From Guillardia theta CCMP2712 (taxonomy: Eukaryota > Protista > Cryptophyta), in the NCBI RefSeq assembly GCF_000315625.1, contig NW_005434579.1, positions 199,713 to 263,712 on the forward strand: a stretch of DNA of 64,000 nt. The letters are read 5' to 3'. Every line of letters starts with the position of its first letter. Position 1 is the stretch's first letter. The notes beneath the pieces are model-generated. The model was not told the origin of the DNA. It was given only the letters and a program-made list of their open reading frames with translations, and made no database searches. The translations under genes were made by a program, and so were the position numbers. This document shows positions 1-64,000 of this stretch, piece by piece.

Positions 1-799
1 ACCAACGGTTTGATCCCTCCCTCCTGCACGATCTTGAACTCATTCTGAGGGTGGACGGACAGGTTTCTAATCGCTCCCGACGCCTGGATGAGGACGGGGT
101 CACTCTGCGACCGCAGCAGGGCGATCAGGTGTGGTAGCGCCCCCTCCTGGACGATCTTGACCTTGTTCTCGTCATTCACGGCAAGATTGCGCAGAGTTCC
201 TGCAGCTTGCTCTTGTATCTTCGGATTGTTTGATTGTAGCAGCCTGACCATGTATGTAAGAGCACCCTCCCTGACGATCTTGAGGTGATTTTCTGCATTG
301 ACGGACAATGACCAAAGGGCGCCTGCTGCTTGCTGTTGGATCCCTTCATTGGACGAGGACAAGAGATCAACCAATGGCGGAAGACCTCCCTCCTGCACGA
401 TCAATTCTGCATTTACAAAGCCAAGATTCGGCATCTTTCAGGCTTCTATTCCTTGAAGTTGCAGACACAGATTTCAAAAATCAAGGATGGAATTGGAACC
501 TACAGTGAGCAGGGAGTCAGCAAAGTTTGAACAGAAGTCTTCGTTCGAGCAAGAACGCAACAACATTCTGATGGCAACATCGCAATCGATCTTCATCACC
601 CCATACCATTGTCTCAAACAACAGCACAGCCAACGATGGCGCAGACAGTGCAGGCAAAGACGATCTTCTTGAGCACCACAACACGGGTATCCCAACAAGG
701 GCATTGCATGAGACGACATCATGAGGAGTGTTACGAGGAGCAATCGAGCACCTCTCATTGTTCTGATCCCATACCTCCTCACCTTCGCTCGTATGCCAT
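1..799 (-). CDS. Armadillo-repeat protein (Vac8-like); multi-exon, 3' end outside the window
   Basis: Minus-strand exon ~1-408 reads ELIVQEGGLPPLVDLLSSSNEGIQQQAAGALWSLSVNAENHLKIVREGALTYMVRLLQSNNPKIQEQAAGTLRNLAVNDENKVKIVQEGALPHLIALL, which are canonical ~41-aa ARM repeats. The start at 799 (MAYER, then a gtgagg donor) is tentative. Confidence 0.85.
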
Positions 800-1155
800 T
801 GCTCGCGCCTGTTTCAGTTGATCCTCCTCCTAGTCGACGCCCCTATGAACCGAAATTCGACAGTTTTTACTTAACTATTTCGAGTACTAGATTACAGTTT
901 GCCAGTTGTCTTTTACATTGAAATTTCATGATCAAGTTTGAAAACAAATTTCAATTATGAAAACAAATTTCAATCATAATTGAAATGTATCTGTCACCGA
1001 AGATTCTCAGCACCGGTGGTATAGTTTTATTATCAAAGTTCACCCATTACAGGGTAGGGTACTTCTCGTTCACCTATTTTTATCGAACAGGCTTGACGGC
1101 AGTGAAAACTTTCAAAGTTTCACTGAGCCGCGCCCTACATGCTGAGTACCGTACC

Positions 1156-1645
1156 TTTACTCAAAGTTAAGTTAAAATCAGTACGAGGACAATCAGGAGA
1201 GTCGGTCGAGGAGGCCGCTTGACCCAGTGACACTGTCGCACAGGCCAAACGGCGAGAAGAGAAAAGACTGATGGAGCGTATGCCAGCCGTGCCAGTCAGA
1301 TAGCGCCGAGTTAACAAAAACTCTCCTGTAAACCAAGACGACTTACGTGTTTGCGAGGCGGCAATGTAGCGTGTGGGACGAAGAGGGGGAAGTTTCAGGC
1401 TACAGGCTAGCCGTCTTGCTAAGGTCCTCTTATGTCTGGATGCTTGGGTTTCACATCCTAGCATACAACGGTCTGTCTCTCATGTGCTCCTCAATTCTGG
1501 TTTTGTGTACATTAAACTCGGTCTTCGGAGCAAAAACTGTCTTGTTACAACTAAGGTCGATGTGATATCTGCGTGACTTTGGACTAGTACAAGTCTAACA
1601 AACTTGTATTCCGTCAAAGACAGCGAGAACCAAACCCAATCCTGC
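1156..1645 (+). repeat. Copy of a dispersed repeat beginning TTTACTCAAAGTTAAGTTAAAATCAGTACGAGGAC, interrupted by a solo LTR
   Basis: 1181-1268 joined to 1622-1645 aligns with the reverse complement of ~43396-43530; the leading motif recurs elsewhere in the window. Confidence 0.8.
1269..1616. mobile_element. Solo LTR of an LTR retrotransposon (348 bp)
   Basis: Starts TG, ends CA, with short inverted termini (TGATGGA...TCCGTCA) and a 5-bp TSD AAGAC at 1264-1268 and 1617-1621. The empty site is seen in the repeat copy at ~43405-43430. Confidence 0.85.
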
Positions 1646-2394
1646 ACCCGGTCCGGTACCCGGTGACAGGCCCACCGGTGACCGTACTCGGAGGCTCTGA
1701 GTGACGGACCGTCGTACGACGGTCAGTGATGGCCGCGGCGCCGCGCCGCGGCGGCCCCCGGCAGTCGGCACGGTGCTGATCGGACTCCCGAGGACTCCGC
1801 CGGGCCGGGGGACTGGGACTCGGGATGACTGAGCCTAGTGACGGACTCGTGAGCGGCGCCGGGCGACCGCGGCGCGGCGCCGGCCCCACGGACCCGGGTC
1901 GCCGGGATCACCGGGACCATTGAACTTCCGGAACTTCGGAAGCCTTCACTGTCGTACGGCGTGAAGGCCGTACGGTGGCAGCCTGTACGCCGCCGTACTG
2001 AGTTTCAAAGTTTGGCCGCAAGCCTTGCCAGGAAGTCAAGTTGACTGAGCCTGGCAGCCTAGTACGCCGCGCTAGTAGCAACTTGCCAAGTTGAGTCACG
2101 GTGAACTGAGTTTCATTAACAAAAAAAATCACGCCGAGATGCCGCAAGGCTTCAACGGAGTCACGCGCGGCAGTTGGAAAATCTGACCGTTAGGCTCGAA
2201 GATGCGGTATACCGTACAAAAGCTAGAGGGCCTGAATGGACGCGCCTAACTACAACCACCGGGCTTTCCACCGAGTTGCTGCGTGCTATCTCATTATCAC
2301 TGCGAGCCAAGTTACATGTGCTTGTCGATGATAGGAGCCAGCTTCTCGACAGTGTCCGATTCATCCATGTTGCCCTCAATGCCTGGAGAAGGAT

Positions 2395-3528
2395 TCACTT
2401 CGAGTCGAGTCCGAGCGGTTGTGACTTACCCGCAATGAAGTTCTTGAGGGGGATCTCGCCAGCGTCGGGGGGGCAGCGCATGATCATGGCCATGAACGCC
2501 TCCTTGGGGAACCCGTCCTTGTTGTCCGCAGGAAGCAGATCAAGAAACCAGGCGTAAAGCTTGTCCGGGCTTCCTCCGGTCTGAGATTCGCATCCAGTCA
2601 GAGGGAAGATGCTCCCACAGCGAGTACAGACCTTGGCGTGGAGAGCTTCCAGCTTTGGCTTGAGCTCAGGCATGACGGCGTTTGAGTGCTTCCTTCGCTT
2701 GATAGCATCTCTCACCTGGGAGATCACCTGGCAGAGCATCAGCATGTAAGCCCCGCATGCACAAACGGGCCAGTCTACCTTCTCCTCGAAAATCTCAGGA
2801 GTGTCCTTGGCTGGAATCATTTTGGAGAAGCAGCTCACGAGCTGGTCGGAGGTGACGATGGGACCGTCGGGGCCTGGGCTCTTCACCTGCTCCTCGGAGA
2901 CATCACAGAGGAACCTGAAGGTCGAATAACACGTCAGAATCTTAAAAACCAAAGAAGCTTCGCCAAGATATTCAAGAGGGGAATGGTGTACGTACGCGAC
3001 AGCCGGAGGAGGAAGAGGTGGCTTGCCATTAGTCATAGCAATGGTGTTGAGCATGTCATGGACAGCAACTAGACGACCGCCGACAAGGCCGTGATATTCT
3101 TCCAAGTCGGATCTGAACTTCTCGACGATGGTCTTAGCCTGATTCAAGTACATTTCAGGAGACGTACGAAACACTATCCGGCTATCATTCACAGAGCTAC
3201 GAGGCAATCAAAATACCATAAGGACTCACAACAAATTGCTACAGAGGAATCAGCCAACAACTGATATACTATCTCGCACCTCGGATGCTCAAATTGTATA
3301 GCGTACATCAAACACCAAAATTCGCGTACAGAATCTGCCATAACCTTGCTTCACCCCTTATTCATTCCTTTTCATCACTTTCTTCCCTCGCGTCTCACTA
3401 GCCATCAAGCTCCCGCCTTCGATTCGTCTTCTTGTTACCTCTTCCTCCCTCCTCCCTCCTCCCTCCTCCCTCCTCCCTCCTCCCTCCTCCTCCCTTACCT
3501 CTGGATGGACATTGGGATCGGACGACAT
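2395..3528 (-). CDS. Hypothetical protein, ~300 aa, 4 exons
   Basis: 270-aa ORF 2395-3207 with coding-like codon usage. Phase-consistent upstream exons MSSDPNVHPE / VMADSVREFWCLMYAIQFEHP / 9-nt micro-exon. Contains CAC and CTRC motifs. Confidence 0.7.
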
Positions 3529-5469
3529 GACTGATGACGCACAACCTTTGCACGCCAGAAGTTGAACCCACCCCTCCAAATCCATACAACTACCCGGTCC
3601 TTAGCAATCCGGGCCTCGGCAAATCGGCACCCGGCATCGGGTTCCGGGGCCAACTGAGCTGGTCACTAACATAGCCTCTGAGGCGGGTGAGCTTGCTATG
3701 TGTATTCCCCAACTTCACAAACTTCCAGGTGGGTAGTCCAATAGCTGTTTCAATCCAAACATTCTCTACAAATTTTGAAATATTGTATTTTAATTTAAAA
3801 ATATTTTGAATATTTGAAAATTTCTCTCGACACTACCCACTTGTTGAGTATTCCTCCTCCTTCCCCAGTTTCCCCCAGTTTGTTGGACCCCACCCCCCTA
3901 GTTTATCTATACACACGGGTCTTTGCTGTTTCCCGCCTCCGACAACCCCTGACTTATGACAAGGACGGTGCGAGTACCCTAGCTTATTGACAACCTACCC
4001 ACCTTTTTTACTGCAAAAGTACCCCATCCGAAATATATCGACACCACCCTAGCCCGAAGAAATTACCCCTACCCTCATGTCCACTTCAATCTCTTGATTC
4101 CACTACCCCTACCCCTATTAAAATGGAATAGCCCCCATAACGTGTATACCACCCTTGTGCTGTCATGTCCCACCAAGCCTTTGACAGCTTGGGGTACCGG
4201 TATTCATACTACCACTACCCCTTATCTAATGGTACCCCACCCCCGGGGTCCGTGCACGCTCCCCCATGCCGGTTCTTCGACGATGGCTGGCGAAGAGGAG
4301 CAGGGAGGAGTCATGGAGGGAAGGAAAGGAGGCAGGCATTGCAAGAAGAGGCAGAGACGAAGACAACGATAGAAAGAGAAGAACAACAAGCCATAGGAGG
4401 GAGGATGATGTCTTTTACAAAGCGGAGAGAGACAGTATAGGCGTTGACTCACGATAGGGCTGAGGAGATGAGAAGGAAGAATTCGTGCATGATACGGAGG
4501 AGCCAAGAGATCAAGCGTGTGTGGATGTAGAATTAAGTTTGTTCTGAGGTAAGGTGAGCACATTTTTTAATGCAGTGTCAAAGAGTAGACTGCATGGGTA
4601 TTCTTGAGGTGCTCGTTGCCATAAAGGGATTGCATCGCGATCTTTCTTTAGCAATGAAGACAACTACCGTGACAAGTCAGAATGTGTTGAGCGAGATGAG
4701 TGCATTAAACATGCGAGTGAAAATTCTTAAGATCTAGCGTAGACTTTATCGAGGGACTGGTGAAAAAAGAATTGCGTCGTTTGAAGATGTCGTAATGACT
4801 GAGTGATGGAGGGTTGTCAAGAAAGCAAATGAGAAGCAAAGATCACAAAAGAATGATATCCCAGAGGTATAATGAATTAAGGGAGAGAGAAAGAGAAGCT
4901 GAAGTTCTTGATTGAATGGGACGAGCGCAGCAGCAAACTTTGGACTCATGCAGGAAATTTGAGATATGACATGGATCCTCTTGCTATTGTTGTTGCATTG
5001 CAACAAGTTCGTTACTCTCGCAGACTTTCCCCCTTTCATTGGGTCTTGTCTCATGGATTGTATCCCATCTAATTTCCTTGCACTCACTCAAGTCTCTTCA
5101 CAGGTGGCATATATGGTTAGGCCGCAGTTGAAGCAGCGATGATGACAGCAGTGTTGGAGGAAATGCACTATGCTCATTGAAGCCGTGAAGCTGCCCTCCA
5201 TTAGAAAGCTTTTGAAGGAGAAAGCAAGCAGGAGCAATGAGGGCTCGTAGGAAAAAGGATCTCTGAGGAAGCAGCCAGACTCGGGGTCGGAAGGCTTCCG
5301 TCGAGTATTGAACACCACAACAGGGCTTCCCCGTTGGATTGCATAGATTAGGTTCGCTTGATTGTTGGGGAAGGAGAGAGTTGGCACGGGGTCACCTTTG
5401 GTTGGATGCTGGACTGCCGTGTAATCTCATCCTTGGTGTGACCGCGTCAGTCACCATCCTTCGTCAAGG

Positions 5470-6629
5470 ATGCACAGAGACGGCTTGATCGATTTCACGG
5501 CTGGGAGTGTGTCAGGCCTCGTTGCCGATGGAGCGACCCATCCCATCGACACCATCAGGACGAGGCTATGGGTTCAAGGTCCTGCGACAGGGTTGGAGTA
5601 TCGATATCGGGGGCTGTGGGACGGTTTCCGCGATATTGTGAGGAAAGAGGGTATCAATGCCCTCTTCAAAGGGTTTGGCAGCGTTGCTCTGCTCACTCCC
5701 GTGGCTCATGGGTTGTACTTCGGCTCATACGAGTGGTCGAAGATGAAGTTGCAGTCCATGACGACCAAGAGCGGCGCTCGCGTGATGGGTGAGACGTCTG
5801 CGCACATGACTGCAGGATTCTTAGCAAACTGTGTGGGAGCATTGATCTGGAACCCGATGGATGTGGTGAAGCAGAAGCAGCAGGCAGTAGTTGGCGATCT
5901 CTACCACGGTCCCGTCGATGGACTGGTCACGATATGGAGGGAGGGAGGCCTCATGCAGGGGCTGATGCGGGGCTACTGGTCTGGCATCGCCACTTACGGG
6001 CCCTTCTCCGCCATCTACTTCATGACGTACGAGCGGTTCAAGCTTGACTGCATGCGGTACAAGTTGACTTCGGGCAAGCTTAACACAGCGCATTTCATAG
6101 GTGAGCGATACATTTCGCGCTCGTCTCCTGCATCTAACGTGACGTCAGTTGGTGGTTTCTTCGCTGGTACTGTGGCGGCCATTGCCACTGCCCCGATCGA
6201 CCTGATCAAGACGAGGATCCAGGCAGAAACAATCTTTCATTGTTGCGGCACGAGGGAATGAATGACGTGCGGTTAGGTTTGCGATGGATACCGTGGGGTT
6301 GTTCAGACTGCTACAAGGCTGGTGGGTCAAATGTGTCTTTTCTTTCTTACAACTTGATGACTCCAGTGTTTCCTTCATCCCCCTTGCACGCTTCTTTCTC
6401 TACCGCTCGGGAAACGTACCAGCTCACTTGCTCATGGACGTTGTTGCCAGGTGAAGGAAGAGGGCGTCGGCATCTTCACCAAGGGGCTCATGGCCCGAGT
6501 GATCTGGGTGGCTCCAGGATGGTGAGGTTGAGATGAAAGATGCAAGGGAGATTGATTTTCTGCAGTGCAATCACCATTGCCGTGTTTGAGGATGTCAAGA
6601 TTCTCATGGGTGGCAAGCCCTCCCTATGA
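5470..6629 (+). CDS. Mitochondrial carrier (SLC25) family protein
   Basis: Three PxD/ExxK/R signatures (PIDTIRTR, PMDVVKQK, PIDLIKTR) and YRGLWDGFRDIVRKEG. The spliced C-terminus VKEEGVGIFTKGLMARVIWVAPGCAITIAVFE ends at TGA 6627-6629. Confidence 0.93.
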
Positions 6630-6874
6630 TGGCGGACCTTTCTCTTTTCTGTATTTCTGCGTGTCGTTACTCGTTCTAGTTCATGTTCGTGAGATCAAAT
6701 CTCATGTGTTTTTCTTTCAATCCACGTTTTTCGATAAGATTTCATGAGATGTTTTGTGGCAGTTTTTTCCTATTACCATAGAACACTAAAGTTTTCAATA
6801 CAGATTTTTCTATTCAAACAAAACAAGTGCAAGTTATGTACACACCCTTGTTTACAGGAAAGAACAAACTAGAA

Positions 6875-7495
6875 TTAAGAGGTCGGCGAGCGCAGGCGTT
6901 TCTCCCCCAAGGAGCACACTCTCTCTCCATGCTCACTCTGAGAACCCTCACCAATCATCAGATTCTGCAAGTTGACACACGCTTGTGAGAGCGACGACAA
7001 GCTTGCCGAATCCTTGGCATCGGAGCAGCTCTTCAATCGATCTGGTCGCCGAGCTACGTCCTTCTCTCGAAGCTGATTGTGACTTTCACTCCTTCTGTTG
7101 AGAAACCAGCAGAGCGAACCAACAGAGTCGTCAGAGATATGATCCATGGTCTTTGACCGTCTCATCTTCCTTGGAGGACTGACCAGATCCATGTCTGGGT
7201 TGTCTGACATTGGAGACTCCAACGATGGCTCGATCCAAAGCAGAGGCTTGACCTTCTTTCCTTCCTTTCTCCTCATTCCTGCAGATCGAAAGTGCATGTG
7301 ATGAGCTGGCTCTTTTCTCGAATCGGCGATCGGTCCTTGAGCAGAGTTGGAGCTGTCGGGGGACCCGCTGTCCTTGAGATCAATCGTTATGATCTCTTGG
7401 TGTTGTTCGGCGTGTGACTGGCGTGCTTCTCGAATCTTGAATTCAAGTATGTATGGAATCTCAACCACAAGAGAAAATATGGAGAGCGCCGCCAA
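6875..7495 (-). CDS. Hypothetical Ser/Arg-rich, likely disordered protein
   Basis: 206-aa non-repetitive ORF; no family recognised and true start uncertain. Confidence 0.5.
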   Translation of the reverse strand: MAALSIFSLVVEIPYILEFKIREARQSHAEQHQEIITIDLKDSGSPDSSNSAQGPIADSRKEPAHHMHFRSAGMRRKEGKKVKPLLWIEPSLESPMSDNPDMDLVSPPRKMRRSKTMDHISDDSVGSLCWFLNRRSESHNQLREKDVARRPDRLKSCSDAKDSASLSSLSQACVNLQNLMIGEGSQSEHGERVCSLGEKRLRSPTS

Positions 7496-8659
7496 GATTT
7501 ACCGTCGGCACCAGAGATCCAAATCAGGGGAAGGTACGCAAAAGGAGGCGAAGGAAGAACGAAAATCCAGAGAGATATGTGGAGGGTCGGATGTCAACGA
7601 TGGAGGAGGAGAGACGGGGAGAGAGAGAAGGAAGAAGAAGAGGAAGAGGAGGAAGAGGAAGAGCCGCGACGGAGGGGGACGAGAAGGGTCAGATGCCGCC
7701 AGGTGGTCGTGAGATGCGGGCGATTGGGAGGCGATTGGGACGGCAAACCTACCTTCAAACAGCACCCCTCCTTTTCTCAGTACCCACCCCATGGGGAACA
7801 GATTATGTGTCACCCCTACCCATATAATTACCTTCAATTACCCCTCTATATCAAAGGGATTTCTTGAATCAAGATCAGGATGGGTACCATACAGACCACA
7901 ACCCCTGGTGTTATGTGGCTGTTATACCGTACCCCTCTGGAATACCACGGAAAACCCCCACCCCCTACACTACACCAGGGTAGGGTTGACGGTTGTGAAG
8001 AACGAGGCCGACTCAACCCACCCTTTAATTTTGTGTCAATATACCCCTCCATTTATGCTATAAATAACCCCTACTCAAATATATTTTTGCACCCCCACCC
8101 CACGTTTTTACTCCGCTTCCATGTAGATTGTCATGGACCCAATCTTCCAACGGCTACCGAAGAGGATAATCGAAATAGCACACTTTCAGTTCTTACCTTT
8201 TTGTATATCTATTTTAAAAGCTCTCACCAAGAGGTCGGCTCAAAAAACGCCCATCTATTTTGGCAACCAGTACCCCTAAAAATACCACCCCACCCCCTAT
8301 ATCTCTCTCTGTGTACCCCCTATGGTCCCATGACTTACGCGTTGCATGTCTCAGGATCGTCCCTCTCCCCCAGTTCGGAATAAGTATGAGTGCAGTAGTC
8401 CTCAAACCGCCATTCCTTTTCATAACGCTTTCAGAGTAATTTGAAATTACATTGAAACACTTGAATATCTCCGCGGTTTGCTGGTGCTGTAGACCTTACA
8501 ACAGATCGGACGGTCACGAAGTCACCAATATGGACCCCTATTTTTATTGTTAAAGTACCCCACCTCTAGACAGTGCTGGGAGTATGACCTCAACTGACGT
8601 TCTTATCCATCTGTACGATAAGGCGTTGCCAACTTGAGACTTTTAACGCTTCGGAGTCC

Positions 8660-9810
8660 TGGGAGGCCGTGACAGCTTTAGCGCGTGCCCGCCACCGGGC
8701 ATCTGCCCGACTCGTGCCGGGCCTGAAAGGTGACTCACGGTTGATACCGCCGGAAGTGACGGCGGGTCGTACCGTAGTACTGATTTTTAACTCAACTTAA
8801 CTTTGAGTAAACGGAACTTGCGTGACTTGCCTGTGCCACCGTGCCGTCACTCCGAGCCGCGGCGGCGCAGTGCGGCGGCCGCGGGGCGGCCGCCGGTTCC
8901 GACTCGTCCAGTTTCGCTGCCGCTCCGACCGTCTCATTCCGACAAGCCTTGAAGCCGCTGAGCCGCTGAGCTGCAGTCACCCGTGCACTGCACTCGGATG
9001 CCGCCAGAGTGCCGCAGTGCCGCGCGGCGCGCGGCGCGGCCGGGAACTCAGTGACTTGTGACCGGCAGTTGGAGGCTGCCCCCTGCCAGGCGGCGCCCAG
9101 GCTGAGTACGCCCGGCCCGGGTGACAGTCTGTCACACGAGCCCGAACTTCGGAAGTTGGAGTCGACTGGCACTCGGGCCGACTCGCCGGGCCCGGCGAGT
9201 CTCCCGGAGTCCGCCGGGTGGCCGCAGTGCGGCCACTGAGTGACTGACTGTCGGGCCGCAGTGGCCGTGCCGTCGCCGGACCGGGACGCTGCGGCCTGAG
9301 CCTCTCCGTCACTGTCTGCCTGCCAGGGCCGCCGGCCCGGGGCAGGCTAGGCTTGCGCCGGGCCCGGCGCCGGGCCCCGGCGGCCGCCCGGGCCTCACTG
9401 GCCCGGCGGGCCTCAGGCCCGGGGCCGGCCCGCAGTGACTCCGGGGGTCCGGATCGGATCATTCATCACTCAGGTCACCCGGCCAACTTAAACTTAACTT
9501 GCGTCACGGTGGCAGGGCGGCCCGGCGGCGCAGCCTGACCCGCGGGGCCGGCCGCGCCGGCCCGGGCCGGACTCCGGAAGCGCCCCCGGGCCGGTGACAC
9601 CGGGCCGACTCGTGCCGCGCCCGGTGATGCCGATCGGATCGGACTTAGCCTCACGCCGAGTCATGGCTATCAATGGGCAGGGCCCGGCTGACTCCGGCGG
9701 ACCGTACTACGGTAGGCTCATCCCGGGCCCCGGGCCGGGCCGGCCGGGCCGCCCGGCGCCGCGGGCCCGGCGAGCCGCCACTCGGAGGCGCCGGACTCTC
9801 GGGAGTCGGT
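8660..9810. other. GC-rich non-coding intergenic island (one of seven)
   Basis: Very GC-rich, dominated by CCGG/GGCC/GTGAC/GAGTC words; carries the conserved AT motif in reverse at 8777-8811. Confidence 0.75.
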
Positions 9811-9867
9811 GTATTCATAGAACTGTAGGGGGTGGGGTGGGATAATCAAGGAAGAGCACGTGCGATC

Positions 9868-9993
9868 ATGCCCAAGGACAACGATGGTGAGGGGGAAGAA
9901 AGGGAAGGGGGAGGGGGGGATGGGAGGATGTGAAGTATGGGCTATGCTGATGCTGAAGATGCTGAGGAAGACGGAGATGACCATGGAGATGGA

Positions 9994-10024
<31 letters not shown>

Positions 10025-11564
10025 ATGATGATGGAGATGATGATGGAGATGATGGAGATGATGATGATGGAGATGATGATGGAGATGATGATGGAGATGA
10101 TGGAGATGATGATGATGGAGATGATGATGGAGATGATGATGGAGAAACTGACGGGGATCGGTAGCTTAAGCATAACATGACATTTTTGTCCATAGCCACT
10201 GCTCGACGAAGCTCGAGAAGGGATGCGAAACCATATTCAACAGACAAGGTACATACAAGAGCCACGTGGGGCGTTGCTTGACGTGTGGATCAGGCTGGAG
10301 CAGTTGCAAGGATGCTGGAAGACGATGAGGAGATAGTCAACGTCATTGACGGGAAGGAGCTAGAGAAAGCCGCGGTAGATATCGTCAGCAACCGCCCAGT
10401 CGCATGCTCACTGTTCTCTCTCGATTGCAGGAGGCCAACCGCCATGCGAGTGAGGAGCAGGAGGAAGAGGAAGTGGACGAGTCGAAGCCCAGCTTTGGGG
10501 AGATCAGCGCAAAGGATGTGAATGTAAGGCTCCTGACCTGCCTCGATCCCCGAGCTGAGAATTGCCTCCAGGGAGGAAAGATAGAATTCCGCAGGGTTGC
10601 TGTCCCCTCCCACCGTTTCACACCTCTGAAAGAGTGAGAAAATCGTTCCCTCCCCTCCCTCCCCTCCCTCCCCTCCCTCCCCTCCCTTTCCTTCCTCGCC
10701 CCTCCCTCCGTCACTCCCTCCTTCTTCTTACCCCCATCCCTACCCGTCCTCCGTCCCCTCCCTTCTCCTCCCTCTACTTCTTCTCGGTGAGCATTCGCTC
10801 GTGACCTGCTCGAGCAGGAAATGGATGGAGATATATGACCCTATCGTGAAGCACATGAAGTTACAAGTCAGGATGAACCTCAAAACAAAGTCCGTGGAGC
10901 TGCGAGTAAGGCATTTACCTGCTGTCACTTTGAATAACGCATCCTTTTCCTCCCTCCTCCCTCTCCCCTCCCTTCCCCTCCCCTCCCTTGCTCGATGCTT
11001 TTCCTTTCCGTTCTCTCTCCCCTCCTGCAGACCTCGGAGTATACCGAAGACATCTCTGCCCTGCAAAATCTGCTGACTTCGTCAAGGCCTTCATCTTGGG
11101 CTTTGAGGTCCAGGTGAGGAGAGAGGAGGAGGCGAGAGGGTGCTGGAAGGAGGGGCGAGGATGATGTTTTTTGTTATGGAATCTCGTTAGTCTGATGTCG
11201 ATGAAGCTACTCTGCAAAAGATCTTTCTGAGCCTTTCTGTGCTGCTTGTCCCCCCGGACCAGTTGAGAGAGTTTTGTTGGTGACACCATGACAGGATGCC
11301 ATTGCCCTGCTCAGGTTGGATGACCTGTATATCGACACATTCGAGGTGAAGAAGAAAAGGAGGGGAGGGGAGAGGAATGGGAAGGGAATGGGAGGACAGG
11401 AACGGAGGGCAAGGAAGGGGGGCAAGGAAAGAGGAGGAGAAGACTGGAAGGTAACATAGGCATTCTATCCAGATCAAAGACGTGAAGCCTTTGCACGGGG
11501 ATCATCTTTCACGAGCCATCGGAAGAATCGCAGGTGATTATGCACCCAAAACAATCGATTTGTC

Positions 11565-11612
<48 letters not shown>

Positions 11613-12243
11613 CCTGCTCCTGCCCTCCCCCCCCCCTCCTCCTCTCGTCACCCCGCCTGCCACGGCTTTGGTCATCCTCGTTGACCTCTAGCTGCCAATT
11701 TTTCTTTTGTGGGGAAGAAAATCTGCTGAATCAAAGCGTCGAGGCCTCTGGTCGCCTCCGACGTGCAACTCCATGCGCATAATTCCATCAAATCCTCCTC
11801 TTCCTCCTCTTCCTCCTCTTCCTCCTCTTCCCCCACTTCCCTCATTTTTACTGAGATTTTCATCAGGGAAGGGAGGAAAGACGAAGTTTGCCATCGAGAA
11901 CTCTACTCGTACGCGTATCGTCCTTGCAGACAGCAAAATTCACCTGCTCGGTATGAGGGGGAAGTAAAAGAGTTGGAGGAGGGGAGGGGAGGGGAAGGGA
12001 GGGGAGGGAGGACAATGTGAAGGAGAGGGGAGGATGCGGTGAAGGAAGCAAGAGGAAGAGTGACTGGTGGACCAGGTTCGTTCAGCAATATCAAGATTGC
12101 TCGAGATGCTGTTTGTGATCTGATCCTTGGAACTCCTCCGGTTTGTTCTTATCTTGTTATTCTCTTTCAATGACAACAGACGGCAGGGCAAAGTTTATAC
12201 AAAACTGAGAACGATAGCAAGCAGACTGAAAGAAAGATTCTAG
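9868..12243 (+). CDS. PNO1: Pre-rRNA processing KH-domain protein PNO1/DIM2, ~12 exons
   Basis: Spliced peptides RRVAVPSHRFTPLK, WMEIYDPIVKHMKLQVRMNLKTKSVELR, DAIALLRLDDLYIDTFE, HLSRAIGRIAG, GKTKFAIENSTRTRIV, GKVYTKLRTIASRLKERF*. One apparent missing base at 11065-11068. Confidence 0.95.
9975..10145 (+). repeat. Compound (GAT)n/GGAGAT microsatellite in PNO1 intron 1
   Basis: Directly visible; a similar tract lies at 58906-59160. Confidence 0.95.
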
Positions 12244-12400
12244 TGTGTTGTTGTGATAGTAAACCCCTTCTTTTCTTCCTCCGTTGTCTGCTGCTGCTAC
12301 TCCTCCTCCTCCTCCTCCTCCTCCTCCTCCTGGTCTACAGCTGCCCTTCTCTGGTGCAGTCTTTTCCTCTCTTCATTCTCTGGCTATCTTGCTCCTTCCT

Positions 12401-14218
12401 TTACATCATTACACATCGCGCCAAACCTCCTCCGTCCTGCAAACTTTTCAATTTGTCTTCTGCTACCACAGGACAGAAAACAAGAGCAGGGGAAACGCCT
12501 CACCTGCTCCTCGACCTGCTCCTCGACACGCTCTTCCTCCTCCCTTCCTCCTCCTGCTGCTGCTCCCATGTTCCTCTTGCAAGCAAGCAGCGTCAGCCGT
12601 CCGCTCCAGTGGTCGGCGCCTTACCCTCGTCTGCCGGATGCTCTCCAGCCATTCCTCGCGCCTCCCCCAGCTCTCAGGGCAGTGCTCGGGGGGAACTGAC
12701 AGAAGTGTGAGACGGCCGTGTGATCTCTTCCTCTCTACTAGATTCTTGTGATCTCTTCCTCTCTACTAGATTCCCACTTCCTCGCTGCTTATTCACTCCT
12801 CTTGTGCTCCTTCTCTCCTATCTTCTCCTGATTTTCTCCCTTCTCCTCTTCTCCTTTCTTCTGCTTCTCTGTAGCTCTCTGCTAATCCCTTCCCCCCCCC
12901 CCCTCCCCCCCTCCTCTGCTACNNNNNNNNNNNNNNNNNNNNNNNNNNNNNNNNNNNNNNNNNNNNNNNNNNNNNNNNNNNNNNNNNNNNNNNNNNNNNN
13001 NNNNNNNNNNNNNNNNNNNNNNNNNNNNNNNNNNNNNNNNNNNNNNNNNNNNNNNNNNNNNNCTCCTCCTCCGAATTTCTCCCTCCCAGCTCCCACTCCC
13101 ATCTCTGACATGTTCCCCAAACACTCCTCTCCCCGCATCCCAAATTCTGTCCCCTGCCCCTCAACACCAAAAACGATCCTCCTTGCTTCCTCCTCTCCTC
13201 CACCACCTCTTTCTATGATAACTTGGATACACTCGGTGCAGTACTGGACTGTCGAGGAAGCATTGCCGCAGCAAGGGAGCTCTGCACGCTCCTTCTCTGT
13301 CAGCGGATCGTAGCAGATGGCGCAAACCCTCCCCTCCTCCTCGCGCCCTGCTGCTCGCGCCGTCACTCAGGGGGGATGATACCGAGAAAGAAGAACCTCC
13401 CACGTCCTCCTTGCGCGCAAGAACGAGGTTGCCAGGCTCGACGAGGAGGGTTTCCTCCCCAACTTGAACCTGGCAAGGCGACAGCGAGTCATTGTGTGCA
13501 GGCGCATGTAGCGAGCAGGAAAGACCTTGAACCTCTCTCCTGTCTCCAGCACGACTCCTGACTTGCCGTTGTATCCCTCCTGCCAGTTAGCGTGTGATCG
13601 GATCCTTGTCCTCACAAGCTTCAGGCTGCTACCTCAAGGCCTTGGATCATGACTTCGCTCCCTGCTGTCAGATCTGCCGCGTCTGATGTCAGCCAGCCAT
13701 GGAGACTGCACTCTACCCGACCTGACGACATTACTCGATTGATTAGAAACGAATTCTGGTACAGGTCCTGCGACTGAATGTCAGTGAAAAGCAGCGACGT
13801 CGATGCGCTTTCTGATATTGAACCGAATGAAAGACGATCCGACAACTCACGATCTTCATTCAGACCTCCTTCATTGTCTCTTCCCTCTCCCCATTGCTCC
13901 TCTCCCCTTCGACAGGCTGACTCTAAATTTGCGCATCTTCCATTCGCAATGCGCATGCCGTCTGCCATCCCTTCCCAACCTCTGCTCGCTCCCTTGACAA
14001 TCCCTTTCAATGCATCTCAATGGTTTCTCAAGTTTGTTCACGCCTCCTCGATCGCTTGTTCGGTCGCTCCTCCTCCCCCTCCCCCCTCCCCTCCCTCCCT
14101 CCCTCCCTCCCTCCCTCCCTCCTCTTCTCTTCTCTTCTGTGCGTTGGGTCCTACCTGTCTCCTCTGCTCTGTTTCTCTCCCCTCCCCCTTCCCCTCCCTT
14201 GCACTTGATGTCGCCATG
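12401..14218 (-). CDS. RING-type zinc-finger protein with an N-terminal SH3/KOW-like segment and a C-terminal CaaX box; spans an N gap
   Basis: Exons give GSEVMIQGLE-EGYNGKSGVVLETGERFK-VQVGEETLLVEPGNL, then CAICYDPL...LPCC...YCTECI. Last exon is DGGGLARCVMM*. The 5' end is uncertain. Confidence 0.65.
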
Positions 14219-14914
14219 ATCAGCGCCTAGCGCAAGCACAATGGTACTAAAATTTACTCAAATGGCTTTCCCAATTTCAGTTGAACTTACAGAATTCACC
14301 TAAAATGTTATTTTAGCTGAATTTGTTCATCGTGAAACGTTGAGTTCGAATTGCGCCTGTGCATAAATTGAGGTGAGCCCGCAAGAAAACAGAGCGAGGA
14401 TATCCAAAATTGGCAAAACCATGCTATCTTTGGCTTTATACAAATATTATAATTTCGAGATGAAATTTGGAAAAGACACATATTATCTTGAACCCCTTGC
14501 GATTGTTAAGTTAAGATCAGTCACAGTTTACTTCCGACCGTCCGACACCTAGTAGGTGACTGAAATCATCAAAGTTAAGTTAAAAATCAGTACGAGCGGG
14601 GTACTACCACTTAGTAGCCTCAGTACTAGGAGTAGTACGTGTCAGTGTGTGAGAGCTACTAGTAGTGACTCCGATGATGGGCCAGTGGCGGCCGGCGGCC
14701 GCCGAGCCTCCGCCGGAGACTCGGAAAGGTTAAGTTAAAAACGAGTATCGGAGGACAATGAGGAGAGGCTCAACGAACGTTTACACGCGGCGGCCGCGTC
14801 ACCGTGGACTCGCCAGAGGGTGACAGTGGCCGGGAAGCCTGCCCGGCCGATTGGACCGGCGGGCCTGCGCGGATCAGACTAGGGAATCAAAAAGGTTGTC
14901 CTCTTGACGAGACA

Positions 14915-14986
14915 TTCTCCCACCGGGAATCGAACCCGGGTCTCGTGGGTGAAAACCACGTATCCTAACCGCTAGACGATAGGAGA
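14915..14986 (-). tRNA. trnE: tRNA-Glu (UUC)
   Basis: TCTCCTATCGTCTAGCGGTTAGGATACGTGGTTTTCACCCACGAGACCCGGGTTCGATTCCCGGTGGGAGAA: 72-nt cloverleaf, anticodon TTC, intact A and B boxes, and a T5 Pol III terminator about 20 nt downstream. Confidence 0.97.
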
Positions 14987-15481
14987 GGATAACAATAAGT
15001 GGCCCCTACCTGTATATGTACTGGGGTACCCCCTTGCAAGGTTGCTCAACCACAACCCCTCAACCCTCTCAATTATGTACCCTACCCCTCGTACCAAGTT
15101 TTACTGCCGCTGCTTTGTGGTAGGGGAAGGGGTGTATTGAGTTTCGGTGGTGGGTGAAGGGTGGGTGGGTGGGTGAAGGGTGGTGGGTAGGGGAAAGGAG
15201 AACCATGGCGTTCGTACGACGGTGGAAGGTGAAGATGCTGGAAAGAAGCATGTGGAGGAGGTTGGAGGAGGAAGGGGAAGAGGATTAGTGTGGATACGAA
15301 GGGAAGGAAGGAGGGGGAAATGATGTGAGAACCGTGTTCGGACTCGTGAGGAAAGGGAGGGGAAGAACAAAATTTGGCGAGACTGAAGAGGTTGATCTCG
15401 GGATGACAAGTATTATGGAGTCACTTGCTGAATTTTCCTCCTCCTGGTTCACTTACTCAATTGCTGTGAGTCTTTAGCAAC

Positions 15482-18470
15482 ATGGTGTATCTCAACATTG
15501 ATGCGATCATGCCATCATTCTTGTCTGCGCGGATCTTGCTTCTGACGTTCGACACCAGGATCTTGAAGAACAATCCAAAGACAAGAAGAAAGAGGAGAGG
15601 GGACGATTTACTGTAGGCATGCATTTACAGGCTCCGCATGCTGCTAACAGTCTACCAGGGGAAGGTCTGCTGGTCGTGGTTGAAGAGGAGGGACGAAACT
15701 TGTTGTTGCAGCGAGGCAGGTGAAGCAGGCAGATGGTCGGAGAGGGCTGCTTTCAACGCTGATGGCAACAGGCAAGGGGGAGCTCAAGCATGTCGGAAAC
15801 CTCCGAGATGGTTTTCCTTGCGCTCAGCACATCAACTCCTTGTAGCGCCTCCACGCATCTTGTGCCTGCTGGTGATGGTGCCTGACAGGTTTGGAAACGG
15901 AAAGGACTGTACGCCGGGAGCAGGAAGGTGAGGGTGGAGCTATGAGTATGCAGGGGATCCTCCCTGGAAAGAGCGCGTATGATTATCATGATAATCCACT
16001 TGCCATGGTCATGATCGTTGTCATGTCCTGTGACTGTGCGTGTTGTCAGGTGCAGTGGAGCGCATTGGTCAGAAGAGAGGTTTTCTTTGCCCTGGGGTTG
16101 TGACGGGATCTTGATTGTTGCTGAAAGGTTGTTGATAGAGCTCGGACAAGACATGCATCCTGGTTGTTCGGGTTGTCACGAATGTCTGCCGATCTGATGT
16201 CAGTCTCCTGCAAGGGGAAGGACGGGCGGAGGTTTCAACGGGGGTGCCCGATGCCTCGGTGGCCGCCCGGCCGATCATGAGGGAAGCTGGAACAAGGAGA
16301 GGTCATGTTACAGCAGAGCGAAGGCAAGGAGAGGAGACTCTCGGAGAGTCTTGACGTAGTCACCTGTGCTGTAGCTCGAGCCTCTCCATTGAGACGTCCA
16401 GGGAGGAGGCGAGCCAGCAGGAGGTGGATTGTGAGCGACTCCTCCGCATCTTGGTGGAGGAGAAGGTGAGAAGGATGCTACGTCTGCTTCTTGTGATTGT
16501 AAAGGATATGAGCAGGAGACGTTGATGAATGCTCACTTGGAAGTGTTCCTGCGATCGCCATGGGTGGAAAGGTTTCGTCAAGACACAAGACTGGCGGTTG
16601 TCTCTTGCACTGGCTGTGGGCAGCTACCCCCTGAACCCTCATGCTGACGACCAGAGCTTGCTCAAGTTCAAGAACAGGAGCAAAGAGATCACAGAAGCTA
16701 TGGCTGCAGGTCAGAGTTCGCACCTGCTACTTGCTTGCTCTGATCATCGACTCCAGTCAAGCAAGTGAAAGATGCTCTGAGATGTTTACAGCTCCCTGAA
16801 ACAGGCAAGCCCTCCCTCCGTTGCCTTCCTTGCAGTACTCACTTGCCGCTACTCTCCCTCCTCTGCCTCCCCTTCCTCCCCTGCCTTCTCTGCCTCACTG
16901 CCCTTTTTCATTTCGCATCTCCCACTCCATGGTCGCACCACCGTCCTCCCTGCAAGTCCTCTGCCCCCTGCTTCCTCCCGACCATTCCCCTCTGCCAGTT
17001 TCTCCCTTGACAGCCCGTGCAGGAGATCAAGTTGTCATGCTCGATGTCTGCTCCGGGAAAGGGTTCACAGGGTCAGACCAAACTTCCCGCGTCCTGACTC
17101 TCCTCAAGTTTTCCCCAGCCTCCTGCTCTCCTTGGAGTTTCCTCGCGCCTCCGTGTACTTGCTCGATGCCAATGGCAACATGAACATGTCGCATTGTTCG
17201 TCCCAGGATAACCTCTCCTTTCTCCACTTCGACCTCTTCAGCAGCAGAGCGGCGGAGGTGCGAGAAGCTCGTGCTGCCCGTCTTGTCGCCGACGGGCTGG
17301 TGGCAGGTGCTCGTGGACATCGCGGGGATGAAGACAGTAATCGCAGGTCAGTCGTGTGTTATAAGTTGTGTCGAATCAGTTGTATCATGTCAGCGTTGTC
17401 ACGTCAACTGTGTTGTCAGTTGTATTTTGCTGTCGTATGTCATTGAATTCGTCGTATGTCATTGAATTCTGCTCCTTCCATTTCTTTTTTCGTATTTATG
17501 CCGTCTTTATCAATTGTGTCTCATCATAGGTATCTTGTTAGTTGCACTTGGCTGTTATGTCGTATCCATCGTGTCGAATCTCTCGTATATCATCGGATGT
17601 AACTTGCCATCCTCTCTCTCTCATTCAACTTCTCTGATCGACCGTGACAATGACTTGACTCATGTCGTCATTGGCAGTTGGGATGCACCTTTGCGGCTCC
17701 CTGTCTCCCCGACTGATCGATTTGTTCGCCTTCCTCCCCGCGGTGGCGATCAACTTCTTTCTCCTCCTCCGCCTCCTCCTCCTAACTCTCTTCCCAAGGC
17801 CAAGGCCCTCGTGCTCTGCCCTTGCTGCCTCCGGGGATACCTCGGTAGCACTTCTCCCGCATGCCCACCGCAGTTCGTGAGGGGATGGAATGGTGCAGGA
17901 AAGACGGTCAAGGCGGCAGCAAAGGAGTCAGGACGGGGCTATGACGAGGTTGCTGCTAGCGATGAAACTGCGTCTGTTGTTTGTTGACGTCCCATGGATC
18001 TCAGACGCTCTGCGAGGTTCTTGCGGACATGTTGAGGTGAAGGAGATGAGGACGAAAGTCTCTTGTGAGGGTGATACTTCACTGTAGGAAATCAGCGCAT
18101 GTGAGCGATGTGATGGTTGTAGGAGATGATCAGGTACAAACAAGGAGAAGAGTTGGGGGGGGAGGGGGAGGGCGGGAAGGGGGGGGGGGGATAGTCGGGC
18201 AAGAGGAAGGTGGGAAGGGGTAGAACAAGAGAGGAGGATGAGAATTAGAGGGGAATGAGGGAGGAAGCGAGGGAGGGGGACGAGAACGAGGAATGTCAAG
18301 AATCTTGGGGATGTCGCTTTCCTTGTTTTCTTTCTCTCCTGCGCACGGTATGCCAAGTGACTGGAGTTGTTAAGATGATCTCCCCTAAGTGCCGATTCAT
18401 CTGTGCACTCAAGAATCAGACTGGCAGGTCCACGAGGGAAGCATGCGTACAAAATGATGATGGTGGATGA
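15482..18470 (+). CDS. Class I SAM-dependent methyltransferase (Methyltransf_32/METTL25/Trm13-like motifs), many exons
   Basis: Spliced motifs VVMLDVCSGKGFTG (motif I), VYLLDAN, VGMHLCGSLSPRLI and LVLCPCC. The 5' exons are approximate. Confidence 0.75.
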
Positions 18471-18732
18471 AGGTCGAGAGGATGAACTGGGAATTTGTGG
18501 GAATCAGATGATGACGACGACGATGATGAAGATGATAATGATGAAAAAGATGACATTGGTAGTAGGTGAAGGTTGAGGAGATGATGAATAAAAAAAAAGA
18601 TGGTGTACAAGATGTAGAATACGGGAATGATCTATTTAAAGATTTAATGAAATCGCTAAAATCGTGCCACGTTGTACAATCGAGGTATCCCAGCTAGCCG
18701 TACTATTCATACATCCATCCTCTTCCTCCTCC

Positions 18733-20063
18733 TCACGGAGACTTTTCAGGGTCTTCGGAATGTGGCGCGACCTTCGACTCTCTGATGAAGTACTTTTGAG
18801 CATGCGAGCGGACCTGAGGCAATGTGAGAAACTCGGCTCCTCCTCCTCCTCTGCTCTTCACGTCACCTGTGCGGGAGATCTTGTCTTAACATGCGCGGCA
18901 ATGAGCTCTGCAACACCCTGCAGACAAGGTTAGAGGACATGGAGGGAGCAAGAGGGCGAGCAAGACAAGAACAGACAAGAGGAGAGGGCAGGTAACGATG
19001 TCTACCTCGCCGAGCCCCACCCGAACTCGGTTGTTGGGGGAGGGTCCCTGGGGTCTATGATACTTCTTCAAGGCTTTGAGGAAGATCTGAGAGCAGGAGA
19101 GGTCAGCCTGTCATCCTTGAGCTTCAGAACTGCCCTTACCTCGTGCTCCTCCTTGGTCCAGTACCGGCTGCAACGTTTGGTCGAGCTACCCCCTTCGCCA
19201 GCTTCAAGAGGGCGTTTGCGGCTGCTGCTCTTTCCTGGCTGCTCATCACCTGATGAGGGGCTCTGCGGAGAAGCGGAGCCTCTCTCCTCCTTCTCCTTCT
19301 TCACGCTCGCAGCTCCAGCCTTGGCCCTGGCGTTGGTCGCAGCGCCATCAAGGCTGCCCCCATGTGTGAGAGGGGAGGAGGAGGAGCGCACTCCGTACGA
19401 CATGGAGTTGGTGCGTTCTCCCTCCTCGTGGGTAGAGCTGTGCCCAGCGCTCATGTTCATTCCAGGAGACTCGCGGGCTGCGAGGGACGAGACAAAATTG
19501 TTGGAGATGGAGTGTTGAGACAACTGGTCGGCAGCCAAGTTGGAACCGAGGCCGAAGATGAGATTTCTGTTGTCATGAGGCATCATCAAATTAGAGGATC
19601 CAATGGATGCCTGCATGAAAGGGTTGGGGCACAGACCGCTGGCATTCATGTTGAAAAGATCCTTCCTGTCCTCTGCCCCTTGCGTGTTTCCCAGCTTGAA
19701 GCTCAGCAGGCTAGCAATGTCCCTGGCATTCGCAGCCATGTCTTTCTGAGCCGTCTGTGCAAAAAGACCTGACATGGTAGGGGAGGACGAGGCAGCCAAA
19801 TCGTTCAGAAGCCCGCCGTGCGCTGGAGCCAACGACATCGTTGGAGTGAGCTGAGACGATACCAACCAAGGGAGCCCCACGTTGGCCGCAAGCTGGGTAG
19901 AAGGAGACTGAGCCTGTTGGGTCCTTTGATTGAGCAGGAGGAGAGATGCGGAGAGAGAGAGATTGGATATCGGGGCAGACAGAGGGACGTCAGGGGCACA
20001 CGAAGTCCCATTCCCACCCTGCAACGGCCACATGCTTGGATTCGAAATCAACGTTGTAACCAT
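18733..20063 (-). CDS. MYB-related SHAQKYF-class transcription factor
   Basis: Spliced RYWTKEEHERFLEALKKY...GVAELIAAHVKTRSPAQVRSHAQKYF, preceded by a long low-complexity N-terminus. Confidence 0.92.
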
Positions 20064-22494
20064 CACCAGGCTCTGCCTTGCATTCGCCTCAAGGTAGGAC
20101 GATAGAAGATTTCGATTCTCTCAAAAAGGCCGAAGATTCGGAGCAGCTTGTTGAGGAGAAATGCAGTGAGATTCTTCGAGCGTTACGAAAGAAAGTCGTG
20201 TGTAAAGAAGGAAAATCTGCGAGTTCAGCGAGAAAGGGAGTGTACCAGAGGGTGGAATGAGTGAGGAACAAACAGGGGCGAGGGCAGGGCAGAGGATACT
20301 GTTGCAGCCAGTCGGAGGAGGAGGAGGAGGAAGAAGGAGTTGGAGGGAAAGGGGTAGAGACGACTGCAAGAGGGCAGGAGCGGCGAGTAGAGGAGGGGTA
20401 AAACCCTACCACCCCACCCCTCAATCCTCACCCGACGGTAGAAAAGATGAAGACACCCCCACCAGACTTTGACCGGAACTAGTCTGAGAACTGTGGGGTA
20501 GTACATGACAGGGGTGGTCTGTGGAAGTCTCGTCTAGGTAGAGCAAAAAGGGGATAAAAAGTGTATTGTAACAAAATTAAAAATAAAAGTAATCATAAAA
20601 CATATTTAAATAAGTCCTTGGGTACGTGGGATACAACTGCACCCTCCGCATTTCTTGTAGTCCACAGGGGTGGGTGGTCATGAGCAGGTCGAGTGTAAAG
20701 AGGGACACTGGGGTGGGGGTAGTAAGATCACGAGATGTTTCCAGTAGGGCAGAGATAAATGGGGTGGGTAGGTGGGGAGATATCAGACTAGGTCATATTA
20801 CCTTCCACATGCCGATGACCCACCTGCACCTATTGAGAATTTCGTCTGTTGAGGGTGGGGTAGAAGCGGAAGCGCCCCCGGTCATGGAGGTGCATGACTC
20901 GGAGTACCCAGGGGTAGGGGTGTGAAGAGCAGTAGGGAAGCAAATTGTGGAAAAGGGGGTGGGTGGCTCAATGGGGTTAAACGATGTCAGCTGGGGCAAA
21001 TTAAAAACACTTTTATAGTTGTCATCAACTTGGTCGTGAATCATGATAGTTTCAAAATCTCATAAGGCAATTACAAACTTCCCCGAGAAAAAGTCTGAAC
21101 AACGACAAAATAGATCGAGATTTAGCGCCTATCGGGTCTCGTGACTGTTGAACATGATACGAAGATACGACGAAGGAGTCATGGCAGCAGTACCGTGATA
21201 GAGATGGTTATGTGATCAATTGCTGTTACTGTGAGCCCCGTGACAGAAAAATACGCTGCAGTGTCTGGTAGATTTTCATTCAATTCTATCGTGTCATTTC
21301 AATTTTTGTGATTAAGTTTGAAAATAGATCTGATTCAAACTTCATTTGAAGAATACGCCCGGATCTCTATGAGATGGATTGCTGACTGAAGCCGTTAAGA
21401 TTGCTTGTGAAAGTTCATTCTTTCAAGGTATCGCTGACTCGAGCTGACCCGTGGGGTTGTGTATCTCGAAATCGCTATAAATTACTTTTTAGATCAATGC
21501 TGATGTCAGCAGAAACAGTTCTATGGCTTAAAACAATTTTAAGCGGTATCTCCCGTAAGTAGTATCTTCTCTCGGAGGACCGACGTCCTCTCGGAGGCAT
21601 CGATCAAAAAAAGACTTCTGGAAAGGGTGGTAAGGAGCCCGAACACAAGGGTAGTCAAGGGATCATGGTCAGCAGAGGGTCGGGTAGGGTCTGTATCTGT
21701 TCGTATCGTGGGCGTGAAGCATTGCGTTCCTGAGACTAGTCACGTTACCCTCCGAGGTCACGTTTCCGACCTCTTTGCCAGCTTCTGCTGCACCCCTCCG
21801 GGAGAAAAAAAGAATGCTTACACTCTTAGGGATATGACCCCCCTAAGCGCTGGATAAGACACCGGTGGGTGCTCCCTTCGCCGGTCAGCAATCCCTCTAT
21901 TGGGCCACACAACTTCTCGTCGACTCGGTGGAAAATATTGACTGAAAATAACAAGCACCACAGCCCAAAAAAGAAGTACATCAGCTTAAAATAAGCGTAT
22001 AAAGCTTGTAACTCAATGTACCCCCCTAAAAATAAGCACGGTAACCTAGAAATAAGCGCTGTAACCATAAGGCATTTTAATAATAAGTTAACCTGCCATG
22101 ACCTCGCTATGGTAAAGCAAGAATGAAACAGCTCAGGAATGTCCAACAAGTGTCCATGCTGCTCGGCAAGATCTTCGGCGACTGCTCCTGCTCTTTCTCC
22201 TGCTCCTCCTTCTCCTCCTCATGACCTGATTGTCGTCTCCGGTTTCTCATGCTCGCCCTACTTGTCGTCTCGTGCGCCGTGCCCTCAACAGCCACGCTGT
22301 ATCTGGTTCCGCATAGCCGTCTTGTCTCTATCAAGTTTAAGCGTATAAAGTGCAAGTAATGTAAATGAAATGTAAGGTCGACTTGAGAGGGAAAACAGGA
22401 GAGTCGCATCGGAGCAGCAGCCTAGCGCAATTTACTTGATCGACGTGCTGTACCGATTTGCAAGGCAGCAACTCAAGTCGACAGGAGCTCAATG

Positions 22495-27134
<4,640 letters not shown>

Positions 27135-27789
27135 GACGCTCGTGCTAGTCAGGATGTCTTTGTCCTACTCGTTCGACATTCTTCACTCTCCAGCTCTGAT
27201 TTTCGTGCTAGATATCAGGTGTTTCCTTGTGCTTCATGGCGATTGAAACTGTCAAGAACCTGCGTAACCATAATCAACAATTTCGAATGTCAGATCAGCC
27301 TAGATGTCTGAATGTCTGAATGTCTGCAGGACTATTGTTTTGGAAAGTTCTCTATTAAAACCTGTCCACCTTTCAGTCGAGCTCTTCACAAACTCCTCTG
27401 TTATCGTCATCGTCATCGGCGACTTCTTTCCTCCCTCCCTCCCTCCCTCCCTCCCTCCCTCCCTCCCTCCCTCCCTCCCTCCCTCCCTCCCTCCCTCCCT
27501 CCCTCCCTCCCTCCAACTCTGCTCATTCTTCCGCTCGCATATCTTCTCCTTGCATGCCTCATTGTCGCAACCTCAACCCCTCCTTGTGATCATCCTCCTC
27601 GTTTCTCTCCGAGCAGCAGCTTCCCCTTGCGCCTTCTCTCCGAGTCTCTGACATCCGTCTGCCTGCTCGTCTCTTCTCCTCGACTCGAGCATGATCTCTT
27701 CATCCCACTCTTCCTCGCACCCACTGCAACTTGCTGCTTCCTGGAGTTGGTTCAGCCACCCTGGCATTTTCCAGATTTCTAGTTTGGGC

Positions 27790-28690
27790 CCAACTCTGAG
27801 TGACGGCCGGGCAGACCGGGCAGACTGCCGGGCCATTGACCGTTTGAGTAAAGAGGGTCCGCCGCCGCCGCGGGGATCGCTGGCCGCGGCCGGCGGCACC
27901 GCCCGGACGGGCCCGGGCCGGGGGTCCGGCGGTCGGGCTTCATAACTTCGGAACTTGCGGGGGCGGCACCACCCGGGCCGCCCGCGGGGCCTCGATGGTC
28001 GGCGCGGCTGCTGTGGCCGCGGGGGCCTCGCCGATGGTCGCCGGGCCGCCGGGCCGCGGCGGCCCCCCCCCCCGCCGGGACCGGGGCCCGGCGGGCCCCC
28101 ACAGCCTTCAGGGCTTCCACGGTGGCAGGGGCCGGGCGGGCGCGGCCACCAGCCCGGCCCACGGAGGCCGGGAGGCTATAGACGGTCGCGGCGCCCCCTG
28201 GTTCATCGGCTCGGCGCCGCCAGTACGGGCCCGGCGCGGGCCGCCGCCGCTCGCGGCCCAGGCCCGGCGTGCCGTGGCCCGGTGCCCCCCGCCTTTCAAC
28301 GGTGACCCGAGCAATCCGAGCGGATCGGGCTCTGATACTGACCTAGAGGCTGGTCTTTACTCAACGTGACTTGGCAAAGGCTTAAGTGGCTAGTCACTCG
28401 GACTCGCCCCGAGGTGACCGTCACACGAGTCACGGTACCGTCAAGGTCACAGATCCGTTGCCACGGACGGTAGGATGGGATTAGACTCTGATGATCAGCG
28501 GCACTGTGACACCGTGCCAGGACTCCCGTCCGATCGTGACACGTCGCCGGGACGAGCGGACTCCGGACCGGCTCGGAGAAGATCGGACGGTCAGCGGCTG
28601 TCCGTCCGTCGGAGTGTCACGGTGGCACACCTCAGAGTCCCCGGCGAGCGGCGCCTGAGCCCGACGGTCCCGGTGGCAGCATGGTGACCG
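27790..28690. other. GC-rich non-coding intergenic island
   Basis: Same word composition as the other islands; contains AACTTCGGAA. Confidence 0.75.
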
Positions 28691-29740
28691 TCACGGCACT
28701 GAGCTCTGGCAGGGTCTCCACTTATAGCTCCAGTGCTTGGGCCACTCCTTGCAGGGATCGCCAGGCAGCCTCGTGGAGCAATCTGTAGGTCCGAGGAGTT
28801 GCTGGGCTTGAGAGGCCTTCTTTCCCAATTTGTCCCGCAAGAAGGAAAAGAACTTGTCCTTGTAGTTTTTGCTGTAGAACTGCCTCTTGTTGCGGATCGA
28901 CACTCCAGACTCCTCGCTCAGCTTCAGCACCTGCAGGAACAGTCTCTGCGTCTCTTCAAAGGTTGCAAACTCCCTTGCGTCCAGCTTGGATGCTCGGCGG
29001 CCCGAGGGCGGGGGCCCTCTCCCTCTCCTTTCAGCCTCTCCTTGCTGACCGACAGCGCAAGCCTTTGCTCCTGCAGAAGGGATCTGTTGCGACTTGCTCT
29101 TTTCTGCCGATCTTTTGATTGCACAACGATCTTTGAACATGCTTTGCTCTCCCTGTTGTTCCTCCAACACATTCTTTGCTGCAGACAACTTGTCTGCCCC
29201 ACTCAGAAGAGAAGTTTGGTTTGTCTCCAGGTTCGACCTTGACAAGGCATACTTCCGCACCAGGCATCTCATGGACCTTTGTAGCCTGTACTTGTTCTTG
29301 TAGAAGTTTCGCATCTCGATTTCAACCTTCTCCGCGGACTCGTTGAAATGTCGGCGATACCATTCAGAGAATTTTGAATTTTCTACGTTGAGAAACCCAT
29401 TCAGCTTTGTTGCAGCATCGCTAATCATTCTCTGCAGATATTCGCTGGATGATTTGATGGAATCGTAGTGGACCCTGTCCTCCTCCACCGCTGGGAGACT
29501 ATCCCAACTTATTTCAAAGTTGCATATCATCAACTGCTGCCGTTTTCTCGAATGAATCAGTTCTTTCACTTCATCGAGGGAGCGAATGATCTTCAAGGCA
29601 TTGGGATGGATGTCAAGGATGATCAGACAAAGTTGAAAATTCACATCATCCTGAACCTTGATACATCTCTGTCCGATGTGCTGCTCAACCTCGTTCATAC
29701 CTGTGGGTTGCAAATCAACTATGGCACAGACATGTAACAC
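28691..29740 (-). CDS. Hypothetical protein; large exon of ~349 codons, 5' exons probably upstream to ~29960
   Basis: Long non-repetitive ORF with a helical/coiled-coil character; no family recognised. Confidence 0.65.
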   Translation of the reverse strand: MLHVCAIVDLQPTGMNEVEQHIGQRCIKVQDDVNFQLCLIILDIHPNALKIIRSLDEVKELIHSRKRQQLMICNFEISWDSLPAVEEDRVHYDSIKSSSEYLQRMISDAATKLNGFLNVENSKFSEWYRRHFNESAEKVEIEMRNFYKNKYRLQRSMRCLVRKYALSRSNLETNQTSLLSGADKLSAAKNVLEEQQGEQSMFKDRCAIKRSAEKSKSQQIPSAGAKACAVGQQGEAERRGRGPPPSGRRASKLDAREFATFEETQRLFLQVLKLSEESGVSIRNKRQFYSKNYKDKFFSFLRDKLGKKASQAQQLLGPTDCSTRLPGDPCKEWPKHWSYKWRPCQSSVP

Positions 29741-30329
29741 TTGAAGGGTTCAGAGATATTTGAGAGACATCGTATCATGGAGTGAATCATGGATGAAATC
29801 GCCTAATTCGTCTCGAACACTTGTTGCAGACTTCGAAAACCTCAGTCTGACCTAACACATCAATGTGACGTGAGCCATACTAGAGACGATCGATCTCCTG
29901 TGACTCATGGGAAGTTGTTTTGAATCATTCTAAACATCGCAAAAGTACATCTCATCTTCATCGTCACCTTTCTTGCGAACTGCCTCCTATTCCTGCCCCG
30001 TCTTACCTTGGTTGCTACCAAGATCCGGGACCCCACCCCTCCTTGACCCTGCAATTTTCAGGGACACCGTAGGGTTCTTCTTTTTGTAGCTAAGAATATG
30101 AGGCAGAGGAGGGTAGGGTACCCTAAAAGTGTGGGGTATGGGGGTACTTGAGCTAAGAAATTCAATATTTAAAAGGGGGTGGAAGAGTATATCAAAAGGG
30201 GTTATGAATGCAAATATTGAAGACTATAGGGTGGGGTAGTAATGGAGGGTGGGGGGTTGATTTCATATTGGCGGGGGAAAGGGAATAAAAAGGAAGAGAG
30301 GGAAGGGACAGGGAGGAGAGCAAGTGACC

Positions 30330-31322
30330 ATGCGGCAAGAGGAAATGCTGGGGTTTGCCGACGTTTCCAATGGCAGAAGCTACAATGAATCTCTCCTGGA
30401 TGGAGTCGGTGCTGGGACAGACCTGATGAGGACCAGCATCCAGCCTGCTTCATTCCTCTCGAACCAGGAAGTCGGGCCTGCTGTCTTGCAACTCCAAGTC
30501 CAACTCGAAGAGCAGCGGATAAATTTGCAGCGTTCGAACATGTTTGCCCAGCTGTACGACATAAAGAGAGCATTGTTACAGGTGGACTTGAACGAGATGC
30601 CTGATGACGAGTTCGAGGAAAAATACAATGAGATGCAAAAGCTCCTTGCACAACTCGAAGCTCTGTCGAGGGATCCAGCTTCTGTAAGGGAAGAAAAGAA
30701 TAAGATTATTCAGTCCTTCAAAAATCATTGTGACGATGTGGAATATCGTCGTCGACATGGGCTTCGTGTAACGCCGTCGAGCTCGAGGATTTCTTCTCGG
30801 TTTTCACCTTCGGGCTCAGTGTCAACAACCTTGACTCCCCCTCGCAACTCGCTCAGTGCAAGCAAGCAGTCCGAGAGAAGCTCGAGCATCCGACTGGACG
30901 ATGCTTTCCGCGCCGCAGCTTCAGATGCTTCAACAAACCAGCAGCAGTCAGCTTGCAAGAGCAAGACGGCAAGAGTTGGACCAGTTGCCGGAACCCAGTC
31001 GAGCCCTGCCAGGAGCGATGTGATGAGGCACGAGGATGGGAATGGCGATCAGACTCAGAGCACTGGCAGCTCAAGAGGACTGAGCGGCTCCGATGGTTTG
31101 CTATCAGATCAAGTCGGATCCTCGCAATGTCAGATACCCGACAGCTCGGTGGCGGCTAGCGTTGAGGAGGAGGTTGTAGCCGTCGGGTACGAGGAGGAGT
31201 ACTCCCCACCTAAGACGAGGGATTCGAACAAACGGGTACGCTGGCCCAAAGAGGCCATGATTTCTCGCAAGGATTCCAAGCTCGACAAATCCTTTCCTCC
31301 GAGGTTGACGATCAGAGAGTGA
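30330..31322 (+). CDS. Hypothetical protein (N-terminal coiled coil, Ser-rich tail); may splice on to ~31642
   Basis: 330-aa ORF from ATG 30330; a gtgagt donor lies at its end. Confidence 0.7.
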   Translation: MRQEEMLGFADVSNGRSYNESLLDGVGAGTDLMRTSIQPASFLSNQEVGPAVLQLQVQLEEQRINLQRSNMFAQLYDIKRALLQVDLNEMPDDEFEEKYNEMQKLLAQLEALSRDPASVREEKNKIIQSFKNHCDDVEYRRRHGLRVTPSSSRISSRFSPSGSVSTTLTPPRNSLSASKQSERSSSIRLDDAFRAAASDASTNQQQSACKSKTARVGPVAGTQSSPARSDVMRHEDGNGDQTQSTGSSRGLSGSDGLLSDQVGSSQCQIPDSSVAASVEEEVVAVGYEEEYSPPKTRDSNKRVRWPKEAMISRKDSKLDKSFPPRLTIRE

Positions 31323-31974
31323 GTGAGATTCCTCTTGTCTTGTTACTGAAGGTACATGTCAGGCAACTCACCAATGAGCGATTGATCGCATCGTTCGTAT
31401 TTTATCACCAGAACAAGCACCTGTCATTTCCAAAGAAGACTGAGAAAGAGCAAATTGATCAATTCCACTCGTGGTCCAGGTACATCCAGACAGAAAAACT
31501 GTCCAGTGTCAAACGCGTCAGTCCTCATGAGATGATGGGCAACATGCATTTCCACAACAAGATGGCAGCTTGCTACAAATACCCGGAGCTGTCGTCTCTC
31601 GTGGAAGTATCAAGGCCCGACGTCCCCCTGCAACTTAGTTGAGTGACTCGCCGACCGTCATCGTATGCGCGCTCGAGGCTCGAAGATTTGATCGTGACTG
31701 GAGCGACTTGGGACTGGCGAGCAGTTAACACATGGAAAACTCCATCATGAGATCTGCATCAAAAGCTTGTCAGTGTTGTGTGTTTTGTTTGTGACCAATC
31801 ATAATATCGTAAGTCATCATAATTGTAATTTCATTGAATACGGTGGCGGCGTTCCCGCCATCATAATTACAACCGTGACATGACGGTGCTCGTTCCAGTT
31901 GATTATCCGAGGGTGTCAATGGGTCGAGCGCCTTCCTGTAGGTTGACATCGCAAGTTCATGACTCATGTCACAC

Positions 31975-32550
31975 TGTGACAGTACGGCCCGGTGAGCTCG
32001 GAGCCGGCAGTGACTGGGCGAGCGGCCCGGCGGCGGGCCCGGGGAACTCAGTTCGGAAGCCTCAGGGCCTTCCGCCCTCAGCGCTCAGTCAAAGCGATCC
32101 GACATCAACCGTCAGCAAGAGCATGAAACTTGACTCGAAGACAGGACTGCAGAGCCTCGGAGAAAACCGTCACTGAACACTTATTGCCAAATGGGCGGTG
32201 CGGATGTTGACTCGCCCGGTGACCGTCCGACTCCCGGAGTCCGGCGGGACTCCGGCCGCCCGGCCCGGTGACCCGGTTCCCTGCCGCTCGGCGAACTAGT
32301 CCAGGCTGAGTGACTCGGCCGAAACTTCTTTACTCAAAGTTAAGTTAAAAATCAGTACGAGGACACTGAGTCACGGTGGTTGGAGGCCTACTGCGGCCCG
32401 CCACTGGTCGCACTGAGGCTAGAGCCGGGCTGAGCCTCGGAGTCCGGTCGACTCTCGCCGGGAGTCCTGTGGCACACTGGGGGGGGGCGTGACGGTCAGT
32501 GACCTTCAAGCGAGTCAAGTTGAGTCAGGGCCGGCGTCCGATGACCGCGG
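31975..32550. other. GC-rich island between convergent genes, with the conserved motif at 32329-32364
   Basis: TTTACTCAAAGTTAAGTTAAAAATCAGTACGAGGAC within GC-rich sequence. Confidence 0.75.
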
Positions 32551-32748
32551 TGATCATAAAGCCATGGTTTTCATACTATGACACCCACACTAGTTCAACG
32601 AATCAATGATTACTAGTTCGCGCTGTTCATTCATGACTTCAACCTCCGAAGCTCATAAAATGTATCACGGTGACAAGCAGCACAACGAAAGGCTGATGAT
32701 GTCTTGTTAGCGATGAAGCAAGTGTTTAGCTATCATATCAATCAACTA

Positions 32749-35700
32749 TCATACACGCTGCAAGGATTGAGTTGGTCGCCTTACAGCTCTACCTCGGATT
32801 CCAACGCCCTGCAGGCACCAGTCAGAGCCAACAACAACAAGAGCAGCCAGCAATATGAGCCATCTGACTCGCTCGTACCAGGGTATGAAGTATCGCCTCT
32901 CCTCGTCGTAGATGTAGCAGAAGGCGTCCCCTGGCCTCGAGCACTCGTCCGTGAAGCTGCAGATCCAGACCTCCATCTTGTTCGGGACCAGGTACCTGCC
33001 CAGCCCGCCGGTCCTGAAGGTTGTGTTCCTGACTGCTAGCGACTGGATGATCTCTCTCCACGACTGCCGCAGCTGGCAGGAGCTGTACTCCGCCTTGACG
33101 AACCAGTACCCCGCCAGCGACCCGCGCGTGATGTTGGCGCGCCACGACATGGCGAACCCTTGGTACACAACGCTGGAGTCTGACTGAAAGACGATCTCAA
33201 GGGCGGGGTAGGAGGAGGTGAAGGTCAGGGCCCCGGAAGGTTGAAGCCCCGTCAGCCTCGCTAGCTCGACCTTGCCGATGCACTCGAGCGACGAGCTGGC
33301 AACGAAGACGCACTGGTTGATGGTAACGAAGTCGTAACCGTCCTCGAGGTGGAAGGAGGTGAAGTTGATGGAGATGCTGCTGGCGTTGGCTGGCCGGATG
33401 ATCCACCGGCAGTCGCTCTCATCTTCATACACGCCTGACGGCGTTGACCCGTCCGTTAACAAGCCGTTGGCGACATCGAACAGCTGACACCGGCACTTGC
33501 CCGCGCATGGGGTGATTGCGGGACTGCAGATGCTGTCCTGGAACTCCCCGCATGGCGATGCGTGCTCGCCCTTGGGGCACACAGGGACGGAGCAGCGCTG
33601 GCAAGAGGAGCCGGAGATGAAGTGGTTGGGGGCGCACGTGAGGCGCTTGAGGAGGACTCGGGTAGTCGTGCAGCTCTCTCCTAGCGCTAGAGCATACAGC
33701 TCGGCATCTGTGCGGATTGACTTGACAAGGCCAGCATGACGAACAACTTGGCCTACTGAGGAAGGGACGTTGGAAGTAGCGTACACAGAGCTGTCGGAGA
33801 CGACAAGGTAGTCCAGGCCCCACGGGAAGCTTGTGATCACCTGGACGCTCTCCGAGTCGTTGGGGGCCACCTCCCACCCTGCTGGAACCTGAATCATTCC
33901 GCACCTCAACCTTTTGTTCGCATCCACTGCTGCAGTGCCCTGGTAGGCGTCCCAAGGGTCCATGTGGTCTTCTGTCAGGACAGCGAACTGGTTTCCTTGA
34001 GCTGACGTGACTGTAGACATCCAGCCGCACTGGTACTGCATGCTGCTGACGTCATCCAGGCACGGGGAGGTAAGGTTGCACAGAACAGATGCAGCAACGA
34101 GATCGTTTCTAGCAAGCAAACTGTCGGGTGCCTCGCACGAGTAACAGCGGCTTCTTGACTTGTAATACCCCGGCTGACAACGCCATGCGCACTCCTCTCT
34201 AGCCCGCTCATGCTCCAGGTAGTAGGCGAAGTTGGGCCTGACCCGACACGGCACACAGTTTTCTCCTTCACGGTAGTGACCGGTTGAGCAGCGCCATTGA
34301 CACTCGGTCTGATTTCCCTCCTGCAAGGAGACATAGACAGCGAGGTCTGGCTTCTTGAACCGCGGGCTGCAGGCAACGCAGCTATCGTAGGACTTGTAGA
34401 AGCCGGCGGCGCAAACCCAGGAACACCCAGCTGAGCTGGAGGAGGGGACAGCGTTGGCAGGAACAGCAGCAGAGCATGGGAGACAGGCCTTATCCCCGCT
34501 TCCTTGATAGCCCGAGTCACAGCTGACTTTAACTAGGAGGGTCCTCAGCGACGTGACGTTGTTCATGCATGCTGATGTGAGGGTGGCAAGCCTGCCCCCG
34601 AAGTCAACGAACCCATCCTGCCTGTAGAAGTAGAACCCTGCTCCGTCTGACCGCTTCGAGATGGACGCGTGTGAAAACTGAACCGTCAAACTGCTTTCAC
34701 CGTAGTTCTCGCTGAATCGTATCCTGATGGGGTAGTAGGTGTAGGCGTCAAGGTTGATGGAGCCGCTCCTCTCCTGGGATGAATGTATTCCCCCGTTGCT
34801 CACCACCAGGATCTCACTGCCGCCAACGGTGATCCAAAGATTGCTCTCGTCGTCACTAGTGGTATAGAACGTGAAGCTTCCCAAGTACTGTTGGGTGTAG
34901 AAGAAGCCTTGGTACTCCACCGCAAAGGTGTCGCCCGTCGTCCACAAGTCGTAGATGTTGATAGATATCCCAGTGCTAGCCACAACACCAGAGTAGACCG
35001 AATATCCGTTGGTCCAGTGCCTGTACTTCAATCCTGAAGAATTTTGAGCGACAGGATCCGAGGTGATCATAGCGGTGGGGTATGCGACGCCAGTACCAAG
35101 GATCATCCCCGTAGCCCCCCAAGGGTACGAGGCTGCTACTCTTATAGCATCCTGATCGGCTGGCGCTATGGTCCAACCTGCTGGGAAGACCTGATAGGTC
35201 CACCCGTCGCGCTCGCAAGAAACTTTCAAGTCCTCGGGGTCAATGTTGTCTAGCGTGCTGTAAAATTTGCCGTTGTATGCCACCACTCTAGGCCCTGCTT
35301 CCCCGCAGCCTTCGCCTCCTCCATCCCCCGAGCACAAGCGCCATGAGCAAGAGCCTGGCTGATCGACGAGGCCGTTGGAGATGAACGAGGCTTGAGGTGG
35401 GAGGCTGTTGGTACACGGCAAGCAGGTCAACAGGCTTGAGCTGCGGTAGTACCCGATGCCGCACTCCCAAGGGCACTGACTGCTGCCGAAGTCCTTGACG
35501 TCAGAGGCCAGGGAGTAGTGAGCATTGGGAGGGATGGGGTTGGAGCAGGAGATGCAGGAAGCTCCATCGAGGTAGAACCCTGCGGAGCAGAAGAGAGAGA
35601 CAAGTAGAATACCACTGCACGAGTCTCTCGCCCGGTACATCCCATCGTACTCGATCAGTGAACCGCTGCTCTGCATGTAGGGGTTGTTGCAGCAGTAGCA

Positions 35701-38700
35701 GTTCATCGAGTACCAGTACGACCCGTCGCCTACCTGCATGTAGCACGTGCCCCAGCGCTGAGAGGAGATCACTGTCTGACTGTCAACCGTGTTAGGAGCG
35801 ATGGTCCAGCCGTCAGGAAGAGCTCGGAGGTAGCTTGGGAAAGAGCAAGTTTGTAGGTCGTCAGGGCGAGAGCCTTCAAGTGAAGCATAGAAGCGTCTGC
35901 CGTATTCGAAAGGCTCGCAGAAACTTTGACCTTTGCCGTCAGACCTGAGCCTGACCTGAAGGAAGTAGCCGAAGTCGCACGCCCACTCGCAGCCCGACTT
36001 GCTCGTCGCTACCCAGTGAGACCTCGCCGGCTTGTCCCCGCACGGCTGGCAGCCTCTGCCCTCCTGGTAGTACCATCCTCCCGAGCACTCCCACCCGCAG
36101 ATCGCCGCCGACCCGTTGCTGCTCCCATGCCCGTACTCCACGTACTCCGCGTGCGCCGGCGCCGCCTTGCACGCCTCGCAGGTCTCGCCCTGCCGCCTGT
36201 AGCCTGGCACGCACTCCCAGGGACAGTCAGGGTCTGTGAAGCGGCTGGGGTCAAGCTGGACAGAGTACACGGCGTGAGGGGGGAGGGGGTTGGAGCATGT
36301 GGAGCACGTGGAGTTGTTGAGAAGGTAGTAGCCCGCGGCGCAGTACTCCGAGACAAGCATGATGGAGCCGCACGAGTCCGTCGAGCGATACATGCCGTCG
36401 TACGAGACGATCGATGAGCTGCAGCACTGGTACGGGTATGTGTTCCCCCCGCATGATGCCGTGTACCACCTCGTGCCATCCGCCAGCGTCATGGTGCAGG
36501 AGTCCCACTGGTAGAGCCATACCGCGAGCTGACTGTCTTGGACGTTGGGAGCGATCCTCCAGCCTGCCGGGACCGAGCGAAACTTGTTGTCATAGTTGCA
36601 AGAGTATCCATAGTAGTAGTAGGGGTACAGATTACTTGGTGGAGGAGGCAGTTCAGGAGGAGAGCCGTCGAGAGGAGCGTAGTAGCGGCCGTTGACCTCC
36701 ACCGCCTCGCATCGCGTCTGATCCTTGAGGAAGTAGCCGAAGTCGCACGCCCACTCGCAGCCCGACTTGCTCGTCGCTACCCAGTGAGACCTCGCCGGCT
36801 TGTCCCCGCACGGCTGGCAGCCTCTGCCCTCCTGGTAGTACCATCCTCCCGAGCACTCCCACCCGCAGATCGCCGCCGACCCGTTGCTGCTCCCATGCCC
36901 GTACTCCACGTACTCCGCGTGCGCCGGCGCCGCCTTGCACGCCTCGCAGGTCTCGCCCTGCCGCCTGTAGCCTGGCACGCACTCCCAGGGACAGTCAGGG
37001 TCTGTGAAGCGGCTGCGGTCAAGCTGGACAGAGTACACGGCGTGAGGGGGGATGGGGTTTGAGCAACGTACACAACTTGCGTTTTGAGCGTTCAGGTTTC
37101 GATCTGTAAGGTCCTGCATTCTCAGATCTGAGGAGATGTTCTCATAGCCTGACGAGTTCAGGGTCATATTGTCATCAGCCAAGAAGGTTGAAGTGAAAGA
37201 CTCTGAGAGGTAGTAGCCCGCGGCGCAGTACTCCGAGACAAGCATGATGGAGCCGCACGAGTCCGTCGAGCGATACATGCCGTCGTACGAGACGATCGAT
37301 GAGCTGCAGCACTGGTACGGGTATGTGTTCCCCCCGCATGATGCCGTGTACCACCTCGTGCCATCCGCCAGCGTCATGGTGCAGGAGTCCCACTGGTAGA
37401 GCCATACCGCAAGCTGACTGTCTTGGACGTTGGGAGCGATCCTCCAGCCTGCCGGGACCGAGCGAAACTTGTTGTTGTAACAGCCATTGATATACCACCA
37501 ATAGAACATCGGATCCAAATAAGGAATCAGGTTTTGTTTGTAAGGAGGAGAGCCGTCGAGAGGAGCGTAGTAGCGGCCGTTGACCTCCACCGCCTCGCAT
37601 CGCGTCTGATCCTTGAGGAAGTAGCCGAAGTCGCACGCCCACTCGCAGCCCGACTTGCTCGTCGCTACCCAGTGAGACCTCGCCGGCTTGTCCCCGCACG
37701 GCTGGCAGCCTCTGCCCTCCTGGTAGTACCATCCTCCCGAGCACTCCCACCCGCAGATCGCCGCCGACCCGTTGCTGCTCCCATGCCCGTACTCCACGTA
37801 CTCCGCGTGCGCCGGCGCCGCCTTGCACGCCTCGCAGGTCTCGCCCTGCCGCCTGTAGCCTGGCACGCACTCCCAGGGACAGTCAGGGTCTGTGAAGCGG
37901 CTGGGGTCAAGCTGGACAGAGTACACGGCGTGAGGGGGGAGGGGGTTGGAGCATGTGGAGCACGTGGAGTTGTTGAGAAGGTAGTAGCCCGCGGCGCAGT
38001 ACTCCGAGACAAGCATGATGGAGCCGCACGAGTCAATCGAGCGATACATGCCGTCGTACGAGACGATCGATGAGCTGCAGCACTGGTACGGGTATGTGTT
38101 CCCCCCGCATGATGCCGTGTACCACCTCGTGCCATCCGCCAGCGTCATGGTGCAGGAGTCCCACTGGTAGAGCCATACCGCAAGCTGACTGTCTTGGACG
38201 TTGGGAGCGATCCTCCAGCCTGCCGGGACCGAGCGGAACTTGTTGTCATAGCTGCAAGACCAGTACCAGTAGTAGTAGTAGGGATACTCGTTGAGAGATT
38301 GGTATGGATATAGAGGATTGTAAGGCGGGGAGCCGTCGAGAGGAGCGTAGTAGCGGCCGTTGACCTCCACCGCCTCGCATCGCGTCTGATCCTTGAGGAA
38401 GTAGCCGAAGTCGCACGCCCACTCGCAGCCCGACTTGCTCGTCGCTACCCAGTGAGACCTCGCCGGCTTGTCCCCGCACGGCTGGCAGCCTCTGCCCTCC
38501 TGGTAGTACCATCCTCCCGAGCACTCCCACAGACAGTCGTATCTCAGATCGTTTCTGCTTGTCATCATTGCGTACTGTCCGTGGACAGGTAGCTGGGAAG
38601 CAGCACAGGGAACGCAGCTCCCTCCCGCCTTCATGAAACCAGCTTCGCACCTGTAACCACAGGTCGAGAGGAGGTTGTCCTTGTCGTCATAGACTGCTGC

Positions 38701-40308
38701 GTACTTGGCGTTTGCTGGGAGGGTGTTTGAGCAGGGGACGCAGTTGGAGTTTTCCCTGAAATATCCAGCAGCACACTCAGTCGACACCAGGAGGATGGAC
38801 TCAGAACAGTCTGTAGTTCGCCACATGTTGTTGTATGTCTCCAGTGAGCCAGTACAACATTGTTCAGGACTTGACGAATAAGAACATTCCGCTGTATTCC
38901 ACCTCGTGTGATCCGAGAAAACCAGCCTGCATGATCCCCACGAGTAGAGCCAAGTCACTTGCTGGCTGTCTGTTGTATCAGGAGCGATGGTCCAGCCGTC
39001 AGGGATTGGGAGGAAAGGATTGTTCATACACATGATTCGATCTTCAGGCCCCCGACCGTTCAATGTTGTGTAGTATCGCCCACCATAGTTGATGCCGACG
39101 CATCTTCCGTCCTTTTCGAGAAAACCGAAGCGGCACTCCCACGAGCACGTCAGAGCTCCGCTCCCGTCCGTCAGGAAGTAGGCGAACTCGGGTAAGACCA
39201 CGTTGCAGGGTCTGCAGGAGCCCTCGCTCAAGGTGAACCCAGCTCGACACGACCATTCGCAGCTCACCCCATCCTTTTCCATGTACACCGAATGGTCGGG
39301 AGCGCCTGAGCAAGGGAGGCAAGAGGAAGAGTCGGAGTTGGGGTAGAAACCTCCATCGCACTGCCACCTGCAGTTGTTCTTGAAGGCGGGAGAGCCGCTG
39401 CTGGAGTAGTGAGAGTGCTCGGGCTTGTAACTGGTGCAGGCGACGCACTGTGACATGTTGGACGCTCGGTAATAACCGACGAGACACTCTTCTCGTACCA
39501 GCAAGACAGTTCCACAGCTGTCTTGCGACAGGTACATGTCGTGATATGTCAGCAGCTGAGACGAACAGCATTGACCTCCAAACGCCGTCCACCACCCGCT
39601 CCCGTCTGCAAGCACAACTTGATTCGAGCCCCAAGGGTATCGAGCTGCTACTGTCACGCTGTCCTGGTCGTTGGGAGCAATCATCCAACCGTCGGGAAGA
39701 CTTCGGAACGACTCTCTCCGACACACCGACGTGTCGTGAGGGCTCCTGCCTTCCAAGCTTGCGTAGCGCTGACCGTTCAAGGTGACAGACACGTCCTCGC
39801 AGTAGTTGTTGTTGATCATCCTGAACCCGAAGTCGCACGCCCACGCGCAGTCGGTCCCCTCCCAGTGAGCATGAACAGGCAAGAGTGAGGACGCGCAGGG
39901 TTTGCAGCTCCGTTCTTCCACATCCTCCTGATAACCTGCCGCACAACTCCAAGGACAGCTGTCTGGTTTCCCATGCACGCCAGCCCCGACATACTCGCTT
40001 GCGAGCGGCTTACCCGTGCACTGGGCGCACATGAAGCCCGCCAAGTAGTGACCAGTCTTGCAACTCCAGCCGCAGCTCTGGATGGCGTGAGGGTCAGGAG
40101 ACAGCAGGTACTCTGCTCCGGCTGGGATCGAGTTGGTGCAAGGGACGCACTCGGAGTTGTTGGAGGTCGTCGCTCCTACCGGGAGCTCCCGCATGTATCC
40201 TGCCCCACACACAGACGACATGAGGAGCAGCCGACCCTGGCAGTCAGTCGACCGATAGTACTTGCCGTCCATGATGTCCAGGTAGTAGCTGCCGTAGTAC
40301 GAGCCGGG

Positions 40309-40346
<38 letters not shown>

Positions 40347-42370
40347 CGTTCCATGTTAGGGCGCTGTGAGTGAAGTAGCTGGTGCCGTCCGCCAACACGA
40401 GCCGTAGGGCCCCCCAGTCGTACTTGGCAGTGACGTTGATGCTGTTCTCCGTGTCAGGAGCGAGGGCCCACCCATCAGGGATGGTGAGGTACTCGAGGTT
40501 GTCAGAAACGCAGTCAACAGACGAGCTTTGAGTGTTGGGGCCAACACCGGAGAGAGCGGCAAACACATGCCCTCCCTCCTGCACCACCTTCTGCCAACCG
40601 CAGCTGTCCGTGTCTTCCTCCACCCCAGCCGTCACGTAGACGGCGTTCTTGGGTGTTCTGGTGCAGGGCAGACACTGACCAGAGGACTTGTAGAAGCCGA
40701 CATCGCAAGTCCATCCGCACATGCCGTCGACGTAGGATGCGTTGCTGGGCTTTGCCTTGCACTGAACGCAAGCATCTTGATCCTTGTAATACCCAGGGGA
40801 GCATATCCATTCGCAGGCGCCAGCTCGGGTGGCAACGAGCGGCAGGTAACGAGCGTTGCGAGGGATCGAGTTGTTGCAAGGAATGCAAGGAGCGTCAAGC
40901 AGAAGGGAAGAAAGCATGTTGCCGGAGGAGATGAGGGCAGCGGAGTTGGCATGCAAGTTCAAAGACACGAGGGTCGATCCCCTCCCATCGCTCAGCAGGT
41001 ACATGGTTGAGAAGTAGACGTTCTGCATGCCCACTGCCACCCGCAGCGTGTTGTTGGCGAAAAACGTCACCTCAAAGATGAGATTTGGCTGACCCGGTTG
41101 CCCCGAAGTACTCGATGTACCCTCGAACCTTATCACGTATGCTTGCATGCCGTTTTCTATGATTGGTCCTCCAACAATCAGCTGGGCTGACGCATCGCCT
41201 CCCCCTACGAACAAGGTGGGAACAGGAGGGTTGCTTGTTGTAAGTCCGCTATAGACGGAGTACGGGGAGCCGAACGTGAGGTATGCGTTGGATGAGATGA
41301 ACACCCCTGATTGCACATCGTTGCCTTCCACGCAGAAAGCAAAGCCCAGGTCGGGGACATTCCAGCTGTTGTCGTCGACAGAAGACGGCGAGAGGATGTA
41401 AGTCAAGTTTGATCCGATCAAACTCTGGGAGAATCCTGACGTGTTCTGCAGAATCGAAGAATTTGCTGGGCCGTAGAAGGTCGGGCTGGCAGGAAGAGAC
41501 TCTGCTGAGCCCTGGATGCTGGACAGGCAAGAATCTCGACCCCACCCGTCCTGACAGCCAACATACACGATAAGGATCCTCATGTTGCAGCTCGCCGGCC
41601 AGTACAAGCCGCCTGTGCTCCTCAGCGCTGAGCTCCCATAGGCACCGCAATACCAGCAGTTGGTCGGATAGTAGCTGCCGCTGGCCACCACCATGAAGTC
41701 TGTTCCCCACTGATACGCCCCTATGACCTGACTTGAGGAGTAGTCGTCAGGCGCCAGGATCCATCCCTTGGGCAGTCGCATGGCAGCTGTCTGGCATTGG
41801 TTGCTGCTGTAGCTCTTGCTCATACCGTAGTAACTGCCGTCAAGTGATGCAAACTTCCTGTTGTTGTAGAGCACACTCGGAAGATGATCTCCCAGCCTCT
41901 CGATCTCGTCCTGTCCAGCCTGTGAGAAGCGTAAGTGACCGTGACCTCGCGTGGCACGACATCACCAAGAGCGCCCCGGAGTTGTCAAGCAGCGTGTACG
42001 ACTTGGAGTGGCTGGAGGCACGTTTACTTGTTCGCTCATCCACAGGCTTCGCTCTCATGGTATGTGGCTGCCGCTTTGACTTGCCGGGGCCCCGGGCACG
42101 TTCGTTTTGCCGCCTTCGAACCGACTCATGTCCTTGAGCTTGAGCAACGACCTCAGCAGAATGTCCCCGCGACCTGGACCGAAAGTTTTCCGAGAGCGGG
42201 TGAGAATGGTGGGAGCGTGGGAGGGATCGCTCCGCCTTATCCGCCTTGGCTTGTTTCTCCATCAGGCGAGAAGTGAAGGGCCTCGAGCCTTCACGATCGA
42301 TGTCCAACGAAGAGCGCACAGAGACGATCCCCAAGATGAGAAGCCCGATGATAAGAGTTGAACGATTCAT
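32749..42370 (-). CDS. Giant (~3190 aa) secreted/cell-surface modular protein: signal peptide, 10 copies of an unrecognised ~95-aa domain, Cys-rich CxWxC repeats, NIDO-like, PA14 and CUB domains
   Basis: Exon 1 (42370-41966) begins with signal peptide MNRSTLIIGLLILGIVSVRSS. A 46-nt phase-0 intron (41965-41920) joins it to the 3041-aa ORF. PA14 (FYTTSDDESNLWI...HSSQERSG...YPIRIRFSE) at ~34620-35040; CUB (YEDESDCRWII...FHLEDGYDFV...FQSDSSVVYQGF) at ~33135-33510. Confidence 0.92.
35960..38530 (-). repeat. Intragenic tandem array, ~3.3 near-identical units (periods ~770-885 bp)
   Basis: The same sequence recurs at 36414, 37299 and 38070 (spacings 885 and 771 bp). Confidence 0.97.
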
Positions 42371-43199
42371 GACATGAATCATGATGGTGTGTTAATGACG
42401 ACAACTCGATTTATACCCGCAATCTAAACAATCAAATGTTTAGTTATTCGAAAATTCTTGAGACGTGTTATTGTTGTAGGTGAAAAATGAGGATGAAAAA
42501 ACACCAAAATGTCAAAGATAGAGTCTCAGAATGGAGAACATCTGACGGTGAGAAGAGAGGACGGCATCTAGAGAAATACAGCAAGAATGGAATGGAGGTT
42601 GTGCTTGTTACAGAAAGTTATCCAGGGCAAGCATCAGAAACATTGAGTTCAGAGGAAGATTTTCACTCAGCATCGGTGGGAAAATATGAATCGAAGGAAA
42701 AGTTAAGAGGAGGAAGGAGGAGTCGTTAGGAGGAACGATGGATGCAGACTTCGGGGGGCGGGGGGGGGGAGAGGGGATGGAGGGGACGGAAGGAGAAAGA
42801 GGTTCAGGACTCAGGAGGAGAACAAGGAGGCAGGAGGAGAACAGGGAGGCAGGAGGAGGAGGAGGAGGAGGAGGGAGGACGGAATGTATGACTGTCTCTG
42901 CTCTGAGACGCGAGCGCCTCTGGGCATGACCATAGCACGAGGGGAGGTAGGAAGTGGGGAATATAGACTACCCTACCCATGTCCAGGTCTATCATTGGGA
43001 GAGTACCCCACCTTTTCCCTTCCTTCTACCCATTTTTTTACGCGATACCCCACCCCTTCTTGGGATAACAATTGAATCTTGCAGGACCTTCTACTAGGGA
43101 TCTGTCTAGCACCAGGTACTAGGGATCCTAGGGATATTCCACCTGTCCCAGCTCACTGATGAGTCAGGGAGGGCCTGGGCTGTCGACTTCTGTCAGGGT

Positions 43200-43825
43200 C
43201 AAGCAATTACTACTCAAAGTTAAGTTAAAATCAGTACGAGCACCTTTACTACTCAAAGTTTAAGTCAAAGAAATACTGAGTACTACGAGGCCTCTCGATG
43301 ATCGGCTCGACATCGCTGGCATGGCCGCCGCGCGGGGGACTTGTCCTGCGCGCCGTTAAGTGAAGGTATCAGTTAAGTTTGGGGGACAGCAGTTGGCAGG
43401 AATAGGTTTGGTTCTCGCTGTCTTTTCTCTCCTCGCCGTTCGGCGCCTGTGCGACTCTCACAGAGTGTCAGAGTAAAGATTGGGTCAAGCTCAAGCCTCC
43501 TCGCCGGCCTCTCCTGATTGTCCTCGTATCACCACTGGCGCCCGGCGGTGCCGGCGGAAAGGACGGTACGTGACCGGTCGTGACCCGGCGGACGGCCCGG
43601 TATGGCCCAGTGCCCGGCGGTCCGCTGCGGCACTGCGCGGCGGCCGGGGGGGCGCGCCCGGGGGCCGGGCCGCCCGGCCCGGGGGGCGGCCGGTGGGCGG
43701 TGGGCAGCGAGTCAGTGGGAACTTGACCGTACCGTAACTTAGTAACGGCGTCGTACTCCGGGCCGCCGCCGGTTCGCCGCCCGCCCGGCGGGATCGGACC
43801 GTGCGTGACCGTCGTGAGACTCATT
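43200..43825. repeat. GC-rich island with motif copies (43211-43270) and an inverted repeat-body copy (~43396-43530)
   Basis: Direct sequence match to 1156-1268 plus 1622-1645. Confidence 0.8.
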
Positions 43826-46229
43826 ACGTTCGCTTATAGCTTTAGTTAATTCTCGATCCTGTCCTTCTGGTACTAATCATGGACACGGCTCTAATTGCAA
43901 TTTGTACCAGTCCTTCCCCCCCTGATGGCGCCTGGGGGTCTTCTGCCCTTGCCTGGAGTAGACCCCACCCTCACTCTCCCATGGGAAAAGAGTAGGTCGG
44001 GTGGGCGACTTGGCTGGGGCAAGGGTAGGTTGTGAACCTTTTATTCCAAGTATTTGCATGCAGAAATTTGTATCGGCGGCGTGCTATTCTTAGATTCAAA
44101 CTGTACTGCATGACGACAATAAAATCAATTCTACACGCCTTCGTGGTACAAGAACAGTACCGAAAATCCTATCGACCCACCCATGCTTTTCTCTGTTGGA
44201 TACAGCAGGCATAACCCCTGGTCAGAGGCGTGTATTCAAAATTTGAACTTTAACGTAAGGTACCCACCCTTGCTCATGTGTCATAATTCCCTAAAACAGG
44301 AGGGTGGTCGATACGGCACTCAATCTTGGGATCAGGGGGTGGGTGGTAAGGAATCCCCAACCCATCCCTCCCTCTCGATGCATGATGAATGTTGCCCATC
44401 CAGCGACCATCAGGCTACTGAAAGATGCCAAGACCAACATGGTGACAAAGGTCAAACATGAGAATCAAAGATGGTGGGTTTGAGTGGTATGCATGCTCAC
44501 TTTGCAACTCTGATACTTTAGTGACAGATCCTGCTTCCCGGCGAGCAGTCATCGTGCATGGATCAGGATGCCCAAAGCTCTGCCCTTTTCAACGCTGCAC
44601 TTGCACATATTACATGTGGTGATGCACTCAGGTTGGCATTGCTACTCCACATACAGGTTGATGACAGACGTTATATTGTCTAGATTGTTTAGAACCCCAA
44701 TTCCAGCTTGAACAACATTGTTGAAGACGTGCAAACTGTTAGCGGCAATCTGTTTCTCAAAAACAGATCCCATCACGAATCACGGTGAGGCTGAGATCAA
44801 GTGAAGATTGATCTTCTCATGTTTGTGTATCAGGTAAGCATCGTGCATCCACATGAACAAGCAACACGGCATTTTTTTCCTTGGCACCTTCCTTCCTAGC
44901 AGAACAATGAACACATGTAAGATATTACATGCTCGTGACGATATCGACAGCAGACAAGTTTTACGACAAAAGAAAATTATGTAGGGATGATCTAAGTGTA
45001 TCGAATACTTGCTGTTGGTGCTCAACATGTGGAGAAAAGACGATTTGAATGAATTCATGAGAATTCATGACAGTGGATCACTTCTGAAGCAACGTATCTC
45101 AATGTTGCATACATAGCTTGACTTCATATCCTTACATCGTGAGAGTTGACAACCTGTATGGAGTGAGCTTTTCTGCGTCACATCATCATGCTGAGATCTG
45201 CATGCAACTTTCCAGCGCAGTTGCAGAGTCATGTGCACAGGAGTTCTCTTGCAAGTAAACTAATTCCAAATCATGCTTAATGAAATGCGTACCGTCTGTT
45301 GATGCCTTGACCGAGAACAATCGTGTTACAGAGTATTGCTACTCGCTGCATGCGAAGCTGCTACTGTCTACAACACTCTAGAGTTCTGAACATCATATCA
45401 GTCCACAGCATGCAGGTTGCAAGGTTCCGAACGAACCGCGCTTCAAAGCAGGGCCATGAGCTTTGAATCGTGCTTGATAGAACACGTACACTCAGCTCAG
45501 TTCATGCTTTCGTGACCCTAGTTGGATGTTCATACACCTTGCCAATGCCCGTGAAACATGTTGCCGCTCCCATTCAAATGTATACTGTAAATCTGAGGCA
45601 CAAAATTTCTAACATCAAATATCTTGAACTATGCAAAATCAAAATCCTTGATTACACTATGATGAGGCAAGAGCAGGATGCTCGTTGTCCCATCTTGTTT
45701 GTGAGGGCACGAGTGAAGGTTGAGCTGCTTTGACAAACAGCACTGGATATCTAGTGCAATACTTTACATCTCAAGCATTTGTTTATTGATAAAACATAAC
45801 ATTGTCGACTATGCGAATGAAAAATCATCACAGCAACACTTGGATGGTGCTTGATTCTGAACTTGCAAGATTAGATTACGATAATGATGATTGTATTCAC
45901 AAAAGCAACACAACGACCGTGCTATCAAGATATCTCATCGACATTAACTTCGAATCTTGATGGTCTATCCGTCTTCGTCATTGATTAGCGTTGTGCATAT
46001 CCCTGCACCATCGCGAGAGGGCTGAAGGGAGGGGGGGGGGGCTCGGGGGGTCTACCATCATAAAATGCTGGACTCTTAAAAGTATTGTAATTTGTACCAT
46101 TAAAACAAATAAATTAGTATTACAGGACCCACCCCTGTGCATTTCCCTCTTCAAACTCTACCACGCCTGTATCAGAGCCCCACAGGAAAAAGAACCCCAA
46201 AACCAACAAGCGAACGTAATGCTCAGTGC

Positions 46230-47060
46230 GGCATGCCGGGCCTCGGACAGGCCACTCCCGGAGCCGCTCGGAGTCGGCGTGACCGGGTGACGGCCGCCGC
46301 CGGATATTATGATGGATCTTGTATTAGAGCCCAGCGGGGGCTTGCCGAGCGCAAAACTGACCGTCCGACTCCCGAAATTGTAACTCGGCTGAGTGTTCCA
46401 ATGGAACGGTAGTACTCCATTCCGGCGGCGACCGTATTCGCCGATGATGGAATGATCTGTATGTGACTCGTGACTACGGTAGTAAGCCTGGGCGGAGGGG
46501 GACGGTCCTGTCTTCTCTTCTCCCTCTCTCTTCCTCACACAGTGCCCGCCTGGCCCAACGGCCCGGCCCGGGCCCCGGGCCCGGCGCCCGGCGGACCGGC
46601 GCGCCGCCGTGACCGCCTCCCCGGCGGGGGGGCCCTGGCGCCGGGAGTCGACCGGGCTTGAGGGGGGGCGTGGGCGCCGGGCCGGGCCGGGCTAACCAGG
46701 GGGTTTTCAGTTTTTCTTTTATGGGGAGCTTTGGATTTTTAAACGGGCCAAAAGCAGGCGCGTGCGGGGCTGCCGGTCGTCGCAGGTCCCTTCCGGCCGC
46801 GGGCAGCGCCGCGGCCGGGCCGCCGGGCCCCGGCACTCCGTGGCACTGACTGGCACCGGCACACGGCGGTCGCGGGCCCCGGGGCTCGGACTGGGGCCGC
46901 ACGCCCGCGGCCGTTCAAGTGACAGCCCGCCGCAGTGGTGGAGGCGCCGGGCGCGGCTCACTCGGACTGCAGCCTGCGGCACCGGCCGGGCCGCGCGCCG
47001 CCGGTCACCGTGCCGCAGCCGGCCGCCGCGCCGGGGCGGCCGCGCCGCGGACCGTGGCGA
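46230..47060. other. GC-rich non-coding intergenic island with an internal AT-rich core (46705-46755)
   Basis: Composition matches the other islands. Confidence 0.7.
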
Positions 47061-48628
47061 AGATTACCCTCATCCTCCCTCAGGCCCATGTATTGACTGA
47101 ACAGCCACGTGAAGCTCCACAGCTCCAAGTATCCTCGAAGAGCCATCCCCGCAGCTCTTCGTGAATCAGGCTCTTGGAGGGGTTCACATTTTTCATAAAT
47201 TAAGTTTAATATTTGAAAGTTAGTCCATAATTTGCTCTCTGGAAGAGGATATTTTCGAATATAGCACTGCGATTTCGTCTGATGAAATCGGCTGGAGCCC
47301 CAAATGTGGATAGGAGGCGTGAGGAGGTCTGGATAGAATACCCCCCTGTCGGAAGCATTCGTGTCCCTTAGTCGCAATGCTCGCGTCTTCGCTCAAGTTC
47401 ATCCCCCTTGTCGGCCAGGTATGGCGAGGAGGAAGGAGAAGGAGGAGTGATATCTGGACATGAGATGGAGTGGGAGAGAGTGCTGATTGATGATGAATGG
47501 ATGTGAAAGTTTTTCTGTCGAAGAGTTGTTTCAAATAGAAGACGAGGATGATTCTGCGGTTGTGTGAGATCTGGATGGAAGAAGGAGGGTTGGAGAATGG
47601 TTGGTGTTCTTGTGATTGAGAGCATTTGCAAATGTTTGATTGATATTTGACAAATTTGGAGTGTCCTTGAGCCGGAAAGTAATTTCCAGAGGTGAACTTG
47701 AGCTGTGGACGTCTTGATGATTCTTGAAATGTTACTGCATCGGGTGCAAACCTTTGAGCGACATGATGTTTATCTTCGAATTTGTTTTTTTGTGTGATGC
47801 TCTATTTTTTCGATGTGAAATGTGTGGTTGCAAAATGATAACCAAGTTGAGTTGATGTTCCGAGAGATCGTCTCACTGTGACTCTTCGGACCCAAAGCAA
47901 TTTCGTGCGACTTCTTCACCCAGTTCTCTCGAATGGATGTGTTTCTGTTCATTTACACTTTTGTCTTTTTGTTCGTTTACAATTTTGTCTTCCTGTTCAT
48001 TTGCACTTGATTTCATTGATCTTGACTGGGAATATTCTGACTGCCTCTGGGTAGAGCACTGAGCTCGCTATCGCTCAGCCCGTTCACTTCGAGATGCTCG
48101 CCGACAACGATGGCACTTGCGTAAGTTCCCTACGCACTCGTGAGAGACGTGCCTGATGTGCTGGCAGAACTCCATGCCCGGATGGGATCCTCTCCACATC
48201 TGGAACCCCCGCGACTACCACGAGGATCCTGACTGCCGCCTTAACCCGATGTACCAGCAGCGCGGCATGGGCGTCGGTGCCTCCTACGGTGGCAAGTACT
48301 AAATCTTGCTAGTTGGCACCTGTACTTGAACAGAATCTCATTTTGCAGCATTTGAAGTGAAATTGTCTTAACGCACCTCAGTCTTGTAGAGAACTGTCTC
48401 AATGATTGACATGATGGCACCATTGCTGTTCCGAAGTTTGCGGGGTATAGTCTGTGCTTGCACGCAGACTCAATCACGCTATCCTTCAAATGTTTACATA
48501 TTTCACCTGAATGTGAGGATACAGTCATACAGTCGGACCCCGGATTATTAGTCCACTCCACTCGTAGTCACTGCCCCATTGTTGATCCGATCGGGATTTG
48601 AAGTTTATTTACAAGTATTATACATCAT

Positions 48629-49987
48629 CTACGGGTGGATGTTGACCGAGATAAACTCGCACGAGGGAGGAGCTGAGAAAGCTTTCGAAGCGAGCATCCA
48701 ATGAAGCATGTCCCTGGAGAACCTGTAGACAGGAGTAGACTTCTCTAGCATCTGGAAAAACTCTTCCCTCTTCGCCTCCTTCAACGATCTTGCAGCCATG
48801 GTGGTCAGCTCCGTCTCCCTGTAGAACTCGTCCAGGCTCTGCACCTGGATCGCGATCCCCGTGCCCTTCCACATCACAGCAGAGATGTGATGCGAGTCCA
48901 CCTGAGAGATCAGCTCCAGCTGCCTCGTCTTGTCACTGACAGGAAGAGCAAGACTTCGGAGCTCTGAGTCACGGAAGCAGAGCGTTCGGATGCGCCTGTG
49001 GAGCATTTCCACCTTCTCGGGCGTCTCCACCAGGAGGCGGATGTGGTACATGTTGTCAAAGAGGTCGTCGCTGGCCCTGGCTTCTGGGTCTTCCACCTCG
49101 AAGATGCTGTCAGCGATCTGCTTCCACAGCTCGTTGCTTGGCTTCGCATGCATCATCACTCGGTGCAGCCCATAGTTGTTGCGCTCAAGAGCATCGAACT
49201 CAACCGCGTGATTCACCACCTTAACCGGCTTCCAGGCACCCTCCGAGTTGACGGCAAGACCATCAATCTGGTTCTCTGCAAGCTCCATGCTCACGGCACC
49301 CTTGGTCAAGGTGGACAGGGGGACGATCTCCGTGAGCTTGAACTCTAGCCCATCATCCGACTTGGCTGTAACGGTACTCCTGCACTCGAATTTCTCCTCC
49401 GACAGCACTGCCGTTATCAGATGTGCCAGCTGCACCATGGTCCTCTGTCCCTCGTTGTAGAAGGTAGCCACCTCATCCCTCACCCGGTTTATCTCCGAGT
49501 ATGAGAAGTCCAGGTCATGGTGTTTGCTGGGACACTCCAGGGCCGCAATGGCCGTGTTATGAATCTGAGCCACCACAGACTGCAGGATCGGCTCCTGCAC
49601 GATAGCGTTGGCCCCAATGCTTGACCGCCTCCTGATCTCATGGCCGACAGCTCGTCGTGATCTGCATCGGATGCCCATGTTTCCCCTGTTGTCAATGACA
49701 GCTGTCTCCCTCTTGGTGCTTTTGACTTCCCCCTGGATCGACTGCACGAAGCTCACACCTGCCTGATCGGGGGACTGCTGGTAGTTGAACTCATCCGCAT
49801 GGGGCTTCGTAGCAACGCGGCAGACAAGCTTCTTCGCTCCAGTGCTGCACTGCTTGGCTTGCGGGCCGGACAGAGACAACAGATGGCCCGCGCCGCTCGA
49901 GGAAAAGCCATGGAAGCCTCGTGTGCACGGTGCCATGGTGGACACCAGGCACACTGCTAGGAGACCCTTGATGGAAGAAGAACCCAT
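48629..49987 (-). CDS. Plastid-targeted intronless protein, degenerate RelA/SpoT-synthetase-like fold; paralog A
   Basis: 452-aa ORF with hydrophobic leader ending TRG-F and a Ser/Arg/Lys-rich transit region. Clearly homologous to 52598-53935. The fold assignment is inferred from motif order only. Confidence 0.8.
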   Translation of the reverse strand: MGSSSIKGLLAVCLVSTMAPCTRGFHGFSSSGAGHLLSLSGPQAKQCSTGAKKLVCRVATKPHADEFNYQQSPDQAGVSFVQSIQGEVKSTKRETAVIDNRGNMGIRCRSRRAVGHEIRRRSSIGANAIVQEPILQSVVAQIHNTAIAALECPSKHHDLDFSYSEINRVRDEVATFYNEGQRTMVQLAHLITAVLSEEKFECRSTVTAKSDDGLEFKLTEIVPLSTLTKGAVSMELAENQIDGLAVNSEGAWKPVKVVNHAVEFDALERNNYGLHRVMMHAKPSNELWKQIADSIFEVEDPEARASDDLFDNMYHIRLLVETPEKVEMLHRRIRTLCFRDSELRSLALPVSDKTRQLELISQVDSHHISAVMWKGTGIAIQVQSLDEFYRETELTTMAARSLKEAKREEFFQMLEKSTPVYRFSRDMLHWMLASKAFSAPPSCEFISVNIHP

Positions 49988-52597
49988 TGTCGACTAGGCG
50001 CCGGCGATCAACCTGGCACAACGTTGTGAGAACAGAGATATCCATTGCTCGGTGAAGGCTGAAGGTCACTGTGATCAGTGTACTACGAAGGGTTCATCTC
50101 CCTTGTTCCTGAAGGGGAAGCACGGAACTTGTCACTGTCCTACTACCGACTGAGATCGTTGTAACATGAAAATAGTAGTTGCAAACTTTCAGATAATCCA
50201 GCAATGAGCAGCCTAACAGCCTTTTGCGGTTTACAACCAGAATTTTCGAATTCCACCAAGATCTTTCATTTCTCTCGATGAGCATACTGGAGTTTACCAG
50301 AACGATCTCAAATATGAGTACAATATTTCATGTCGTGTAGATATCGATAATAGTGAACTATATCTGCTCTTCTCTACTGATCCCCTTCCTCTGACCATAT
50401 CCTGTCCTGGCGGCTGCTCCTGCTCCTGCTCCTGCTGCTACTTGCCCTGCTCTGTAGCTCAGTATGCTCGAGACATTCCTGCTATTACTGCATGTTTTAG
50501 CTTCTGCATCGCCATTCCTCTCACTCTTTAGGGTGTCTGCCTGCCCTTGGCTTCTACCGTACTGTGATTATTTCCGCCATTGATAAGCACGCCTTCAGAG
50601 AAGGTCGAACGAGTGCTTAGGGATAGGGGTAGGGATATCGCAGGCAAAAATAAGGGTAGGGGTGCTTTCAGGTTCTCTGTTCCCAGGGTAGGGGTGTAGG
50701 TGCTTAGTGGGGGTAGGGGTAGATATCCGCAATTGGGTGCAGTGGTAGTGAATTACCACTGGGTGGGGTACTTTCTTTGCGCCCGGATGCACCCGGTAGA
50801 TGTCCTTATGTTGCAAGGGTAGGTGTGAGAATGTCAAATAAGGTGGGTACATTTCATTCTCCAAGGGGTGGGGTTCTTCTTGGGAAGGGGGTGTATACTC
50901 GGGATGAAAATCCATGTACTGCAGGGTGGGGTCATGAAAGGAAAGGAGCGGGTGGAGAGGCATTGGGTTCTCCCGGGTGGTACCCCTATGTGATCCTGGA
51001 TTCCATCATATCTTGAACAAGAAAGAGGGGGTAGGGGGTGGTACTGTATTTGGACCTAGAGCCTGCAACAGGTGTAAAAGACAGTTATAAATTACAGCGA
51101 CGCAGTCATAAACTTTGAAACTGAGAGTCCTTAATTTTGAAAGATAAAAAGAACATTTGAAACCTAGGATAAGACTGTACACCTCCAGGAGATGCAAGCT
51201 CACGTCTTTTCAGCTAAGGGAATTTATTAGCTCGGGCGGGCCGGGAAAAGCTGTCGGGCCGACTGAGATCACTCGGAGAAGACAGGACTCTTCTGTTGGT
51301 TATGAGCCTTTTGACCGCGGTATCTCACTGTTTTACTACAGGAAATACCAACGGCGCCTCAGCTCTGAATGGACCCATGTTTACAACGTTTCCGTTTAAA
51401 CCTCGCACTTTAATTGCTAAATTTAGGTCTCCGTCTAAATCGAGCAGCATCGTTTCCGTTAGAAGGTACGGGTACGCAAATGATGAGTACTGGTGGTTAT
51501 ACCAGAACATCGCTGGAAGATAACGGGTAGGGCCAAAAGCTGTAGTCCATGGGGTGGTATTCGGACGCAAAGTTTCTTGTCGATTTCCATGTAAATATGA
51601 ACACCCCCTCTTTTTACCAGGTAATGTGGGGTCCTTGAAGGACAGGGTGGCACGGGTCAAAGGGTCTGCAACAGTTTGAACGAGGATGTCTCAATATAGT
51701 TTTTGTTTGCCCCATACCGCGAGGTTTGGGGTAAGTTGGTCTGATCTCCGGGGGACACTTACCTGAACAGATGCGACTATTCACTTCTATCTTGTCAAAG
51801 ACTACGAGTTCGTGTCGTTTAGAACCTTATAAAAGCTTTTTATATGGTAATCGTTCTTGTATCGTAGGCCTTTCGTCATCATTCAGCCGCATGCGAGTAT
51901 TAAATTGATTTTAAAATGATTTAGCAGCCACTCATACCCAAATTTAGATACGATTCCTTTGGTTCCAAGAGCCGTTTTCGGGGGTGGGTGTAAAGAGTAC
52001 CCACGTCTTATACCTATTCCCCAGGTTCTTTCGGGGGTGGGTCCGAAGATGTACCCCTTTACTGCCTCGCTTCAGACTGCAACAACCGTTTTTAGAACCT
52101 GGTTCAAATTTTCGATCAACATTTTCGAACAGTTGAACAAATGTGTTCAATACATTTGAAATAAATAGACCATTTTGAAGAATGTTAACAAAATTTCCAC
52201 TTTTCAATGGTCATATGCCCACTCAGTACAAGTCATTTTACACTTCTCTTTAAATGTTATTAGAGACGTTTTAAAACAAATGAGCCTCCTTTTAAAAACT
52301 GCTTTTAAGTGACGGGCTGTAGACAGCTGCGCCGAGTGACATGGCGAGGGAATAAGGAAGTGGAGGGGAGCAGACGAGCGAGAAAGACAAGAAGAGGAAG
52401 AGCGATCTAGTGGGCAGCAGCACAACAGAGATACAGAGAGACATAGCAAGCGTTAGAGACAGATAGGAACGTAGACGTACCTGCTCGGAGCACGAAAGGT
52501 ACAGGTTGGGAGCTTTGCAGAGGACGGAAATACACTCTGCGATTGCTGAGGAATAGCGGTTATCTGATACCCACGAATTAGTCCAACTACATTGAAC

Positions 52598-53935
52598 ATG
52601 AAGAAATCTTTCCTTCTCACAATGGCCCTTGCACCTTGGATTGGATGTGTTGCCTTCTCGCCGCAGCTACCATCCTTAGCCCGTCGAAGGACGATGCAGG
52701 GAGCAGGACGGGGGAGGGACCATTTGAACTTGGTGTCGCAAGTCGCAACAAAGGGGAAAGTCACAAAGAATGCCTACAACATCTGGCAACATTCCTTCGG
52801 CTTTGATAGGGAGGAGCTCAAGGATGTCGTTCGGCCGAACCCGGTCCAGCAAGGGATCGACAGTGTGCTGCGGGGAATGAATGCCGGGCATGGAGTTCGT
52901 TTCCGCGTACACAGGGCCATCGGCCATGAAATCCGCAGAAGGGCGCACATTGGGCATGCGTCATTGTTCTCTCCCCCTGTCTTGCAGTCTGTGGTCAACC
53001 AGATCCACGAGGCAGCGCTCAAGGCGTTGAGCTCGCCGTCGGAGAAGAGCGACCTTGAATTCTCCTACGCGGAGATTGCTCTGGTCAGGGATGAGGTCGA
53101 GAACTGTTGCTGCGAGGGCCAGAAGACCATGGCGCAGCTTGCCCAGCTCCTGGCTCACCGGCTGAGCCTTGGCAAGTACGAATGCAGGAGTACCGTGACA
53201 GCATCTGCGGGCCACGGGCTTCAGTTCAAGCTGACCGAGACTGTGCCGACGCCTGTGGTGATCGACGAGCATGACGGGCTTGCTCTTGCTCAGCGCCAGA
53301 TCGACGGTCTAGCGGTGCAGTCGAAAGGAGCATGGAAGTCAGTGGAGCTAGTGGATCACTCAGTGGAGTTCGATGCCACGGAGAGCAACACAGCGGGTCT
53401 GCATCGGGTCATGATGCATGCGAAGCCGAGCAAGGACTTGTGGCGACTCGTGGCCGACAGCCTGTTCGAAATCGACGACCCTGACGCCGAGCCGCTGGTG
53501 GAGGATCACAACATGTACCACATCAAGCTTCTGGTCGAGACCCCCGAGCTTGTCGAGCAGCTGCATCGCTCCCTCCGCACGATTATCTTCCAGGACTCGG
53601 AGCTCCGCGACCTGTCGCTTCCTGTCGCAGACTCCACGAGGCAGCTGGAGCTGATCTCTCAGGTGGACTCGCATCACATCTCTGCTGTGATGTGGAAGGA
53701 GACGGGAATCGCGATCCAGGTGCAGAGCCTGGACGAGTTCTACAGGGAGACGGAGCTGACGACCATGGCGAACCGGGCGAAGAGGAGGGCGAAGCGGGAG
53801 GAGGCGTACCGCAGGCTGGAGAAGAAGACTCCCATCTACCGCTTCTCTCGCAGCATCTTGCAGTGGATGCTTGCTTCGAGGACGTTGTCATCTCCGCCAT
53901 CGTGCGATTCCATCTCAGTGAGTCTGCACCCTTGA
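52598..53935 (+). CDS. Plastid-targeted intronless protein, degenerate RelA/SpoT-synthetase-like fold; paralog B
   Basis: 445-aa ORF with signal peptide MKKSFLLTMALAPWIGCVA-F; colinear with paralog A through to the shared C-terminal ...ISVxxHP*. Confidence 0.8.
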   Translation: MKKSFLLTMALAPWIGCVAFSPQLPSLARRRTMQGAGRGRDHLNLVSQVATKGKVTKNAYNIWQHSFGFDREELKDVVRPNPVQQGIDSVLRGMNAGHGVRFRVHRAIGHEIRRRAHIGHASLFSPPVLQSVVNQIHEAALKALSSPSEKSDLEFSYAEIALVRDEVENCCCEGQKTMAQLAQLLAHRLSLGKYECRSTVTASAGHGLQFKLTETVPTPVVIDEHDGLALAQRQIDGLAVQSKGAWKSVELVDHSVEFDATESNTAGLHRVMMHAKPSKDLWRLVADSLFEIDDPDAEPLVEDHNMYHIKLLVETPELVEQLHRSLRTIIFQDSELRDLSLPVADSTRQLELISQVDSHHISAVMWKETGIAIQVQSLDEFYRETELTTMANRAKRRAKREEAYRRLEKKTPIYRFSRSILQWMLASRTLSSPPSCDSISVSLHP

Positions 53936-54180
53936 AAGCAGCAGACTTGTACACTACTTGCTAGATTAGAGTTACTTGAATCAATGAAACATGATCAAAT
54001 CTCATTCGCACCCTCGTTCTTTGCCTGCGATGTTGTAACATGGCCGGTCTGTTAGTAAAATGATAATTCTTTTTGTGATCGTGAGAATATATTACTATGC
54101 TGGTGAGACATTCATTACTTTGATAGGGTTGTCGATTTGCCGCTGCTCTCCTGTTCATTTCTAGCATTCGAATCTTCCGG

Positions 54181-57100
54181 TCAACTCCGTTTGAATAGCT
54201 CCTTCAGCTCCTCCTCCCTCCAGCCGTTGTCCCTTGCGTTCTCCCACACGGTCTCTCCTGTGACATGTGAGGAGGAGGAGGTACGAGCGAGCAGTGGAGT
54301 GACCTGTTGTCGGTTCTGCCAAGTTGAAGTTGAGGCCAAAGTCTGCCAACAATTTGAAAACTTCTTTATCCTGTTTACATGGTTAGTTACGGTCATCCCC
54401 TTTGTCTTCTTCCCCTGCCCCGCATCACCATATCATCATGTCATCATCATCTTCGTCTCCATCCTCCTCCTCCACCACCACCTCCTCCTCCTGCTCCTCC
54501 TCATCTTCCCTCCCATCGTCCCTCACCTGCCGCAACAGAGCATAGAAAGCAATCGGCACGTCCGCAGCGTCCCTGCTGTCAGGGTTCGCCCCGTGCTCGA
54601 GCAACACCCGAGTCATCCTCGGCCCCACCCCTTCCTCCACGCACACTGCAAGTGCCTGCTCCTTTTCTCAGCTCCTCAACCTCCTAGCTTGACAGCAGGT
54701 CGCCCACCGATCTCCCAGCTTCGTCCTTGACCTCCGCCTTGACGCCATGGCACAGCATCACACGGACCTTCCTCGTCCTTGTCACCATCGTCCCACCTCA
54801 CTTCCCAACTGTTGCTCTGCTCTCTGACAGGCCTCGTCTGACTCCTCTCATTCCTCGGTCGCTCCACTCCTCTGCCCCGTCCCTTTCTTCAAAGTTTTCC
54901 TCTCCTCCTTCTCCCCCCCCCCTCTCCCCTCTCCCCCCCTCTCCCCTCTCCTCTACCGTCTCATGGGCGCTGCTCCTGATGCCGTCGAAGAGAGCGTCGC
55001 TGAGTTTCTTCCCCACCTGCTCCTCCGCTCACCCAACAATTCGAAGACGTGCAGGAGGAGGGAGGAGAGGGAGGAGAAGGAAGCTGAATAGGGAGACTGT
55101 CCAACTCTCCAGGGGTTTGAGAGCAGAGGAAGAGCAGGAAGAAGGAGGGGAGATAAAGTGGGAAGGGAAGATAGGAGAGAACAAAAGGAGGAAAGAAGCG
55201 GAAGAAAGAAGAGGAGCAGGACAGAAGTGAAGGAAAGAGCAGGGCGACAGAGGAGGACAAAGAGAAGGAAGAGGAGGAGGAAGCAGGAGAGGGGAGGAAG
55301 CAGTATCGCACACAAGGGGGAATATCATGACTGACCTCCTGGTAGAAACCATGGAGGGCGGCGAACTCCAGCAAGTGACAACCCCCCTCGTTCTCAGCTG
55401 GGCACAGGGGCAGGGCCCCGGCTGAGAGGAGAGCTCGGACGGCCCACACGTTTCCCACCTCGAGCGCAAAGTCAAGGGGTCCCTTCCCTGCAGCTCGTCA
55501 AATCAGGAGGCGACCTAAAGGCCAATGCAGAATCTCGACGCTCCTTCGTGGAGAGCCAGGGTGGAGGAGGAGGGTAGGCAAGGGGGGAGGGGGGGGGGGA
55601 GAGCAGGAGGAAGGAGGACTGCAGCAAGGAGGAAAGGCAGGGAGGAAGTAAGCGGGGAAGGAGGACATGGAGCAGGTGGAGGAGGACATGGGTTAGGTGG
55701 AGGAGGAGAGGTAGAACAGGATGGTAGATTCTCAGCTCTCAACACCTGAGATGAGATGCGCGCAGTTTGGATCAACTCCGGACACCAAGAAAGCTTTCAG
55801 GACTTCCTGCCCGAGTTGGCTGCTGACTGTCGCCATGTAGTGAAGTGAGTTGTGACCAGAAGGGTCGTAGGCCATGCAGTCTCCTCCTGTTGGTACAAGA
55901 TGACTTTTAGCACACCGTTGCTCCGCCATCACCACCACTGCCTCCTTCTACCCTTACTCCACTTCCGCTTCCTCCTCCACCACTACCTTCTCCACCACCA
56001 CTTCTACCACATCCTCCTCGTCCTCCTTCTCCTCCTCGTCCTCGTCCTCGTCCTCCTCGTCCTCCTCGTCCTCCTCGTCCTCGTCCTCGTCCTCCTCCTG
56101 CCTCTTCACCCCTCATCCTGATATTCGAAGAGAAGTAATCTTTCACATGTTCATGTCTCCGACCCTCATCATCCTTGATTGTATCCTGAAACCCCCCCCC
56201 CTCCTCCACCTCCCCCCTGTCCTGCCTCCCCTCCCCCCTCCCCCCTCCCCCCCCCCCGCCCATCCCGCCGTCTCTCTACCTCTTCGAAAGCTTTCCATCG
56301 CTTTCTTCCAAGATTTTTCATCTCCGATGTAGTTCTTCTTCCCTACCCGAGAGATTCCTTGGATGGAGCTGTTCTGAACCAGCAGCTGCAGCACATCAGT
56401 CAGCCTCGTCACCATCACGACGCGCGCGTATGTTCCATCCTCACATGCTCCTCCCTGGCCCAGTCCGAGCAGACTTGGAGGAGGACCTCTGACTGCTGGT
56501 TGACCTGAGCTACTTTCCCTTTCAGCCTGCTCGCCTGCTCCCTCCTCGTCAGCGACCGCCCACGAGGCTCCATCTGCACGACCTTCCTCCTCTTTGCCAT
56601 CAGCTCCAGCTCCTTGAGCTCCGCCTTGGAGAACTCGTACCGCGCCTGCTTCGCATACCGCACCGGCTGCTCCAACACAACCCCATCTTCCGCATCCTCG
56701 ATCGACGTCGCACTGCCAGAGACGGTCGTCTTGTGTCTCAGCCATCGATAGCTCACTCACCTCACGTTTGGGTTTGCACAATCATCCCAAGTCAGATCGT
56801 CTACGTTGACCCTGCGGGGCTCCTCCTGGATCTGCAGCAGCGCTACGGTCACAGCCGAGCATGCTCGAGGGAAGCAGCAGCAGACACACCATGATCGCCT
56901 GCTTGATCAGCGAGCTGACTGTCCGGGACCTGCACTGAGTGTCAAGAGGTCGCAGCGACAGCGTGGGGGCAAACTTGTTCTCGTTGTTGAGCATGACCGC
57001 CCTCCTTTTCGCACCATAACATCGGACGATGGACTTGCTCATCTGTAAATCTCTCAAAGACTCAGACGTCATGTGTTGATGAACAAAAACAGGTAGAATG

Positions 57101-57204
57101 ATTTCAGCAGATCCTTGAGTAACATCTCGACAGCACGACAAACCTAGACAACTTGCATGGTATTGATTTTCACATCTCTTTACTTCGATGGCATCCTCCA
57201 CCAT
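54181..57204 (-). CDS. Ankyrin-repeat protein, multi-exon
   Basis: Exon peptides GHNSLHYMA...FLVSGVDPN, PLDFALEVGNVWAVRALLSAGA and VLLEHGANPDSRD. Boundaries are approximate. Confidence 0.7.
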
Positions 57205-57799
57205 TCATCCGATTCGAGGCAAGGAGAAGAGCGGTGTATCATCCAGCTATTACTGAGTGTCCAAGAGCCACCTTGTACTCCCTTCTCCTTCCTTTGCCAG
57301 ACAACCTGGTTCTATCTGTCCAGCTGATCTAAAATCGTTTTTCACATCCTTCCCTCGCATCGCTTGTTCTCCCCTTCTCTGCTTCATCTTACTCCCATAT
57401 CCTCATGCTCATCCTTCGTGCTCATCTATCTCACTAATCTCTTCCTCCTCGTCCTCGTCCTCGTCCTCCTCGTCCTCGTCCTCGTCCTCCTCCTCCTCGT
57501 CCCTGCCTCGCAAGGTTCAGCTGCGATCGCATTTCGCGCGCGCGCCAAAGTGTTTCGGGTCTTTTTTTGACCACCCACCCCAACACCCCATGATATGCAA
57601 TGAGGAATAGGGGGTAGTAGTTCAAATTCAAAACTAACTATCCAGCCCGCCTCAATATTTACATAAGAAATACTTCAAGGCAGTAAAACTATGATGATAT
57701 TTGATCTTCAATTCTGACTGCTGTCCCATTTGTTGAATTTTTCTTTAGCTAATCCCATTTTATCCCTCCTCCCACCGCTGATTCTCTACGTTGCGATCC

Positions 57800-58426
57800 A
57801 TGGCCGCAGTCAGTTTGCTGCTGCTGCTCCCGCTCGCTGCTGCTCCTCTTGTGCTTTCAGACGCTGCCAGAGGACTCTCCTCCTCCTCCTCCTCCTCCTC
57901 CTCCTCCTCCTCCATATCAGCTCCCTCTCCGCTGTCCTCCGCCTTCACTCTGCCTTCAGCGGCATGGCAGTGGCGAATGCATGCGGGAGACGTTTATGGG
58001 ATCAGACGTTCGAGCAGGCTATGGTGTACAACGGGGAGAGCGAGGAGGGAAAATGGCATTGTGACGATGGTAGACGATGGTCGAACGAGGAGATCGGTGC
58101 TGAAGGACACGCTCGCTGCCATGTTAGGAGTGAGTGTGCTCGGGAACGCGCAGGCAGGTCATGCGGAGGAGAATAGGGTGGGCAAGGAGATCCAAGAGCT
58201 GAGGACGAGGATGGTGGCGAGCGAGCTCAAACAGCTCCCGGCAGACTTCAGGTCCACCAGCGACATCGAGTACCCGGCATGGCTGGAGGGAACCTGGCAA
58301 GTGACCGCCCGTTTTGACAACTTTAGCACACCGCTCGGAGTGAAGGTGTGGACATGCGATTAGAGTTACGGGCTGAGTGGAGCTTGGGATGGAGGAGGAT
58401 GAGAGCTGTGGTGTTGTATTCCCTTA

Positions 58427-58491
<65 letters not shown>

Positions 58492-59019
58492 CACTCTCTG
58501 GTGATGTTGTTGACCTGGATATCTTCTGTGAACTCGGGAGGAGCGAGTAGTGGCAGCAAGGGCTGCTGTTCTCTCCCGTCGTCTCTTGTCGCCTGCTCAT
58601 CATGTTTGCTCCTGTTCCGCAGTTTCTTGGCGGATCGTCTCCGGAAATCAACCAGAAGTCATCGGAAGAAGCTAGAAGCAAGGTGAACGTGTGTTTGATC
58701 GCTCTCTTACATGCTCACGGCTGGGCTCGATCCAGATAGGATCGACGGTCGACTACCAACTTCGATTCGAAAAGCTCGGCAGCGGCAAAGTAAGGAGAGA
58801 GGAGGAGGAGATGATGGTGATGTGACGAGAGGAAAGGTCAGAGAAGACAGGTTGTTCAACACCGAGCAGAGGCTGAATGCTTACGCAAAGAGGACGGTGA
58901 GATCTTGATGATGGAGATGATGATGGAGATGATGATGATGATGGAGATGATGATGATGATGGAGATGATGATGATGATGATGATGAAAACATGATGATGA
59001 TGATGGAGATGATGATGGA

Positions 59020-59077
<58 letters not shown>

Positions 59078-60634
59078 ATGATGATGATGATGATAATGAC
59101 GACGACGACGACGATGACGATGATGATGACGACGATGATGACGAAGATGACAATGGTGATTCAGGTTGTTCGAAGCGTCGAGTATGTTGCAATTGATCGC
59201 GGACAAGCAACCAAGGAGCTCAACACTTTGACATACTACAAGGGAGGTCTGGTAAGACAAGTGCTGCGATTGTGACCTTCTTTTGTTTGTTTTGGTCCTT
59301 GTTTCTCCTCCTCTTCCCTACCCTGCCTTCTTTCTCTTTCCTTCTTCTCTGTCCTTCTCTGCTGACGCAGCCACCCCTCCTTCTCTTTCCTCCTCTTTTC
59401 TCCTTCTCCTCTATGTTCAACTTTTCTTTCTTCTGAGTAGTTGCGAGTGTCTTGTCTTAAACCTTGACGGCTCTCTGATGTGAATGTTTTAATTGTCTTC
59501 TCCCTCTCTCAGGTGGGTAAATCCTTCAGCACGAGGAGAAGGTGGAGCGACATCGACTCGAAAGTGTTTTTCTGCGATGAGTGCTCCAGACAACTGTAGC
59601 CTTCCTCTTCGTTCTCCCTCTCCCTCTTCCTCTTCCTCTTCCTCTTCCTCTTCCTCTTCCTCTTCCTCTTCCTCTTCTTCTCCCTCTCCCTCTCCCTCTC
59701 CCTCTCCCTCTTCCTACTCTTCCTCCTTCGCCTCCTCGGCCTCATTTGCTTTCCCGTCCTTATCTTTCCTTCATCTCCCATCGCAGATTTCCCTCCTCCT
59801 CTCCTCCTCTCGTTAGTCCTCTTTTCCAGTTTCCCTGTTTCTCCCTCTCAACATCGTACGTTTCTTGCTGCCGCCAACCCTCCTTCTCTCCCTCCTTCCC
59901 CTCCTTCCACTCTCTTCTTGCCTCTATCTAACTTGATTTTGCTTTCCCTGCTACCATATGTTCTTCCCGCCTGCTGTTTCCCTCTTACCTCTCCTCTCCT
60001 CCTCTTCCTTCTCCTTCTCCTTCTCCTCCTCCTCCACTCCTCTCACCCCTCCGTCCTCTCCCTCTTCTCCTTCCTCTCCTCTTAGGTTCGCGATCAAGTG
60101 CAATCAAGCCGTACAGTCAAAGACTTGTCCTCCTCCTATCGTCACCGACCAGGTTCCTTGCCTGCTCCTAGATCCCTCTGCGTTTCTTCTTCTCCCTCTC
60201 TCGCCACCGTCCCGTCCTCCTCTTCCACTTTTTTCTCCCTCCCCTCCCCCTTCCCCCCTGTCCTTCATCTCCACCTTCCACCACCACTAGCACCACCTCC
60301 ACCTCCACCTCCTCCTGATCCTCCTCTTTTCTGGACCTCCTCCTCCTCCTTCTCCTCCTTCTCCTTATCTTCCTCCTCCTCGCTCCCTGCTGCTGCTGCT
60401 CCTCCTCCTCCTCCTCCTCCTCCTCCTCCTCCTCTTTCTCCTCCTCCTCCTCCCTCACTTCACTTTGCCCAGGAGTCCATCACTGAGTTCGAGGATCTGG
60501 GAGGAGGTCTGGTGCGGGCTCACTTCCGCCTCCTCGGCTTCCTCAACCCCAACTCCGCGCTCTTCTTCGACGCTCGGCAGGAGGCCGTGACGATCAGCGA
60601 CTACACGCTAGAGATGAAGAGGCTGGAGGTGTGA
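57800..60634 (+). CDS. Thylakoid-lumen-targeted protein, DUF6816-like, multi-exon
   Basis: Signal peptide, transit region, then RRSVL-hydrophobic-AGHA Tat-type signal. Mature motifs DIEYPAWLEGTWQVT...TPLG, EDRLFN and FLNPNSALFFDARQEAVTISDY. Confidence 0.72.
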
Positions 60635-60679
60635 GGAGAGGAGGAGGAGGAGGAGGAGGAGGAGGACGACGACGACGAC

Positions 60680-60714
<35 letters not shown>

Positions 60715-61067
60715 AGAGGAGGAGGACGAGGAACAGGACGAGGAGGAGAAAAGCGGAGAAGGGGAGAGACAAGGGGGGAATAGGGATCGCAAGCAGCGAG
60801 GAAGTAGAAAGCAGGAAGAGTAGCAAGTGAGTTGAACAGGAGCAGGAGAGCATCGTAAAGACTTCACAAATTCTTTCACATTCAGCAGAAAATCATTTCT
60901 ACACAGGGCACCGCTCCTCCTGCCTCATCACCCCCTCTCTGTCCTCCCCTCTCTATCGTCCTCCTGCCCCCTCCTCTCTACCTCCTGCTCCCTCCTCTTC
61001 CTTCGCCTCTTCCTTCTCCTCCAAACTCTCCTTCCTCCTGTTTCCCTTCATATTCTCCTTGCTCACT

Positions 61068-61368
61068 TCACGCCCCCTGCGTCGCAGCAGCAGCAGCCAA
61101 CGCAGCCCCGACGCCACTGCCGTCACTGGCTGGGAGGAAGCGAACACCCTGAAGCCGCAGTCATACACAGTTACACCCTCCTACTTCACCAGCATAAACT
61201 CTCCTCCTCCTCCTCCTCCTCCTCCTCCTCCTCCTCCTCCTGCTCCTCCTCCTCCTTCTACCATCATCACACCATCCTCCTCCTCCTCCTCCTCCTGCTA
61301 CTACTACTACTACTACCATCATCACACCATCCTCCTCCTCCTCCTCCTCCTCTCTCCCCGCTATTCTT

Positions 61369-61454
<86 letters not shown>

Positions 61455-61482
61455 CGCTCCTGCTCCTGTTCCTGCTCCTGCT

Positions 61483-61530
<48 letters not shown>

Positions 61531-61539
61531 CCTCCTCCT

Positions 61540-61578
<39 letters not shown>

Positions 61579-62794
61579 GCTCCTGCTCCTGCTGCTCCTG
61601 CTCCTGCTCCTGCTGCTCACCATCTTCGGGCCCAGCAGCTCCTTCAGTGCGCTCTCAATCCTCTCCTCAAGCTTCGGGTACTTGAGGAACAGGGTTCCAT
61701 CCACAGCAACCAGGCAGTCCGAACACCTGCAAGCATTCAGCTCTTGATCCCGCTGCTGTTGCTTCTCCTCCTCCTCCTCCTCCTCCTCCTCCTCCTCCTC
61801 CTCCTCCTCCTCTCTCCTCCTCTCTCCTCACCTGTCCAGGTACTCCGCTACAGCAGCCAACCCAGCAGCAGTGAGACGAGCAGCTCGAGAGCTGACAAGA
61901 CTGAGAGCAAAGTGAGGAGAAATGGTGGTGGTGGTGGTGATGATGATAATTATGACGATGAAGATGACGATGATGATAATTTACGTGCAGATCTTCTTCA
62001 ACACTTGAACATCTTGATCAGAAGCTTTCTCAACACCTGAAGTATAAAATCAGAAACTCATCACCATATTACATATAATTTCTCCTAACTCACCGATGTC
62101 TCGGAGAATCTTCTTGCAGCTGTTGATGTTGTTGTTGGCCTCCAACTTTGACATCACCTGAAGAAGGGATGAGGTGTGAGAAGAGTCAGAGAGGAGGGGG
62201 GGAGGCGGAGGCGAGGAACAGGAAGGAGAATGCATGAAAGCGGTGAGGAGAGGAGAGGAGAGGAGAGGAGAGGAGAGGAGAGGAGAGGAGAGGAGAGGAG
62301 AGGAGAGGAGAGGAGAGGAGAGGAGAGGAGAGGAGGAGGAGGAGGAGGAGGAGGAGGANNNNNNNNNNNNNNNNNNNNNNNNNNNNNNNNNNNNNNNNNN
62401 NNNNNNNNNNNNNNNNNNNNNNNNNNNNNNNNNNNNNNNNNNNNNNNNNNNNNNNNNNNNNNNNNNNNNNNNNNNNNNNNNNNNNNNNNNNNNNNNNNNN
62501 NNNNNNNNNNNNNNNNNNNNNNNNNNNNNNNNNNNNNNNNNNNNNNNNNNNNNNNNNNNNNNNNNNNNNNNNNNNNNNNNNNNNNNNNNNNNNNNNNNNN
62601 NNNNNNNNNNNNNNNNNNNNNNNNNNNNNNNCTTCCTGCCTTGATGAAGGAGTCGTAAACTTCTCCTCCAAAGAGAAGCTCCTGCCATCGTACGATCATG
62701 CTTCTCCTCCTCGTCCTCGTCCTCATTCTCCTCCTCGTCCCTCGTCCCTCGTCCCTCGTCCCTCGTCCCTCGTCCCTCGTCCTCGTCCTCCCCT

Positions 62795-62843
<49 letters not shown>

Positions 62844-62973
62844 CCTCCCTACTTGCCCCCGTTTCTGCTCGTGCCCTCCTCCACCTACCTTGGCGATGAG
62901 CTCTGAAGCCACAAGACGAACGACTTCACCCTGCCAATAAGAATCAGCAAAAACATTGAAAAGAATCACCACC

Positions 62974-63007
<34 letters not shown>

Positions 63008-64000
63008 TCATCTTAGTCTTCATAATCGGCATCTCCATCATCACCATCACCATCACCATCCAAGTTGTCAAGAGTTTGTCCTCTCAACTCACCAGGAACA
63101 TCCCTGAGATCATCTTCTCGTACAGATGCTCCCCCGGATTCACACTCTGAAAAAGAAGGGGAAACGCATCAGGAATTTGATAAAAAGAAGAAAAAAAGAA
63201 CACAACAAAGAACAACACACTCTTGATACCTTGGAGTCGAGCATGACGTCATAGGCCAGGAGAGGAAGCACCTTCATGGTGGAATCGAAACCTCCCCACT
63301 CTGTGTTGATGATATGCTCCTCGTGCTTTCCTGTGGTGTACGTGAGCCAAACAGCAGGAAGCAGGAGCAGGAGCAGGAGCAGAGGGAGCAAGCGGGGGAG
63401 GAAGAGGAAGAGGCGGGGGAGGAAGAGGAAGAGGAAGAGGAAGAGGAAGCTGAGGAGGAGTAGGAAGCGGAGGCGCGACAGGATGGCAAAAAAGGGAGGA
63501 AGGGGTGTTACCAGCATAGGGAGCTGAGAACCAGGTGACGACAGATGGACTGGAGCTGAAGGCAGGGGCCTCGTAAAGCTTCGAAGCCTGGGGTGGTCAA
63601 GACAAGCTGGGAAAGGTCAAAGTGTGACACCTTGGCGACAGATTGCTTGAAGCACAGGTTGGTGCCAGTGCCTACGAAAAGTGAGAGGAGAGCGAGAGAA
63701 AGAGGGCGGGGCGGGGAGGGGGGGAGAAAGAAGAAGAGCGAGAGCGAGAGAAGAGGAGAGAAGAGAAGAGAGAGAAGAGAGGGAGAGGGAGACAAACAGG
63801 GAGAGAAGAGAGAGAAAGGGTGGAGCAGGAGGAGGAAGAGGAATATGAACAGAGAAGGAGATGGAGGAGCAGGAGCAAGAGCACGAGGAGGAGGAGGAGA
63901 AGGAGGAGGACGAAAAAGAGGAGAAGGGAGAGAACAGAGGAGATGGAAGAGCAGGAGCACGAAAAAAGGGAAGGAGGAGGAGGAGCAAGAGCACGAGGAG
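61068..64000 (-). CDS. HXK: Hexokinase, 3' part; 5' end outside the window
   Basis: Exons VGTGTN, IINTEWGGFD, NPGEHLYEKMISGMFLGEVVRL, RAARLTAAG, VAVDGTLFLKYP and DGSGVGAAL; stop at 61068-61070. Confidence 0.95.

What the first reader, a model, noticed from the sequence alone, without database searches (positions are those of the whole stretch)
48629..53935. Head-to-head pair of intronless plastid-targeted proteins resembling a catalytically dead RelA/SpoT synthetase
Seen: two divergent ~450-aa paralogs, with no apparent introns in an intron-dense genome, each with a signal peptide + Phe leader. The C-terminal halves follow the motif order of the (p)ppGpp-synthetase nucleotidyltransferase domain: HAKPSxxLW (cf. 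RxKxxxS), NMYHIRLLV (cf. DxxGxRxxV) and GIAIQVQSLDEFYRETELTTMA (cf. xEVQIRTxxMxxxAExGxAAH). However, the catalytic Asp appears as Asn, the catalytic Glu as Ala, and the KDY...GYxSxH substrate loop is missing. Known: plastids use RSH enzymes and ppGpp. Inference: a possibly bacterially acquired pseudo-enzyme retained in duplicate as a plastid nucleotide sensor or regulator, which would be an undescribed branch of plastid stringent-response control.
Basis: partly seen in the sequence, partly recalled or inferred. Interest (0 to 1): 0.8.

Follow-up and report, generated by a model that had tools for sequence, protein, structure and literature searches.

The report
Dead alarmone-synthetase-like plastid protein pair
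Two back-to-back genes of the alga Guillardia theta encode probably plastid-bound proteins that keep the fold of bacterial ppGpp "alarmone" synthetases but have lost every catalytic residue checked, while a fourth family member elsewhere in the genome keeps them all. This points to an undescribed enzyme-plus-pseudoenzyme set in cryptophyte plastids.

Summary
Window 48629-49987 (-) and 52598-53935 (+) are two uninterrupted ORFs of 452 and 445 aa. They are transcribed divergently and are 63% identical over 355 aa. The genome is Guillardia theta, and each gene has its own ortholog in Hanusia phi.

Neither protein hits Pfam, NCBIfam or PDB by sequence. The link to RelA/SpoT synthetases rests on three results:
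- A profile of the pair finds 125 relatives.
- The degenerate clade aligns full-length to an intact-motif, mostly bacterial clade (hhalign 100%, E 1e-48).

An AlphaFold model (pLDDT 88.5) has RSH synthetase domains as its top 11 structural matches (Z 9.6-6.3).

In A and B the RxK Arg is His, the second Lys is Gln or Leu, the Mg-binding Asp is Asn, the Gly is His, the catalytic Glu is Ala, and the acceptor loop is deleted.

New here:
- The named eukaryotic members are all cryptophytes.
- G. theta has a third degenerate paralog.
- It also has a multi-exon fourth member with all motifs intact and its own signal-peptide-plus-Phe leader.

The function (binding or regulation rather than synthesis) is inferred and was not tested. 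I class this as a new variant of a known kind.

The parts
48629..49987 (-). Gene A: single-exon CDS of 452 aa plus stop.
   Evidence: ORF. A database protein (P0001) is 100% identical over its full length, and the Hanusia ortholog P0002 is 89% identical.
52598..53935 (+). Gene B: single-exon CDS of 445 aa plus stop, with ATG at 52598.
   Evidence: ORF. The Hanusia ortholog P0003 starts at the same MKKS. The tree pairs B with P0003 at 100/100 support.
49916..49987 (-). Gene A signal-peptide-like N-terminus (about residues 1-24), followed by Phe25 and a Ser/Gly/Lys-rich stretch poor in acidic residues up to about residue 60.
   Evidence: Maximum Kyte-Doolittle 11-residue hydropathy is 2.39 at residue 9, and the sequence is read. 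The cleavage site was judged by eye and not predicted by a tool.
52598..52654 (+). Gene B signal-peptide-like N-terminus (about residues 1-19, ...GCVA), followed by Phe20 and an Arg-rich transit-peptide-like stretch.
   Evidence: The Hanusia ortholog has the same layout...GSAA|FAPQ.
48767..49501 (-). Gene A RSH-synthetase-like nucleotidyltransferase domain (about residues 163-407), including a beta-rich insert before the RxK-equivalent strand.
   Evidence: Structural matches span model residues 65-308, which is plus 99 in the full-length protein.
53066..53797 (+). Gene B RSH-synthetase-like domain (about residues 157-400).
   Evidence: Placed by alignment to gene A.
49118..49153 (-). A 279-290, MHAKPSNELWKQ: remnant of RxKxxxSxxxK. 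Arg is now His280, Lys282 is kept, and the last Lys is now Gln290. In B the same motif is at 53414-53449, with Leu at the last position.
49025..49057 (-). A 311-321, DNMYHIRLLVE: remnant of the Mg-binding DxxGxR strand. Asp is now Asn312, Gly is now His315, and Arg317 is kept. In B the motif is at 53507-53539.
48869..48907 (-). A 361-373, SQVDSHHISAVMW: the site where the acceptor-nucleotide loop (KDY...GW/GY.S.H) is deleted. In B it is at 53657-53695.
   Evidence: Alignment blocks.
48833..48859 (-). A 377-385, GIAIQVQSL: remnant of the catalytic ExQ strand, with Glu now Ala379. In B it is at 53705-53731, with Ala372. This lies in the stretch best conserved between A and B (83-90% identity in 30-aa windows).
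49988..52597 (.). The 2,610-bp spacer between the two start codons. I found no further family sequence or long dispersed repeat there. It holds a cluster of GGGTAGGGGT motifs at 50654-50720.

Best explanation

Shown:
- They are homologous over their full length to a mostly bacterial family in which the RSH catalytic set is invariant. That family is itself homologous to canonical (p)ppGpp synthetase domains.
- The predicted fold is RSH-type.
- The Arg of RxK, the second Lys, the Mg-binding Asp, the Gly, the catalytic Glu, the His of the ESH motif and the acceptor loop are all replaced or deleted. Canonical pyrophosphate transfer from ATP to a 3'-OH is therefore not expected.
- Both genes are under purifying selection, and their duplication predates the Guillardia/Hanusia split.
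- G. theta also has a third dead paralog and a multi-exon fourth member with every motif intact.

Inferred:
- All four proteins enter the complex plastid through a signal peptide followed by a transit peptide that begins with Phe.
- The dead copies arose inside cryptophytes by duplication of an enzyme of bacterial type.
- They now work by binding rather than catalysis. The most likely ligands are a phosphate-bearing molecule (ATP, an alarmone or RNA) held at the former active site, where several basic residues and the strongest A/B conservation remain, and/or the intact paralog, whose output they would modulate.
For: Homology chain: the profile search finds 125 relatives. The degenerate clade against the intact clade gives hhalign 100%, E 1.2e-48, over 323 columns. 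The intact clade against canonical RSH domains taken from the same bacterial genomes gives 96.9%, E 1.8e-10, with motifs in register. Fifteen of 39 family members hit PF04607.

Fold: model pLDDT is 88.5 and pTM 0.86. The top 11 of 48,161 chains are all RSH synthetase domains: SAS1 Z 9.6, Rel 9.3, RelP 9.0, SAS2 8.9, CapRel 8.0, down to Z 6.3. Other Pol-beta-fold transferases score 6.1 or less. The ranking was the same with the first, weaker model. The language-model search gives RelA_SpoT-bearing clusters first, with score 0.94 and 203 shared features.

Residues: R, K, K, D, G, E, Q and H are invariant in all 20 intact members. In none of the 19 members of the two degenerate clades is the Glu, the Gly, the second Lys or the His kept.

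Selection: dN/dS is 0.27 between A and B. Hanusia orthologs are 92-95% identical in the core.

Intact paralog: the exons on G000:C7 carry SRIKAEEEIWNKV, KDVFGLKIVV, EVKDYL, SGWRALK, IEIQIQ and ESHSEFK. Its leader reads ...PAQAG|FPGSS.

Leaders of the signal-peptide-plus-Phe/Tyr type are also seen in the Hanusia (B ortholog P0003), Rhodomonas and Proteomonas members and in several unnamed clade members.

Single cryptophyte origin is not rejected (AU p 0.52).
Against: A and B do not reach any Pfam, NCBIfam or PDB sequence threshold on their own. The direct profile comparison to canonical RSH domains is insignificant (probability 1.1%, E 0.047), so membership rests on a transitive chain. Foldseek gives only weak E-values of 0.04-0.3, and structural Z of about 9-10 is moderate.

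Localisation rests on reading the leaders by eye and on textbook knowledge of cryptophyte targeting. No ligand, partner or activity was tested, and the A-B complex prediction gave no verdict.

The free tree puts the two degenerate clades outside the intact clade rather than beside the intact cryptophyte sequence. Descent from the intact paralog is therefore allowed but not shown.
Confidence: 0.7

Rival explanations
1. A and B are still enzymes. They would use a rebuilt active site, or a different chemistry or substrate, on the same fold.
For: The former active-site strands are the best-conserved part between A and B, at 83-90% identity. Lys282, Arg317, Gln381 and a new Arg400 remain near the old site. 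A and B carry several His residues there (His280, His315, His366-367).
Against: Those His residues are not conserved in the rest of the degenerate clade. Positions that are invariant in the intact clade vary freely across the degenerate clades, which is the pattern of relaxed catalytic constraint. No alternative acidic pair for metal binding is conserved.
Confidence: 0.08
2. A and B are functionless duplicates on their way to decay.
Against: Both ORFs are intact. dN/dS is 0.27 with dS about 1.1. Each has an ortholog in Hanusia phi protein sets from transcriptome-derived collections, 92-95% identical in the core. The degenerate clade has at least 16 members, with further subclades in Rhodomonas and in metagenomes.
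Confidence: 0.04
3. The proteins are dead RSH-like paralogs but are not stromal. They would stay in the ER or periplastidial compartment, or be secreted.
For: Only a signal-peptide-like stretch is evident. The cleavage sites were not predicted with SignalP or ASAFind. Gene A's site (TRG|F) is less canonical, and its Hanusia ortholog sequence lacks the hydrophobic start.
Against: An aromatic residue follows the hydrophobic stretch, and then comes a basic, hydroxylated, acid-poor region. This pattern recurs in A, B, the third and fourth G. theta members, and the Hanusia, Rhodomonas and Proteomonas homologs. From established knowledge, this is the rule for stromal import in cryptophytes.
Confidence: 0.15
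4. The likeness to RSH enzymes is only a shared generic nucleotidyltransferase fold, without specific common descent.
For: The direct A7-A6 profile comparison is insignificant. Foldseek E-values are weak. Other Pol-beta-fold proteins also match at Z 5-6.
Against: Both links of the chain are significant and keep the five motifs in order. Intact family members reach or approach Pfam's RelA_SpoT cut-off, at 16-32 bits against a cut-off of 27. All 11 best structural matches are RSH proteins.
Confidence: 0.03

Closest known systems
Small alarmone synthetases RelQ/SAS1 and RelP/SAS2, and the synthetase domain of long Rel/RelA/SpoT (Pfam PF04607).
   Same: They share the nucleotidyltransferase core and the same order of five motifs. 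They are the best structural matches, with Z 9.6-8.9 over 135-143 aligned residues. Like the SAS enzymes, A and B are single-domain proteins.
   Different: All catalytic and substrate-contacting residues checked are replaced and the acceptor loop is deleted. A and B carry an extra beta-rich insert and an N-terminal helical region, and they have no Pfam hit.
An unnamed intact-motif SAS-like family of about 350-370 aa in Acidobacteriota (Vicinamibacterales), Bdellovibrionota (Oligoflexus), Myxococcota and Chloroflexota. The G. theta gene on G000:C7 also belongs to it.
   Same: Homology runs the full length, including the N-terminal region, the insert and the C-terminal PP...V tail (hhalign E 1.2e-48).
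   Different: These members keep R, K, K, D, G, E, Q and H invariant and are presumably active. The bacterial ones have no leader. I could not match the family to a named RSH subfamily of Atkinson 2011 (PMC3153485) or Jimmy 2020 (PMC7229694). I found no conserved small downstream gene of the toxin-antitoxin kind.
Catalytically inactive domains inside known RSH proteins: the inactive hydrolase domain of RelA (PMC3153485), the non-functional hydrolase domain of plant RSH4/CRSH (PMC10107265), and, from my own knowledge, the inactive synthetase domain of Arabidopsis RSH1.
   Same: An RSH catalytic fold is kept after activity is lost, within plastid or bacterial alarmone systems.
   Different: Those are dead domains inside multi-domain enzymes that keep another active domain. 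Here the whole stand-alone protein is the dead domain, and the active copy is a separate gene.
Non-catalytic nucleotidyltransferase-fold proteins such as NF45/NF90 (DZF domain), RsfS/Iojap and Utp22.
   Same: They have a Pol-beta-type fold without catalytic residues and act by binding a protein partner, a ribosome or RNA. They appear among the weaker structural matches at Z 4.8-5.5.
   Different: There is no specific sequence or profile relationship. They serve only as precedents for how a dead transferase fold can work.
Receptor-fused RelA/SpoT-like domains of G. theta, noted elsewhere by this scan (for example s1-442505 and s1-436893).
   Same: They come from the same genome and the same superfamily.
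   Different: They are a different family. Searches of the genome with gene A and with the family profile found only four members, none of them fused to a receptor. Those notes describe membrane proteins that retain catalytic residues. I did not check them.

Membership tests
RSH superfamily, synthetase domain (PF04607 RelA_SpoT) | Sequence match to the family model above its curated cut-off. | tested here: not met
   A and B give no Pfam hit at E up to 1. Intact relatives score 16-32 bits against a cut-off of 27.
RSH superfamily, synthetase domain (PF04607 RelA_SpoT) | Common descent, shown by significant profile-profile links. | tested here: met
   A7 against A4 gives 100%, E 1.2e-48. A4 against canonical A6 gives 96.9%, E 1.8e-10. 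The direct A7-A6 comparison is insignificant.
RSH superfamily, synthetase domain (PF04607 RelA_SpoT) | RSH-type Pol-beta-like nucleotidyltransferase fold. | tested here: met
   The model has pLDDT 88.5. The top 11 structural matches are all RSH proteins, Z 9.6-6.3.
Active (p)ppGpp/(p)ppApp/tRNA pyrophosphokinase | RxKxxxSxxxK motif for binding ATP phosphates. | tested here: not met
   A has H280-A-K282...Q290 and B has H274-A-K276...L284.
Active (p)ppGpp/(p)ppApp/tRNA pyrophosphokinase | Mg-binding Asp of the DxxG/AxR strand. | tested here: not met
   It is Asn312 in A and Asn305 in B, and the Gly is His.
Active (p)ppGpp/(p)ppApp/tRNA pyrophosphokinase | Acceptor-binding loop (KDY...GY/GW.S.H/K). 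| tested here: not met
   The loop is deleted in A and B at SQVDSHHISAV.
Active (p)ppGpp/(p)ppApp/tRNA pyrophosphokinase | Catalytic Glu of the ExQ strand. | tested here: not met
   It is Ala379 in A and Ala372 in B. It is never Glu in the 19 degenerate members and always Glu in the 20 intact ones.
Active (p)ppGpp/(p)ppApp/tRNA pyrophosphokinase | Measured pyrophosphate transfer. | not testable with these tools
   This needs an enzyme assay.
Cryptophyte nucleus-encoded stromal plastid protein (bipartite leader) | N-terminal hydrophobic signal peptide. | tested here: met
   Maximum hydropathy over 11 residues is 2.39 for A and 1.91 for B, within the first 20 residues.
Cryptophyte nucleus-encoded stromal plastid protein (bipartite leader) | Aromatic residue (Phe) at the first position after signal-peptide cleavage, followed by a transit-peptide-like stretch. 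| tested here: inconclusive
   Phe follows the hydrophobic stretch in A, B, the third and fourth G. theta members and several homologs, and Tyr does so in Rhodomonas. The cleavage sites were read by eye, and no SignalP or ASAFind was on hand.
Cryptophyte nucleus-encoded stromal plastid protein (bipartite leader) | Demonstrated import into the plastid. | not testable with these tools
   This needs reporter fusions or proteomics.
Pseudoenzyme (a conserved, non-catalytic paralog of an enzyme) | Catalytic residues are lost, purifying selection is retained, and an active-type paralog is present. | tested here: met
   Residue table. dN/dS 0.27. Orthologs in Hanusia. Intact-motif member on G000:C7.

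The most novel reading that the evidence does not exclude
Cryptophyte plastids run a second, unrecognised alarmone-type module beside the canonical RSH enzymes. It would consist of one active SAS-like enzyme of bacterial type (the G000:C7 gene) and three non-catalytic paralogs (A, B and GUITHDRAFT_120935). The dead copies would bind a nucleotide or alarmone, or the enzyme itself, and so set the enzyme's output, much as pseudokinases control kinases.
Probability: 0.2. Interest if true: 0.75.

Novelty: new variant of a known kind. Interest (0 to 1): 0.58.

Why it matters
ppGpp signalling in plastids is currently described through the RSH1, RSH2/3 and RSH4/CRSH families (PMC10107265). I found no paper on cryptophyte RSH-like proteins of this kind, nor on stand-alone dead alarmone synthetases.

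If the reading holds, it adds three things:
- A divergent SAS-like family that standard domain models largely miss, in bacteria and in a eukaryote.
- The first case I know of where whole RSH-fold proteins became conserved pseudoenzymes.
- A defined four-gene set (one intact, three dead) for testing how a complex plastid tunes nucleotide signalling.

It also gives a concrete example for studying how pseudoenzymes arise after gene transfer and duplication.

Tried and rejected
- **Direct sequence searches of A and B.** Pfam, NCBIfam and PDB gave nothing.
- **Word-based protein search.** It found only the two Hanusia orthologs.
- **Family profile against PDB.** No RSH hit.
- **Foldseek against PDB.** Only weak rows for either model, although SAS enzymes dominated them.
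- **Atlas fold search.** TM below 0.5.
- **Complex prediction of A with B.** It returned no verdict, so it is no evidence either way.
- **Hanusia nucleotide sequence.** None was on record, so dN/dS could be computed only between the paralogs.
- **First attempt to scan genomes.** The 20-sequence alignment failed for lack of a conserved stretch. A narrower alignment worked.
- **Toxin-antitoxin layout in the bacterial family.** One contig has a small overlapping downstream ORF, but 77 of the 80 loci in which the family ORF could be located show no conserved neighbour, so I dropped the idea.
- **A conserved His cluster as a new active site.** It is confined to the Guillardia/Hanusia subclade, so I dropped it.
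- **My own labelling error.** In the tree I labelled P0024 and several unnamed metagenome proteins 'bacterial'. P0024 is in fact the cryptophyte-type ortholog of the G000:C7 gene. Only P0018 and the GTDB loci are verified as bacterial.
- **Exons of the G000:C7 gene.** I read and searched them piece by piece and did not join them into a spliced model.
Full report
**What is there.** The window lies in the nuclear genome of Guillardia theta CCMP2712. The genome is 87 Mb in 669 contigs, and a family member is named GUITHDRAFT_120935. One search lists an ATG-started ORF at 48629-49987 on the minus strand (gene A, 452 aa). It also lists an ORF at 52592-53935 on the plus strand, whose first ATG is at 52598 (gene B, 445 aa). 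The two proteins are 63% identical over 355 aa, with E 5e-162. The DNA similarity (71-76%) is the longest inverted repeat in the window and stops at the two stop codons. The genes are transcribed away from each other, with 2,610 bp between their start codons.

**Gene models and selection.** Each gene has its own ortholog in Hanusia phi, in protein sets from transcriptome-derived collections. P0002 is 89% identical to A overall and 95% in the core, and P0003 is 92% identical to B in the core. Both are collinear with the genomic ORFs without gaps. A database protein of 452 aa is identical to ORF A. The coding sequences therefore have no introns. By contrast, the canonical RSH genes of this genome and the fourth family member match only exon by exon. 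Between A and B the core has dN 0.31, dS 1.14 and dN/dS 0.27. The tree puts the A/B duplication before the Guillardia/Hanusia split, at 100/100 support. Both copies have been kept under constraint.

**Relationship to RelA/SpoT enzymes.** A and B hit nothing in Pfam, NCBIfam or PDB by sequence. A profile built from A, B, the Hanusia pair and a distant G. theta paralog was scored against 1.84 billion representatives. It found 125 proteins at E 0.001 or better.

These proteins fall into three groups, which the tree separates:
- Clade I has 16 rows, including A and B (100/100).
- Clade C has 4 rows, including GUITHDRAFT_120935 (100/99).
- An intact-motif group has 27 rows (96/98).

Fifteen of the 39 full-length members aligned for the Pfam scan (a subset of the tree rows) hit PF04607 RelA_SpoT. 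All of these are in the intact group, at 16-32 bits against a cut-off of 27.

I took canonical RSH synthetase domains from five bacterial genomes that also carry the new family. The intact group aligns to them with hhalign probability 96.9% and E 1.8e-10, motif by motif. Clade I aligns to the intact group over 323 columns with probability 100% and E 1.2e-48. The direct comparison of clade I with canonical domains is not significant (E 0.047), although it falls in the same register. Membership in the superfamily is thus shown by a two-step chain and not directly.

**Fold.** With a 5-sequence alignment the AlphaFold model was mediocre (pLDDT 70). Even so, its nine best matches among 48,161 representative PDB chains were all RSH proteins, at Z 10.0-7.6. 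With 39 sequences the model reached pLDDT 88.5 and pTM 0.86. The top 11 matches were then:
- SAS1, Z 9.6 (137 residues aligned, rmsd 3.1)
- Rel, 9.3
- RelP, 9.0
- a second B. subtilis Rel entry, 8.9
- SAS2, 8.9
- CapRel, 8.0
- SpoT, 7.5
- an exported SAS, 7.3
- RelA, 7.2
- Tas1, 6.8
- SpoT, 6.3

Other Pol-beta-fold transferases followed at 6.1 or less. Foldseek gave only weak E-values, again mostly for SAS enzymes. The language-model search put clusters carrying RelA_SpoT first.

**Catalytic residues.** Using the hhalign registers, I tabulated nine positions across 39 sequences. In all 20 intact members the Arg and Lys of RxK, the Lys ten residues on, the Mg-binding Asp, the Gly three residues after it, the Glu and Gln of ExQ, and the His of ESH are invariant. 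In the 19 members of clades I and C, the Glu, the Gly, the second Lys and the His are never kept, and the Asp survives in four.

| Position | Gene A | Gene B |
|---|---|---|
| Arg of RxK | His280 | His274 |
| Lys of RxK | Lys282 (kept) | Lys276 (kept) |
| Second Lys | Gln290 | Leu284 |
| Mg-binding Asp | Asn312 | Asn305 |
| Gly | His315 | His308 |
| Catalytic Glu | Ala379 | Ala372 |
| His of ESH | Arg400 | Arg |

The KDY...GW loop is deleted in both proteins. Some basic residues near the old site are widely kept: the Lys/Arg at the RxK Lys position, the Arg/Lys of the DxxGxR strand, and an Arg at the old His position. The stretch around the former catalytic strands is the best conserved between A and B, at 83-90%. 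This is why I favour a binding role over a purely structural relic, but that is inference.

**Who has the family.** The intact group is bacterial wherever I could check. P0018 sits on a 47-kb contig with compact bacterial genes. A scan of one genome per GTDB species found 272 loci, in Acidobacteriota (many Vicinamibacterales), Bdellovibrionota including Oligoflexus tunisiensis, Myxococcota and Chloroflexota. The named members of clades I and C are all cryptophytes: Guillardia, Hanusia, Rhodomonas salina and Proteomonas sulcata. The rest come from unnamed metagenome or run assemblies.

**A fourth member with intact motifs.** Searching the G. theta genome with the intact-group profile gave A, B, the C203 gene and a fourth locus on G000:C7, at about 89,100-91,160 on the minus strand. 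That locus is split into at least seven exon pieces. Read piece by piece, it carries SRIKAEEEIWNKV, KDVFGLKIVV, EVKDYL, SGWRALK, IEIQIQ and ESHSEFK, which is the full catalytic set. Its first exon opens with a hydrophobic stretch ending ...PAQAG, followed by Phe and a Ser/Pro/Ala-rich stretch.

P0024, which I had first counted as bacterial, is the ortholog of this gene in a related alga. It is 89% identical in the last exon and has a similar leader with Tyr.

In the free tree P0024 lies inside the intact group, while clades I and C lie outside it. Forcing clade I, clade C and P0024 into one clade costs no likelihood (lnL +1.46, AU p 0.52). A single acquisition by a cryptophyte ancestor, followed by duplications and loss of catalysis in two lineages, is therefore allowed but not demonstrated. 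The direction of transfer, from bacteria to alga, is inferred from the wide bacterial and narrow eukaryotic distribution.

**Targeting.** A, B, the C203 protein, the C7 protein and several homologs share one N-terminal layout. A hydrophobic stretch sits in the first 25 residues. It is followed by Phe (Tyr in Rhodomonas and P0024) and then by a basic, hydroxylated region with few acidic residues. From established knowledge of cryptophyte and diatom plastid import, a signal peptide followed by a transit peptide beginning with an aromatic residue marks stromal proteins. I had no SignalP or ASAFind, and no reporter data exist here, so stromal location is likely but unproven.

**How it most likely works.** Two things are shown: these are conserved, non-catalytic RSH-fold proteins, and the same genome keeps an intact-type paralog and two canonical RSH loci. 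The rest is inferred. After import into the plastid, A and B would act by binding. The candidate partners are a phosphate-bearing ligand at the vestigial donor site and the active paralog. The second idea draws on two precedents that I state from my own knowledge: other pseudoenzymes act this way, and RelQ/RelP-type enzymes work as oligomers. The loss of the whole acceptor loop argues against a ppGpp-synthetase-like grip on GTP or GDP, so a 'ppGpp sensor' is only one of several options. I put about 0.85 on 'dead RSH-fold paralogs', about 0.7 on plastid location, and about 0.3 on any particular binding mechanism.

**Comparison with what is known, and novelty.** The RSH surveys I could read list no cryptophyte group and no stand-alone dead synthetases (PMC3153485, PMC7229694). 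The plant and algal ppGpp review describes only RSH1, RSH2/3 and RSH4/CRSH (PMC10107265). Full-text searches for Guillardia with ppGpp, RSH or alarmone, and for pseudoenzyme with small alarmone synthetase, found nothing relevant.

Other notes of this scan describe receptor-fused RSH-like domains in G. theta. Those are a different family, and I did not check them.

I class the finding as a new variant of a known kind: a member of the RSH superfamily by descent, but not a synthetase.

Noticed in passing
G000:C7 about 89,100-91,160 (-); loci L104-L110: A fourth G. theta family member. It is multi-exon, carries every RSH catalytic motif intact, and has a signal-peptide-plus-Phe leader. It is probably the active enzyme of the family. 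P0024 (467 aa, from a metagenome) is its ortholog in a related alga.
   Followed up: partly
G000:C203 (L003:1450-2538, -); protein P0127, 719 aa (GUITHDRAFT_120935): A third, more divergent dead paralog, with a signal-peptide-plus-Phe leader (...SQA|FRPAP). Ahead of the RSH-like domain it has a region of about 350 aa with no Pfam hit. Its relatives P0015-P0017 include one from Proteomonas sulcata.
   Followed up: partly
window 50654-50720; also 4065-4114, 7812-8100, 20711-20921, 23245: The motif GGGTRGGGGT occurs 11 times in the window, against 0.19 expected by chance. The copies sit in five places (four clusters and a single copy), and one cluster of three lies in the spacer between genes A and B. 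It could be a dispersed element or a regulatory motif.
   Followed up: no
gene A residues 55-61 (window 49805-49825) and gene B residues 46-52 (window 52733-52753): A short LV..VATK motif at the end of the leader is shared by A, B, their Hanusia orthologs and, in similar form, P0008. It may mark the transit-peptide processing site or the mature N-terminus.
   Followed up: no
loci L010-L089 (bacterial genomes): A widespread bacterial SAS-like family of about 350-370 aa, found at 272 loci in one-genome-per-species data. It sits at or below Pfam's RelA_SpoT cut-off, so it is probably under-annotated. The same genomes also carry canonical long RSH genes.
   Followed up: partly
L008:9104-9382: A 92-aa ORF overlaps the 3' end of the bacterial family gene P0018 by 4 bp, which looks like a toxin-antitoxin pair. 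The arrangement is not conserved in the 77 other bacterial loci where the family ORF could be located.
   Followed up: yes
proteins P0009 (601 aa) and P0157 (813 aa): Some clade I members from metagenomes carry long N-terminal extensions with no Pfam hit, so the dead domain also occurs in larger proteins.
   Followed up: no
window about 23252-23280: A run of N (an assembly gap) follows a long (CTCC)n tract. Trinucleotide and tetranucleotide simple repeats are very abundant across the window.
   Followed up: no
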